Below, one piece after another: positions 1-64,000 of a stretch of DNA of 64,000 nt. The notes beneath the pieces are model-generated. The model was not told the origin of the DNA and did not search any database. It saw nothing but the letters and a program-made list of their open reading frames with translations. Source of the stretch: Carcharhinus longimanus. Taxonomy: Eukaryota. Where the stretch lies: positions 92,556,898 to 92,620,897 of the forward strand of contig JASCQW010000132.1 of NCBI GenBank assembly GCA_030264375.1, given 5' to 3'. Position 1 is the stretch's first letter. Every line of letters begins with the position of its first letter. A program made the position numbers and the translations under genes.

Positions 1-830
1 ATCAGAAATGGTCAAGGTTCAATCAACTTCTAATATGCAATGCTGGCGAAATAGAAGAGGAAAGATAATAAATGGGTTATGTTACTTTATTAGTTTGTTG
101 TCACTGACCTTCTACACTTAACCTACAGAGCTACAGCACGTTGCATTAACCTACTAAACTTTAGACTACAAACATCAAACCAGAAATGCAATCTAGCGGC
201 TGTAAGTTCCGACCATGCGTCACATAATAGTACTGGAAGTAACAATCAGCAAAGCCCCAGCGTGGATCACAATTATAGTGATCACTGTGGAAATGTAGCA
301 GCAACCGGCAAACTAATCACAGGCAGACCCGTGAAAGTCAAGATTACTCATGTTTTCTCGCCTGTAGCCGCCAGGGAATCTTAGTGTGTGATTATAATTG
401 CCTAATATTGGGCTGAAACTTTCCTTTTTTTACCAACTTCATCTGTGAATAATTTAAAATAATAAACGGATTGCTACTATGACTCAGTAACGCCGCGTTA
501 AGTCTTGCTGAAAGTTCTGGTGATAGCCTGTTACACATTGGAGCCCCGCTTTTATTTTATTTGAAGGACGTGATTCTAATAAAGTAGAACCGAGTAAATA
601 AAGATGCATTTAGACGCTTTTGCAGTTTACCGATTACATATGGTGACCTTATTGCAGTTGTAGTGACGCAGCCCTCCATGGAGGAGGGGCTTGTGTCCAA
701 CTGTGCCATTCGATTGGCTCATCCCGCCTGTCGTGCTGCGGAGGTATCTCTAATCATATTCAGCGTGTTTGCACAAGAAATGTCAGCCTGAACTGGATAT
801 CTTCTGCTTTCGCCAAATTACCCCACAACA

Positions 831-1204
831 ATGTCATGCTCAGACAGCCCGTCTGCAAACTCCTTTTTAGTAGATTCTCTGATCAGCGTGGGCCGTGGCG
901 GGGAAGGAACCTATTACCCCAACAGCAGCGTGTACCTGCCGCCTGCCTCTGAGCTCCCTTACGGCACCCAGAACTGTGGACTTTTCCCATCTCTGAGCAA
1001 ACGCAGCGAGAACAACTCTCAGAGTATGGTCCTGACTTCTCATCCTTACATGAGCGGGATGGAAGTCTGGTCAGAACCCCCAAGGTCCTGTCGCATGGAG
1101 CAACCTGCAACCCAGCAAGTAGCAGCCTGTTCCTTCCCCCAGAATATCAAAGAAGAGAATGCATACTGTTTATATGATTCTGAGAAATTTCCCAAAAGAG
1201 CAAC
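831..1204 (+). CDS. hoxa10: HoxA10 exon 1 (partial; remainder and splice donor probably inside N-gap 1205-1630)
   Basis: ATG at 831 gives MSCSDSPSANSFLVDSLIS...PPRSCRMEQ...CSFPQNIKEENAYCLYD, typical group-10/HoxA10 N-terminal motifs. The frame runs into 426 N. Confidence 0.93.
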
Positions 1205-1630
1205 NNNNNNNNNNNNNNNNNNNNNNNNNNNNNNNNNNNNNNNNNNNNNNNNNNNNNNNNNNNNNNNNNNNNNNNNNNNNNNNNNNNNNNNNNNNNNNNN
1301 NNNNNNNNNNNNNNNNNNNNNNNNNNNNNNNNNNNNNNNNNNNNNNNNNNNNNNNNNNNNNNNNNNNNNNNNNNNNNNNNNNNNNNNNNNNNNNNNNNNN
1401 NNNNNNNNNNNNNNNNNNNNNNNNNNNNNNNNNNNNNNNNNNNNNNNNNNNNNNNNNNNNNNNNNNNNNNNNNNNNNNNNNNNNNNNNNNNNNNNNNNNN
1501 NNNNNNNNNNNNNNNNNNNNNNNNNNNNNNNNNNNNNNNNNNNNNNNNNNNNNNNNNNNNNNNNNNNNNNNNNNNNNNNNNNNNNNNNNNNNNNNNNNNN
1601 NNNNNNNNNNNNNNNNNNNNNNNNNNNNNN
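1205..1630. other. Assembly gap (426 N). Other gaps: 17605-17704, 36761-36860, 57236-57335, 62537-62548
   Basis: Runs of N. Confidence 1.
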
Positions 1631-3035
1631 GAATTTATACATCCAGCACTCAGAAACGGGTAGACGTGGCAGGTACAGCCAACAAGCGTAACAAAGGGGG
1701 TTTTATTCTGACCTTGTGAACTTTTAATTTTTGGGCGTGAGCTATGCTGTAAAAATTAATGCCTACTATAGTTTATAGCACGGGCCCACGCTCCGGAGTC
1801 AATTGTAGCTACATTCTAAACTTGTCAGATAAGTTACAAACCACGAATCCTTTCTGCAGTTATTTAAGCGGACCGCATAGAAGGACATATTTGCACACAG
1901 GGTCCAAAGTAAACACAGCACAGCCAATAAATAATACTCAAAGGGATCCAGTGATGTTTTATGTTCCAGCGCTCTTTTTGAGAAAAAAACATACAAAAAG
2001 AGAAAAGTTTTCCCAAAGTAGGAAAAGCTGAGACTCTCATCTTGTACTATCTGATGTTTGTTACTATCTTCCCAGTGCAGACCTATTATCCGTCTTAGTT
2101 TTTTTCTGAAAAAAAACACATCTGAACTTATAAATATGTTTTAGTCGTTAGTTAGATTTGACATTGTCTGAATTCCAGGTGGAGGTGTCGCCGCAGAAAG
2201 ATTGGCATTTTGGGGACAATTTTACTCAACTTTAACGAACTTGCGCAGGAACCATTTTATAAAGTCATTTCAAATAAGATGAAACAATGAGGTCTTGGAA
2301 AGGGTTTAATACATTCCAGCGATGGGGAAAACACTCCAAACTGTTGCATTTGAATTCTTCACGTAAACGCAAAACTTTGTTTCACTTACTTAGACTAAAG
2401 CAATAGATAAACGCAGATTTTGAACGTGGAGAGAAAGCGGGCAGAAAGCAAATTAGAAATAATCCTACAAAGGCAGACATCTCAGACAATGCCTCCTGGA
2501 GCTTAGCAAAATATTGAATTTTACCGATAATTTCAGTAAATCAGCCCCAGCAGTGGATAACTAATTATTAAGCCACTTTAAAAAAGAAAGTGAACGAGAT
2601 TCTTGTAGAATAAAAATGAAACCAGACAGTATCAACTTCAAGTATGCAACAAGCTTAGTAATCATTTCAAAGAAACCTTTTAGCGTCAAAATAGAGTTTG
2701 AAAACTGATTTTGTCTTCAGTTTAAATGCAGTTGAAACTCACTTTCACACTATCTTTTACAGACCCGTTTGAGCTCTAAAATAATTAATGTGTTATCTTT
2801 TGCGGTCCATGTGAATATGCATAAAGCGTGCTGACAAATAACGAAGCTGTACAATACTAACTAAAATGCAGTAGGATAGAATCCAAACAGAACGTTGAAA
2901 ATTGGGAGATGCAACATTTAAGTCCCTCATAACGCATCTTAAAATGTTTAGTTTTAGTGACACTTTAGCGTGATGGGTGCAGTATAGTAATCACATGTAG
3001 GCTTATATTGAAATTATATTGCAAAACATGATAAG

Positions 3036-3130
3036 CTTTCTTCTCTTTCTCTCTCTCTCTTCATCTTCTATCTCGAATACCTCTATTTATCTTTCTATTG
3101 GGTTTCTTGTTTTTTCTCTCTCTCTCTCTC
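3036..3130 (+). repeat. CT-rich / (CT)n low-complexity tract ahead of the HoxA10 acceptor
   Basis: Two runs of CTCTCTCTCT within a pyrimidine-rich stretch. Confidence 0.75.
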
Positions 3131-3152
3131 ATTCTCACCCTTCACTTATTAG

Positions 3153-3427
3153 GGGAGGTGAAAGCTGAAAACGGGGCGAACTGGCTGACTGCAAAGAGTG
3201 GCAGAAAAAAACGATGCCCTTACACCAAACATCAGACCCTGGAACTGGAGAAAGAGTTTCTCTTCAACATGTACCTGACTCGAGAGCGTCGCCTAGAGAT
3301 TAGCCGCAGTGTCCACCTGACTGACAGACAGGTCAAAATCTGGTTTCAAAATCGCAGGATGAAACTCAAGAAAATGAATCGTGAGAACAGGATTCGGGAG
3401 CTTACAGCTAACTTCAGCTTCTCATGA
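3153..3427 (+). CDS. hoxa10: HoxA10 exon 2 (homeodomain)
   Basis: Long CT-rich tract, then TTAG| at 3152. Encodes [83 protein letters not shown]; stop TGA 3425-3427. Confidence 0.97.
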
Positions 3428-5227
3428 TGAGCACAAAAACTGGTTTAAGGATTTTAACGGGACATCGGGAAGCTGTGCTATTGTTATTAAAAGACTAAAA
3501 ACTTTTCCACTTACCTCTGACTTCTCAGCCGTGCGCTGTTTGTAGATATTTACGATTTATGTGTTTTGTTTTTATTTGTGGCGAGAGTCTGTTTCTGTAA
3601 CTATAATAATAAGTGTTGCCATTGATAAGCAAGGCATGCACAGAAGTTATCGCCCTGTATGATGATTTTTCAACCAACTGTGGGGGGGAGGGGGGACTTG
3701 ACAACAATCTTTTAATTGTGCTAATTACCAATTATCAGCTAAGTAAATCAAACTTTGTAATGTTTAAATACAGATGACCCATGCTGTTAAAATAATTCCA
3801 AAATAAGTAACTACCGTATACTGACATGTTAATAGAAGTTAAATGTGAATATGCTGTAAAGTGTGTTGTTGCATAAAGATATCACAAACCATGAACAGGA
3901 ACATCAGAACACATGTAAATGTGAAATATTATTGCAAAGACTGAAGAGTAGAATGTCGGACCTTTTATTCACCGTCGTCGATTCACTTTTAGAAAAATAA
4001 GAAAACAAACAAATAGAATTGATTCATTTGGGTTTGCAAAGATGAAATACTCTCCATGAGGACTCAAATTATGCTCAATCCTATTGCTGCTGCACTGTGT
4101 ACGTAAACAAAACTTGTGTTTTCATGAAAGATGAATAAAATGTATTTGGTCGGAGTCCTTTGAGATAGGTATATGTATATTGTTTTTACTTCATTTTGTG
4201 TTCAATTTCTTTTTCCTTACCTTATCTGTTGAGGAAGCTTTCAGCAAGAATGGTGGGTTTAAAGGCTGGCAATTACCGTTGCAATCTATTTAAATATTAC
4301 CTAGACGGTCGTAATTTGTCTGGGCTATATAGCAATGGTGCTGTAACGTTTGTCGGCTTTTGTTGAGTTTTATGACTTGCTAGTATATCTGGGTTGTTGC
4401 TGTCTTGGACGAGTGGTTTCAGTTGAGCGAACAGCCACGAAGACAGAGGAAGCAGAGCACAGCTCGGATGTAGGAAATTGATTTGCTTTGAACACAATAC
4501 ACTTCAGATCCTTTAATCGGTTAAAATCAGAAGAGTGTGAGGAATCGAAAAAAGCAGCAGATAAGACCTTTGGAGACATTTACGATGAAGGTAAGGTCTG
4601 TAAGAGGAACGAATGCTAAGGCCTATTATCTTATATTTGGAACTAATAGGTAAGAGATTCTTTCTGGCGACCTTGCATCTAGTATATTTTGAAATGCCAA
4701 TAGTGCTGTTCGCAATTAGAAGTGAAAGTTACTATTTTGTTTTTTGCTTGTGGCGGGGAAGAAGAGAAAAAGAAAATCTATCTCTGCAGGCTATGTCATC
4801 TGACCAGCTCTTTTCTTCAGACAAACCTTGAACTCGTGATTATTGCAGTGCAGACAAGTTGCTATGGCTTATCATCACTGGAGTGAATGACATGCATTCA
4901 GATCGCGTCAAATCCTGCACAGAGATAATAAAGAACCCGCCATATTTAGTGGGGAGCTAACAATTATTCTCGTGCTGAATTTGCAATTAAATCTATTCAT
5001 TTGAATACAAATCCGGCCTGGAACGCGGAAGCAAAGCTGAAATACTTGGGAGATTATTTCAGGGACCCACAATATTGCACGATGAAGGAGTGCCTTTCGT
5101 GTTTGGTAAATTGCAATGCGAGGTTGTGACGAGAAGCATCATAATGTGACTTTTTTTTCTATTTGAGTAAGCTTGTTGAATCATCCTTATGTATGTACAG
5201 TGATAGGAAACTAAAGAGCTGAGATAG

Positions 5228-5311
5228 AACTGATGTGTGATTTAGGTAGTTTCATGTTGTTGGGGCTCAAGTCTATCTCTACAACACGAAACTGCCTGAA
5301 TTACTGCAGTT
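5228..5311 (+). ncRNA. mir196: miR-196 precursor (HoxA locus, positional orthologue of mir-196b)
   Basis: Mature TAGGTAGTTTCATGTTGTTGGG at 5243-5264. Complementary 3' arm ACAACACGAAACTGCCTGAATTAC at 5281-5304, closed by AACTG/CAGTT. Canonical position between Hox10 and Hox9. Confidence 0.98.
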
Positions 5312-8300
5312 ATCGTCTTCGCCAGTGAGTTCTGTCGCTGGTTTGGAAAAAAACCGCAGTTACTCAATAACCACGAATAAGTAAAATGCTTTGGTTTCAT
5401 ATCGCCAACAAAAAGTGCCATGTTTTGTGACAAGAATAGCAATGTTTTATAAAAGAAAATAACCATTGTTTCATAGACAAGTTTTTTTTTAATTAATACA
5501 ACTTTGTAATTTTATTTGAAGAGCAGTGTGCCTTCTATACTCTGCGAGCAAACACTGGAGAATGCGTTGTTAACGTTCAGATTGGGATTTTATAAATGTA
5601 ATATTTCACATTAGATTTGCTCATTTTCATCTCGAAGAACGATCAAGTTCACGTTTAAATTAAATATGATCATTTTCAGATTTCCTTGCAGTATATCTGT
5701 GCTGCTGAATTATGATTTGAAAACATTGATGTAGGTCAGTACAATTTTACTGAAAATAATTGCAATTTGATCTACCCGGCAGTGTAATCCATGCATTGCA
5801 GATTGCGCTCTTTGTTAGTGATAAATATTTCATTATTATGCTAACATCGACTAAACGGAACATGCTTCTTGGTGCATTTTGTATGTAGCTGATCTTATAA
5901 TTCCCGATGAAAATCGAAATAAAAACGGACGGCGCCAAGTGATTTAGGGGACACGTTTTAAACCTATGTATTCTACCATGTGCAAGACAAAGAAATTACT
6001 TGAAAGCACAAGGCCTCGGTTATGATCATTGCATGGCGCCTAGGCGCGTAAATTTGTGTTGTTCTTCGAAACAGCGACCTCGGCGGAATGTAGTGGAAAC
6101 GCTGCTCGGTCGGCGGCTCCTGCCTCTGCAGGAAACTAGACTAAACACAGAAAGCAGACTTGTCCCATTATATTGGCCGTTTAGAGGAGACAAACAGAAG
6201 CTTTAATCTAAGCAAAGCAAGTAAACAAACACCATGGCACTTTATTCTGTTGGTCTAGTTATTTGAGTTGCGCGACCCAATTGGAATTGCACCATTTTAA
6301 ATTTCTGAATCCAAATGATTGCACAACATAGACATTGCAATAGGATAGATTTTGTGCCATTTTGCGGATGCAGCATCAAATTAATTTCACACGAGATATA
6401 CATGTTAACCTTATCATGGTAGACTTAACGCAACGGATTAACTGAGAGAATGCAAGGCTTTTTAAAATAGGAAATGCAATTCAATACAATTTTCCATGCC
6501 TCCGTGTAACCGTTTATTTTTTTAATGAAATAACCAACAAGCATTTGATTCAAATGAAATGTATGAAATCTCATACACAATATTAAATTACACCATTCCC
6601 TTTATTTGTTCTTTCAGTGTAACTTCTGTTGTAGAAGCAGACGGAGTTTTAAAAAAACAAATAACTTGATTTTTTTTTTCTCTTCAGTGCAATACAAAAT
6701 AATATCGTCTGAAAAATGTCCGCTGTTGTACACTCGAACCGTGATACTATCCCGATATGACTGCACCGCCTGAAAACTACCTCTGGCATAGTTTAAAGAT
6801 TCTCAAAGCTAAAGCACAGTCAAGTTTGTGCTATTCAAAGCACCACTGCTGCTATTAGCCAGGCCCTCTATAAAATGCAATTCAGTTCAGCCTTTTAGCT
6901 TCACGACTTTGCTTGCTTTCATTTTGCAGGGTGTAGACATACGATTCATTTTGGCAAGAAGTGGGAAACATTTCTTTAAATATTACATTTCTGTGTAATT
7001 GCGTATTGCATTTTATTTGGACGTCATTATTGAAAGAATAGCCTTTCTCAATTCAAATATACGTCGATTATGTGTAGGTGCATACATTTCCTCCGTCTTT
7101 CCGGACATCTAATGCTCAAAGTTTAAAATGTTTAGTTCAAAATCATTCTGCTTACATCTCCAGAAAAGTTTTTTTTTGTTTTCTTGTTGCTCGCAAAAGC
7201 TTTGCCATGGCTAATACGACCGATAGACTTAAAATAAAACAGAAGCCACAGAAAAATTGTACTTTCATTCTTTAATATTAAATTAGAGATTATCTTCTAT
7301 AAGCCCGTGCATGCGGTTCATTTGCACAGTTTTACATGAAGGATTTAATTTCCAACTGATGCGGATGAACTAAAACGTGTTTCAATCTTTCGTAAACAAG
7401 GAACAGTCAACATAAGGTTTGGTATTTGAGATTGCCGTCAGTCATGACTTTCCTGAAATTTAAACCTTTGAGTGTGGCCACGGGACCGGCTCGATCAGTT
7501 TTGCAAGTTCTCTTGCAGATGTCTCCAAGATTTGGTTAGTCTGATTTTATGTTTTATTTTAAGCCTTTGCCAAATTATCTGTTATACGGCAATTACACTC
7601 GAAAATGATGAAAGCACTTTGAACACGTTGTCGTCATTGCACATTGCGTGCCCACAAATTGGCTTTGCAACTTCACACAGATGTTATCTGAACGGAAATA
7701 AAGGCGTCAGCCTTTATTCTAAATAATACAACGAGAATTGCAGATAAAAAAATCACATATCGAATGTCGTTACTACCTTGAAATTTTTATCATCCGATCT
7801 TACCCCAATTTATTCATATTTTGAAACTTTTATTTGTGACACATTTTGTCCAGTTTTTTTCTGACTACAAGGTGTACTCAATGAATATCCCACATGGTTG
7901 GATAATTCCGGAAAGCATTAAACAAACTTTGGGAGTGGATGTGAGTACCATATTTTGAAGGAATTTTAACTGCTGTATCAGTTGCAGGGATTAATAAAGC
8001 TTTTGACGTTCCAAGCATAACTCTCAAGGAAAAATGACCGACTCCAAACAACACAAAAAGCAGTCTCCCTTTATTCCATTCGCCTTGCTGCAGAGTGAAA
8101 ATAGGAGATTCCGCTATCCCAGCATATGTCTTCAAATTAGAATGGAGGAATTATTGTATTTTTGTCGATTGTCGAATAACCTTTGTATGATGATACTATT
8201 TTCATTTGAGATCTTTGGTGAATTGTATTCACGCGTGTAAAGGATCTTTTTTTTCTCTCTGTTTAGTTCTTACATTGCCTGGCCCGAAAGCTGCAATTTG

Positions 8301-10689
8301 CAAGGAGCATGCGAGCTTCCTGTGCCGAATTTCCAAACAAAAGTCTAAACCGGACAGCGCACTATAATTCGTAACTATCCTTTTTGGTGAAAACAATTGA
8401 TCCAATTGAGACTCAGAATCCACAGTGCTAATTGTGGCCAATTCGACTATATCATTTAAAATCATACATTTCGTACAAAACTACAAATTTTTAAGTATCG
8501 CAACAAGACGCGATACAGTCCAAGGTTGTGGATGAATTCTTTCAGGCGCTTAAATGGTGGGTTGTTTTTATATATTTTCTTAGCATAAATAGAGCTAAAT
8601 TCCAATTACAGGAACCGCTCTTTAAAGCGAGGTGCAATTTCGGAGCGCCTTAGATTCGCCTTGCAAATACAGAATCAACATTTGAATTCTAATTCCAGGC
8701 CATCGGCACAGGAAAAACAGAAAGGTTTTCTTTCTAAGGCTCAACACTGGACTTGAATGGTTCTCGATTTTGCTCTAGACCTCAGCACTCCGCCTGTGTC
8801 ACTGTAATACTCCGCTGACCAGAAATTCAATGCTGGCTCACAGGCGACAGACTGAATCTTCCCTTTCCCGAGAGGAATGCACAGAAATCTAAAGAAAAAT
8901 TGGGATAAAGAGAACCCAAACCTCGAGAAAGGGAAGTTTTATTTCAGCTAGCTGTACAGGTTTTCGACTGAGGGCTTATACAGCCAGCTGGTGGAAACGC
9001 AAGCGCCTTACGACGACGCCAGCACTTTGGTTTAATGTGGGATCTGATAATTGTCTTTGTTTAATGGGTATTTCTATGTTATCTGATCCACGCAACAGCT
9101 CAGGTACTTCGCCATCATTTTGGAGATAGACCTTTTTTTATTTTAGCCTGTTGCTAGCGTCGTGATGCGCCGTAGGTTTTTGTAATTAAGCTTGGTTGAA
9201 GCAGAAATGAACAAAGTACTTGCATATGTAGGTTGTAAAATAACAAAGAAATATAAAACAGGCATTAAAACACCAAGCCTCGTTTAAAAATCTACGTCAG
9301 CCAGATAACACATTACTGATTGCCTTTAAGGATTTAAGCGTTTCAAAAACTGGGATAAGTTGCATTTGATTAAAATGACCATTGTCAATCTTCATTCGGA
9401 ATCTGAATTACTGCTAACATTAAATATGTTTCAGGAAGAGCAGCCCAAAAAGGAAACACTACCCAATATAACATTGTCAAAGGGTTCTGTGAAACCCCTG
9501 AAATTATATAAACAAACGCACGGGAGCTTAAATCTTGTACGTCAAATGAAACATTTCATATTAAAATAGCATTGGTAAATTATGCTTACTGAAAAATGTC
9601 AACAAAATACATCATTAGCGTATTTATGGGTTGTTTCAACATTTAGAAAATTATTTTTATATAAAACTATTTTGGAAATGCATTTACTTTGAAACTGTAC
9701 CGTGATAAACCACGGTGTTGGCGTTCTAAACTCACATCCTGCCCGTTAATTTTATTGTAGCTAAGTAAAATCACCCATTCGCTGTACATATTTATATCCA
9801 GTGTGCGTGTGGGAAAGAGGCCTACTAAGTTTTTAGGACACAGTAATTGGTTGCACATATAATGTTTAATAGGCCGATAACACTGTAATAAGGATGTCTT
9901 CTTACTCCATTGAAATACGACTCTTATGTTTTACATCTGTTTATATATCTAACTGTTTGCTTTTATTTGCTATTGAAAGGAATGTATCTTAACCAGCTAA
10001 CAGATTGAGTTTCCGAATACCGTCGGTGCGGGGAAGCTTTCCCACCAACTCGCCACAGAATCCGCCAGCGAGTGACGGATATAAAAATAAATACTCTAAT
10101 CCGAAGAGAAAGACGGTAGAATTGTCCGATCTCCTAAGAAATGCATTTTTTTCCGCGCGAATCTGTCAACTTAAATAGCGCGTTGAATGCGGAAGTTGCA
10201 CTTTGTTATGGTTTATTGGAGGTAAAGGGCCTTTTTGGAATGGCTCTAGTTTGCTAACGTGTAGTTTTATTGCTGAGACTGTTATAAAACGGAGATTGCC
10301 ACCGTGTGTTTTATGTGCGCCCCATTTTCGAAAATAAAAAATCTCTACCAGATGCAGGTACACCCGGCCACTGTTCAGAGGTACGCTTTAAAAGTTCGTT
10401 AACGATTTTTATTTGTCAAGAATGCGTTTTTAATTTTACTAAACATGAATAATAAATACCTGTCCAATCTCTTCTTTCGTTGTTTTTTCCCCTGCAGTTT
10501 ATAGTTTCACTCTTTCCATAATCTTTTATGTGAAGGTTAACGATTATAAGGTGTTCGTTAAAAAAAACGAGCATCTGATGGGAAGATTGATTATGATATA
10601 AAATAGTCCCCTAAAAAAGAACTGCAACGGAATACTTTTTACATCTCAGCTGGCAACAAAGAAATCAACTTCCATATATAGAGGTGATT

Positions 10690-10938
10690 ATATCCCTTTG
10701 CATAAAAAAACATACGGAGTTGCTATATAAAATTATCTCTATAAAAGATTGACCCTGTTACAAGCTGCGGATTGATTTATATTTTATTGTTGTTTTTGAA
10801 TCACGTGAGTAACTGATCCAATGGCGTGGAAGTGCGTCTGCACCATATTAGCAGAGTGTACTTGTCGCGGCGGTAAGTTGTTACACTGAAATCTGCTCTT
10901 TCATATTTTCAGAGGCGCTTGCTGTGTCATTGGCGAGA
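10690..10938 (+). promoter_or_regulatory. HoxA9 promoter / conserved leader
   Basis: CACGTG 10802-10807 and CCAAT 10818-10822. Also CCTTTGCATAAAAA, TGATTTAT and AGTTGTTACA..GAAATCTGC blocks resembling the mammalian HOXA9 5' region as I recall it. Confidence 0.8.
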
Positions 10939-11479
10939 ATGTCGACATCAGGGACTATCAGCAATTATTATGTCGACTCCCTTATAATGCATGAGAACGA
11001 TGATCTGCTGTCGTCCAGATATGCCTCGGGTCCACTGGCTCAGTCCTCCAGGCAGGCAGCCCTGGCTGAGCACCCAGACTTCACCCCATGCAACTTCCAG
11101 TCCAAAGCCACAGTGTTCAGCACCTCCTGGAGCCCGGTTCATGCTCAGAGCTCTGCCAATATGCCCACTGTTTATCATCCATACATGCACCAGGCTCCCA
11201 TTGCCGCCGCACCCGATGGTAGGTACATGCGTTCCTGGCTAGATCCAATGCCGGGGACCCTGTCTTTCACCGGGTTACCTTCCAGTAGACACTACGGCAT
11301 CAAGCCCGAGCCTGTAGCTGCCCGCAGGAGTGACTGCACCACGTTTGAAACACACACGCTAGCCCTCTCAGAATATACTTGTGGAACTTCTCCTGGAGAC
11401 AAACGTATGAGTGAGGTGTCCTTTTCAGAAAATAATGGAGAGGTTGAATCTAACGCAGATAAGCTGCACATGGATCCAA
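10939..11479 (+). CDS. hoxa9: HoxA9 exon 1
   Basis: MSTSGTISNYYVDSLI...APDGRYMRSWL...RHYGIKPEP; donor A|GTAAGT at 11479/11480, phase 1. Confidence 0.96.
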
Positions 11480-12134
11480 GTAAGTGTGGAACCCCCACGT
11501 TTTTGTATTACCTTTCGAGATAAGGATTATGAATTCAAACTGTTTTATATCCATTCCATTGTCTTCGTTACATAGCGAAATACAAATGCCGAGATCTGTA
11601 TTCAGTTTTGCGCTTTTTAAAGATCACACAGTACTTTTGAGATAAGTGTTTGAGGTTTATGCTGCACATTTCCGGCACTGCAATGACTATCAATCGGGTA
11701 TGTGCTGAACTTTCTATTCATTATGGAAAAAAGGAGAGATTGTGTAATTGCTCACCCTGCAATTCAAGTGTATTTGTTTCAAATAAATATGATGGCGATA
11801 AGACTCGTGGATAAACAAATAATGCACACAATATGCAACACAGGCAGACCACATATTGCTTTGGATTGCACATGTCCGATTTACAGATCGCCACAATATC
11901 AGATCTTTTCTAATTCATTTTCATTGCCCTATTCATAGAGTTTGTTCATTGAGCAAGACGCTGGGTGTAAGAGAGGAAACACACATAAAAGTGTAGCAAC
12001 CAACTTCATTAATCCAGTGCTGCATCATCCATCCTCTTTTATCTGTAACGGTGTTTTGATTCTGAGAGTGTTACAACATTTTGTCTAACTTGAAGAGGGG
12101 AATTATATTAAATGTGTTTCCTTCACAATTCCAG

Positions 12135-12376
12135 ATAACCCATCCGCCAATTGGTTGCATGCAAGGTCTACCAGAAAAAAACGCTGCCCTTACACCAAAC
12201 ATCAGACCCTGGAGCTGGAAAAGGAATTCTTGTTTAATATGTACCTCACAAGAGACCGCAGATATGAGGTCGCCAGGGTCCTTAACCTTACCGAACGGCA
12301 AGTTAAAATCTGGTTTCAGAACAGGAGGATGAAGATGAAAAAAATCAACAAGGAACGACCTAAAGATGACCGGTGA
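12135..12376 (+). CDS. hoxa9: HoxA9 exon 2 (homeodomain); spliced protein 260 aa
   Basis: Acceptor TTCCAG| at 12134. [48 protein letters not shown]...[12 protein letters not shown]; frame matches exon 1. Confidence 0.97.
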
Positions 12377-12618
12377 CACATGAGTTAGAATATTTCTGAG
12401 AGAAAAAAAAAGACTAATTCACAATTACAATCGAAATAGGCCCTTATTCAGAAAGACTATTATGTACATTTTGTCATGCCATTAGCACAAATTATTCCTT
12501 TGCCAGTTCTGGACTGCATTTGGTGGGTAAAACGACTGATACACTTGTTAGTTGGGAACCAAAGAGGGAGACATTTACGGCAAGGTTAAGTATGTGGCTA
12601 CGAAATCTACCTTACTTT

Positions 12619-13249
12619 ACATGAAAACTACCTTTTCTTAATCCACCGCAACTCAGTGTGGACAGTAATTCAGTAATACTGTACTAGTTTAATATTTACT
12701 TGTTTTACATGCAGCAAACCAAGCTGTCTATATACTTGAATCCTTGTGTCCATTGTTGTGATTATCTCTGTGACTGGGCCTTTGTGCTTGGGCGGTGTCC
12801 GAGTAAAGATCGTGTAAACAAACAAAAGAAAAATCTCAATTTAACTCAGGATGTTTAATATAAAGTTAACAGGCTGTGTAGTGCATATGAAATGTTATTT
12901 TCGTGGTGAACTTGGAACATATACTGTATTATTTTCACTGTGAATGAACCTGTAGAAACTCCAGGCTTTATGCTGTCCTTTGTGAGACTGAGTAACGGCC
13001 TTGCCCGGGGTGCATGACGATTGTGTTGTTCTTCAGAAATTATATGAAACTGATTTGCATAGAATGCTAATATAAGTTGTATTTCAAAGAGCAGCGCTGA
13101 GCATGCTGCTACACGATACTCTTGTCTGTTGTGGAAAATAAAAGCACGAATAAAGTTCTCAGACACTTTGTATTTATCGGTGTTGTGGTGCAAAGAAAAG
13201 TGTAAAATTTGGTTTAAAACTACCTATATGTATAACTAGTAACTACCTA
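12619..13249 (+). promoter_or_regulatory. miR-196 target sites in the HoxA9 3' UTR
   Basis: ACTACCT at 12627 (in the context ACATGAAAACTACCT); 8-mer ACTACCTA at 13219 and 13242. Confidence 0.75.
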
Positions 13250-15318
13250 TGTTTTGTGTGTAACTGTCACCCTTAAAAATTGTTTTGACGCATTTATGCG
13301 ATGGAATAAACAAACAATATTGTCAATAAATGTAATGTGTACAAGGAAAAAATCTGGGTGCAATAGAAAGAACATATACCACTAATGTGTTTTAAATGGG
13401 AGTTATCTTTAGACCTGTAGAGCTAACACATTTACACTTGTGTACACGTTTGAAATGATTACCTCGTGTCATATTGACCAAACTATACTGTTTGTAATGA
13501 AATGTCATTTTATTTGTTGTCTAATAAAATATATGTTTGACTACATATAAAATATGCTCTCTGTCTCTGAATCTCAATGTCTGGAACTCCACGATTACAT
13601 TCGTATTTCACCATCACTGTTAGATATTCTAAATTCACTCGTACTGAGCGGAAATATATTCACAATATAAGCAAGCTCCGCTTATCGCATTTTAAATACT
13701 ATACACGAATTAACTTTCTGGCGAACAGCAGAGTTAATGAAATAAAGTTTGTTATATTCATGTAAATAATCCTATGTCTTTGCTCACATTAACAGAATGT
13801 CGCCAATATCAACCCCAACCAATTTGCAACATTTTGCCGATTTTGCTGAAAATCCACTTTTGGATTTTACCCCAAGTTCTGACATTGAAAACACAGCTCA
13901 AAGTTTAGATATTCCTTAATAAATAAAGTTTGGATTTTCCTTAATAAATACAGCAACGAATGTTATCACCACAGCTGACGTGACATGACTTAACAGGGGT
14001 AACTAAAATTAGAATGAGATTGGGGTTTCTGAAAAAAGGGGAAGAAAATAGAAAGTGCGATCGTACACCGTTGGCTGGGAAGCGGATCTGATGACAAAGA
14101 TCCTGCATGCGTTTGAGCTTAACGCCCAGTTATCACCAATTAACCCGAGAACGTGCAAAAAAAACTGTGCATTAACAACTTTTATCTGTGGTCTGGCCAT
14201 GCGCCAAGGCCGTTGGTTATTTATATGATTTGTTATGTGCGACTTATCCAAGTAATGCAGCATTCAGCTGGAAGTGGAAATGAATAATCTTGAGGGTCTT
14301 GCCCGTGTGAAGATCTCCAAATGTTTTGGGATTTCATCGCATTATAAAGAGGTAAATAATTCGAAACATTCGCAATGGCACAGCTCCCTGCCGCCATTTC
14401 TTTAACTAGTCAACACAAAGGGGTCGGATCCTTAGGAAGTAATGTATATTAGTCTAAGGCGCCCTACCGCTCGCAAAAAGTTGTGTACGACTTGGCTATT
14501 TATGCAACTTCCTTTCCAACTGTAAGATCCCTAGTAACTTTTTTAAGGCTCCGAAGACAGTTTGGATAGATTTAGTGGAATGCAACTGATTTGGAAACTG
14601 GGCAGAGAGGCCCATGTAGTTTGAAGTCTTGGCAGTGGCTGTCGTTAGTAAAATCCAGAGTGGTGTACCGCAATAAAAGAAAATGACTGCTGTAAGCGTT
14701 TATGGGGTGTAAAACGCTGGAGGTTAAGGGGCGAAGTGCATAAACACGACACTGAGTATTCTTCAGTATCTGGCAGCAAACACTCGCATAGGGTTGCAGT
14801 CATTATTTTTTATTATTAGGCTATGAAACAGTTGTTAAATTGAACTTCTATTTTTAATTTTTTAGTGTTCAGTCTGAAAGGTTATAATGTTGTGACGCCC
14901 TCTGTTGTTGCAGATGGAACTTCAAAGGCTAAACAGGGAGACTTGCAATAAAATGAAGGGTCTGGCAAGCCGTCTGGAATTCGGGTTTTAATGAGTTTAC
15001 AACTGTCCAGCTACAATCAGTATTTTTCCAGAGAAGGCGATCCATTTGTTTTGTCTGGCTGCCTAGACAAAAGGGTCTGCGGAAATAACGACCTTTATTA
15101 GTCTCGTCCTTAACGTGGGCCCTTCAAATATCTCTTTACTAATTTATTGCGTCTAGTGGAAAGGTAACAGATCTTTAGTTATTTTGAAACGTGGTTTGGC
15201 GCACTTTGAAATTAAGCTTGATAGTCATAAGAAAAAAAAAGTGTCAAAATAGATATAGGTATCAGTTTCCGGACAGTTAGAAAAAAGGTTTTTGTGCATT
15301 CTGACAGCGATTTCTTAG

Positions 15319-15353
15319 TTGCAGTTTTCATTCATGGTCAGGAGATGGCAGTG
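15319..15353 (+). promoter_or_regulatory. Candidate CTCF site between HoxA9 and HoxA7 (A7|9-type boundary)
   Basis: TGGTCAGGAGATGGCAGTG is close to the CCASYAGRKGGCRS core and is preceded by a TGCAGT upstream-module-like motif. Position matches the known mammalian 7|9 boundary. Confidence 0.6.
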
Positions 15354-18300
15354 TTGAACCACAGAAGAATTCAAAAAGAGTGCCGCCAAGCTGCCAAAAA
15401 GTGCAATAACTGCTATAAACTGGGATTTATTTGTACAGTAGGTTGTAAATAGGCTGAAAACACCTACCACAAATGACACTTATAAAAATGGACTGAGGTC
15501 GATGGAGTTTATTTATTTTGAATCCATCAACTCATTTGTGGACAGATTAATTCCGCTTGACACGGGGTTTAGAAATCCATTTATACTCCTGTGTTTTATT
15601 TTCAATGTACAAAACACGATTTAAATTGATTATCTCCATCTTCGTTCCCCATTCCACTCAATTGTTTGCAACAGGGATAGAGATTAGAAGTTGAGTATGT
15701 GAAAGAGAAGTGTCGTGAGCTATTTTATATCTATCCGCACGTAAAACAGCATTTAACATATACAACTACGTACATGAACACACATCCATCCATCCATATA
15801 TATATACAGGCATACATGTGCAATCGTACACCTAAATCTATTTGCCCGCACTCTTGTTATCCTGAAATTCCCGTTGGAGACCTGTATGAGTCAAATGTTA
15901 AATGTGGCATATCTTGAAGTAGAAACATAATTTTACATTATGAATTTTTCTGTATATTTTTGATTAGGCTTCATACTGGTGTAATTTATAAAAAATAAAT
16001 CTATTGATGGAGTAAGTAGCGTTATGAATGACATGTAGTGAAATACTCGTTTGATGAAAAGTTCTGAATAGTAACTTTTAGAAATTTCATCAAGTCGTTA
16101 ATAACTTAGGCACAGTTGTAATGTAACTAAAGAGGTCAGTTTGAAGGATGCTTGTTTATTTTTGTTAAACCATGCTCACATTATCTTTTCACATTGAATC
16201 AAACTACGGCACACATACTGAACTGTACACATCTTTCAATGGGAACATCCTGTAAAAGTGGCCCCATATTGGGCTTGGCATGAATGAAAGCGTCGGTCAA
16301 ATCCAAAGAATGTTTTGCTTGGTTGAGTGCCTCCTGATTTATTTATATAAAATCAGCTAACGCTTTCTCATACATGCAAAGTCCAAACCGCGTTGCAGCT
16401 TTTTAAAAATTGCATAATAGTGTATACCTTCTGAAACGAAAACAGGTGGGTCCTTCGCGTTATTATAACGTGGCGTATTGGAGTTAGATCATTCATGCAC
16501 TTGCCATCTTGTGAATGATAACGATAAATTTCGTGATATATGATACAAAACAATGATACACGGATTCATTAGTCTACATAACCAAACTTCAGTGCAATGT
16601 GCACAATTTTATTTCCAATGCAGCTCTGCATATACAAAATTAGTATATTTCTTGTCACAGTATAGAATTAAGCCCGAATTTAGCTAGAGCCTAAGAAGAT
16701 TCTATTTCCTGCATAGAAGGAATCGGGAGCATTTACAGCCAGATAATAGATTCGGAACCAAAGCAAATGACGTGTAACGAAATCGAGATATATGTATTTG
16801 AAAGTATGCTGACAGGAATGATGTAGATTATTATGCAGTGGCAATTCAAATATGTGCTCGCTGAGCACTGTGTTATTTTCTCGATTGAAATGTAGGAATC
16901 CCGACTGCAAATTAAGATTATCTTTTACTACGCCACATAATTTTAATGGTTCACATGTGTTCGTAAGCAATTTAAAATAACAATACAGCAATCTGCTCTA
17001 AATACATAGTAAAAAAAAATACAGCAGCATCCAGAAATACAGAAGAGGCTCAGATTTCTGAACTTTAGGAAACTGTCATTATAATTTAAATTTCTGCAAA
17101 CATAATGCTGTAAGACAACTGGTGTTATTTGTAATCTTTCTATCTATCTATCTCTCTATGATTCTATGCTTTTTGATAATTGCATATTCACCAGATTAAT
17201 TTTCTTTCTTTTAATGCTCTTCCAGTAAACATAGTTTGAAACGGCACTGTTTATAAATAGTTTACTGTCCAACTATATGATTCAATTGTTTTGTTACAAA
17301 AATATGCGGCAAGATTTGAAGTTCGAACCATAATTATTTACTAATGCATGCTAAAATGTTTTCCGTTTACTTAGGTTTCTGTACTTTCTCCAGCCAAGCT
17401 GGTAATGCAGTGCTGTCTGCACATTCGTCTTCTGTAATAAAAGTAAATAAACATTTGGGGTTGTTTCTTAATAAACCTTGTGCATTAGTGTAGGCGCTTG
17501 GTTGATAAATTCTTATCTAATGTAACAATGGAACACACGAATAATTGAAATGATCAATATGCAGTTATAATATATATTTTATTTATATACGTGTGAAACT
17601 GGGANNNNNNNNNNNNNNNNNNNNNNNNNNNNNNNNNNNNNNNNNNNNNNNNNNNNNNNNNNNNNNNNNNNNNNNNNNNNNNNNNNNNNNNNNNNNNNNN
17701 NNNNCTGGGACCGTGCAGTCGCAATGCCCCTGACAAACAGTGCGAAGAGCCTTAAGGCCACGAGAAATGGTGAAGTAAAGAACAAGTTAAAACTAAAAAA
17801 AATCAATTTCCTCAGACATCTATTTCAAATATTAGGAGAATGAAATTTTACATGTCCGGCGGAAATCGGAGATCAAACATTTGACTTAAATTAGCAGTTA
17901 AGTTAGCATTATTGAATTAGAAAAATATGAGTGCAACTCTGACTTTACTGGTAACCCGTTCAATTATATTGCATTTTCATCCACTCTTCACATCCTTCCA
18001 TTTTGAATGGCTATTCTATTCCATGCAATCAAAGAGCAGTCCAGAGCGGTAATCCATTTTTAGCGAGGAATCTTTAATCCTGGAAAATATGTTTTTTTTA
18101 TTTGCATGTTCACATCTATTTACTATGTATGTATATACTCGTTTCCTCTGATGGGCAAAGCAACACGCTATTGATTTTACTGATTTAAACTTTACTTAAA
18201 CTCTCAACACTTTTATGCCGGTTCGGTCTGGCAAAATCTTTGATACCTCAGCTTTCCGGATGCATTTTGATGTTGAAAAAGTTTAGGATTCGGCTTAAAC

Positions 18301-19674
18301 ACTCCGTGGAATGTCCATATTAGCGTATAGTTCCGTTTTTAGAAATGTGGGGGACACGTGGATAATGTGGACAGTTTAGTAGGTTTAGATCCAAGATTGC
18401 TCTTTAACGGGCAAGGGGCGAATGTAGTGCAATAACGGCCTGATAACCACCCCCGTTGGCGTAAAGTCTATCTGCTTAGCACAAGGATTGTGACATACCA
18501 AAGGAGACGCTAGAGATCAAAAGAAAATAACATTTCCCAATATTGGGGAAAATGGCAGGATCCCAGGCGGAAATGCAGAAAGACGTTTTGTTGCCACAAG
18601 CCTTTAATTTCGAAGTACCAGGTGCATCGTTTGTAAGACTGCGTATCTATTGTAAACAGTGGGATTGCATTCGTCCGTTTAACACCGACAAATATGCCTG
18701 TTAACGTTGCACTTAGAACACCGTTCCGCTGGAAAGCAACCAAAAACCTAAATAGAGCAACTGGACAATATGCGAGGAAATTGTGGATAACAGCTTCGGA
18801 GACAAGTTGTGTGACCTAACGAGAGGACAGGGAGAGACAGAGAGAGAGAAAAAAGTTGTAAAACAGAAGGAGGAAATGATACTGGGGTAAATCCCCTGCG
18901 GGGTTTTAATCAGATTACCTAGCAACTCGAAAAGGTTCACGCAGAATAGTTGTTGGACTGAAATCCGTCTGAGGAAATGTGGAAGTTTTCAAAGTGAAAT
19001 GGTGCATTGCAGAAAATCAACACAGAAACATGCTTGGATGTTCAAAAAAAAATCCGGGAGTTGATAACAGAAGCTCCACAGCCATCCTGAGCGATGCTGC
19101 TGCAGCCTGTTTATTGTATCTATACTCTTCACTGAAACCGCACAGATTATTCTATAATCTAGAGGTCAAATGTGTATTGACCATTAATTCACCAGGGCTC
19201 CAGTTTCTCTGGTGTCGTTCAGCAGCAACTGTACAGGGGAGGGGGGCGGGGGTGGGGGGAAGAAACAATGGGAGTGATCATTTCTTTTAAATGAAACGGT
19301 TTAATCTTTCCCGTTTTAGAGCAAAATGTAGAATGATCCTTAATCTTAGTCCAATGTAACTATTCAAGAAATAGTTGCTAAATGCTAAATGAAGGCAAAT
19401 GTCTCCTTTATTATGTCCGTGTCAACGTTTCATTACACTTCCAAATTCATCACACATCTTATTTTCAAAAATGTTGAATACATACCTGCGTTCCTACAAC
19501 CTTCCAATGCATGTGGGACATTGGCTTGCAAAGTAATATTGAGAAGATACTTAACTTTTAAGGTTACACAACCTTTTCCATATTAATAAGACGGCAAGAG
19601 ATTATGTATGACTTTTGCACAATATATTTTTGAAAATAGTCGGATAACATGCTATTTACCACCTGTGATGTGGA

Positions 19675-19843
19675 ATGCGATTGGGCGACTGGATCACATG
19701 GTCAGGTCACGTGAAAAGGAATAAGTCGGGCCGAAGGAAAATGGGTGTTTGGTGTAAATCGGGGGTGTAATGCTGCCATATATCACGCTATCTCGTAAAA
19801 CCGACACTGAAGAGCCTTGGCCAACAAATCACCAGACAAAATT
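19675..19843 (+). promoter_or_regulatory. HoxA7 promoter / conserved leader
   Basis: ATTGG 19680, CACATG 19695, CACGTG 19708, then CTCGTAAAACCGACACTGAA and ACAAATCAC..AAAATTATG. Confidence 0.8.
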
Positions 19844-20237
19844 ATGAGTTCGTCGTATTATGTGAATGCTCTTTTTCCCAAATATACGGCGGGGACATCC
19901 GTTTTCCAGAACGCGAGTGGCTTTACAGAAGCAACTTCTTGCGCTTTTGCTACCAACTCACAAAGATCCGGCTATGGAGCGGGCGCCAGCGCCTTCCCAG
20001 CCCCGATGGCCGGGCTGTACAATGTTAACAGTGCAATCTATCACGGTCCTTCCATGTACAACACAGGTTATAATCTAAATTCAGATTCCTACAACCTGCG
20101 CTGCTCTGCCTTAGACCAGAACATTCCAGTTCTTTGCAGCGATCTCAGCAAACAGGGTTGCGAAAAATTGGATCAGACAAACGTGCACCCTCAAGCAGAG
20201 AGCAATTTCCGGATTTACCCCTGGATGAGGAATGCAG
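19844..20237 (+). CDS. hoxa7: HoxA7 exon 1
   Basis: MSSSYYVNALFPKYTAG...NFRIYPWMR hexapeptide; donor G|GTATGG at 20237/20238. Confidence 0.96.
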
Positions 20238-20384
20238 GTATGGGACATAAATGTAACATAGCTACGAGAAACGTGCGAATGACCAGTTAAAATGAGCGCC
20301 ACTACATCCTGAAGGTAGTTAAGAGTTTTAATGATATCTGAGGAGCAGTTCCTCAAACGCATGTAGTATTGTATGCAGATAGCA

Positions 20385-20432
20385 ATCATAAAACTTTTAT
20401 TGCACAATTAATCAGTACAATCCTCGTAAAAG
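20385..20432 (+). promoter_or_regulatory. HB1-type homeodomain-binding element in the HoxA7 intron
   Basis: CATAAAACTTTTATTGCACAATTAATCAGTACAATCCTCGTAAAA: clustered TTTAT/TAAT/TCGTAAA sites at the position of the known Hoxa7 intronic HB1 element. Confidence 0.65.
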
Positions 20433-21150
20433 CACTCGACTTCCGCTCCTTTATAGTTAACAGCAACTCACATATTGCTTGTTTACTCACTTTTATCAAC
20501 ACCAAATAAGAACTATTTTTAACTGTTAAGCGGGAAAACTGTATATTCTCGAGTAAATGCAGAATGCTATGTTCCAGTTCGAAAGTAGCTTTTACACATT
20601 AGGCCAGGCCCGTGGAATTGAAGGTTTTTTTTTGCACCCCATGAGAGCTCTTTGGGCCCTTGTAAAGCTTCCCGCCCCCCCCCCCCCGCCCCCTCTGTGG
20701 ATGTAAGTTCGTGTTTAAAACGGGCCACTTTAGGGCGGTAATATATGAGTTCTGACCATCAGAATGAACCTGGCGGGTTCATTTGCTGGCATTCGAATCT
20801 GACACATTTGGGGTTGAAAGGACTTGCACGCAGGCTTAAGGTTTTAGTTACCTGTCATTTCCGTGTCTGAAATGTTAACATCGGTGCTCTTTATCTTGGA
20901 TGAAATAACAGTTTCGGAGTACCCATATGGATGTAAGTAAAGAGTTGAGAGCACAGAGTGACTTTCACTGAAACTTGGGATAGATCCTTGATTTTTAAAT
21001 GCTTTGTCAGAGGACCGCAGCGAGATTCCAAAATGTCCATTCGCACCTTAAAGAAGACCATTGGCATCTGAATATTTTGTTCAGCCACAGACATTCCAAT
21101 GAGTTATGAAAGCGTATAGGTAGGCGAAGAGGTAAAAAGGACATGAATAG

Positions 21151-21468
<318 letters not shown>

Positions 21469-21591
21469 ACCTCCCCCAATGAATGCTGAACTGTGCGAAG
21501 AAAGTTGTTCTTCAGCCGCTAATCATGACATTTGACGAGCAAACTACAATATTGGACTATTTCAGAAATACTGTGCATTAGCACTTATAAT

Positions 21592-22580
21592 ACTACCTAT
21601 GCGTTTTAATAATCTCTGTCGAAATCATGTCTTTAGAATATAAAGTTCGCTGGTTTTGGGTGTCAGTCCAAAAGTGTAGAATTCAGAATGTTTATCTGTA
21701 TTAGGTAGGAATATAAGAATTAAGTTCCGAATCCGTACTTGAAGTAATTAAGGGGAAACGGAAGCATTTAGAACATATGTCCGCAGGTGTTGTATGAAAA
21801 CAATAAAAATCGGAATGCTTGTTTTCTCAAGTTTAATTGAGAATCTCTCCCCACAATAATGAGATGAAAGTGAATGAAATTCGAAACCTTTATTCGCCGT
21901 CATTAAAATGAAGGGGATTGGATTCGGAATCTGGATTCTCCAGTAGTACAACCAGCGGAACAATGATAGCCCATAGAGCAGACTGTAACCATCCTTCTAA
22001 TCTAAAATTCCATATGCCACTGTTTTGTTCTAAAATAGATCTGATGCACTGAGCTATTTCTCAGACTTATTTTACCTCTGCGATCATGTCTTCTTTATAC
22101 ATTTTACAGTATTCCTGCTTACTATTCACGAAATAAAAACATACCGTGATAACTGATTCTCTAGTCCAATCAGAGATCAAATACTTGAGCCATTCTAGCC
22201 CATGTAGCAAGAGCTGACGGAAAACTCACTTGTCGAGTAAAATAGTTTATTTGTGTTCAATTTTTTAAAAAACATTTCCTGCATTTGTTCTTAAGTACCA
22301 ATAGCAGAATGAAGAAGATTTCTCTTTGCATATAGCAATGGAATGTAAACTACCTAAACCACAATTGTGGACACCTTGCACGTCTATGGAAACTACCTAT
22401 ATGTTTTAATTTAACATTCGTTTCGAGACACATAGTGTTGTTATGGGAGTCTTGACTTCTCGCACTTCTTCAAACAGTGCCCATAATATGAGAGTAAAAA
22501 TGTGAAATATATTCTGGTGTTTTTTTTTAATGAGGTGCGTGTATAGCCACTTTATAACACTAAATAGTGATAACTACCTA
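21592..22580 (+). promoter_or_regulatory. Four 8-mer miR-196 target sites in the HoxA7 3' UTR
   Basis: ACTACCTA at 21592, 22349, 22392 and 22573. HoxA7 is an established miR-196 target in tetrapods. Confidence 0.85.
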
Positions 22581-24029
22581 GATACCGGTTTACATTTGAC
22601 GCGAATGGAATCGTTCCGTACTGTGCTTAAATACTATACTGTAAAGAAAAACAGAAAAATCGTAATGAGAGGGGGAGGGGATTGCATTATTTCTCCTCGA
22701 TCAATGGCATTAAAATGTATAGATGCTAAAGATTTCACAGAAACCATGTATTATTGAATGATGTAATAGTGTTTCTTTAAGTATGTTGTATCAGTTGTCT
22801 TATACATGTGTACTGTTAACTTATAAAATAAAAAAAATCCAGTAACCAAAAGTAATAATAGAAACGCCGAACTGCATCGTCGACTGGATATTTTGCGGTT
22901 CCATATTCGGTGTGGTATCTTGTCAAGCGAAAGTTTTGCTTTGTAATCTGTGTACGTGTTGTTAAATAATAACCGATGTTAAAGGTTTAAGGTGCAATCT
23001 ATTTAAAATACATATATTCGTTCCAACCATGTGTACTTTGAATGGAGTCTCTGTAGACAAACAAAAATAAGAAACATTAAACGGTGCTTGGAAAACAAGA
23101 GTCTCACTTTCTTGCCTGAGCGGGCGCCACCAAATGAGTGGTTGCAAGATTTGTTATAAAGACAAGAATAACCTAATTAACAGCAGCAATTAAAAAACAT
23201 CCCATTTCGAAAGTAACATAATTATTTACACACCGCAGCCCATTCAGTGCCTTTTAATCTGACTTCAATAAACAAATTGATCCATCATTTTTCTACGCCA
23301 AATGGGCAATTTCTATACTAATTAAATTCGAATATGAGCACATTGATGCCAAGATTGAGCAAATCTTTATTATCATTGGCCAGCATATATATAAATATAT
23401 ATTTTAAAATTGGGCAAAATTCAAAAGCAAAATATTCGAATTGGGACGAAGGTGGGCAAAAAAGTTCCCAGTAAACATTCAGGGTCGGATCGTGACCTAT
23501 TTGAGAGCAGTATAAGGAAATGGAAAAAAAGATAACACAGAGAGCACAGCCTAGTAGAGTGTTCGGTTTAATAAGAAACATAAGATTTGAAACGAGAGAA
23601 AAACGAACCCAGTCGCTCTGCCATCGCAGAGCTTTGAACGAATTTTCGAGTAAGCGCACGTATTAATCGCTCCGTAAGCGGTGCGGCGCTTAAATTTGCA
23701 GTTAGATCACACAAGATGGGCGAACTCATAGCCATTTTACTTGTTACTGTTGCATATCGAAACAAAAAACGAGTAAAGTCGAACAAATATCGATAGAACA
23801 GTTACGGTTATGCCTAAAACAGAATTGGTGCGTTACGACAACAGATTGGCTGGAGGAACAGAAAGATTTCTGTTTTTAAAAAAATCAAATTCCATGATAT
23901 TATCATGATAACGCGACTTCAGAAAAGGGAAAATTATTTTTTTAAACTGTGGAAAAAATCTTTAATAATTTCACAATTTTAACTTTTGTCTTTGTTAAAA
24001 ATGGCGTCTAAGACCTGCCTCCTAATAGT

Positions 24030-24200
24030 CATGGGGAAATGTCATAAATCCGTTGTTGTTTTATGAAAATTTACAACTTTGCAATAGAACTTTACGAGTT
24101 GTTCGGTTTTTCCATTGGCCACTGAAAGTCATGTGGAGTGTAACCGTGAACATGAACTTTTTATAATTTCCCTTGCGACTATAGAGCTGCATTCTTTTGC
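24030..24200 (+). promoter_or_regulatory. Conserved non-coding element between HoxA7 and HoxA6 (likely the H8/7-6 four-cluster sequence; promoter-like)
   Basis: GTCATAAATCCGTTGTTGTTTTATGAAAATTTACAACTTTGCAAT...CCATTGGCC...CATGTG...CCGTGAACATGAACTTTTTATAATTTCCC. Dense Hox/Cdx sites, a CCAAT+E-box pair and a TATA-like motif; resembles the mammalian element from memory. Confidence 0.7.
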
Positions 24201-27200
24201 TAAACGCGTGTTGGTTCGGATGTGAGAGCTTGCGGGCTTTCTTCAACGCATATTTTGTTCTTTTTCCCCCCTCCCAGCGCTAGTGATTATTGCCCATGGA
24301 GCTTCAATGCTTCCAAGCTTTCAACACAGATCCCACGGCTGGTAGCTACGAATTCCTCCACGGAAGGTGGAGCATTGGATTAAAAAGAGCCGGCTCGAAT
24401 CCGGAGGGCAGTTTCCTGCAAGTCGTCACCAAACGCCGCTGGCGGAATGGAGAGCCATTGGCCGGGGTTGCAGCTGAACGGACAGCTGTCAAACTAGCAC
24501 GGGCTCTGCACACACTGACACTGGGGCTCAGCAAATACCATACCCGGTCTGTGCAGAGCCCAGGACTGTCAGGCCGAGAGATACACTCAGCAACAAGGTA
24601 AGGCCCACTCGCTCTTCACAGTTTTCCAATTCTGCAAAATTCATTTCTTTAGAAAAATGCCTTCAAACAAAGTTATTGTAACAGCCGCTCTTTAATGATC
24701 TTTGATTTGTCAAAGTTGAAGGATATGATGCAAAAAGTGTCGATCACCTTCGGAATGTGTTAACTCAAGTGTAGAATTGGTTGAGTGTCTATTGAAACTA
24801 ATCTGACCGGTTTTTAGGGGCAGTTTTTAAATCTGTTTTTATTTTTGAAATATACTTGCTTTCAAAAGAGTATGAATAATGCTTTTGACGTCGTGCGTTC
24901 TGGTTGATTTGATCGAGAGCCGTCTTATTCGTTCAAAGTGTTTTGCATAAGGAACCAGATCACATTAAGTAAAACACAATCCTCGATTGCGATTTTAAAT
25001 GTCATGTATGTCAGAGAATACTGAAGGTGCGTCTCGTATTATTGAAAGTTTTTGCAGATTCTAACGGGGTAAAAAAAAACACACATTTCAGTTGCAAACA
25101 AATAATCTGCCGATTGCAGCGATGGCGACGACTCGTCTTACACTGAAAAAGTGATTTATTTCTTTTGAGTCGCCGTTCTTGCATTGCGTAAATTTCGTAT
25201 CAGATGCGGTGTATTTTAACACCATTTTTATCGTTAGCTTCGAAACTTATCTGGGAACAAACAAATGTACATCGTGCATTGATGCAAATTAGCTGGCGTT
25301 TATCTAGGTGTCGTGATTGCAAGTTATTTGTGTTTATTTTGTGTGCTGATTCTGCTCAAGGATGAAAAATGATCAAACACATCGTATTTCGGGTGTGAGC
25401 ATGTAAATGTGTCTTATTGTTTTTATTTAACGCGTAGGTTGTCTTTCTGACACTGAGACACTTAGCCCCGACTGACTGCGAATGTGTGTTCGCGTGGATA
25501 TTGATATTTGCTCTCCTTTTTGAACTCGTTGCTGCCACCGTGCGTTTGGAGTGTGGGCGAACTTGCGTTGCTGCTGCATAGCGTCTCTCCTGGTCATGTG
25601 TTGCTGATGAAATGGTTGACTTGCATTCTTAAATTAACCATTCTATGTGTTGCTTTGTGGCCTTACTCAGTAGTCAACAATTTGCTTTCATAATATCAGG
25701 ATTTACTGAATTTGATTGAAGTGGCATTTGGAGCGGAAAACCATTCTTTAGCTATTAAATGTCTGTAACTATGGGTTTTGCGCATGGAAACGAATGATTA
25801 CCCCCTGTACACTCAGTATATCACTAAGGTTGTATTGGGTCTTTGAATGGAAAATTAGTATGGCTGCAATACATGTCTGCAAATAGTTCTGTTTTGGCTC
25901 TCATCAATCGTAAATAAATAGTTAATATTTATGAAAAAAGTGAGAAGGTAAAATATGCGTATTTGTGATTAAGTAATTACATTTCTAAGTCATAGTTGGC
26001 GATGCAGTCAGAAATATTAAACCCGTTCGCTGTGAATCTACGAAGTCTCCTTGATGATATGCTTAAACTGTAGTAATAACCCATATTTGTGATGTCAAAG
26101 AGTTTTTATAGCTGTTGTTTTCTGGAATAAGAGCGAAATAAACATGAATTCGAATTTAACGAAGAGTTTGAATTAACCCTGAAATTTGAAATAAATGGCA
26201 ATACAGTGTCGTCCATGAATCGAGCGTTTAATAGATAGGCCCGTTTTCCGGTCTTAAAGCACTGCAGACTTATTTTCATCTCTTAAAATGCAACTATGAT
26301 TACCCCGAGACTGCAAATAATATTGATCATTTAAACACGTCAAGGAATGCGGCTCCGGAAGGTGTTACAGCCACTACAAAGCAATTAGAAGATTTATACT
26401 GTTTCCCTGTAATAGTTGTAGTTTCAAAACCAGGATATGAGCACAGCTATAAGTAATATAAAGAACCAGATGGTTTCTAACTTGAAACAAGGCCTCGCAA
26501 TTCACAATTTGAAAGAAGACATGTTATTTCATCTCAGGAGAATGAAATCGAGTGGATGAGGTGTGTGTTTAAATGCTGCCATTTTGTAAAATCTTTCTTA
26601 ATCAGTCAAATACACAAATGGCTGCAAACTAAATTCCAGTTTTATTTCACCAGCCAAGGGAAATTAGATTTGCTGTTACTAATTAGGCTGCACCAGTCCT
26701 GATCACCAGAGGAACAAATAAGACTTAAGCCAGAAAATTCTTTCTTATTAACGACATAATTAAATCTATTTTACACACTTGTGGATTTTACAATATTGCA
26801 GCTTTGTTTGGTTTTATTCCCCTAAAATGATTGGCATGCCCTTATTTCAACGATGCCAAAATTCAATGCACTACATTCCAGCTTCTATCTTTGACGATAT
26901 TTTATTTTGTATTATCATTAGGAAGTTTTTGCTGTCTGCACGGAAATACAAATACGTCAACGGAAAGAATAAATCGCAACGGTTGTATTGTAATCTTTCG
27001 CAGGCCATTTCCTAATTAATCGGAATCTTGAGTGGAAGGACAATTAATTGGTGCTGTATTTTCTGCAGAAGCAAATTTGCTTTCAAAAATGATTTCTAAA
27101 ATATATGATCAAAGCACATTAGAGATGTAATGATTCAAATTGCTTTGTGTTGTTTTCCATCTCAGCGATGAATACAGATCGAGTTGTTGTTTGATACCTT

Positions 27201-29527
27201 CTATTAGCTCCTTAGTAGCCATTTGCCCCAGTCTGTGTGTTCCTGCTCTAATTATATTGCCTTGTTTTCTCCAGTTTTCCTGAGACACGATGCAGCAGCA
27301 TTTGTGAGTGGTTATTGGTGATTCCACCTAATTGGAAAATAATGACTGTGCTTTAAACGTTGCCCTTTTGTTCATCTTTTAATATCACCTTTTGCTCATC
27401 TGTTTTTCTGTTATTTGCACCATACCAACTTGTGAGAAGATTCTCCATTATACGTGTGGAGCATTTGTGGGGGCTTCATCTTCAAACCTTCACTTTTGTG
27501 TCCTGGACGTGATGAATAAACGAAAACCAAAGATAAAACGTAAAGAAAGCATAAACAGCAAAGATGAGAAAACTTCGAATTTATTAAAATGCAAGGTACA
27601 ATTGGGGGAAAAAAAAGCACACATTGCAATGCATGGTTAGAGGCTATAGGGCTGAAACTGAGGAAAGCGGCAAGCGTCGGCCTTAATAAGAGGGTTGGAG
27701 ACTGGCGTGTTCGTGCTCGTTTTCCTCCATAATTGTGCTGCATTTATACTCACAATTCGAATAGAAAAGGGCTTTTGATTTCGACCAGCTTTCAGTTTGT
27801 TTTTAGTCAGTCTATAATTAGGAAAGAGAGACAGGTATAAGATTTCAGGACTGAAAATTAACCCACTTGAGGCATTTTAACAACTTGCAATCAATGAGGT
27901 AGCATCCATCCCAAATAAACATTTCTAACGTTCAAAAATACAAAATTGTCCGACGACTAAACAACCGCATTCACCACTTCACCCTCATTCCTTATCATTG
28001 CCTCTAATTGGCACGTTTCGACTTCGGTCATGGGTGCTGTAGCAATGTTTATTCAAGTGCTTAAATATTTCTCCTGCAAAAATAAACACATATTCCTCAT
28101 TAATATATATGTGTGTTGTTTGCAGTACCCTTGGTATTTCAGTATGTGATGTAACCATTGTTGACAGGAAAGGAAAACTAACGAGATAATGAGATCTTTA
28201 GCAAGGAGCCTTTGGCTTCCGTCCTTCCACTACGATCTGATGCCGCGCTTAGGGCGCAGTAAATGCTCTGTTATTCCAAAACACAAATGTCTCCATTGAG
28301 ATGTTCAAAAATGTCTAATTATTCCAAAAGAAACATTCCACTATTTTATGGTCGATAAAACCTTAACACTGTGCAATTATGGAAAATCGAAGTTGGGATT
28401 TGGGGAATATTAGAGAATTTCAATCATATACAATTAAAACAACATTCTGATGGAAGGGAGCCACATACAGGCTTATCCAATATAAAGTCGAGCCTCTGCA
28501 GGTCGTTTGGCCGTTTAAACAAACCCGGTGAACGTTGGCTAAATACTTTTTTCTGGAAGTATTATGGCGTTTGTGTACTAAATGCACATGTGTATGCATG
28601 CATGCTTTAATGAAGAGTGCTAGTGCAATAACAATTACTCCTACACACAATTACTGTGAGATCCTTTCAAAGCTGAGATAACCGCGTTGCGCTCCACAGT
28701 TGGGATTTTCTTTATAAGAATATCAAAATTAAATCTATAAATCATTTCCCTGAATATATACTCTTGCTACCAGGTTATTTCTGTTTATTTTGTCAGTATA
28801 AATGTACTGAGTACAACACTTAGGAACCCTTGATATTGTGGGTCTCTGTAGTTGCAGACGCTATTGTTCTTTACCGAGTTGAAAATGGATAGAGATTCAT
28901 ATTATGGAGGGACTGATGTCTGATTATTCTCATCTAGTCTTCACAAGCTAGCAAATAAAATGTTGTGCTTGTAAGATGACATATACAAATGGAAAAAGAA
29001 TGAATAAAAATGCTCAATCCTTGCAACGGTTATTTACCTATCTAAACTACTCTGTGAGTCTACATAGAACGCACAGCTACAGAACTAGAGATTTGTTGAT
29101 TTATTTCTACGTACCCTCTATTTTCTATCATCTATCTTCTAATCACTGTTGATCCAGTTATTGTTGGATGCGTAATGCACAGTCACATTTCCCTATGTGA
29201 GGTTATATGGAATAAGTATGTATAACTATAGCCTGTAACCTAATAGTGTTCTTATTGGGTCACTAATATTCCATTAAAACCACCTCTGTTATAGTTCAGA
29301 ACTGATTTGGTTGTTTGTAACTTTGCTAGCTCAGTCGCCGGATCTCCAGGGAGTTTTTTGAACCAAAGTCGGTTTCTATTGGCCAGAGACTGATCAGCTG
29401 GTTATATTTGCTGCTGTCGCTTTGGCGCTCGGCCATCCTGAAACAAACCACCTCGATGACTACTAATAGCTAAACCACATTGTGTACTAATACATAACAA
29501 ATCATATTACTACAGAGTGTGGAGCAA

Positions 29528-29957
29528 ATGAGTTCGTATTTTGTGAACCCTACTTTCCCTGTTTCACTGCCCAGTGGCCAGGACTCCTTCCTCGGACAGA
29601 TCCCACTCTATACAACGGGGTATGATGCTCTAAGGCACTTTCCTGCTTCCTATGGGGCAGCGACGCTCCAGGATAAGAGTTACTCGTCACCTTGTTATTA
29701 TCAACAATCCAACTCAGTAATAGCTTGCAATCGAGCATCGTATGAGTATGGGGCTTCGTGTTTCTATCCTGAAAAGGATCTAACCAGTGTCTCGCCATCC
29801 GGTAGTGGAAAGCATAGAGCCCAGGATGACTTCTTTTCCTCAGACCAACATTACAAAACAGATTGTGCGCAAAACAAAATTTTAAGTGAAGATGGAAACG
29901 ACCGGAAGTACAGTACTCCAATTTATCCTTGGATGCAACGAATGAATTCGAGTTCTA
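29528..29957 (+). CDS. hoxa6: HoxA6 exon 1
   Basis: [28 protein letters not shown]...[15 protein letters not shown]...[10 protein letters not shown]; donor A|GTGAGT at 29957/29958. Confidence 0.96.
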
Positions 29958-30018
29958 GTGAGTATTTACAGTAGAAAATGGTAAATTAAACTTGACACAT
30001 AGTTTAAACTTTACGTAA

Positions 30019-30405
<387 letters not shown>

Positions 30406-32100
30406 GAGCGCGAATTTGAAAGAAGTTAGTCTGGGCCTTTCTATTTGGTAGTGAGTTCTTATGTGCTTATTCTGCCAAACAGGACAGACAACAATATTTG
30501 CATTTCTTTTTGTTTTCGTTGCCCCTCTCTTTGAGTTTGTGTCATTGTATAAGTGGTAGAGGAAGTGTTCAAATAGCTCTGCATTCCACAGGATACTATA
30601 ACTATACGGTGTTTAGGATTAATTGTTTTCCAATTGCGAAGTGTGAATGTTTCTGCTTCTATAGTCGTTACTATGTGATAATTTACTCCACAAATAGTAT
30701 CCCAATTGTTTCAATGGTTAGTTTTAGATATTATTTGACTCTTCAAATAATGAGCGCAGTGGGTATCACCATTTGCTATTGATAAATATTGTATTGTATG
30801 TGTCAATATTTTTACCGTATTAGTTCTTTTTGTTTTGTGTTGTCAAATTGAGAGGCCGTAGTGTTCAGTCAGCTTGTGCCATGTTTTCTCTACCAAGAGA
30901 AACATTTATATTTGCTTATGACTTGACAGCTGTAGGATAAATAAAGTCAGCCTAGCAACGCTATCGCTCTTAAACTAAAATTTCGCGAAGAAGATTTTCT
31001 TAAATATATATAAAATATATACAGTAATATATATATAAATAAGCTATCCCATTTCTAAGAGTTTAGCCTTCAGCTAAAGCTGCCGAAAACTTTTTGTATG
31101 AAATAAGCTGTGAAAGGAAACTTAGCACTGTGAAATTGAATCGGTAGATGTCCTTGTTTCAGACAGAAAAAGACAGTATACGTGGTAGGAATGACTATTT
31201 AGTTCCTGGGTCCATTAAATACGGCAATTTTCACCAATAGCATAGCTAACGACATAGCTGAACCCGCGGTTAAATTATGAAACATTCTTCATAATGTTTA
31301 TCCCAGAAAACCGAGAAACAAGTAACGGATATCACATCTCTTGTTTTGATTAGGTGAATGACTATTTGTAAAGTGGACTTTCCTTTGTTAGCTACTGTAT
31401 AGCCTTTCACCCTAATCGAACCAACACAAAACTGTGTGTGAATAAATTGTTTCCATGTAAATGTAGACACAAGACCATGTTTATTTACCAGTGAAAAGGG
31501 GATTCAGCATTTACATGGACCGTGTACGAAAGTAAATGGAACGATTTCAACTCATTTTCAATATACGTGACTTGATTTTTAAGAACGCGAAGATTGCTTT
31601 AATAGTTTAGGGTTGCGATGGCTTCGAAATTTCCACCAATACGTGACTAAACCTTCACTACCATGAGCTATACGGACAAAACAAATTTTTAAAAAGAGTA
31701 GTATGTGAAAGAATTGGCCTTTTGATGTTGCACGATACCGATTTCCCCTCAACAAATCAGCGATGATAACCAAGACGTATGAATACGCTCAATGCATAAT
31801 AATTAAAATTAAATCTGATTTTTTAAAAAAATCAAACCAATTCAGTTACAAGAAAACATCAAGTCCTATTTATAACACTGACAGCGGGCAGCACTTAAAA
31901 AAAACCTGCACTTGAGGATTGAACAAATGTTCCGTTGTCTGGCAAGGATCTTTTTTTTGTTTGAAAGATGCCCTCCACATTGTTTTATGTGATTTATACT
32001 ACGAAATGTAACGGTTACGTTTGAAATGTGTGGTAGCCTTAATTCGACCCGAGGCCGATTACCCCGTTCATCAGAACCACAGGATTCCAAGCCTCAGTCT

Positions 32101-32114
32101 CCAGAGGGTGGCGC
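32101..32114 (+). promoter_or_regulatory. Candidate CTCF site between HoxA6 and HoxA5 (A5|6-type boundary)
   Basis: CCAGAGGGTGGCGC matches 12/14 positions of CCASYAGRKGGCRS, in a small CpG-rich patch about 330 bp upstream of the HoxA5 ATG. Confidence 0.5.
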
Positions 32115-32214
32115 GCAAGGACAACCCAAAGCTGCTGCTGGGAGCCGGCGGCGCGCCCCCGTGCGCGCTCCCCACGCTCTCCCTTCCACGCAACCTTCCC
32201 GCTTGTAGCCACAG

Positions 32215-32433
32215 TGCACGGATTTACCTCTAGAGGTCATCAGCGAGAATTTACGACTGGACAACAAAAGCACGTGATTCTAAGTCGTGCCCCATATTTG
32301 GGCGCCTACGTAGGAGGGAACGAAGTACATGTCCCAGTCATTTCCATAATTCATCATAAATTGTGCAGGGTGCTAGACGCACAAGCGACCAAGAGCCACA
32401 AATCAAGTAAAAATAAATAAATAAAAAAATCAA
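32215..32433 (+). promoter_or_regulatory. HoxA5 ultraconserved promoter / leader
   Basis: ATTTACGACTGGACAACAAAAGCACGTGATTC..CCATATTTGG..CCTACGTAGG..GTACATGTCCCAGTCATTTCCATAATTCATCATAAATTGTGCA. Near-identical to the mammalian HOXA5 promoter as recalled; contains an E-box, a CArG box and CATAAA. Confidence 0.88.
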
Positions 32434-33013
32434 ATGAGCTCTTACTTTGTAAACTCATTCTGCGGTCGCTATCCAAATGGCCCGGACTACCAGTTACATA
32501 ATTATGGAGATCATAGCTCGGTGAGCGAGCAATACAGGGATTCTGCAACGATGCATTCCAGCAGGTACGGCTACGGTTACAATGGGATGGATCTCAGCAT
32601 TAGTCGTCCAGCATCTAACCACTTTAATGCCAGTGAAAGATCTCGAAGCTACTCTGCAGCAGCAACAACAGCAGCAGCAGCAGGACCAGAAGCAGGAGCA
32701 GACACCAGGTACAACCAACCTGCCACATCCACTCAGTCTCCTTCACCTGACCCTCTGCCCTGTTCCGCCGTGGTCAGTCCGCCTGCAAGCGACAACCACC
32801 ACGGAATCAAAAACTCCATAGCAAGCCCAACTACCTCCTCAAATTCCAGCAGCAGCAGCAGTCACATCAGTAGAGATGGGGTTGGCACGTCGCCTGGTAC
32901 TGAGGATGACACCCCGGCAAGCAGCGACCCTCCAAGTTCACAGAACGGGCAAAGCACAGCACAACAACAGCCTCAGATTTACCCCTGGATGCGAAAACTG
33001 CACATAAGTCACG
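32434..33013 (+). CDS. hoxa5: HoxA5 exon 1
   Basis: [37 protein letters not shown]...[14 protein letters not shown]; donor G|GTAAAA at 33013/33014. Confidence 0.97.
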
Positions 33014-33397
33014 GTAAAATCCCTCCTCTCTTCTTTTTGCATTAGTGGAGTCCTAAACTACTCTGGCAAATCAAAACGCTAAATGTACATGTTAATATTT
33101 CTTAATATCTTTGTAAGGATCATTTTTTTTAAGTTGCTACTATATTTGGAACCATATGGGTGGTGGGATATTTGCTAATAAGGTGTCTAGTTACGCATCA
33201 GTAATGTAAGAAGAAATAGGAACTGATAGATAGAAAAAGGTGTGGTTTATTATGGGACAGTTTTGTCCAAGTGGGCACTTTAACATTTAGTTCTAGCTAA
33301 GTTTCTGAAGTCATTTTGTTATTAAGGTCTGGGAGAGAGCGCAGGAGCTAGGCGTAGACATGCCTGGGCTAGATTTCGGTCTTGTGCTTTGAGTTAG

Positions 33398-33733
<336 letters not shown>

Positions 33734-35189
33734 TCAATAGAAGTACTGGGCAGTAGCTGACCAATTAGCATAATGTCAATACAGTACTGACTTCCAAAAC
33801 TCTTTTCCCGTGTTACTTCTATGAAGAAAATCATTTCCATGTTGCCGTATTCCAATCTTTGAATCGTTAGTCTGTTTTCTGGCCGTACTGTTGCCTGTAC
33901 AAGTAATCTGCTTACAGTATATTGTCTAGAAGTAACAACAATGTTGTAGGAGTAGGTTAGCCTTGTGAATTATAGCTGTTTAACTTATTTATATTAATAC
34001 ATGCGGTGTTACTTGAAGTAACTGTATAAAATCGTCCAGTAAAAATGTAATTATGTGTTGCACTCTGCAAAAAAAGTGTATGTGAGTGTTAGTGTTGCTA
34101 AATGTCAAAATAGCTCCAAGCTTGCAATACGTATTTAATTTCAGGCCATCGTCCTCTGTAATTGATATCGTAGTGTTAAATCACTGAGATGCTACCTATT
34201 CTGTGTTATTAGTGACCAGTGAATTTTGTGAAGGATATTGCGACTTTGAACTGTATGTCTATGCTGTGCCTTTGTATGACTTTGCACGAACTCCAATAAG
34301 TGGCTCTTAGCGCAGCGTCAGTGTATGTTTTTTGTGACAAAGGATAAATATAAAACCTAAAAGACTGGAGGTTTAAGAAATTCGTGATGAGCTTTTGTAT
34401 TTGTTTTTAAAACTGACTGGAAGTTAAAATAAAGTTTCTATAGTAACTTTCCTGGACCTTGGCCTCCCAGATTAAGCATTTCTGTTGTTTCTATTGTCCT
34501 GTGAATTAAATTGTTTCGAGGGTTGAGTCCAAAACTTACACTAAAACATTAAGTATATTCTAGTCTGTACAAGTTTGCACCACTCCTCCAGATAGGAATC
34601 TTGCAGTTTGGGCTTACGACAGGCAATCAAGTTGCGCAAATTTATAAAGTCAAAGTTCAATCAATAGATTTTCTAAATTCTTGACCACTGCAAATGTTGG
34701 AATTCAGTAAGAACTGGCAAATGCAGTATTTAAATGCTCTATTGTAATTTGGCATATTTACGCAATTCGTAGTAAATGTGTTCGCCTCTTCTAACTGTAT
34801 TCCATGCGCCCTGTCTGTTGCGCACTTCAACACCGTTTGCTAAACCACACATTTTCCGCAAATGCCCAATTTCTTTGTTGTTGCTGTTGCTCTTCCTGCA
34901 CTTACTCTCACCCCCTTTATAAACATGGTTATTTGGAAACTGGTCTGAGGAAAAAGTGAACCCTGAAGTACTTCAACCACTTTGTTCCGCAGGTAGGCGT
35001 TAGTCACGTTTCCTCAACTCCTCCACCAAAGTGTAGCGTAAACGTTTCCCAACAGGTATTTTTCACTTTATAGAGTTAACTTTACTTACCGCGTGAAGAC
35101 AGGACAGAAAATTCGCCTCTTAGTTCCTGACAGCAAGGGGGATCAGCACTTTTACCCTTTCTGCTTAGTGACTGCTTGTCCTTTAAAGT

Positions 35190-35410
35190 TATAATCAATA
35201 AACTTTTATACACCTCAGTTCCGGCTATATGACATTTGGGTGCCAAATGAATAGGGTTTTGTCTATGAATTAGATCGTAAAATCATCCATAGCACAGACT
35301 GATAGCCTCACTGGCTATAAAAAATCACGTGGTGTCATTAAAGTAAGTTTTATGGTTTTGGGGAGTTGACAACCAACAGTATATTCTACATAACATATAA
35401 TCTCACTGAC
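35190..35410 (+). promoter_or_regulatory. Conserved non-coding element 3' of HoxA5 (enhancer / distal promoter)
   Basis: GACATTTGGGTGCCAAATGAATAGGGTTTTGTCTATGAATTAGATCGTAAAATCATCC...CACGTG...CATTAAAGTAAGTTTTATGGTTTTGGGGAGTTGAC. Cdx/Hox sites and an E-box; resembles mammalian HOXA5-A4 conserved DNA from memory. Confidence 0.7.
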
Positions 35411-38153
35411 GCTGGACTTCATTTGGTTCCTTTGCAGATTGCGTGTGCAGACAGACCACTCAAATGGCTAATTTTCATGTTCAGAGGACTATCCACAGCT
35501 CCACAACTCCAATGTACAGGAAAGTTGTGTTTTCTTGCAAGACAAGGTAAATTTTGTTGAAATATTAACGTTGATGACTTTTCACGAGGAGTTTTGGCCC
35601 AGTGAAATGGGCCTTAAGCAACACCCAGAGTGCACTGAGGCAGAAGCAAGTGTGGGCAAAGTACTTGAGTAGTTTCTTTCTGTGTTCCCAGCTTTTATTT
35701 TACAAGCCAGGTTTTAAAAATGAATGGGTAAAATAGGAACAGAAATAATTTTTTGAAAAGGCTAGTGGTTTCCCATTTTAAAACATCTTATATGTTTAAA
35801 GTTTTTGGGGATATTCAATTGATTTTCATTAAATGTTACTGGCATTGTTCAGTACCTTAATATGTGGAGCAGAACATTCTTAGTCCTTTTCATGGTTTAT
35901 TTACCCGCAGGCTCTGTTGTGTCACTTGTTTATTTGTGTTTTTTTGAGGGGAGTATAATGCCCCTGATATGTGTTGAGAAATATAGATGTTCAGTTGTCT
36001 TAATTATTACGCATTTAGGATAGTTGTAGGACACTGATATTTTAGTGCGTATTGTGCAAGCATTTGCAGCTTATTCTTATTCTATATTATAGCAAAGTCC
36101 CTGTCGTCACACAGGACCGGATTAAGGTATCATTCACTTTATTAGAAACACTATTTTCACATATTAAACCTATCCCCTCCTTATTTTCAGTTTAACTTTT
36201 ATGGCAACAAAAATCATCCTCTTGAGCACGTTATAAATAAATATGTGAACATAACAATCTTAATCCAAATAGCCTCGAATGAGGTATACGTGAGATATAA
36301 ACACTTAAAGTTAAGGAAAAGAGTTAAAACCCGCTTTAAAATACAGCCAGTGGAAGAGTTACTGCAACTTTAAGTCTGACTGCTGTAACACCAACATAGC
36401 TTTTGGTGAATTGCAGGTTTCCCACAGTTGTGACTGACGAACCATAAACTTTATGACCGGCTTTTCATTCTTTGAAGCTTCCGCTAGTCTAGTGTGTATA
36501 TACAGATTCACATGTGTAATTTACTGTTGAAGATAAAGTGTTTCAAAAGAAAAATGCAACATTTCATAAATTTGGAAGACTTGATTATTCCTCTTTTCCC
36601 TATATGGACAAATCCAACTTATAGCATAGGGGGTGGGGATGGCAGTCGGCCACACGTTTAAAAGGGATGATATGGTAGAGAGCAATTACCCTGTAGAATT
36701 TCTACTCAAAACATTCCACTGCAATTAGGCCAATTTTACGATGTGCTATAAAGATCCAACNNNNNNNNNNNNNNNNNNNNNNNNNNNNNNNNNNNNNNNN
36801 NNNNNNNNNNNNNNNNNNNNNNNNNNNNNNNNNNNNNNNNNNNNNNNNNNNNNNNNNNNNTGCTATAAAGATCCAACGGTAATAGAGGAAATCAGCCCCA
36901 ATATCAGTATTGCAGTTCCGGATCGGCCATGTCAAACGCGTCAATCTGTTGTAATTTCCTTTGTATTAGTTTACATTTAAATATGACAGTTTCATATATC
37001 ATCTGTCCAAATCACTTAAATCCTTTTTACAACAAGACAAAACATGTTTTAGTTTCACCCAGTGCTACAGTGGCATCCAGTGTAACATTACATGTCAGTT
37101 ATTAAATTTGAAATTGATGTATTTGTAATTGTTTTCCTAAGCATTAGTGATAACAAGTTATTTCGTTTCACATTGCACAAGGGTCTGTGCTTTTGATGTG
37201 TTTATTTTTCTCGCCGAAAACACTTACATTTTTCTGTCTAAAAAGCGAGACTCCAAAGTGGGGGTGGGGGTTGGGGTGGGTGGATTTAGTGCTGGCGGGG
37301 TACACAATGTATATTCAAAGGATTAAACATGCAAATATTTATTTAAACTGAGTAATCAAAGACGTTACACAGTGTAGATATTCTGTGGGAACCGGTGAAA
37401 ATATAATGTAGTGATGGGGTCCTTTTCAAGAAATCTTGAACTCCCGATCTTTCTTTCATCGACGAGGTAGTTATGCATTCCCCAAACGTAGAGAATGTCT
37501 TGTTTCCATATTTAGTAAACATTTGTTAAGTAAGATGTGTATGGCCGAGGGGTTCAATTATTTCAAGAGAGCTGCATGGAATTGCCTTCCAGAATTTTTT
37601 TTCTATGGTTGGGACTGCCACCTTACATGTATGCAAACTAATGTAGTTTTTTTGGAGGGGGCGGTTATGGGGGTTCGCTTTACAGATGCGTCCTTATGTA
37701 ACTTCTACACTGAAGAAAAACATGATTTGCAGTGTAAAATCCATCTGTTCCATTGGTGAAACATATCTTTTCAACACGTTCCCTAATTTCTGTCACGACA
37801 GTAGGTTTAATCTGAAATTACCGTGATTCACTTTCCCCTCCCAAATCTCTTTTACCATATATAAATCTGATTGGTGGTCTAAATATAAATCTAAGGTCTT
37901 TGATAAGGAGCTATTGCCAACATTTCCAAAGCTATCAGATATCATATTTGTGCCTACCCTTTAACACTCCATCTCATTAATCAGTGTTTAAATATATTTT
38001 TTTAAAAGCTGCTGTGCAAATTTACCAATTCTCTAAAAACATAACGCAGAAAACATATAAGTGTGAAACTAATAAAAAAGTTACGAGGGGTAAAATCAAG
38101 AGGTGGTCGCCATAAAATCTGGAATGTGACGTGCTTACGTTTCGTCTGTGTTA

Positions 38154-38170
38154 AGGGCACCGAAAGGACA
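38154..38170 (+). promoter_or_regulatory. DR5-like RARE (variant first half-site)
   Basis: AGGGCA-CCGAA-AGGACA; spacer and second half-site are typical of Hox DR5 elements. Confidence 0.5.
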
Positions 38171-41100
38171 GCACATTTTTCAGTAGCAATCTATGTTTGG
38201 CTTTTGGGCACAATAGAATTTTGCCTAAGCTTTGCAAATGAGCTTCTGCAAGAAATTCAGAGCAGGGCATACTGTTAGCTTAACGCAGTTTCCTATTTGT
38301 AAACCTGTGCAGCTGCATATTATGTGAGAACGTGATGTATCTTCTTGGGCCTCCTTTCAGCGAATTTAGGGGGTCCTGCAGCATTGTGATTTTCTATTTA
38401 TGAGCAAAGTAACAGATAATTGTTTTGGCGTTCATTAGCACAGTAAAATAACCTGAAAGAGAAAGCACGAATGCTTCTTCATTTGTATATGAACGCGACA
38501 TGTTATAGTGCATTCACTATTAGGGGAATAAATAGACATGCATGTGTAGAATATCGTTATGCACGTGGTAACCTAATGTATTATTTTCATATTACCTAAT
38601 AATCAAGCTGGATATAGCTTTTATAGACTGGCTTTCTATTCCAATTATGTTTGCTGGATCTTACTTGTGGCGATCTAGTTAGCTATTATGGAGTTTCGTA
38701 TGCAATCCTCTGCATTCTAAACATTGCAATGAAGGCTTTTAATCGAAGTGTGAGAGAAATGAATATTCTTATGTGGGTTCCAGGGGTTGTGTCATATTCA
38801 TCTTTTACTTCTTGCATTTGTTTTGCATAATGTCATTTTGGTACTCATTTTTTTGCGAAATTAACTGATCATGAGTAGACAAACATTACAATGCAAGGAA
38901 GGTAATTGTTACTAGATAGCCTACTATGAATTTCTCAGAACAGAAGCTTTGGTTGCAGCATGACCTTGTAGAAATTGAGGACTCTTTTTAAGTCTTCCGG
39001 GAATGGAATCATTAATACTTTTTGCATTTACTTGAATGCAAGATATTGCAGTAAGGAGTTGAAACATTGTGTTGATATCTGTGCATCATTCTATGGTTGG
39101 CACCGGGGAGAAAACACATGAACCCACTAAATAAATCGATTGTGTTTTTTATTACCAGAGATAAATCGTTTCCTAAACAAAGGAAAAGTAATTATCACTT
39201 TAATAATCATGTTACTTTATAACAATAGTGATGGCAATATGAATTACTATATATATGCATTAGTTAACATTGTAATTCTGAGGAAGGGATGGACAAATTG
39301 GAGTTAATCTTTTAAGAAATGTAGACATAGGATCAAAGCACTAAAGTAATTCTTTTTTAAAAATATTTTTTCTGCCTTTTTTGTTATTGCTTCGTCCACT
39401 ACCTGCAATTGTAATATAAGCTTATTAATTTTGCACCTTTTTCCCTAAGAGATGTGTCATTAAAATGACCTGCCTTTGGCATAGAACAAAACAAATATGC
39501 ATGCACCCTCCTCGTTTTTGCCAAAATACGGAACTCGAATCGTGAGTTATTTCATTGCCCCAATAAAGGCTTTTCGTTGTTTAAATCTAAGAAGGAATGC
39601 GTTGAGGAAAAAGCGAGAGATGGGAGAGAGAATTACAAGGAAAATGCATCTGCACACTCTGCAACTCACCAGCAGAGCTCGCTTTAGACCAAGTTCACAG
39701 TCATTTTGTATGAGCATGGACTGGAAGCTCACGCATCCATTGTTCTATCAGTGCAACAGAAAAGGACGGAAATACTAAAATAGATTCAAAAGCTTAATGC
39801 ATTTGTTTTGTTTTTGTATACTATCTATAATTACATCGACTGGCCGATGCAGTAAAAACTTACCCACTTTGGCACATCCAACTAAATAAAAGAGCACTTG
39901 AATAAACAGCTTGCAGACAGTGGAGGTTCATGCCATTTTTGAGTTTAAAGAAAGGTTTCCCTTATGGGGGGGGGGAAGAAACTGAATGGGGTGGGGGCAG
40001 GCGAGAAGGGGGATGGGGACAGTGCCTCCAGCATTCCCAGACCTGAAATTAGCAGTACATCATGAAAATAGTGAACGAAAGGGGATATTATTTCAGTCCT
40101 CAGCAGTGCTTTGAAAAGGGGCTCCCTGTACCGTGGTTGGTAGGGCGGTACAACTGTAGGTCAAAAAGTTGAGGGTCAAAAGTTTACGTTTTGCACGACT
40201 TGTAATCATCTGCACAGACAGAGTTTGATGTCAATGTTATAGCGCGATCTTGACTATCAGCACAAAAGATAAAATAGCTTTGAGTTACTCGTGTATCATA
40301 CTATGGACTCCAGGTGAACCCGAGCGACTGAACGACCTCAATTACTGACGAAAGGAAAGAAAAAAAATATTCTTTTCATGATCGAGACACGTTGTATTTC
40401 ATCTTGAAAAATCGACCACGGTAATTTTTCTATCTGCTGTGCATATGCAGCAGGTAAACTTCCAACAACTGTACCAAAAAAATTGAGACTTTTCCCACAA
40501 AAAAATCGAATTGTTTTATTTCGGTTTGCCCTTTTTCGAGTCGAATGTCGCATTAAGAAAAAAGAGATTCGGATACAGCAGCAGTCCGCCTGTCCAAGTA
40601 CATCAGCTAACAGTGTACACGGTCTGACTCAAGGAAAAGATCTACATCATTTAGGCTTCACAGACATCCCCCCACATTCTGAATCGGTTGGAACAATGTA
40701 GAACCACTGGTACTAATTTAGAATGAAGGGGCATTTCAAAAACACTTATATTTGAACTGAGATCTAGTTTGAATAATCTAATTTGAAATACAGTATATTG
40801 GGACAACTTTGTGTTTCTCCCAGTTCCGTATAAATACCACAAGTATACTCAGAGACTCACGGCGATAGAAAAGCTTGCTTTGAGAAGAAAGTCTCTGGTT
40901 TAAAATGCAGCAATAACATTTATTGAGGTTCTTACTCAAGCCAATGGTTATCTACGCATTCCCCTTCTTTTTTACTGACTGATAAACAGCGATATAAAAA
41001 TCCATCTACACAATAATAGTGCTAACTTTATTCTTAACTGCAAATGCAGTGTTGCAATTTGATATTAGCCGTAACTCCTGGAATGAAAGGTAAACGATTG

Positions 41101-42551
41101 AAGCCCAAGCACAATGGTTTATGAGATTTTAGCATGAAGACAAGGGCACATTCTGTTTGCGGCATCAAATTCTTCAGAGATTATTGCAACCCGGATGTAA
41201 CAGTTGCCACCAAACGTAATCATTTTCTTGTACCTTTTCCGTTTAGTTGCAATCAAAATAAACGTCAAATGCCTTTAAAGATGCTGAATAAGCCATTTGG
41301 GCTTACAGAATTTGTATGTTCTATGACACTATTCTCTATATTACACACATTGCGAGGGACAAGATGCAAATATCTTATATAGCTATTCCATGGGGCAACA
41401 GTATTATTCTTCCACTCTGTAGAACTGGAAAATCCGTGCCTTCGAAAGCAAAATAATTAGCATACAGGTAATAGGTCAATAAATAAAATATATACAAAGA
41501 TAAACGAAACTAATGTTAGTTACTAAATATACATCATACACTAAAAATTAAGGAAAGACAAATTATTTAATATCTGACGCTGTATTAAATGCATTAGTTA
41601 ATCGCCGAAGAAGCCATCTTTAGTCTGACTTCCATTTGACACTTTTCAAAAAAGAAAATCAGATTCTACTTGAAATGGGCAATATTGCTTTAAAATACAG
41701 ACTGTAGGACCTGTGTGTCTATGGATAGATAGGAAGAGAGACATGATAGGGACATAGACGGAGGGTTAGAAAGGTCGTGGATTTAGATGAAAGAGGAATA
41801 GAGCATTTGTAGTAGCGGAGATAAAGAGAAAAACGTATCCATTGCAAATAATCTGACTCCTTTTTCTCCTGAGAAAGATGGAAAACGTACTCCAAACGAA
41901 TAATTTCGTTTTGTTAATTTGACACTTGTTACTAGAATAGTTTGCAAAACATTAAAACATATCCCTAAGCGGTAATATAATTGGTTAGGGTCGCTAGATT
42001 GCTGAAATTTTTAAAGTTGTCACAGTTTTAAAACAGAAAATTCCACATTAAAGCCATGTTCCACATTAAAACATATTTTTAATGATTCGATTTTTTTGAC
42101 AAACAGAACATCAGCCTGTGTAAGTTTGTGAACCCAGAGCACACGGACGGAGGCACCAATGAGAAGAATTTGAAATGAAATGCAGATGTATTGGTAAAAC
42201 AAGGCCGTCCTTTGTGTAACTTTTTTTGCAAGTGAAATTAATTTTAAATTCCAAAAGCAAATTGTCTAATCACGACAGTCGTTAAATTTTGTTGAATATG
42301 CCTCCAATTAAGCTTTACGCGACTTATGAAACCAAACATTGCAAATCTATTGATTTTATTCCAAACCCTCACTATCTTATTTACAAACATTTAAAAACGG
42401 TTACCGAGTGGGCTATTGAAACACTCAGAACTGCTTAGCACCCACGCATTTTGCTCAGTTTCCCCCTCCACAAAGGTAATGACCTGGGCAAAACACCCTG
42501 GTATTTGAAAGAGCACTATAGGCCTTTTAGAAATGGCTAAGTCCAAGGCCG

Positions 42552-42568
42552 AGGTGAAATTCAGGTCA
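42552..42568 (+). promoter_or_regulatory. HoxA4 5' DR5 RARE
   Basis: AGGTGA-AATTC-AGGTCA, 3.0 kb upstream of the HoxA4 ATG. Matches the established group-4 5' RARE type (AGGTGA n5 AGGTCA). Confidence 0.85.
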
Positions 42569-45424
42569 CCGCGTCTAACAAATATGAAAATGTCGCCTCA
42601 CGAATGGCACGCCTTGTTACTTAACAAAGACTGTCAATGTATAAGATTAATAAGAAATAAAATGCACACGGTGTCACTTTTCGGTCACTTCCAAACTTAG
42701 CTTAGCGTATCCCTTACGAAATCTCGTTTCATTGAATAAAATCTTTTGTTTTGTTTCCCGTGTTGAAGTCCAATAAACGCACAGTTGTGCAGCTCTGTGG
42801 GATGTGGTGCAAGCCTGCTCGAAGATGTATCTTCGAAATGTGCCATTTTATTTGTTTTATTTTGTTTGTGAGCTGGACACCGGCTGTTTCAGCCATATGC
42901 CCCAGATAGAATTGGAAACAATCAGATTTTCATCATGGTACAATCTATCTGATAAATCCTGACCCGTGCTGATGGACTCAGTCGGTAAATGAAGAAATTA
43001 TGACACTCCTCATCATCTAAACTACTGATTTGCTGTTCGGAGGAGAATTTAAACTGGTAACGTCTAATTTCTGATTTATTAAATCGCGAAACAACCCCCC
43101 CCCCACCCATGCACATAACTTGACTAATCTTTTTTATGTAAAACCGATTTCCTCATCTCGACACTCTCTAAAGTATAAATTTGATATAAACTCTTAAAAC
43201 ATACACGTTTTGCAAATGTCGTAAAACGCGTTAACTTTGCCTTTCGCTTTAAAATGGCTGTAAATCTACCCTTGCAGTAAAAATGTCAAATGTACACGCA
43301 GGCGAGGTAACACTTGGGGGTCCTGGCTCCATCGCTGTTTATTATGAAAAAAACTGCAGAGGCGAATGACCTGCATTTGCTGGTCAAGTAATGCCTTGTG
43401 TTTATGCGATAAGAACCTTTATTTTGCATTTTTCTACAAAGCGCTTAAATACACAAATTGGCCCAGCTAATTATTCGACTGCGCTGTGTACAGGCAAGTT
43501 ACGTAGTCAGAGGAAAGAAGATGCACCCCATGCCTGTCAAAGAGAGAGAAAAGCACATTTTGGGAGTTAAATGTCATGGGGAGGCTTTTCTAAGCAAAAA
43601 TAAAGTTTTTAGCAAAATCATTTGGATCCGTTTACATTATAAGACTTTCGCAGCTTTTAAAATTATATAATGAATGATCTAAATATAAACATTTACACAA
43701 GATGTCCTTGGTGAATACAATAAAATTGTGCAAAATATAAGCACTGTTTCCATGCAGATTTTCCCTTTGTATAGTGAGTGGTGGAAACAAACATCTGTTA
43801 ATTACACTGGAAGTCAATTAATTTTGCTGTTCGATACTTAGTTGAAAGCATTCTAATGGACGATTATTCTGCGCATTAAAGCAGGGTAGTTGGTAAATGC
43901 ACCCCAGAAACAGTGTGCTGTGATTGTTGAAGAAGGTTCAGTCTGATTAAATGTTGGCTTGCGTGCCCGGATACAGTATATCGTTCAAACATTAAAACAT
44001 TATGATGCATTCTTGATTGACAAGAACTCATGTTGTGAATCGATTATATTTCAGGGAAGAAGGCGTATTGCATATGGCTACTTTGAAAAAAATAATGTGC
44101 AGTGCACCCAAATTGTCACTTTTCTATTTGGTAAATTTCATTCTGCGGGCCATTTGGTGTGGATAAGAATTCAAATCTAAAATATTATACAATTTTAATC
44201 ACATTAAGTTATATGACCAGCCAATTAGCTTGCGATTTTTTTACGGCAGGTTATTTTTACTTCTTCTAAAAGGAGTCAACATTAGAAGGCTTTATCAATT
44301 ATTGCTGGTATGTTTTGAGTTTCTGAAACGGATTACGTTTCTTGATATAACAAATCATACTGTATGCAGATTTAATTGTGTGATTGTAGTAGGGCACCTG
44401 AAATAGAATTGACGCATTTAACATTCAGTTATTGGGTATGTTTGAAAGGAGCGGTTTGTTCAAAATTCAAATAAACAATCAACAAAACATTTGTCCAATG
44501 CTTTGGAATAGAGTTCTATGCAAATGAATCGTTTCACTGAATAGTTGTGATTTGTTCATTTTTAAAAGATAATATAATTAGTATCTACTTTTATTGGGTA
44601 TCTCGACTAACAAAATGTTCGTTTCCATCGTTTTACTTTATGAAGGTCAATTAAAGCAGATCTGGAAAAAAATCTAATAGTAGAGTATTTCATTAGATAA
44701 GTCACATTACAATCGAACAATTAAATGATAGCATTTTTAAAGAAGATTTATTACGCCAACAGTCTCAATTGATTACATAACGTTTAAGTACATTTGCAGT
44801 ATATGGACAAAATTCTTTACTGTTGCCTGAGTTATTTAACACTTCGACCTGTACTTTGAATGTGCATTAAGTTCTTCAAACAGTTTTTCGGTCTGATCTA
44901 GGATTTTAAATTACTCGTGTTTTGACAACCAAAGCAGGTATTTTCGCAATTTTGTGGGAATTCTTCTTGTAAACGATGCATCTTGGAATGCCTTTGACAG
45001 CAACCCTGCAGTAGAAAGGACAAGCGAGTGCGTTGAACTCTCGTAATTATTTTCCCAATTGTTTAATCCAAACCGCACCTCCCCCCCCCACCACGAAAGC
45101 ACTGAACCATGTTATGTTGTACAGAAACATTTTTAGAAAAGGGTAAACTATTTCAGACGATAGCAGATCTCTATTTAATACTGTCTTGTGATGTTTTCTC
45201 CGTCAACATGCATTTGCAAATATTTGCATTCGATAAAACATCATAATATCATTACCCATTTTAGATTATTTTAAAATGAGTGTCTTCCTGGTTGTTTGAA
45301 TTTTCCTTTTCTATGCTACAACATAATTTCAGGGGAAACGAGATTTTGAATGATAATATGGAATTTTTGACTGGAGTCCATGCATTCATCATTGGTGTAT
45401 TTCCTTATCCGGGGCCCACAGCCA

Positions 45425-45551
45425 CTCACCCCATTGGCTGCTTGCATCACATGAACAGCTAACTTTATACACTTGACCGCAAGTAGGAGGGTTTTATGGA
45501 ACAGAAAAACGACAACGCGAGAAAAATTAGTATTTTGCACTTCAGAAATTA
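45425..45551 (+). promoter_or_regulatory. HoxA4 promoter / conserved leader
   Basis: ATTGG 45433 and CACATG 45448, then AGTAGGAGGG..CAGAAAAACGAC..CAGAAATTAATG, typical of group-4 leaders. Confidence 0.8.
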
Positions 45552-45969
45552 ATGACCATGAGTTCGTTTTTGATAAACTCCAACTACGTTGAGCCAAAAT
45601 TTCCACCTTGTGAGGAATATTCTCAAAATAACTACATACCAAGCCAATCTCCTGAATACTACGAGCGGCCGCGGGACCCTGGATTCCATCATGAGGCACT
45701 ATACCCACAATCAAACTACCCAGAGCCGACCTACAGCTTCAACAATGTCCAAGGCACTGGCAACCAAGACATGTCGCAAAGGGGTCATGTGCAGTCGCAG
45801 GCTAGCCTCCAAAATCACATACCGAGACAGAATCAGCTTTGTGAAGTGGTCCCAATAGCCACACCAGCTTTGTGTAGCCAGAATGCGAAAACCCCCACTG
45901 CCCAGAAAGGTACTCTCAGCAAAGAGCCCATAGTTTACCCGTGGATGAAGAAAATTCACGTTACTACCG
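45552..45969 (+). CDS. hoxa4: HoxA4 exon 1
   Basis: MTMSSFLINSNYVEPKFPPCEEYSQ...KEPIVYPWMKKIHV; donor G|GTAAGT at 45969/45970. Confidence 0.97.
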
Positions 45970-46063
45970 GTAAGTAACTAAAGCTAACTGAAACAATTAA
46001 AATTCAATTGAAATCGGATGTGCGGAATCCTTTCTGTAACTAGCCCTTTCATGAGATTTACGA

Positions 46064-46112
46064 TCACCTAACTGTTAGGTCGGTAATTACAGCGCCCATA
46101 AATTTCATTGCC
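46064..46112 (+). promoter_or_regulatory. HB1 element in the HoxA4 intron
   Basis: GGTAATTACAGCGCCCATAAATTTCATTGCC matches the TAATTA..CCATAAA..TT(T)ATTG arrangement of group-4 intronic HB1 elements. Confidence 0.7.
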
Positions 46113-46317
46113 CTGGATCTTGCTCCTGGCCATGTGTCTTTGATGCTTTTCTAACCTAAATACCCAGAGCCATTTTATTGCAGTAGATTGTTCGCCGTTG
46201 TCAGAACACTTTGAGAAAAGTCTTGTCTTTTAGAACCTTCATTCACGTGCATCTAATCCCATTGTCAGATTCGTGGCTGTATCTGTATTTATGTTTGGTT
46301 ACTTTTGTTTTGTTCAG

Positions 46318-46643
46318 TGAACCCAAATTACACTGGAGGAGAGCCCAAACGGTCTCGAACTGCTTACACGAGACAACAAGTCTTAGAGCTGGAGAAGGAG
46401 TTCCATTTTAACCGTTACCTAACCAGGCGTCGACGCATTGAGATTGCACACACTCTTTGCCTGTCTGAACGCCAGGTGAAGATCTGGTTTCAGAACAGAA
46501 GGATGAAATGGAAGAAAGATCATAAACTGCCTAACACTAAGATGCGTTCTGCTAGCTCATCATCTTCTACAAGCCAGCAAACACAAGTATCCTCCCAGGG
46601 CCCACAGCCAGATGGTTCAGCACCAAATTCATCAAGCCTATAG
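46318..46643 (+). CDS. hoxa4: HoxA4 exon 2 (homeodomain); spliced protein 247 aa
   Basis: TTTTGTTCAG| at 46317. [32 protein letters not shown]...[14 protein letters not shown]. Confidence 0.97.
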
Positions 46644-49245
46644 CTGCTTCGACTCTCCAACCCCTCTCCCACAACATAGTTTGGACCAAAATGTGTCTGC
46701 CACATAACTGACTTGAATGTGGAGGGATTTTTTGCAGTGAGAATTTTTTTCCAGGGTGGATGCTGTTAACCCCAAAAAGGGCAAGCATTTATGTTGTGTT
46801 AACCCATTCTCTGCAGACCTTCAAAGTGTTTTCTGTTTGATTGGGTGCATTCTGTATCCTTCATTACCTCCACATGAACTGATGCTAGGTTCTGTCAAAG
46901 TGGCTTCTTCCATGATATTCAAAGAAAAGAGATAAAAACGGACACTGAATAATAGATATTGTGAGGAAATGTAAGCGTCATAATCACAACTAGTGTAGTC
47001 TGTTGGAATATTTGTGAGAATTTAAGAATAAATCTGTTTTAGAATATGAGAAAGGCAGCAATATGTGTGGATGTGGAAATGGTTTTAGAGCAAATAAACT
47101 GTCCCAGATGCTACATATATAGGAAATAAATTATGTCGCAAGCGTTATTTAAGGTGTTTTTATTTTAAACCTGTATCCTCTATATAGTCGTGTTACTGAT
47201 ATCAGTATAACGAATGTGCAAGGATCTTATCCAGAGATTTCAAACGAGTGGTTGTATATTTAACAATTTTGGTACAGTCCAAACTGTGACGAAACCGTAC
47301 AAATCATTGGTAAGATTTGTGTATTTTTCTGTGGATATTTCAGTGTGCTATGTGCAGTGCCAAATGTTGCTAAAACGAAAGACATAAACGACAGTGTAAA
47401 AATGAAAGCCCTGGGCTTTAAATAAAATGTTAATTCGTGGACCATCTCAGTTCTTATGTGTACAATTTACTTCAGTCAGGATTTAGCGAACACATGGCGA
47501 ATTACTTTTTCGACTCAAAAACGTGGCTATGCATTCAATTGACCGGTTTTGAATAAATTCACATCCTTACTTTCAAACTAAAGCAATTTAACCTCCTCCC
47601 CCCCACCGCCCATCAACCGCTCCCCCCACCCCCATCCCCATCTCGACCCCCACACTGCAAAATATCTGGTGGTTCTGAAGAATAACTGAGCGAAAGAGGT
47701 TAAATTACTGCATGGATCTACAATTCATCTTTCTACAGCCTTTCCACATCAAGTTCTACGTCACCGAGTCGTAAATAATGCAGTAAAATGTGAGGCGATC
47801 AAATAATAAGTCATCTATAAGGTGGCGAACACGGCCTTCTGTGGCCCTAGACGCTATTATTCCGGTCCTGGAATAAAGTGTAACCATGTGGGATTATTTT
47901 TAATTTGCATCCTGTTGTGCTGTCTCGTACTTTACATTATTTAACGTGGTTACGACATTCCAAATATAAAAAAAAATTGTTTATTTTATTATTTGTAATA
48001 TATGGCCAATAAAATATAAACTGCAGGACTAAATATTCAAATATATTGCTGTGACTTCATTTTGTTAATCTTGGGGAATGGGCGCTAAACAATTAAATAG
48101 TTACTTCATTGAACATAAAATTGTAGCTAGTGACTTCTGGCATTGTAGGCGATGATAATTTTAGTATGCTCCATGTTATTGATTGATTGAAGACAGCACA
48201 AACATCAGGCTTTCTGAAAAAAATAGTGGACATTGGAGGCTTCATTGTATCGCAAACAACACTTCTTTATAAACATCTTAGTGATTTTGATACATCTGTA
48301 TGTCCGAGCAACCATTTAAAGCTCACAGCATGAAAATTCGTTTATTTAAATATGCGGCTTTTCTTCTCCTCTTCAAATTGTACATATACTAGGTATAAAC
48401 ACTACCAAGGCACAGAACGCATCACGTTAGTGATGGGCAAAATACATGTATGTTGTCCCTCTTAAAACTTGTTTAGAACTGAAATACCCTGGCATTATGT
48501 AAAATTACGCACAAATACTATTGTCCGAATTTTCGATACGGATTATACTGAAATTTCACATTTAGCTCCTTGAAAGAAAAAAAACCCCTGCTCGCTGCTG
48601 TAGAAATATTTTGTTCTTTTCTTACAATTAGCAAACAACAACTGCTAGCATGATCAGCATAGACATTCGTAAATACGTTTTGGATAACGATTTAGGATGA
48701 CTGGAAAGACAAAGAATCGGACGATGAGAAAATTCGCCCCCATTAGTCAGTCGTGCTTGCTTATCTGTAAGAGGAATTTTAAACAGATTGAAAATACCAG
48801 ATTTTGCTCGGAATCATTAATCACCTCATTCAATAAATACTTCTTTGTATACTTCAACAGCAAGTCTGAAGGGCGCTCTTTTGGAAAAGTGTGTGGACAC
48901 ATTGGATTCTCTTGAATAAAATGTGACCATCTCGACGAGCACCATGTTTTTCCCCCCTTGGAACAATCCTGGAGTTGCTTGCTGGCATTTTTTATTACCA
49001 CAGAAAATTATAAGCACATATAGTCAAAGGGAAAAGGTAATTTATTTTATTCCAAGTCAGTTTTGAAAAGGAAAAGTTTATTAAAACTTATCCCTCAGAT
49101 GACCAAACTTTAGGCGCCTTTAGCAAATGAAAACCCGCTTGCATCTTTATTTTCTTTCTCTTTGATGTTTTTGGTTTATTGTAAATCGAACGGTCTTTTG
49201 TAATAAAAAGTTGCATTGTTTGTCAACGGCTGGGCAACCAGAGCG

Positions 49246-49262
49246 AGTTCACCAAGAGGACA
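49246..49262 (+). promoter_or_regulatory. HoxA4 3' DR5 RARE
   Basis: AGTTCA-CCAAG-AGGACA, 2.6 kb downstream of the HoxA4 stop. Same type as the known group-4 3' neural-enhancer RAREs. Confidence 0.8.
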
Positions 49263-50529
49263 GATTTTCTGACCGATTAGCCGCTTTTAGCGATGCAGTC
49301 TGACCCCTCAAACCCTTGACCTTTAAAAAGATGGACAGTGCTCTTTCCACTATTTCCTATGCCTGCAGATAGGGGTTAAAAATGTAGCTTGTTATAAAAA
49401 AACCTACAAAAAGTCCCAAATAACTTGTTATTTAAAAAATCTATTTAAATATGCAGCGATACAAAGAGCAAAGTTTATATATTTCTGTGTGTGGGTCTGT
49501 GTATATATGTACATATATATTATGTGTGTGCACATACAGTGTCGTTTGCTGTGTGGGACGTGCTTGTGAAAGGAGTGTTTGATGATAATTTATACCCAAG
49601 TTGCAAAACACAACCCTTGTGCGTTGTGAGAAACAATGCTTATTTTAAATTGTTTGGTTAATAACATTTTTGTAGTTAAAAGTTGTCATAATTTAAAAGA
49701 ATAGGTCTAATCCCTCACTTGTTACAGTGAGATGATTCTCCTAGAAAGGAGTCTTCATTGTTCTGATTATTGAATAGAGGAATAACCAATATATTTTCTA
49801 TCAAATACAAATTTGCTTTCCATGAACTATATCTGCACTAATAGCTCTTTGAGGCCAGTATTCTGAAAATTCATAAGTAATTAATTTAATAAAATGCAGC
49901 ATTTCTTTTGTTTACGCATGTGAAAATGTATGACTTAATTAAAATCAAAACACGACAGTGTGAGTTTAAAGCGCATCTAAAGCAGTGAGAGATTGTCACC
50001 AATCATAAAAACTCATTGTGTAAATTTTAATCAACTATTTCTACAACGCAATATTCGTTATTGCCCTTAAAAAGACCAGTCTATGCACCACCGTAATTAT
50101 GGGCTTCCACTTGCCAGGCACAATGCAAAATCTAATCCACATTTGAGTGGTATAATAAAATATCGACTGTGGCTAGTGAGGGTCGATTTGGTGTCAAATT
50201 TAACAGCCTTGGGGGGGATGTAAAGTCATATATGAAAGAGTTAGTCTTACATGTGACTGTTATATATGCGGGTTACTGTAACACTAAGCTTCAATATCAA
50301 ACTGTCAGGCGGACAATAAAGACAGCTTGAAGAAATGCCCAAGAATATTGGACTGAGGCTGTTCGAACTATAGGTGACACAAATGGCAGACCTGTCAAAT
50401 CTGGGATCAAGGCAGGCCAGTCATTTTTGCATTATCACTTACCAGTAAGCATCCAAAGACTAAAAGAAAACCAGGACAATAAAGATTCAACTAAGAAGGG
50501 GAGCAAAAAGGGGAAAAAAAACTCCACAC

Positions 50530-50650
50530 TCCAAGATAAAGGGTCACGCGTCTCCTCTGTGTATGTATTGAAATTTTAATCTCCCCAGTCACGTGACTCA
50601 TTAAATAATTAATGCAGCCGGTCCGGAATAGATATGTAGTCGTCAGTATT
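50530..50650 (+). promoter_or_regulatory. Conserved promoter-like element, probable distal HoxA3 promoter
   Basis: 12-bp palindrome AGTCACGTGACT (50587-50598) overlapping TGACTCA, then ATTAAATAATTAATGCAG. A splice donor TG|GTGAGT follows at 50762. Confidence 0.6.
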
Positions 50651-53600
50651 CGCACTAGATCTGTTTCAGTCTGATGTGAAAATGAACTTTCCTTAAAAAT
50701 AAGTCTATAATTGGAAGACTTGTCTCGGAAAAGGAAGAGGCACAACTCAGGCACGAATTGTGGTGAGTAGTGTCTTTATGAGCAGTGTTTTATTCTGTTT
50801 ATGTTTTTACCTTTTTATTTCTTAATACTGTCATAAATGTGATGAATAGCGCCCTTTAGTATTCAGATTTAAATCACGGCATGTCTGTGATGGTGTTTAG
50901 TCAGTCTCTCGCGTGTCAGTAATATTTTAGATTTTTTTCATGATTAATTGCAACAAATACAAACACATATGATGATGTTCTAGTTCACAGTATGTATGCC
51001 TGGATACCACGGTGTAGCTGTGCTGCTTTGTTCAATTTTCCTGTCGTTAATAAATCACCATCTCTTACATGCGCAGGGCTGAGAGGCAACTGTAGGCAGC
51101 AGCGTTTGGAAATGAAGAGGCATAAGCTAAATTCCTCTATGATTCATTAATTTGAGCGATTTACAATAAGTGGCAGAGTTATGGTGCTCCAACAAATGCA
51201 CTAACATATGTAATTCTGAGCAAAGTGAAGCACTTATTCTGCCTGTCTACTGTTTAGCTTAGGCATAGAAATAATGTGCAACTATGAGCCGGAAAAAACA
51301 TATAAGACTAAAGAATGTACAGAAACACCTGTATTTATTGTAGTGTTTTAGGACAAATTAGTGAATCTCTCATTTTCATAATATTGTATTCATTTATTTC
51401 CGTGGTGATGCTGGTATAATCTCTGCACTCGTAAGGACTCAGTTTGCCCTCATGAAAGAATATATTTGTTCTTCGCAAATATCTTACTCCTATTTAATAG
51501 ATGCTTTTGATGTTGGTACCTGCCGAAAGTAGATCCAGAAACGTGCATTGTTTGCACTCATAATTAAGTAGCACTCCTAATATTTACAATAAAAGATCAT
51601 TAGTAAAAGTACATATCACTTAATTAAATGTCTCATCACTCCAGTCAAGTACATTTTATTATTCTCACTATTGGCTATGATCAATCAAAACAAGATAATT
51701 GCAATAGTATAACGGCTGATACAATGTCTTCAGCTTCCGGGCCGGCATTCCAATGAAACACATCTGTAATTGGATGCACCTCCTGAAATCAGAACAATAC
51801 GTTATTAGTTACTGTTTGGCAACTGCTTCACGATTATTTTTTTTTAATGACAATAAATGTACTCCTTTTAGGTCTAGGCCGTCTCTATCCAGAATCAAGA
51901 CTCGTTCCAGGATAGTCTAATTGGGCATTAAGATGGTCTAAGAGCCCGAATTTGAAAGGTAAAATATTTTGCTTTGCTGCTGAATTCAGGTGGACTGGTT
52001 TTATTTTAGTGTAACAGGTGGCTTGGTGCTTGCAGTTCATCGGAATCAGAGAACACTAAATGAAAACGTAATTTATTTCTCCAACTCTGTTATAAGCTGA
52101 GAGGTTGCGTGCACTCCGCAGAGCTGTTCCCTTCCACGTTGAAATGTATTACCCGGTTGCAAAAGGTAGTCATGGAGCCATTTGAGGGTGTCAGGTCGGT
52201 GGTTATTTAAGGGAACAAAAGCCTAGGGTAATTCCTTTGTTTCGGGTTCACAGCAGCCTCTAAGAATTCACTGAGGCTGGAAACACAAAGCTTGATTTAT
52301 TTAACAGGGAATATCATAAATATCATTTTTAAAGGAAAAACAACTTTTTCTGTAACATCACCAAATAACACACATTTATTTATTCATTTTCAACTCTGTG
52401 TATGAATTTGAACAACAGCATTGGCAGGGAGAGGATCATAAAAATATTTACTGTAATTGTGTACTGTTTGCTAATTTGTTGTCATACATATTGCCAAAAT
52501 AAAAATTCACATAACCATACTTGAAGGGCAGTATGCTTTATAAAGCCACCTATTTATTTTTCATGGGATCCAAATGTCACCTCAAAGCAATCTTTCTCAA
52601 TGCTTGCGATAGCACGCAATCTCTATTCTATTTCCGTTTGCATATGAAACTAAACTGTAATCGGTAAAATGCAGTGGAGACCTGAAACCCCTTGGTTGCA
52701 AGTGAACGTAAAATATATCCAATTTCTTTATTTTATTGTTACCAGACTAACAAGGAATATCGAAGTAAGAACTTCTGTCCAGTTCCGTTTTCCCCATTTT
52801 TTTTGTATTGTGTAAATATCTAAATGGACAGACTTTCCGATATGGTTTGTAATTTTATTCAAAGGCAAAATGCAATGCTTAAAAATAAACATTATTTTCA
52901 ACCTATTCGACATAAGAAATCCAGTTCAATACAAGTTCTGGGCATGATATAGTTAATAGAACATCAAATGAAAATCACCCCAAAATAATATTTTTAAAAA
53001 CAATCTTTTAATATAGAAAAACAAATCCACAAATAAGAATCGACTAAGCACAGGCATGTAGGGCAAAGCGGCACACAAATCTTCCCTCCATTCCATAAAT
53101 AGTATGTTTAGTAATATGTTGGTTAAAGGTAACACTTTTCCCGCAGACAATACAAGCAAATAGTGTTGTTCGACTTTGTGAAGTTCCGGATTGGTAGGAA
53201 TGCTCAAATTATCTGGTTAGTTGAAAGTGCCGTTTGATAAGTAGAGCAGTTTTATTGCATGGAATAAGGAGTGCAATAAATTACTCAGTCTTAATGCTTT
53301 GTTGTGATGGGTTTGTCAATGGCACCCGCATACAAAAATGATTTTCGTACAAGGCCACTCTTAAAATGAAAACAAACAGAATTTTACTGATACTTGGCTG
53401 ATTTATTTTTCGGACAGTTTCTGTATAAAGTTGATAGAATTTAGATTAAAAGAAAGCAATTGTTTCCTTGCGGCCATTCGTTTCTTGGGGACGTTTTCTC
53501 ATGCTCCGAGCACTCAGTCTAATTTTATTCAGGTCAGCGTCCGCCTAAATCTTGCACCAGCTCCTGTTTCCTAACTTTATTTCCCAGCCTCAAAGTCTAA

Positions 53601-54914
53601 CATTTCCACTTAAAGGATGTGTTTGTTCTGGAGAACAAAGACAACGAAATAATATTCAACCGTGCTTAAACAGCGGGAGAAAATCGCTTATCTATAATTG
53701 CACGTTTGTTACAGAGTAATGTCTCAATGGACATTTAAAAGAACAATAAAGAGTAAAATGAAACGTGTAGCGGTGGTTAGTGCTTAACGTGCGAACGCCA
53801 CTTTCTCTGCCATGCTGCCCGGTTTTATCCTTACCTTCGCAATGCAATGGGACTTAGCTCTCCTCAACACTGGGACAGCTGTTTTCCTAAATCAACACCG
53901 CTTAAATGCAATGCGAGCTTGCAAGCATACTACCCTAACAATGAACCACAGAAACTTTATTGTATGTGCCTAATAACCAGATTTGATCCAGATTCTGCTA
54001 ACAATTATTTTTAAGTCACGTGAACGGATTCCATAAGGTTTTTTTCCCCCCTCGATTTGACCCTGCTTGTTTGCTGGGCTGCTTTTTTCTCTCTCTCTCT
54101 TTTTAATGCTGAGATCTCGCAGAAAACCAGTGTCCCAGACGTCTGCAGAAACCTGTAAGGCAACCAGTTCAGTATTTGCGGGGCGCCGGATCAGTGTTAA
54201 GGATTTAAATTTCCTTCTCCTGCTTTTCTGGCCTGAACAGGCTTTGCAGAAAGAGGAACTATCTCAAGTAAGCAGTGAGCAATATTTTTAAAACAGCCGG
54301 ATAATCTGGAAAATGTAGAATCTGCAGGGTGCGTTGGAACTTTCCCCCTCTAAAGCACATTACCAATTTCGCAGCAGGCTTTATCCGTCCTTTGAGGCTG
54401 ATTTGGATTTGGCTGATATCTCAGGTAAGCTGTAAGATTCTTTGCAGCTCTATCTATTGGTCCATAGAACAATCCCCGGCCCAGTTTTCAATTAATGCAC
54501 AAAACCTGGCCCAAGAGAAGCTATTGCTTGTCGCCTCAGCCGATTATCTGTTTTTCCAGATTCTTCAACCTTTAGAATGGACACGTCGGTTATAGTTATT
54601 TCCTCGAACATTTTAAAGTTCAACTTTGCACTTTTTAAAAGTTTGTGCTGCTATTGCGATAATACTTCTAAATCAAAAATGGCCATTAGTTGCTAGGACA
54701 GAAGAACTGTTTAACTTTCAACATTTTAGCCCCAAGATATAACTGTGAGCTGTGAGAGCTGTTTCCTTACTTTGATGGGTTCTACTTGTCCAATATAAGT
54801 GTCCTAAATATATCTTCAAACTGTAGTCTCCGAATAGTCTCCGATCTCGTCTGATTCAATTTCAGAAGGTTTCTTGCAAATTTCAAAGAAACCTGACGTA
54901 CATTTTTGTCTGTT

Positions 54915-54934
54915 TATCTATCTATCTATCTATC

Positions 54935-54974
<40 letters not shown>

Positions 54975-54981
54975 ATCTATC
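54915..54981 (+). repeat. (TATC)n microsatellite
   Basis: About 16 imperfect TATC units. Confidence 0.95.
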
Positions 54982-57900
54982 TTTAAATATGTGCATACTT
55001 AAACGTATATGCATATATTTACGTGTGTATGTGCGTACATTATATGTCGAACTTCACTTGGTACTGTTCATCAATTATTCATTAATGTTTTACTTTGGGT
55101 GAAAGTTTAACCACGGCCTTTGTAAGACCATTGCATGGATTTTGTTCAGAGTGAAAATGTAGAAGGCATAACCTCTCTTAAATTTGCTGAGGTTGGGAGA
55201 CCAATAAACTGGTCTTGTTTTGTACCCTGATACTTGGATTTGCTGTTATGATTAGAATTTAACTCAGTTCATTAAGAACCATGCTTAACTGTCCTGCCCA
55301 AACTTTTTGCATATACAGGCTTGCCTAAAACTGTAGGATTGGGCGTTAAAACAACTTTCGATCATTTGTGGCACTAAATAATGGTTACAAGCAAGAATAG
55401 TGTTGAAAGGAAACGTGTCTATATTGTGTAAAACAACTTGCAGTGAATGTTTATGAAACAACTTTCAGAGATATTCAGGATGAAAATGGATAGAAGGGAG
55501 CAAAGGTAGAAGTGGACGGGGCAAAATAAAGTAAAAGCAACAGAATAAAGAGACCATACTGAAAATAGAATTTACATGAAAAAGCACGTTTTCTAATTAT
55601 ATTTAAATGGCAGAAAATACGTGCTGAGAATAGAATCAATCTTCAATCTCTTACGTGAACTGTTACGTTTTAACAACTTCAGCCAAATTGATATTTCAGG
55701 TGTCTTGATATTTTCTCCTAAATACTTTTGATTACCCCAAACTTTCAATACGTGTTGCGCTAAGCAAGGTAAACCTGATAAAGAAGGCAGAGATGTCAAT
55801 TCTATTCCCTAAAGATACACAATGGCCATATTTTCATCGATGGTTCCGCATCACTATTAACATATATTACATTTGAATCTATTTTGTACTTTCTTCCGCA
55901 AGAAATTCAATGCATCACTCAATTGGCAGAAAACGTGTAAGCACACATTTTGCATGAAGGTCCCTACAGACATGACTTACCATTCTACAGGAAAAGAAAG
56001 CAGAATCATTACATCGCTGTCAAGTCCACTCCTCACCCTGTGCTACACTCTCTAAAATCACCTAGGCTTTCTGGGACACTGCTTTGTCTTTGTCAGGTAA
56101 TTATAATCCTTTTCTAGTTTCAATAACTAGCATGGTGTAACGTGTGGGTGTTAAGCAAGTCCAGTACAATAGCACGCTCTGAAAAGGGAGACTCGCGTGG
56201 AAGCCTAACCACAGTGGGACTTCCCTGCTTATTTGGTTGTTTTAGTCGAAAATGTGAATGCTCCCTTCTTCATAGGTCGATTTAAACTCCCGTTCCGGGT
56301 TTTAGTGCGCTGCCAAGAACTATTCTTCGTTCCAAATAGTTGAGTCTGCAGGCTCCGGATAGAGGTCTTTTACATTATGAGATACAGGCGACACAACTTA
56401 CCGTATCGTGGATTTCCTGCAAAGAATTATCGCGGAACAACCTTCTGCAACACCAACAAAACTCTGCTTAAGAAACTTCTTAGGTTTTGTTGAGTAAAAA
56501 GTTAGGTTTTGCCTGAAAAAGGTGCTCCTTTAATTATCACCCAAATTCAAATAAAAGGATTTAAGTTGACGTATGACCACGTGAGCACATAATACAGCGC
56601 ATTATTGTGGCATTTGGATCGGAGACCTATGCTGGCTTCGGCTGTGATTACGCTTTTCCACTTTCTGTTAAGAGCCAGCTATTTTCTTCTATAGAGATTG
56701 CACTCTGGGCACTGGATTTCACATGAAGGAATATATGCGAGCAGGGCGAGATGCTGCGTTTAGCGAAATGGATTTTATTTTGAGGTATTCCAAATGCTTC
56801 CGTTGATTGTTCATTAATATGGTGAGTTATTGCTGTTCAAGGCAAAGGTCAGTGGAAAGACTTACGGGTGTCAGATTGTGCCAGAACACGCTTAGATTCC
56901 CCTTTTTTCTGTTTGCTTCGGCATATAATCCATTTCCAATAATATTCTCTCTCCATATGGTAAATGGAAAGAAGTTATTTTGTAGAATACTGTTCGGATC
57001 ACATGCGTGTGTTGTCCTTAAAACACGAACAATTGAATATTGAAATCCTGTCAATGGCCGCTCTCTGCCCGAGTGTGTACAAACAAAAGTATATTTTTAT
57101 CACATAGAATTTAACGCCGATATTTCCGGCTCTAATGGACGTTAAGAGGAATGATTATTGTATCACATGGGGGTAAATATACATTTACTTCTTCTGGCAT
57201 TTTATTCATTATGTAATGCGCTCAAATGAACTGTTNNNNNNNNNNNNNNNNNNNNNNNNNNNNNNNNNNNNNNNNNNNNNNNNNNNNNNNNNNNNNNNNN
57301 NNNNNNNNNNNNNNNNNNNNNNNNNNNNNNNNNNNATGCGCTCCAATGAACGGTTCTCCGTCCATTTTAGAAATCTACTTAGCTAGTTTGTGAATTGTAG
57401 TATCTCTAGGCGGAGGTTATTTAGGTTTCGCGTTACCAAGTGTGTGTTGTTGAAATCTCAATGAATCATATCGATTAATGGAGGAGTATTAAATTTTATG
57501 CTTCTATCATTGACGGGCAGTGGTGTTGTGGGGGTTGGGGGGGGGGAAGAGAAGAGAAAGACAGTCCATCTAAGGTTTAAATTTTTTTTAAAAAATCATT
57601 GTTGCTCAAAAATAGTCCCTATTTGTTCATCTTCACCGTGGTAGTATTTGATGAATGTAAGGCACAAAGCAGACTGAATCGAGAGGATTATTTTGTTAGC
57701 AGGCCGTCATTGCGTTGGAATACGGATTGCCAGGAGAATTTAACGAAATAAATTAAAAGGCGATACAAACTAACGCAGTACTGCCTTTGTTTTTAAAGGA
57801 TGCATGCGCGATGAATAAAAGGCTGGAGAAAGACTCGTTATGATATGCTGGGGGTGCAAATGTTATATAAAATTGCACCCACCAGTGAGTCCTGCTCAGG

Positions 57901-59664
57901 AAAGGTCAGGGTGTTGCGATTTGATTTATGTTTTCGGTGGACTGGGACAGCCGGGCCAATGCAATCTGCTTTAACGAATGCTTTACTTCTTTTTATATAT
58001 GACAAATCACATTGGCAATTATTGATAGCCAGATCAGTACCCTACCGTAATTCTACCAATCGCGTAAACCAAAACCAATTCGGCTGGGGGGAGGGGACGG
58101 TGGGGGGATTAAAAAATCATTGCGAATAAGCAAAGTTATTTTCTGCCATATTTTCGGTTCGACGCGAATGTATTTATCGGAAGATAGCATTACTTTGTGA
58201 AGAATTATGCATCAACTGTATCATGCCCGTGGACTTGTTGTAATTGATGTTTTTTGTCCTCATTGGACTCTCGATTTGGCTTCTCTACTTCAATTCTTGA
58301 AATATATCTGCGGCCTCTACTGTCCCCTCACTCCACCCGGCCGACGCAAAGTTAAATGTAAACACCGAGCATTTTTTTAATAAATACATGAAAATTTAAT
58401 TGCAGTTGGGGTTACACGTCACTGTTGTTTTTTGTTTTATTGTCCAGCCCTGGTGTAAATTTGACAAGGCTAAACGACACACACATAATACATTTTTTAC
58501 AAGTTTGAGAGCAAATGAGAATTGGATTCGTACATATTTGAGAACGATACATACATAAAGCGCCTTATTAGGGGTGGCGCACAGAAAATCTACTAGGCTT
58601 TTGAATGATACATCCTCGGCTTGACACATTTCGTTCAATATTCCACATAAACCTTAACATAGTTCAGAGATGATTTTTTCACTTATTGGAATGTTATCGT
58701 ATGTGTACAATTGAGCCGAGGGTCTAACTTGTTCCCACCCACCACCCCGCCCGTTAATAATCCACACAGAATTAGTCGAGTTACTTAAACCCAGCTCTCC
58801 GACGCCTTTCCTTTCATTCAGTGGAAATTAATGGTTTCTCGTTTCCATTCCAGACTTTATACTAAATAACAATTCTCCAATCAGAGACTTTTCACTGAGA
58901 CTGAACAAACTTTCGGTGAGTTTTGTGTACTATTCTGATTTTTAAAAAAATACATATATAGTCGTTAAATCCCCAAATGCGAGCATTGCGAGATGTCACA
59001 TTTATTAGCCCCAGTGCCGGCGGCCGGTGATGCTGAACATCTGCTAAAGCGACCCACAGTATGTTATAATAATTTCAAATTGTATATGGATTTTTTTTAG
59101 GATAAACGAATAAATAAACATAGCTGTATCAATTGCAGAAGAAATTACATCTAGCATGCATTCTAGGCCATAAAATGGATGCTAATTCATAGCAGACTGC
59201 CTTTTCAATTATTAAATATGGCTGGCGGAAATGTAAACTTTTGGTTACTGTCTTCGAATTTCGAGCAAGGTGTTTTAGAAATGCAAGTTACAACTGTTGG
59301 AATTAATTATAGGCACCTTGTAAAAAGGGATATCATCTATGGTTTGGAGCAAACCAATCGTTCTCTCCTCTCTTCGTTTACTTTCTCTTTGTAGAACTTA
59401 GCAGCTAGCTGCAGGGAGAGTCGTCAATCATGAATGGCGTAAAGCATTTCTTATCCAGTATTTTAGTTCACTGCACCCAACGAGCTCGCGATGATTTTAG
59501 AAGATACCCTCACATAAACCAGACGCTCTCAATTCCTATCCAGTCGCTTTTTAACTGAAGCTCATTCAGCCAAACTTAAGTAACAGAAAGTTTTTTTTAA
59601 ATCCAGCATCCGTGGCGTTACTTTTTTTTTGCCATGTTCCTACAATCTCAAGAGAAAGAGAGAA

Positions 59665-59925
59665 AAGTTGGAGTCAGCACTTTAAGAAAAGTTGGAGGAC
59701 TGATCATTGACAATAAAGTACTTCACTACAGATAGAACATTGAGCGGCTTACTTGAAAAGTTGCAAACGAGTGAATTTTTGTCCCTATCTTCCCTCCTAC
59801 GCTGGCTGACTTCCCCTTTCAAGCAGTTGCATCGCAATAAAGCGATAGGAGCAAGTGTTTTCACTTTAGTGCTCTGTTTACAGCCTTAGTGCATGAAGTC
59901 ATAAATCTTACGTAGCCATAAACGA
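59665..59925 (+). promoter_or_regulatory. Hoxa3 r5/r6-type hindbrain enhancer (Kreisler/MafB plus Hox/Pbx sites)
   Basis: GTCAGCA (reverse TGCTGAC with AT-rich flank) at 59673, TGATCATTGACAA at 59701, TCATAAATCT at 59899. Order and sequence resemble the KrA, Hox/PBC-A/Prep and Hox/PBC-B sites as recalled. Confidence 0.7.
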
Positions 59926-60893
59926 CAGAAGCATTGGTATGCATTAGTGGTGACTATAGCTCGTATACTCCTTCAGTTCTCGCCCCCTCTGCCTCGGTTT
60001 TGCTTCTGAAGTGTAACTTTTCGCTCCTGTGTCTGAAACACTTTCATTTCAGCATCGTTAACGCCTTCAACTTTCTGAATACAGGGGGAAAACACATTGG
60101 CTCTGCTTTAGAACCAATTGAACCTGTTTGAAACCGGCTGTATTTTCACCCTTGTGTCATATTTCATCTGCACTATTCTCATGCTGTACTTCAAACAAAG
60201 GCCTTTCTTTGCAACAAGGTGTTAAGAAAAGTTAATGCAGCACTCTTAACGCGGAAGTTTAAAGACATATGTGATTATTGATATTGTTTCTCAATATAAT
60301 TATTAACACGTGAGTTAGTTGAAATGGGCGAGTTCGATTCAGGTTATGATTGTAAAGATTTAATGATTGCCAAAGCAGGGCGCTTGTCTCCTCCGTGTTG
60401 GTTAATTTGCATAATTTTCACTTGTGACGCTCTGTTTCGGGGGAGTTTACCCAGCCTCTCTGTTCAGTACTCTCAGACAGCAATCTTAAAATCCGCGCTT
60501 TTAGCATTCAATATTCATAAGAAACATACCCCATTTCTTTGGTATTAGATAAGAGCAGCCAGGAAAGCTGATAGTGGTCTTATCTCCCTGACCAGGGCGC
60601 GCTACCACAATCACAGGGCTGTCCATCCAAAAGCTAGAGCCTTCTCGCCAGTTCTTTGCCGCTCTACCATTTTCCTTTCCCCATTTGCCGTTGTCGCCAA
60701 CGAGTGACTTTCAGCGTGTAAGAGTAACTGCTTGCCTTCATTCTACTTAATTTGGAAGTTTTGAAACTCCTGCTTATCGATTTCCCCGGTGAATCTGAAA
60801 ATATTGTGCCGTGGTCTGCGTCTATCGTCAGAGGCTAAGGTAAGCTGGACACAAATAGGCTATCACTCGTGAATGGCGGAGTTTATGTCCCAG

Positions 60894-60938
60894 TGATTTA
60901 TGACCATATGACTTAAATCTCGGTTCAAGAAGAGTTCA
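60894..60938 (+). promoter_or_regulatory. Group-3 DR5 RARE with adjacent Pbx/Hox site
   Basis: Perfect DR5 GGTTCA-AGAAG-AGTTCA at 60922-60938; TGATTTATGA at 60894-60903. Confidence 0.85.
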
Positions 60939-63900
60939 CATGCTATAGCTTCCTTTCACATCGTGACTGATACCCGTAGGCTTCGAATTCAAGTCTTTTA
61001 TTTCTATTTTCAGTTTCTCCCGCAACGTACATATTCTCCCCTACATTTTCCAAGTTTTGCGGATTTATTACTGCCTGCACTGTCGCCTGAGGCACATTAT
61101 AGACATGAGTCCAGAAATATTCACTATTGATCTTGGTGGAATCTGTGTTACCATGCTGCATTTTAAATCTTTTATTCTACTTTGTTTCTCCTTGTTGTTA
61201 TTATAGAGAATGGGAAAACCTGTTTGGAGGAGGGGGGGGGGGGGGCAATGTTATTTATAAACACTCATTTCCGTTTGGGCTTAGCTGTACAAGTAGTTTT
61301 AAAAAAGGGTTTAGATTAATGTCTAATGTGGTGGAGTGTTTGTTTGCCATGATCCGCATTTCACTCTACTAGAGGAAGATTTTATTTTAATGTGTGGTCT
61401 GATAGGCAGCGAAAAATATGCTTATGTGAGAGTAGAAAAGCTTATGTGTATTTAATACAAGTTGCCATTCACAGTCACAAATCATTTCTGTATTGAAACA
61501 TAGAAAGAGAATGAGAAAGAATAGTACTCCAGGGTGATATTTTTTAAAGAAAAGGTTAGACAATGATGAAGTTGGTTTACAAAATACTGAGATGCAATCG
61601 CTTAGAATCAGATGCAAAGCGTTTACACAGGTGAGTTACCTTGTGGTTACTCCTGAAAGAAAAATGGCGGACAGCACACAAGTCTGACAACCAAAGGGAA
61701 ATTTTGAAGTGTAAACTCCGATTAGTGGGGATTTCCAATCATTGTTTTTCATAGTAGAAAGAGTAAAGCACCACGTCTTCCCAATAGTTTATACCTGCAT
61801 GTTTGAGGACAAGTTTTGATAATATAGCAAGAATATCTCGAAACAAAGTAAATTATTGACAACTCCTTAACAGTAAAACCCAATAATTCAATAACATGTA
61901 TGCTATTGTTCCCTATGGTGGTAACCAGCTTGTTAGACCTACCCAGAGGCCTGTGGTTTAAAGCACTGGGCAGTCTGTGATCCACCACTTACTATTTAAT
62001 AGTTTCAAATTTACAAAATGCTTCGGGAACATTAAGTGCCGCGAATAACAATGGCACAGGCGATTCAATCTTAGTACCGTACATCACAATCATTTTTCAA
62101 AAGCATTTTTATTGCATTCAGTTTCACAAACCGACAAAAGTATTATTCAAAATCTGTACTTTGCAGGCTGTATCCTCCCTCACTGATCACAAAAGTGCCA
62201 CTTTCGCTTATAGCTCTAAAACAATTGCAGTAGCTAGGCCATATTCAATGGGATGTTGCGAAAAAATGTATTACATAGGTATAGGAATGTAAAAGGTTCG
62301 AAGAAGACATTTGGCTGGCCAACAAAAATGTACAACGCACATGGAAATCTTTGTTTTTAAATGGTCAGGTTTAAAATGTGCAGGGGAGCCCTGCTTACCA
62401 GGAGCTGAGATTATGTTCCTGGCAGCACCACAAAATGGATGGGTTCGCTTTACTGGTGCATTTTCCTTTGTATCAGTGTGACTGCAGTGAAGAGAGGCCT
62501 TGCAAACAATGGCTTGCTCGCTTAGGCCATATTTCTNNNNNNNNNNNNAGAAAAATCTCTTTATGACAACCAACCTATAGATACCTTAACCCATTGAAAG
62601 TACACACCCGTGACAAAATATCCGGATTTTTTTTGTGCATTGATCAAAGATCTGCAGGCCTAAGGTGAGCTTTGTGTACATGCGATGCCATCTCGATTTT
62701 ATGTTGCCCTTTTAATTGATTTTTATTCCACGGAAGAAGCAGATTAAAACAACTCTTAAATGAGGTATAAAGATAGCACTTTTTTAAAAATGATGATAAT
62801 TAACTGAACCCTTTAATAGGATAGTGCTACGTTTGCTGCCTGTTTCTCATGATGCAGACGCTTTTTGTGGGCTGGGCTCTCAACTCTTCCCCGGCCCAGT
62901 GACCCCCATACATCAAATTAAGAGCAGTTTCAGAGACAGAGCCTATTATCGTTTGGTTGGAAGAAAAGTTCACACCGTGGTCATGCAGAAGAACGCCAGT
63001 TTTTCAGGTTCCTGGTTCTTTCCGATCCATCATGCTTTTAGCAGGTAGAATTCAAACAGTAAAAGGAACCCTTGGAAATTTCCGCCAGACCAAATGGTGA
63101 CCTGTTAAAAGTGGAACCAACAAAAAAAACATGCACACTCACAAGACATTTCTGCCCACCAGTGTGGCTAAATCTGGGGAGCCAAAACAAATACTAGTTT
63201 AAATGTAATGATATCAGCCACAGTGCGCCTAATGTAGTGCTCGTTCCACATCCCCGGTTAGAGAAAGGCAAAATCTGTATTTTAAACTGAGATCCTTTTC
63301 TGGGAAAGCGAGTCTATTGCAGTACCAGCGGTGTCTATTACAAGAAAGGAATGTACAAATACAAGCTAACACCACTACCCAGACAGTGGGGAAAACGGCA
63401 AATATTTTAAAATTACACCTAAACAGGAGCGTTTACACCCGGCGCCCAGACTAACTTGCTAATTATCGGAATTAAAACAAACTCATTCATAATTTTGATC
63501 TTAAATGTATCTTTGTGTTTCTTTGCAGAAAGTTTTAACTGCTAAAGTTGATTTCTTTTGGTCTCGCTTCTTAAAAAATACTCATCGCAGTATTAACACC
63601 ATTTAAATTTAATCTCATTCGATCTGTAACGAATCACATTTTTAGCCCTGAGTCCAGTTTACACAGATATACAAAGCGTAAAGCCATCACGTCCCGTAAG
63701 CATTGGCTTGAAAAAAGATGTCTTTATCTGCACATAAAGTGGCTCTTCTTTTCAACTACCTAGGAAGAAGGTTGCTCCTAAGTTTAACCTACCGAAATCC
63801 ATCTTTCACATGAACCCATATGTAGCATTGTATTTCCCCGATGAGACAAAATAAAATAAAAAGCTGGAATCTGCAGCTACCGATTGTTCGCCGCGCAACC

Positions 63901-64000
63901 ATACTGAACATTTACCGCTGAGAATCAGTTTTAAACCGTTGTTATACTCAGGTTGCCCAGGGCTAAGCTGTGTGACCAAATATTGCTGCACACTTTTTAT

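What the first reader, a model, noticed from the sequence alone, without database searches (positions are those of the whole stretch)
780..833. HoxA10 N-terminal extension broken by a TGA, leaving a 3-codon uORF with a conserved 'dead' frame
Seen: the ATG at 780 is exactly 17 codons upstream of, and in frame with, ATG 831. It reads M-S-A-stop(TGA)-T-G-Y-L-L-L-S-P-N-Y-P-T-T-M. Known: mammalian HOXA10 begins MSARKGYLLPSPNYPTTMSC. A single AGA/TGA difference therefore switches between an extended isoform and a micro-uORF, yet the codons after the stop still match. Inference: either the constraint acts at RNA/DNA level, or the stop is read through, or the extension arose from a uORF.
Basis: partly seen in the sequence, partly recalled or inferred. 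Interest (0 to 1): 0.7.

Follow-up and report, generated by a model that had tools for sequence, protein, structure and literature searches.

The report
Shark HoxA10 keeps ancestral micro-uORF
Just ahead of the shark HoxA10 gene lies a start codon followed after three codons by a real stop; this tiny frame is likely the ancestral state of jawed vertebrates, and bony vertebrates, humans included, likely gained the first 17 residues of their annotated HOXA10 protein by losing that stop in a stretch conserved for its DNA or RNA letters rather than its peptide.

Summary
ATG 780 reads M-S-A-TGA, 51 nt before the HoxA10 start at 831; contigs of 6 runs from 6 studies carry the same base. The same upstream ATG stands before shark HoxB10 (M-S-V-TGA) and HoxD10 (out of frame), and before hagfish and lamprey Hox10 (M-S-A-W; Trp = TGG). 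Only bony-vertebrate HoxA10 has AGA. Parsimony favours TGA in the jawed-vertebrate ancestor, by one step. The 'dead' frame is conserved at nucleotide level: between teleost HoxA10a and A10b, where the frame is open, pS is 0.12 against 0.78 in coding sequence and pN/pS is about 1.3 (few changes). The conserved block starts 32 nt before the ATG and spans the start site inferred from the human annotation (14-nt leader). No readthrough motif or conserved RNA structure was found. Likely action: a leaky, cap-proximal start that mildly damps HoxA10 translation in sharks and yields a longer isoform in bony vertebrates. Translation and the shark start site are untested.

The parts
713..717 (+). Reverse CCAAT box (ATTGG), 67 nt before the upstream ATG; likely promoter element
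   Evidence: Same motif at -70, -66, -66 and -55 in teleost A10a, teleost A10b, shark D10 and shark B10; function inferred
748..779 (+). Non-coding block conserved with teleost HoxA10; holds the inferred transcription start (about 766-767) and Inr-like matches at 754 and 770
   Evidence: 29 of 32 identical to teleost A10a, 26 of 32 to A10b, background about 0.5; human transcript annotated 14 nt before its start codon, mapped here by alignment
765..767 (+). GTG where teleost A10a, A10b and shark D10 have a further upstream ATG; one base also missing here
780..791 (+). Three-codon uORF, M-S-A-TGA; context -3 G, +4 T
   Evidence: base 789 the same in 6 runs
792..830 (+). 39-nt spacer between the stop and the main start (the 'dead' frame), constrained at nucleotide level
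   Evidence: 31 of 39 identical to teleost A10a; identity to shark D10 8, 9, 9 of 12 at codon positions 1, 2, 3
831..1204 (+). HoxA10 coding exon 1, readable part (runs into a block of N); main ATG context -3 A, +4 T
3153..3427 (+). HoxA10 exon 2 with the homeobox (5' border approximate)

Best explanation
The ATG at 780 opens a three-codon frame ending in a real TGA, and it is the shark form of an upstream start shared by vertebrate Hox10 genes that likely sits a dozen or so bases from the mRNA cap, would be partly skipped by scanning ribosomes, and would mildly damp HoxA10 translation. Shown: the stop; the same ATG before shark HoxB10 and HoxD10, teleost HoxA10a/b and (as protein) hagfish and lamprey Hox10; even conservation over codon positions; a conserved block that starts upstream of the ATG. 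Inferred: TGA was present in HoxA10 of the jawed-vertebrate ancestor and became AGA on the bony-vertebrate stem, turning uORF plus leader into the annotated MSARKGYLLPSPNYxTT extension. Inferred: ribosomes that start at 780 make M-S-A and stop 39 nt before the main ATG, where only some restart; most protein comes from leaky scanning to 831. Inferred: the letters are held by promoter-proximal or leader function (CCAAT box, start site, downstream element), not by the peptide.
For: Codon 4 is TGA in shark A10 and B10, TAC in shark D10, AGA in 3 of 3 teleost A10 leaders; a mouse primer also shows AG there. Hagfish Hox10IV begins MSAWTG and a lamprey Hox10 MSAWKA, both in frame; Trp can only be TGG. 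Parsimony cost for the ancestral A10 codon: TGA 2, AGA 3, TGG 3 with cyclostomes alone; 4, 5, 6 with B10 and D10 added. None of 15 listed chondrichthyan HoxA10 proteins, chimaera included, has the extension, while the same pipeline did annotate it on electric-ray HoxD10 where it is in frame. Leader versus coding exon: pS 0.12 vs 0.78 and four-fold sites 7 of 7 vs 8 of 20 (p = 0.007) for teleost A10a/A10b; 48 of 48 leader bases identical between two A10b copies whose coding pS is 0.29; pS 0.20 vs 0.77 for shark/teleost A10a. Frame of the ATG relative to HoxD10 varies: in frame in 5 of 100 hits, visibly another frame in 7. Human transcript annotated with a 14-nt leader; leaders under 30-40 nt promote leaky scanning (PMC13219423). 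Hoxc10 and Hoxd10 carry conserved, ribosome-covered uORFs in mouse (PMC8892498).
Against: The parsimony margin is one step. The B10 site lies 40 nt from an assembly gap with poorly agreeing ends. Chondrichthyan DNA was seen only for close relatives; skates, rays and chimaera rest on annotation, and 10 of 25 cluster members were not listed. pN/pS rests on 1.5 synonymous and 5.5 non-synonymous differences. Against the first 16 coding codons alone, the excess third-position identity is not significant (p 0.07-0.50), and shark D10 vs teleost A10 shows none (pN/pS about 0.5). The extension keeps 17 codons in 89 of 91 cases, which may mean selection on the frame. The 14-nt human start is an annotation; the one HeLa CAGE peak listed for HOXA10 lay 652 nt downstream. 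The cloned mouse Hoxa10 leader had no promoter activity alone (PMC9456764). No shark RNA or ribosome data were seen.
Confidence: 0.6

Rival explanations
1. The ATG at 780 is rarely or never used as a start: the transcript begins too close to it or beyond it, and ATGTCAG is kept as a DNA motif of the core promoter (it holds TGACA on the other strand, the recalled TALE-class core). Neither the uORF nor the bony extension would matter as translation products.
For: Conservation is even over codon positions and begins upstream of the ATG; the frame is labile in HoxD10 and shifted in one teleost A10b (P0392); a BBCABW Inr match at 770 would leave a 7-nt leader; hyperconserved Hox 'leaders' are often promoters (PMC9456764).
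Against: M is kept in every state seen from hagfish to mammals; mouse Hoxd10 and Hoxc10 uORFs lie inside CAGE-defined leaders and were scored as translated, though I could not see which ATG was meant.
Confidence: 0.2
2. The extension is ancestral to jawed vertebrates and was broken by AGA-to-TGA in cartilaginous fishes.
For: Hagfish and one lamprey have an open, in-frame extension, so an open frame is old; 91 of 119 bony hits carry it; it costs only one more step.
Against: The first base of codon 4 is T in cyclostomes, shark A10, B10 and D10, and A only in bony A10; this route needs T to A to T, or two independent stops in A10 and B10.
Confidence: 0.16
3. The TGA is read through or recoded, so sharks still make the long isoform.
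For: The downstream frame is open and similar to the bony peptide.
Against: The stop is followed by ACTG, not the recalled CUAG readthrough motif; no conserved structure; Rfam finds only mir-196 in the window; the same conservation pattern holds where the frame is open, so no peptide is needed to explain it.
Confidence: 0.03
4. Base 789 is an assembly error or private variant.
For: None beyond the single-base nature of the difference.
Against: Same base in contigs of 6 runs from 6 studies; no chondrichthyan HoxA10 with the extension among 15 listed.
Confidence: 0.01

Closest known systems
Conserved inhibitory Hox uORFs with suboptimal start context (PMC8892498; Hoxa1, a9, a11, and Hoxc10, Hoxd10 among 13)
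   Same: AUG-started uORF in a short Hox leader, no G at +4, deep conservation; Hoxd10 has the homologous ATG.
   Different: Hoxa10 does not occur in that paper's main text (0 hits) and has no such stop in mammals; here the uORF is 3 codons, and the same ATG is a uORF, an overlapping ORF or an in-frame extension depending on gene and lineage.
Alternative N-terminal isoforms from very short 5' UTRs (PMC13219423)
   Same: Two in-frame AUGs, the first about 14 nt from the annotated cap in human HOXA10.
   Different: In sharks the first AUG yields no isoform; HOXA10 appears only as a table row in the supplements I could search.
Three-codon reinitiation-permissive uORFs, yeast GCN4 uORF1 and mammalian ATF4 uORF1 (recalled)
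   Same: Minimal uORF upstream of a main ORF.
   Different: No second, inhibitory uORF follows, and the 39-nt spacer is short for efficient reinitiation (recalled from Kozak's work).
Hyperconserved Hox transcript leaders explained by promoters (PMC9456764)
   Same: Nucleotide-level conservation near a CCAAT box about 50-60 nt before the start site.
   Different: The cloned Hoxa10 leader itself showed no promoter activity there; the constraining factor here is unidentified.

Membership tests
Conserved inhibitory Hox uORFs (PMC8892498) | AUG-started uORF inside the CAGE-defined leader | not testable with these tools
   No shark CAGE or RNA; human annotation puts the start 14 nt upstream
Conserved inhibitory Hox uORFs (PMC8892498) | Suboptimal context: no purine at -3 and/or no G at +4 | tested here: met
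   -3 G, +4 T in shark A10, B10, D10 and teleost A10
Conserved inhibitory Hox uORFs (PMC8892498) | Present as a uORF in at least 90% of placental mammals | tested here: not met
   Mammalian HoxA10 hits carry an open in-frame extension instead; so it works like this class but is not filed in it
Conserved inhibitory Hox uORFs (PMC8892498) | Ribosome footprints on the uORF and repression of a reporter | not testable with these tools
   No such data available here
Conserved-peptide uORFs | Peptide conserved with synonymous-biased change | tested here: not met
   pN/pS 0.67-1.29 among A10 pairs and shark A10/D10, against 0.33-0.39 in exon 1; about 0.5 in both for D10/teleost; small counts
Programmed stop-codon readthrough | UGA followed by CUAG or a 3' stem-loop | tested here: not met
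   TGA ACTG; folding z -0.47 to +0.80, consensus energy -0.49 kcal/mol
Selenocysteine recoding | SECIS element in the 3' UTR | tested here: not met
   Rfam at gathering thresholds: only mir-196 in 64 kb; a weak SECIS could be missed
GCN4/ATF4-type reinitiation switch | Short permissive uORF followed by an inhibitory uORF | tested here: not met
   Only one ATG in the 150 nt before 831

The most novel reading that the evidence does not exclude
One upstream start codon, older than the split of jawless and jawed vertebrates, has switched between micro-uORF, overlapping ORF and in-frame extension across Hox10 genes by single-base changes. The first 17 residues of human HOXA10 are a captured uORF and leader, kept for their nucleotides, and the stop loss raised or rewired HoxA10 output on the bony-vertebrate stem.
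Probability: 0.4. Interest if true: 0.68.

Novelty: new variant of a known kind. Interest (0 to 1): 0.5.

Why it matters
It gives a dated, natural example of a protein N-terminus born from a uORF, in a well-studied developmental regulator, with three states of the same start codon available for side-by-side reporter tests. It warns that a conserved annotated N-terminus (human HOXA10 residues 1-17) can look protein-constrained while the constraint is on the nucleotides, which bears on the true start of HOXA10 and on reading variants there. It extends the published Hox uORF set back to cartilaginous fishes and cyclostomes.

Tried and rejected
No RNA holder was listed for this stretch; the two 'RNA?' runs that covered it gave 3-kb contigs running past both ends of the stretch, like DNA, so they say nothing on the start site. 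X21 matched only 1056-1099 and X22 nothing. RNA folding and consensus folding gave no structure. The sigma-70 promoter scan was irrelevant to a vertebrate and empty. 2 of 5 metagenome matches (L014, L015) were chance and were dropped before all counts; the viral collection gave none. A 15-mer pattern built from the three shark sites has 409 matches in the genome; it is circular and used only as a rough background. No second copy of the HoxB10 leader was found to settle its gap. No HoxC10 appeared among 6 homeobox hits at E up to 1e-25. A TISU or DPE reading of the motif was considered by eye and dropped for poor matches (consensus recalled). Paper searches for the motif and peptide found nothing relevant; one recalled paper was not held; HOXA10 was absent from the searched supplements of PMC9943669 and PMC7397870.

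Full report
Observation. The window opens on a shark HoxA cluster. ATG 780 is 51 nt before and in frame with the HoxA10 start at 831 and reads M-S-A-TGA, then TGYLLLSPNYPTT. The nearest protein is zebra shark HoxA10 at 96%. mir-196 and HoxA9 to HoxA4 follow. Of the other 119 hits, 91 begin with an MSARKG-type extension (89 with 17 residues, 2 with 18), 27 begin at the second Met and 1 is partial. Base 789 is the same in contigs of 6 of 8 runs laid, from 6 studies; the other 2 runs did not cover it. These are contigs of close relatives, not raw reads.

Spread in cartilaginous fishes. The zebra-shark cluster has 25 members; of 15 listed (sharks, skates, rays and Callorhinchus), 14 begin MSCSDS, 1 begins further downstream, and none has the extension. 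This is annotation, not DNA. A control: the electric ray Narcine has its HoxD10 annotated with a 16-residue MSASKG extension while its HoxA10 has none, so the pipeline does pick the ATG when it is open and in frame. Against this, 27 bony hits also begin at the second Met, some with relatives that carry the extension, so annotation is an imperfect proxy.

Paralogues in the same genome. HoxD10 (L002) has the homologous ATG at -50, out of frame, opening a 30-codon overlapping ORF that begins MSAYKGHHLPSSNYSPK. HoxB10 (L009; named from relatives) has ATG TCA GTT TGA TAA upstream of its start: a 13 of 15 match to the A10 site, the best in that 10-kb locus, with no other such match in 148,000 background positions. 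It lies 40 nt from a 100-N gap whose two ends look like poor overlapping copies; both ends show the TGA TAA letters, only one shows the ATG. All 16 chondrichthyan B10 proteins begin at the main Met. A reverse CCAAT box stands 55-70 nt before the upstream ATG in all five leaders examined. PMC10972751 groups clusters A/B against C/D (passages), so B10 is the closest paralogue.

Outgroups and direction. A metagenome scan gave 5 loci; 3 are teleost HoxA10 leaders with AGA at codon 4 and 51-nt spacing, 2 were chance and dropped. A mouse cloning primer shows AG at the same place (PMC9456764 supplement row). Hagfish Hox10IV begins MSAWTG with a 16-residue in-frame extension; Lethenteron Hox10 begins MSAWKA with 31 residues; two Lampetra proteins begin at the main Met. 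Trp is always TGG. So the first base of codon 4 is T in cyclostomes and in shark A10, B10 and D10, and A only in bony A10. Unit-cost parsimony for the ancestral A10 codon gives TGA 2, AGA 3, TGG 3 with cyclostomes alone, and 4, 5, 6 with B10 and D10. TGA wins each time, by one step. At the vertebrate root TGG versus TGA is open.

Frame lability. Among 100 HoxD10 hits, 85 begin at the main Met, 5 have the upstream ATG in frame (16-20 residues), 7 show it in another frame inside a longer annotated extension, and 3 are truncated. One teleost A10b has it shifted out of frame (P0392). The ATG is kept; its frame is not.

Why the dead frame looks alive. Shark A10 against shark D10: identity 12, 12, 11 of 16 at codon positions 1-3 in the leader, against 79, 94, 47 of 122 in exon 1. 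Teleost A10a against A10b, where the frame is open: leader pS 0.12, pN 0.15; exon 1 pS 0.78, pN 0.30; four-fold sites 7 of 7 against 8 of 20, p = 0.007. Two A10b copies are identical at 48 of 48 leader bases while their coding pS is 0.29. Shark against teleost A10a: pS 0.20, pN 0.17. Identity to teleost A10a is 29 of 32 over 748-779, 11 of 12 over the uORF, 31 of 39 over 792-830, and about 0.5 further upstream, so the block starts before the ATG. Against: the counts are small and the pairs are not independent; shark D10 against teleost A10 shows pN/pS near 0.5 in leader and exon alike; and against only the first 16 coding codons the third-position excess is not significant (p 0.07-0.50), so the constraint seems to taper into the coding start. 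No shared RNA structure was found.

Position in the transcript. The human transcript ENST00000283921.5 is tabled with a 14-nt 5' UTR (PMC13219423 supplement row). I take its start codon to be the MSARKG one, as mammalian hits begin there. Mapped through the alignment, this is about 766-767 here, just upstream of 780. It is an annotation; the only HeLa CAGE peak listed for the gene lay 652 nt downstream. No shark RNA was available. That paper reports that leaders under 30-40 nt promote leaky scanning (passages).

Mechanism. Shown: a fixed stop, a pan-vertebrate upstream ATG, nucleotide-level conservation. Inferred: the ATG is near the cap and in middling context (-3 G, +4 T), so many ribosomes pass it and start at 831 (-3 A). 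In sharks those that start at 780 make a tripeptide and stop 39 nt short, and only some restart, a mild damping. In bony vertebrates the same starts yield a longer isoform. The factor that holds the letters is unknown; promoter-proximal function fits the CCAAT box and the start site inside the block, though the cloned mouse Hoxa10 leader had no promoter activity alone (PMC9456764 passages). The main rival is that the ATG is barely used and is only a DNA motif.

Comparison and novelty. PMC8892498 (parts 1-3 of 9, one methods section, term passages and a term search of 4 spreadsheets; SI Appendix not readable) lists 13 Hox genes with conserved uORFs, Hoxc10 and Hoxd10 among them as conserved from mammals to tetrapods; Hoxa10 does not occur in its main text. 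PMC2746220 on chondrichthyan Hoxa clusters has no uORF mention in term passages (no supplements held). PMC13060157 passages added nothing. Ten library searches showed no report of the HoxA10 stop or of the extension's origin; subscription journals are largely outside this library. The scan's own notes held nothing on this element. GCN4/ATF4 uORF1, the CUAG readthrough motif, the TALE core and the spacing rule for reinitiation are recalled, not looked up.

Verdict. A real feature, a new variant of a known kind (Hox leader uORFs), with an evolutionary twist: the stop is probably old and the human extension young. Interest 0.5.

Noticed in passing
window 10829-10938 (HoxA9 leader): No ATG in the last 110 nt before the shark HoxA9 start, although PMC8892498 reports a 7-codon Hoxa9 uORF in an 83-85 nt leader conserved from mammals to fish.
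   Followed up: no
window 29456-29473: In-frame five-codon uORF (MTTNS, stop) 72 nt before the HoxA6 start; PMC8892498 lists a Hoxa6 uORF conserved only from mammals to tetrapods. Homology not tested.
   Followed up: no
window 765-767; L012 and L013 at -67; L002 at -64 from the main ATG: A second upstream ATG in teleost A10a (44-codon overlapping ORF), A10b (2 codons) and shark D10 (3 codons) is GTG in shark A10; it lies at about the inferred start site.
   Followed up: partly
window 678-791: A further in-frame ATG at 678 opens 37 codons ending at the same TGA; it lies upstream of the CCAAT box, so it matters only for longer transcripts.
   Followed up: no
window 5234-5307: mir-196 precursor between HoxA10 and HoxA9, as expected.
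   Followed up: yes
L009:6601-6641 (minus strand): HoxB10 leader with M-S-V-TGA-TAA next to a 100-N gap whose flanks look like overlapping low-quality copies; true spacing to the main ATG unknown.
   Followed up: partly
protein P0261 (Mustelus model): A RefSeq isoform joins HoxB10 exon 1 to a Hox9-type homeodomain exon, suggesting a B10-B9 splice model.
   Followed up: no
G000, whole genome: Only three group-10 homeobox exons (A, B, D) among the 6 hits at E up to 1e-25; no HoxC10 seen, in line with recalled HoxC loss in elasmobranchs.
   Followed up: no

What the first reader, a model, noticed from the sequence alone, without database searches (positions are those of the whole stretch)
19741..19847. 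HoxA7 leader: two uORFs chained to the CDS by stop-start overlaps
Seen: uORF1 runs from ATG 19741 (MGVWCKSGV) to TAA 19768-19770, whose last A begins uORF2 (TAATG). uORF2 (MLPYITLSRKTDTEEPWPTNHQTKL, 25 codons) ends in TGA 19845-19847, overlapping the HoxA7 start (ATGA). Such overlaps are the hallmark of translational coupling / termination-reinitiation. As I recall the human leader, it keeps both uORF lengths and both overlaps, with a similar uORF2 peptide. Inference: a conserved translational relay, possibly encoding a micropeptide.
Basis: partly seen in the sequence, partly recalled or inferred. Interest (0 to 1): 0.85.

Follow-up and report, generated by a model that had tools for sequence, protein, structure and literature searches.

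The report
Ancient Hox7 leader, incidental uORF overlaps
The start of this HoxA7 gene carries two short upstream reading frames that overlap each other and the gene, but the same DNA stretch survives without them in HoxB7 and at a gene-less spot in the HoxD cluster, so it is likely an ancient promoter-and-leader element whose extra start codons would at most dampen translation, not a ribosome relay.

Summary
RNA-type contigs from 4 of 7 runs begin 5-16 nt before uAUG1, so both AUGs are probably transcribed. The relay and micropeptide readings are weak. ATGA opens 20 of 31 Hox genes here; shuffled leaders give the ATGA overlap in 20-37% and the whole chain in 2-4%. There is no TURBS core, no structure signal and no coding signature. 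The same leader blocks persist in HoxB7 without either uAUG, and between HoxD8 and HoxD5, where no Hox7 gene or any of the three ATGs remains (E 8e-13). A mouse survey of all 39 Hox leaders did not list Hoxa7 among 13 with conserved uORFs. Verdict: an old nucleotide-level Hox7 promoter/leader element; the uORFs likely act as ordinary dampeners, with uORF1 ribosomes skipping uAUG2. The human claim was untestable. The scan noted this before in another shark genome (e1-9851589). The orphan HoxD copy is the most interesting by-product.

The parts
19680..19684 (-). CCAAT box (on the minus strand), kept in HoxA7, HoxB7 and the HoxD copy
   Evidence: function inferred from the motif
19695..19713 (.). 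Two E-box-type motifs (19695-19700, 19708-19713), likely promoter elements
   Evidence: in mouse Hoxa7 the double E-box mutation eliminated promoter activity (PMC9456764)
19725..19736 (+). Likely main transcription start zone
   Evidence: RNA-type contigs begin at 19736 (X1, X11), 19733 (X9), 19725 (X3); weak hint only; mouse leader about 112 nt
19675..19770 (+). Longer in-frame form of uORF1 (31 codons), only on transcripts that start further upstream
19741..19770 (+). uORF1, 9 codons, strong context (A at -3, G at +4) but about 5-16 nt from the likely 5' end; stop overlaps uAUG2 as TAATG
19770..19847 (+). uORF2, 25 codons, G at -3; stop overlaps the HoxA7 start as ATGA
19748..19832 (+). Four nucleotide blocks invariant in HoxA7, HoxB7 and the gene-less HoxD copy (19748-19755, 19779-19785, 19792-19806, 19824-19832)
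19844..20237 (+). HoxA7 coding exon 1
20238..21235 (+). HoxA7 intron, 998 nt, GT..AG
21236..21468 (+). HoxA7 coding exon 2 (homeodomain)

Best explanation
The stretch is a Hox7 promoter-plus-leader element shared by three Hox clusters, likely held by selection on its nucleotides rather than on its reading frames, and its two upstream AUGs likely act as ordinary dampeners by leaky scanning, not as a relay. Shown: the blocks persist without uORFs in HoxB7 and without any gene in HoxD, and the ATGA overlap follows from the coding start. Inferred mechanism: ribosomes that start at uAUG1 stop on top of uAUG2 without initiator tRNA, pass it, and have 74 nt to reload before the HoxA7 AUG. Ribosomes that miss the cap-near uAUG1 partly start at uAUG2, end one base past the HoxA7 AUG and are mostly lost. 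The rest leak through to HoxA7. The uORF2 peptide is likely a by-product.
For: Third copy of the element at L051:1376-1208(-), between HoxD8 and HoxD5: E 7.9e-13 with the A7/B7 profile, 2.5e-9 with A7 alone, 1.5e-5 with B7 alone, no hit at E<=5 in reversed sequence, and no Hox7 coding remnant. It lacks all three ATGs; HoxB7 lacks both uAUGs and has a stop at codon 3 of the uORF2 register. Identity by codon position in the uORF2 register, A7 vs B7: 17, 21, 20 of 24, with 2 synonymous and 7 non-synonymous changes. In coding codons 2-21: 18, 18, 11 of 20, with 8 and 3. 20 of 31 Hox genes begin ATGA. No TURBS core. Fold z = +1.15, with 175 of 200 shuffles at least as stable; covariation term +0.45. 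Hoxa7 is not among the 13 of 39 mouse Hox genes with conserved uORFs. Removing uAUGs from three tested Hox leaders gave 1.2-2.5-fold derepression.
Against: The chain is still a 2-4% event for a single leader. At the uAUG2 position the three paralogues read ATG, ATT and CTG, so the column-wise majority is ATG: uAUG2 may predate the cluster duplications and may have been kept on purpose in HoxA7. Both AUGs are unchanged in all listed differences of 7 runs, but these are 95-99% identical relatives, and one difference in X11 is unlisted. Paralogues without the uORF cannot test peptide constraint inside the HoxA7 lineage. No ribosome or reporter data were available. Why Hoxa7 was left out of the mouse survey is unknown, because its SI Appendix was too large to read.
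Confidence: 0.6

Rival explanations
1. A selected two-uORF switch in HoxA7, ATF4-like in logic: uORF1 is kept to carry ribosomes past inhibitory uORF2, so output depends on start-site choice (how far uAUG1 lies from the cap) and on initiator-tRNA supply.
For: uAUG1 is in strong context and uAUG2 sits under its stop. uAUG2 may be ancestral. In X13 the leader has 1 difference in 128 nt against 7 in the 50 nt upstream. Contig starts vary from 19608 to 19736. ATF4 uORF1/uORF2 logic is described in PMC5972666.
Against: uAUG1 has no counterpart in HoxB7 or HoxD. It lies only about 5-16 nt from the likely 5' end, where initiation is usually poor (recalled). The low divergence is already explained by blocks that paralogues keep without uORFs.
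Confidence: 0.22
2. Both uAUGs are effectively silent: the main start site in expressing tissue lies too close to or downstream of them, or they are scanned over.
For: Hoxa7 failed a mouse survey that used CAGE starts, 90% placental conservation and ribosome-profiling support. One of 7 RNA-type runs begins only at 19843.
Against: Six of 7 RNA-type runs have a contig that begins upstream of uAUG1. The mouse leader is given as about 112 nt. uAUG2 has a purine at -3.
Confidence: 0.1
3. One reading: ribosomes terminate and restart in place twice (TAATG, then ATGA), coupling HoxA7 to uORF translation, with or without a functional 25-residue peptide.
For: Both overlap types are those of coupled termination-reinitiation (PMC5972666). 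The chain has a 2-4% chance rate. No frame-breaking indel is listed in 7 runs. HoxA4 and HoxD4 share a uORF that ends in TAATG on the main AUG.
Against: No TURBS core. ATGA is supplied by the coding start. HoxB7 works from the same leader without uORFs and is one base shorter. No coding signature; the only substitution seen is non-synonymous.
Confidence: 0.08

Closest known systems
Conserved inhibitory Hox uORFs (Ivanov et al. 2022, PMC8892498)
   Same: Short Hox leader with AUG uORFs in the same size range (7-21 codons there; 9 and 25 here); uAUG2 lacks G at +4.
   Different: Hoxa7 is not among their 13 genes. There are two chained uORFs here, uAUG1 is in strong context, and uORF2 ends on the main AUG.
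Hyperconserved Hoxa leaders as E-box promoters (Akirtava et al. 2022, PMC9456764)
   Same: Double E-box just upstream of a roughly 110-nt leader; conservation at nucleotide level; no RNA-structure signal here.
   Different: Here the conserved blocks extend through the transcribed leader and recur in a cluster with no Hox7 gene.
TURBS-dependent termination-reinitiation (caliciviruses, influenza B; candidate cellular cases GAD, SLAMF1; PMC5972666)
   Same: UAAUG and AUGA stop-start overlaps; SLAMF1 has a 29-codon uORF overlapping the main start.
   Different: No TURBS motif-1 core, the upstream frames are short uORFs, and no coupling is shown.
ATF4/GCN4 delayed reinitiation (PMC5972666)
   Same: A short first uORF followed by a second uORF that covers the main AUG out of frame.
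   Different: There is no spacer between uORF1 and uAUG2, so skipping would be constitutive, and low initiator tRNA would be predicted to lower HoxA7, not raise it.

Membership tests
TURBS-type coupled termination-reinitiation | Stop and start overlap (UAAUG or AUGA) | tested here: met
TURBS-type coupled termination-reinitiation | UGGGA motif-1 core upstream of the overlap | tested here: not met
   0 exact matches in 19725-19847; one 1-mismatch site inside uORF1, 102 nt before the main AUG
TURBS-type coupled termination-reinitiation | Structured RNA element upstream of the overlap | tested here: not met
   z +1.15; covariation +0.45 on only 3 sequences
TURBS-type coupled termination-reinitiation | Downstream output depends on upstream translation and stop position | not testable with these tools
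   needs reporters
Conserved inhibitory Hox uORFs (Ivanov 2022) | uAUG inside the capped leader | tested here: inconclusive
   contig starts 19725-19736 in 4 of 7 RNA-type runs; contigs cannot show a true start
Conserved inhibitory Hox uORFs (Ivanov 2022) | Suboptimal uAUG context (no purine at -3 and/or no G at +4) | tested here: met
   met for uAUG2 (C at +4); not for uAUG1
Conserved inhibitory Hox uORFs (Ivanov 2022) | Present in at least 90% of placental mammals and seen in ribosome profiling | not testable with these tools
   no mammalian sequence obtained; Hoxa7 absent from the published list; SI Appendix unreadable
Conserved-peptide uORF / micropeptide | Third-position relaxation, excess of synonymous change | tested here: inconclusive
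   none against paralogues (2 synonymous, 7 non-synonymous), but these lack the ORF; 1 of 1 listed change in orthologues is non-synonymous
ATF4-type delayed reinitiation | Spacer between uORF1 stop and uAUG2 that senses initiator-tRNA level | tested here: not met
   they overlap by one base
Hox E-box promoter / conserved 5' element | CCAAT box and E-boxes upstream of a short leader, conserved independently of ORFs | tested here: met
   promoter activity itself shown only for mouse Hoxa7 in PMC9456764

The most novel reading that the evidence does not exclude
HoxA7 kept an AUG older than the Hox cluster duplications and added a second uORF on top of it, so that HoxA7 protein is made through a TURBS-free double stop-restart relay, or a uORF1 shield, on a cellular mRNA conserved from sharks to mammals. 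The gene-less HoxD copy is the still-used promoter of the lost HoxD7.
Probability: 0.1. Interest if true: 0.75.

Novelty: new member of a known kind. Interest (0 to 1): 0.33.

Why it matters
If the best reading holds, this is a caution: a stop-start overlap and a 'conserved peptide' in a Hox leader can both arise from DNA-level motifs and a Met-Ser start. It also supplies natural controls (HoxB7 and the orphan HoxD copy) for the open question of whether hyperconserved Hox leaders act as DNA or as RNA. If the relay were real, it would be a rare cellular case of coupled termination-reinitiation in a body-plan gene.

Tried and rejected
Distant orthologues: the motif scan of metagenome contigs gave 1 hit with no Hox gene beside it (L003). 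Genome contigs gave 0 and viral contigs 0. The mouse Hoxa7 leader in a supplement is cut at 400 of 1,168 characters, before the relevant end. The primer table has no Hoxa7 row. No listed run is on record as RNA (14 of 20 guessed RNA), and all 8 runs laid are contigs, so start sites, strand and level are not shown. RNA structure rejected. Six look-ups of older papers by id found nothing held. Kessel and Gruss 1988 (PMID 2894611) was seen only as a title in reference lists; that it and a 1987 note on homeobox mRNAs discuss these leaders is recalled, not checked (one search found 0). A recalled 'four cluster sequence' near Hox7 could not be matched to this element. The exon join used wrong splice coordinates; correct it. 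The first homeodomain query was out of frame and was redone. HoxB1 was dropped from the 31-gene count (no exon-1 frame found); the HoxB10 leader is partly N; genes outside the fetched stretches were not counted.

Full report
Setting. The window holds a HoxA cluster from HoxA10 to HoxA4. The fetched stretches show three clusters, A, B and D, with group-5 and group-2 genes in D. This fits a shark or ray (recalled); a C cluster was not seen among 79 listed homeodomain matches, though only 150 of 366 candidates were scored. HoxA7 runs 19844-20237 and 21236-21468 around a 998-nt intron that contigs of 3 of 4 runs skip.

Observation. uORF1 (19741-19770, 9 codons), uORF2 (19770-19847, 25 codons) and both overlaps are as described. 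Contexts: uAUG1 has A at -3 and G at +4; uAUG2 has G at -3 and C at +4; the main AUG has A at -3 and A at +4. The next AUGs, at 19860 and 19866, are out of frame. A CCAAT box and two E-box-type motifs lie at 19680-19713. In mouse Hoxa7 a double E-box mutation removed promoter activity, and the leader is given as about 112 nt (PMC9456764, passages), which here would be 19732.

Is it transcribed? No run is on record as RNA. Of 7 guessed-RNA runs laid, contigs covering exon 1 begin at 19736 (X1, spliced; X11, another study), 19733 (X9), 19725 (X3), 19670 (X13), 19608 (X14) and 19843 (X8). Separate short contigs lie at 19485-19678 in three runs. This is a weak hint that both AUGs are in the mRNA, with uAUG1 only 5-16 nt from the usual 5' end. 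In the 7 runs that cover the leader (those six plus X19) the only listed difference in 19725-19847 is at 19815 in X13 and X14, a non-synonymous change of uORF2 codon 16. X13 has 7 differences in 19670-19719, 1 in 19720-19847 and 4 in 19848-20000. One difference in X11 is unlisted. These relatives are 95-99% identical, so the depth is shallow.

Is it more than chance? Any open -1-frame uORF must stop at the main AUG when the gene begins ATGA, and 20 of 31 Hox genes examined do. Within 110 nt of the start, 2 of 31 have a uORF ending there (A7, A13) and 2 of 31 end in TAATG (A4, D4); true start sites were not known for these. Shuffled A7 leaders gave the ATGA overlap in 7,339 and the two-link chain in 854 of 20,000, or 10,022 and 885 of 50,000 with invariant positions fixed. 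The second overlap is unremarkable; the chain is mildly unusual.

What is conserved? A DNA search of the genome with the leader found one other place, HoxB7 exon 1 (79% over 165 nt). It lies on another scaffold, while the HoxB cluster has a 2.1-kb gap at its expected place, so it is probably misplaced in the assembly; this is not proven, as no overlap joins the two. HoxB7 has neither uAUG, has a stop at codon 3 of the uORF2 register, and is one base shorter. A profile search of the window and 51 fetched loci found a third copy at L051:1376-1208(-), about 1.2 kb after the HoxD8 homeobox and before HoxD5 (E 7.9e-13). It was recovered with A7 or B7 alone, had no counterpart in reversed sequence, and is followed by no Hox7 coding remnant. 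It keeps the CCAAT box, E-box-like motifs and all four leader blocks but none of the three ATGs. Of 74 uORF2 positions, 44 are identical in all three copies, with no drop at third positions (12, 16, 15 of 24), whereas the coding start shows the usual drop (18, 18, 11 of 20). So a similar peptide across species is expected from nucleotide constraint alone. Against my reading: the triplets at uAUG2 are ATG, ATT and CTG, so an ancestral ATG is the simplest reconstruction, and the HoxD frame stays open past the blocks.

Mechanism. Shown: overlaps, contexts, paralogous conservation without ORFs, no TURBS core, no folding signal. From the literature (PMC5972666, passages): overlap-coupled reinitiation in the studied viruses needs a TURBS; after a short uORF the 40S needs distance to reload initiator tRNA; even a 1-nt overlap likely precludes that route. 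Inferred: uORF1 ribosomes skip uAUG2 and can restart at HoxA7 74 nt on, uORF2 ribosomes are mostly lost, and leaky ribosomes reach HoxA7 directly. The net effect would be modest dampening, like the 1.2-2.5-fold seen for three other Hox leaders. Whether the blocks act as DNA (factor sites) or RNA is untested; survival without a gene favours DNA or promoter function, unless the HoxD copy is itself transcribed.

Known work. Ivanov et al. 2022 (PMC8892498; parts 1, 2 and 5 of 9, passages, four datasets searched) examined all 39 mouse Hox leaders and list 13 with conserved uORFs. Hoxa7 is not among them and does not occur in the main text; the SI Appendix, which may give the reason, was too large to read. 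Akirtava et al. 2022: passages, supplement passages and the primer table. PMC12048685, PMC4470032 and PMC2080641: passages, nothing on this leader. PMC2200052, PMC2120959 and PMC2289952: reference lists only. Ten searches found no paper describing HoxA7 uORFs or the HoxD copy. However, the older Hox-leader and footprinting papers (Kessel and Gruss 1988; Santini 2003; Ravi 2009; Matsunami 2010) were not read, so prior description is quite possible.

Verdict. A real but ordinary pair of Hox leader uORFs inside an ancient element. Relay about 0.08; selected shield about 0.22; silent about 0.1; incidental overlaps with ordinary dampening about 0.6. Interest 0.33, carried mainly by the orphan HoxD copy and the possibly ancestral uAUG2.

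Noticed in passing
L051:1376-1208 (-), G000:C32, between HoxD8 and HoxD5: Orphan copy of the Hox7 promoter and leader with no start codon and no Hox7 coding remnant; possibly the retained promoter of a lost HoxD7. No copy reached E<=5 in other fetched Hox stretches apart from four weak hits (E 0.5-4.4).
   Followed up: partly
HoxA4 leader in the window (about 56 nt before its start, near 45500) and HoxD4 leader (L049): Both paralogues have a uORF (18 and 19 codons) whose stop overlaps the main AUG as TAATG, plus a 3-codon uORF further up; HoxB4 has none. This is a better-conserved stop-start overlap than HoxA7's; Hoxc4 is on the Ivanov list.
   Followed up: no
HoxA3 (L043) and HoxB3 (L028) leaders: Both have an out-of-frame uAUG at -64 whose frame runs 45-47 codons into the coding sequence; in HoxD3 the matching AUG (-48) is in frame and would extend the protein by 16 residues.
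   Followed up: no
L002 / L009:9781 (G000:C43) versus L033:4898-7011 (G000:C154): HoxB7 exon 1 sits on another scaffold while the HoxB cluster has a 2.1-kb gap at its place; likely a scaffolding error.
   Followed up: partly
HoxA13 leader (L040): A 5-codon uORF at -14 also ends in ATGA on the main start; HoxD13 has no such uORF.
   Followed up: no
window 19485-19678: Short contigs in three guessed-RNA runs upstream of the HoxA7 promoter; may be read-through or longer isoforms.
   Followed up: no

Follow-up and report, generated by a model that had tools for sequence, protein, structure and literature searches.

The HoxA4 gene of Carcharhinus longimanus is preceded by a short upstream open reading frame (uORF) whose stop codon runs into the first start codon of the gene, and this arrangement raises the question of whether ribosomes are handed from one frame to the other or whether the overlap has a different origin. 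The window analysed here, a stretch of 64 kb, carries the HoxA cluster in the order A13, A11, A10, A9, A7, A6, A5, A4, A3, A2, A1, and this neighbour order identifies the gene as HoxA4. The uORF and its gene comprise the following features:

45496-45552, + strand: uORF of 18 codons, with its ATG (uATG) at 45496-45498 and its stop TAA at 45550-45552, likely part of the conserved element Hox4-CNE-1
45552-46643, + strand: HoxA4 coding region, 247 aa, with exon 1 at 45552-45969 and exon 2 at 46318-46643
45552-45554, + strand: first in-frame HoxA4 ATG, in poor context with T at -3
45558-45560, + strand: second in-frame HoxA4 ATG (M-S-S), with a purine at -3 in 5/5 group-4 leaders

The 18-codon frame and its TAATG, as originally predicted, were confirmed on the sequence, the last A of the stop TAA being the A of the first HoxA4 ATG (a one-base overlap). 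Further in-frame stops follow closely (TGA at +1 and +7). The context of the uATG is poor, with T at -3 and G at +4, as in the class of poor-context Hox AUG uORFs. The coding region has the length of most cartilaginous-fish HoxA4 records. Its second ATG, 5 bases past the uORF stop, has a stronger start context than the first and is, by this context, likely to be the main HoxA4 start.

A lone stop-start uORF at HoxA4 is unremarkable, since 9-33% of shuffled HoxA4 leaders (1000 shuffles per setting) contain one. The part that goes beyond chance is homology, because the same uATG and stop precede HoxD4 of the same genome and a HoxC4-type gene of metagenomic origin (locus L024). A search of the C. 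longimanus genome returned five candidates, three of which were Hox4 matches and none HoxC4; the Hox4 genes sit in clusters with HoxB10 and HoxD5, and exon 1 of HoxB4 is 96% identical to a shark record. HoxD4 of this genome has an equivalent uORF of 19 codons with an identical stop-start overlap, and in HoxB4 neither the uATG nor the first ATG is present. An assembly error was rejected as the cause of the missing first ATG, since the first Met is absent from 15/15 cartilaginous-fish HoxB4 records; a M-T-M-S-S start is present in 15/15 HoxA4 and 15/15 HoxD4 records of the same group. In metagenomes, 145 candidate stretches reduced to only two loci: L024, fish-type and HoxC4-type by its protein, with a stop-start uORF of 17 codons; and L025, HoxB4-type, which has lost the uATG and retained TTAATG. 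No Hox4 was found in the prokaryote genome collection. The HoxD4 and L024 leaders bear out the expectation that the uORF is old and common to HoxC4 and HoxD4. The original prediction also gave the mammalian Hoxc4 uORF as one codon shorter than that of HoxA4; the length agrees with the 17 codons of L024, which is metagenome and not mammalian DNA. The uATG is retained in HoxD4 of the same genome and in HoxC4-type leaders, and is re-framed or lost in HoxA4-like vertebrate records and in HoxB4.

The overlap had been proposed to belong to a cluster-wide stop-start system together with HoxA7, whose uORF does exist:

19770-19847, + strand: HoxA7 uORF, 25 codons, its stop being the TGA within ATGA

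Stop-start uORFs precede 4/31 Hox starts of C. longimanus (A13, A7, A4 and D4), against 3.2-5.8 expected from shuffles (P 0.40-0.86; leaders of 80, 120 and 200 nt), in a gene set that omits HoxB7 (exon 1 in an N run), HoxB13 (outside the fetched stretch) and a HoxD14-like locus. A cluster-wide system was rejected on account of this chance rate. The HoxA7 case arises because 18/31 Hox genes start with ATGA, which closes any uORF open in that frame; 26-44% of shuffled HoxA7 leaders (1000 shuffles per setting) contain a stop-start uORF.

That the TAATG is a termination-reinitiation signal from which ribosomes restart on HoxA4 is, within or outside such a system, highly unlikely in our assessment. 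Coupling of this kind at UAAUG or AUGA is known as TURBS in caliciviruses and influenza B (PMC10275272). UAAUG coupling is known from viruses and from a retrotransposon, and the exact overlap is kept in HoxA4 and HoxD4 of the same genome, in L024, and in six HoxD4 and three HoxC4 records. Net indels among the uORFs of HoxA4, HoxD4 and L024 are multiples of three, which is expected in 1 of 9 cases by chance, and the amphioxus Hox4-CNE-1 (52 bp) falls in the same class modulo three as the 49-bp copies. HoxA4 shares with TURBS, as described in the available part of PMC10275272, the one-base overlap and a stop-to-start distance below about 20 nt, but TURBS follows a long ORF and needs a structured element complementary to 18S rRNA, whereas the frame upstream of HoxA4 is short and its register is not fixed among relatives. 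The 18S-complementary core of TURBS is UGGGA. No TGGGA occurs within 110 nt in any of the five group-4 leaders, and the RNA fold of the HoxA4 leader is unremarkable (z = 0.20). TURBS coupling was rejected for the missing core and the free frame.

The freedom of the frame was read from proteins annotated upstream through the leader, other-species leader DNA being scarce. For 3/3 available leaders with a uATG the decoding rule returned the correct position, and for shifted frames it assumes the codons of those leaders; it made 66 of 448 protein records decodable for uATG spacing (63 HoxD4 and 3 HoxC4). HoxC4 is stop-start at -53 in 3/3 decodable amniote records, as it is on L024. The 63 HoxD4 records have nine uATG-to-start spacings covering all three frames, only one of which is stop-start: 49 are in frame with the coding sequence, 8 overlap it and 6 are stop-start, in a sample biased to the in-frame class. 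Most in-frame records (43 of 49), among them named ones from zebrafish, pike and seabream, encode an extension of 20 residues, and the overlapping frame occurs in camelids, an anole and some fish. Ray-finned fish HoxD4a proteins (P0092, P0110, P0111, P0155 and others) are widely annotated with an extension of 19-23 residues that begins at the conserved uATG. Among unnamed HoxA4-like records, P0341 has an in-frame ATG, P0342 a changed codon and P0374 no Met at that position. The claim that TAATG is a conserved coupling signal is not supported by these comparisons: 57/63 decodable HoxD4 records of this biased sample are not stop-start, and TTAATG outlives the uATG on L025. Since many relatives have not kept the overlap, it is probably no ribosome hand-over signal; it probably arose as a side effect of a conserved AATTA-ATG at the exon border, a motif kept even when the uORF is absent. 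The deepest branches compared (C. longimanus HoxA4 and HoxD4, and all HoxC4) are stop-start, and some selection on the frame is possible. The free frame in bony-vertebrate HoxD4 weakens the case for selection on any uORF in that gene.

Two published systems bear on the origin of the uORF. The first is a class of AUG uORFs in poor context within short Hox leaders (Ivanov 2022, PMC8892498), features also present at C. longimanus HoxA4. The Hoxc4 uORF of this class is reported as conserved from mammals to fish, lies inside a CAGE-defined leader and was checked against ribosome profiles; Hoxa1 and Hoxa11 uORFs inhibit reporters, and poor-context Hox uORFs repress reporters in a manner responsive to eIF1 and eIF5 (PMC8892498). 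HOXA4 and HOXC4 are both given there a conserved poor main-start context, UUAAUGA, identical to that of HoxA4 here. The uORF list of that paper is mammal-centred and, in the available part, includes neither Hoxa4 nor Hoxd4; Hoxc4 is absent from the reporters, and stop-start overlap, lineage frame changes and a splice acceptor are not discussed in that part. The HoxA4 uORF is most likely a paralogue of the published Hoxc4 uORF, on the inference that the latter is this same frame. Control of Hox leaders by uORFs without IRESs, which the original prediction had put forward, was already published there, and the Hox IRES question is still disputed (PMC12048685).

The second system is Hox4-CNE-1, an element of 49-58 bp in the Hox4 5' UTR of amphioxus, chimaera (two copies), fish, frog, chicken, mouse and human (Yue 2016, PMC5010895), for which no function is proposed in the available text. 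Its length is 49 bp in five records and 52, 53, 54 and 58 bp in others (PMC5010895 Table 4), with 52 bp in amphioxus, and these varied lengths agree with the changing frame of the uATG. The difference between 49 and 52 bp is that between L024 and HoxA4. We take the five 49-bp records to be HoxC4, from chromosome numbers and their equal length. Position, coordinates and length differences make it likely that the uORF lies in Hox4-CNE-1, whose counterpart in PMC13012124 is chordate-UCR-01. The HoxA4 uORF is probably a further member of a published uORF class, likely inside a published conserved element, and the coupling and cluster-wide claims are unsupported. A literature search, covering few subscription papers (older Hoxb4 promoter work, for example, lay outside it), returned no paper on a HoxA4 or HoxD4 uORF or its HoxA4/HoxD4 paralogy, on an acceptor at -6, or on the fish HoxD4 extension and the re-framing into it. 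A term search of the available text of PMC10735318, PMC4729200 and PMC3707753 yielded no Hox4 element, and the accessible parts of PMC2148072 and bioRxiv 10.64898/2026.10.20.760540 held nothing decisive on the Hox4 leader.

Whether the uORF can act depends on where transcription starts, and the leader carries three conserved boxes upstream of the uATG:

45400-45413, + strand: conserved box upstream of the promoter motifs, common to all five group-4 leaders
45433-45437, - strand: CCAAT box (ATTGG on the + strand), a promoter element, to judge from homologous boxes in mammalian Hox promoters (PMC9456764)
45448-45453, + strand: E-box-like CACATG, homologous to the USF-bound HOXB4 site (PMC2193192)

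The upstream box, the reverse CCAAT and the E-box are present in 5/5 group-4 leaders, the E-box being CACGTG on L024 and L025, and the distance from E-box to uATG is 48 nt in HoxA4 and 49 nt on L024. The pair of CCAAT and E-box known from Hox promoters (PMC9456764, PMC2193192) lies about 100-120 bases before the start in the five leaders and accounts for the conservation of the upstream half; the downstream half, with the uORF, is not covered in the available parts of those papers. The ATG inside the E-box begins a frame of 3 codons in each of the three C. longimanus paralogues and likely lies upstream of the transcription start. Short leaders are reported in mammals: the human HOXA4 RefSeq coding sequence begins at base 48 (PMC8892498 Dataset S1), the mouse Hoxa4 leader has 15 nt (PMC9456764), and human HOXB4 transcripts start 65-90 bp upstream (starts at -90 and -65, with the E-box probe at -149 to -129; PMC2193192). 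A human HOXD4 start lies 21 bp upstream.

These starts suggest an alternative in which the uATG is rarely part of HoxA4 mRNA, serving instead as a DNA-level promoter or start-region element (a Cdx- or posterior-Hox-like TTTATGG) or being spliced out, so that the uORF is untranslated. This is a serious possibility, though we lean against it. If the spacing of HOXB4, or that of the Hoxa9 CAAT box (about 60 nt), carried over, transcription would begin at about 45495-45525, at or past the uATG; the short mammalian Hoxa4 and HOXD4 leaders, the retention of the HoxD4 ATG in all three frames and the 3-codon frame that the E-box likewise creates in three paralogues all agree with an untranslated by-product. 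The reverse strand of TTTATGG, a putative Cdx or Hox site, fits the CDX2 consensus (PMC5068786). Against this alternative, the CAGE leader of mouse Hoxc4 contains a uORF, the spacing there being the same to judge from L024, and four lengths in deep branches (-53, -56, -59 and, possibly, -62 in a ribbon worm) are in the stop-start frame.

Removal by splicing involves two further sites:

45479-45484, + strand: donor-like GCAAGT, at which the homologous GT is a donor in bird HOXB4 gene models, with weak exon-side context
45538-45545, + strand: candidate 3' splice acceptor, AG at 45544-45545, six bases before the first ATG and homologous to the bird HOXB4 acceptor

In the computed bird HOXB4 models, which splice the region out, H-L-T is followed by K-L-M in 11 of 38 cluster members, and two other upstream sequences join the same K-L-M (6/38 and 1/38); seven bird records of a first set also read H-L-T then K-L-M. 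The unspliced record P0125 continues through the donor (H-L-T-V-S-R-R), which together with the H-L-T/K-L-M junction puts a GT donor at the counterpart of 45479 and the acceptor at -6 from the first ATG. Use of this -6 acceptor would, on these gene models, remove the position of the uATG. By approximate self-made weights, the HoxA4 acceptor stands at the 89th percentile of 23,278 AG sites, those of HoxB4 and HoxD4 at 91.5 and 97.5, and 33 homeobox-exon acceptors have a median near the 99th. A local HoxA4 intron would be 67 nt long with a GC donor in weak context, and the acceptor is absent on L025 and apparently also in camelid HoxD4. Mouse Hoxd4 transcripts from an upstream promoter are reported to splice into the first coding exon (PMC3185001). 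The acceptor may thus explain part of the motif before the start in some lineages. Nearly all sequences retain the bases coding for K-L ahead of the first Met, whether or not a uORF or an acceptor is present. A homeodomain site, to judge by its consensus, is one candidate explanation for them. The proposal that uORFs explain the hyperconservation of Hox leaders is not supported here, the leader being conserved with or without a uORF and promoter boxes and acceptor covering parts of it. No counterpart of the bird upstream HOXB4 exon was found in HoxA; the HoxB7-HoxB6 interval (G000:C154 about 4101450-4101750, - strand, L006) contains a weak match to that exon (E = 0.097) with a strong donor near it.

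The reading that we prefer, with moderate confidence, is that the 18-codon uORF, set in an ancient Hox4 leader element and likely paralogous to that of Hoxc4, is a leaky-scanning brake on HoxA4 rather than a hand-over device. Transcripts starting between the E-box and 45496 would carry the uAUG. Some scanning ribosomes would initiate there, terminate atop the first HoxA4 AUG and mostly be lost, because a short uORF without spacer leaves scant room to reload; reinitiation after a short uORF is described as using a start some distance away (PMC10275272). The remaining ribosomes would scan past and initiate mainly at the second, stronger AUG at 45558, and HoxA4 output would then track start-codon stringency (eIF1/eIF5), as in Hoxa1, a9 and a11. 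Transcripts that start further down, or that are spliced into the acceptor at 45545, would escape, and the brake would be present only in some transcript forms. The twin uORFs before HoxD4 and L024, the published Hoxc4 uORF, the E-box spacing common to HoxA4 and L024 within 1 nt and the constancy of -53 in HoxC4 favour a brake, and the two in-frame HoxA4 starts and the poor context of the uATG fit one. Mammalian HOXA4, HOXB4 and HOXD4 transcription starts at or past the uATG position argue against it, as do the omission of Hoxa4 and Hoxd4 from the Ivanov list, the free frame of bony-vertebrate HoxD4 and the modest rank of the acceptor.

The shared uORF would place the origin of the published Hoxc4 uORF ahead of the duplications of the vertebrate clusters and tie it to an element of amphioxus and vertebrates that was known but lacked an explanation, with no need for special stop-start coupling or a cluster-wide system. 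The states found among relatives (stop-start, in-frame extension, overlapping, lost and spliced out) form a natural allele series through which function is testable in reporters.

The element may reach beyond vertebrates. Among 23 Deformed-type records with upstream reads, 16 have K-L-M-x before M-S-S, those named being from spiders, a pseudoscorpion, a horseshoe crab and the ribbon worm Lineus longissimus. With K-L left out, 4/23 invertebrate records match vertebrate leader translations (0, 0, 0 and 1 of 300 shuffles scoring better); two of these four hardly differ from each other, and a record that looks unrelated scored 4 of 300. Taken together, these records suggest that the Hox4 leader element extends to chelicerates and a ribbon worm. 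A HOX4 element is already named as known in bilaterians and chordates in the available text of PMC13012124, and the depth found here may have been recognised before. The ribbon-worm record and two others may also have a uATG at -62, which would be in stop-start register.

The invertebrate matches fall in different frames, which indicates conservation at the nucleotide level and bears on the alternative that the uORF encodes a conserved functional micropeptide. The HoxA4 and L024 peptides are similar over most of their length, as a micropeptide would require, but in HoxD4 of the same genome two compensating indels shift the frame of the middle part, and in many fish HoxD4 proteins this DNA is part of the coding frame. 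Such varied reading frames point to the nucleotides and not the peptide; the micropeptide was rejected as frame-shifted, and we give it almost no credence.

A broader and rather improbable scenario is that one nucleotide element has stayed in the Hox4/Deformed leader from the last common ancestor of bilaterians onward, with an ancestral stop-start uORF (possibly at -62 in the ribbon worm, -56/-59 in cartilaginous fish and -53 in HoxC4) toggled in each transcript by the choice of start site and the -6 acceptor, and that in ray-finned fish HoxD4 this AUG came to begin an N-terminal extension of 20 residues. If true, few translational control elements known for body-plan genes would be older.

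Other Hox leaders of the genome contain related features. The HoxA3 (L020), HoxB3 and HoxD3 leaders share an upstream ATG, which in A3 and B3 forms part of a CCAAT motif. This ATG opens overlapping uORFs of 45 and 47 codons in A3 and B3 and a 16-residue in-frame extension in D3, the same pattern of re-framing as in group 4. At HoxB1 exon 1 (G000:C154:4041770, - strand, L027) an in-frame TAA at codon 30 is either a sequence error or a real early stop, and at a HoxD14-like locus (G000:C32 about 40505700-40507400, - strand, L037/L038) an insertion splits the homeobox between two frames, as would fit an intron or a disrupted gene. The HoxA9 leader has no ATG within 100 nt of the start (window 10839-10938), although a 7-codon Hoxa9 uORF is reported from mammals to fish, and carries a strong acceptor-like site (99th percentile) ending 26 nt before the start. 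The HoxA10 (window 780-791) and HoxD10 leaders contain 3-codon uORFs at -51 and -64, and Hoxc10 and Hoxd10 uORFs are listed as conserved only to tetrapods (PMC8892498). The HoxA1 leader (L021) has a 22-codon overlapping uORF at -22, the mouse Hoxa1 uORF being 21 codons long (PMC8892498).
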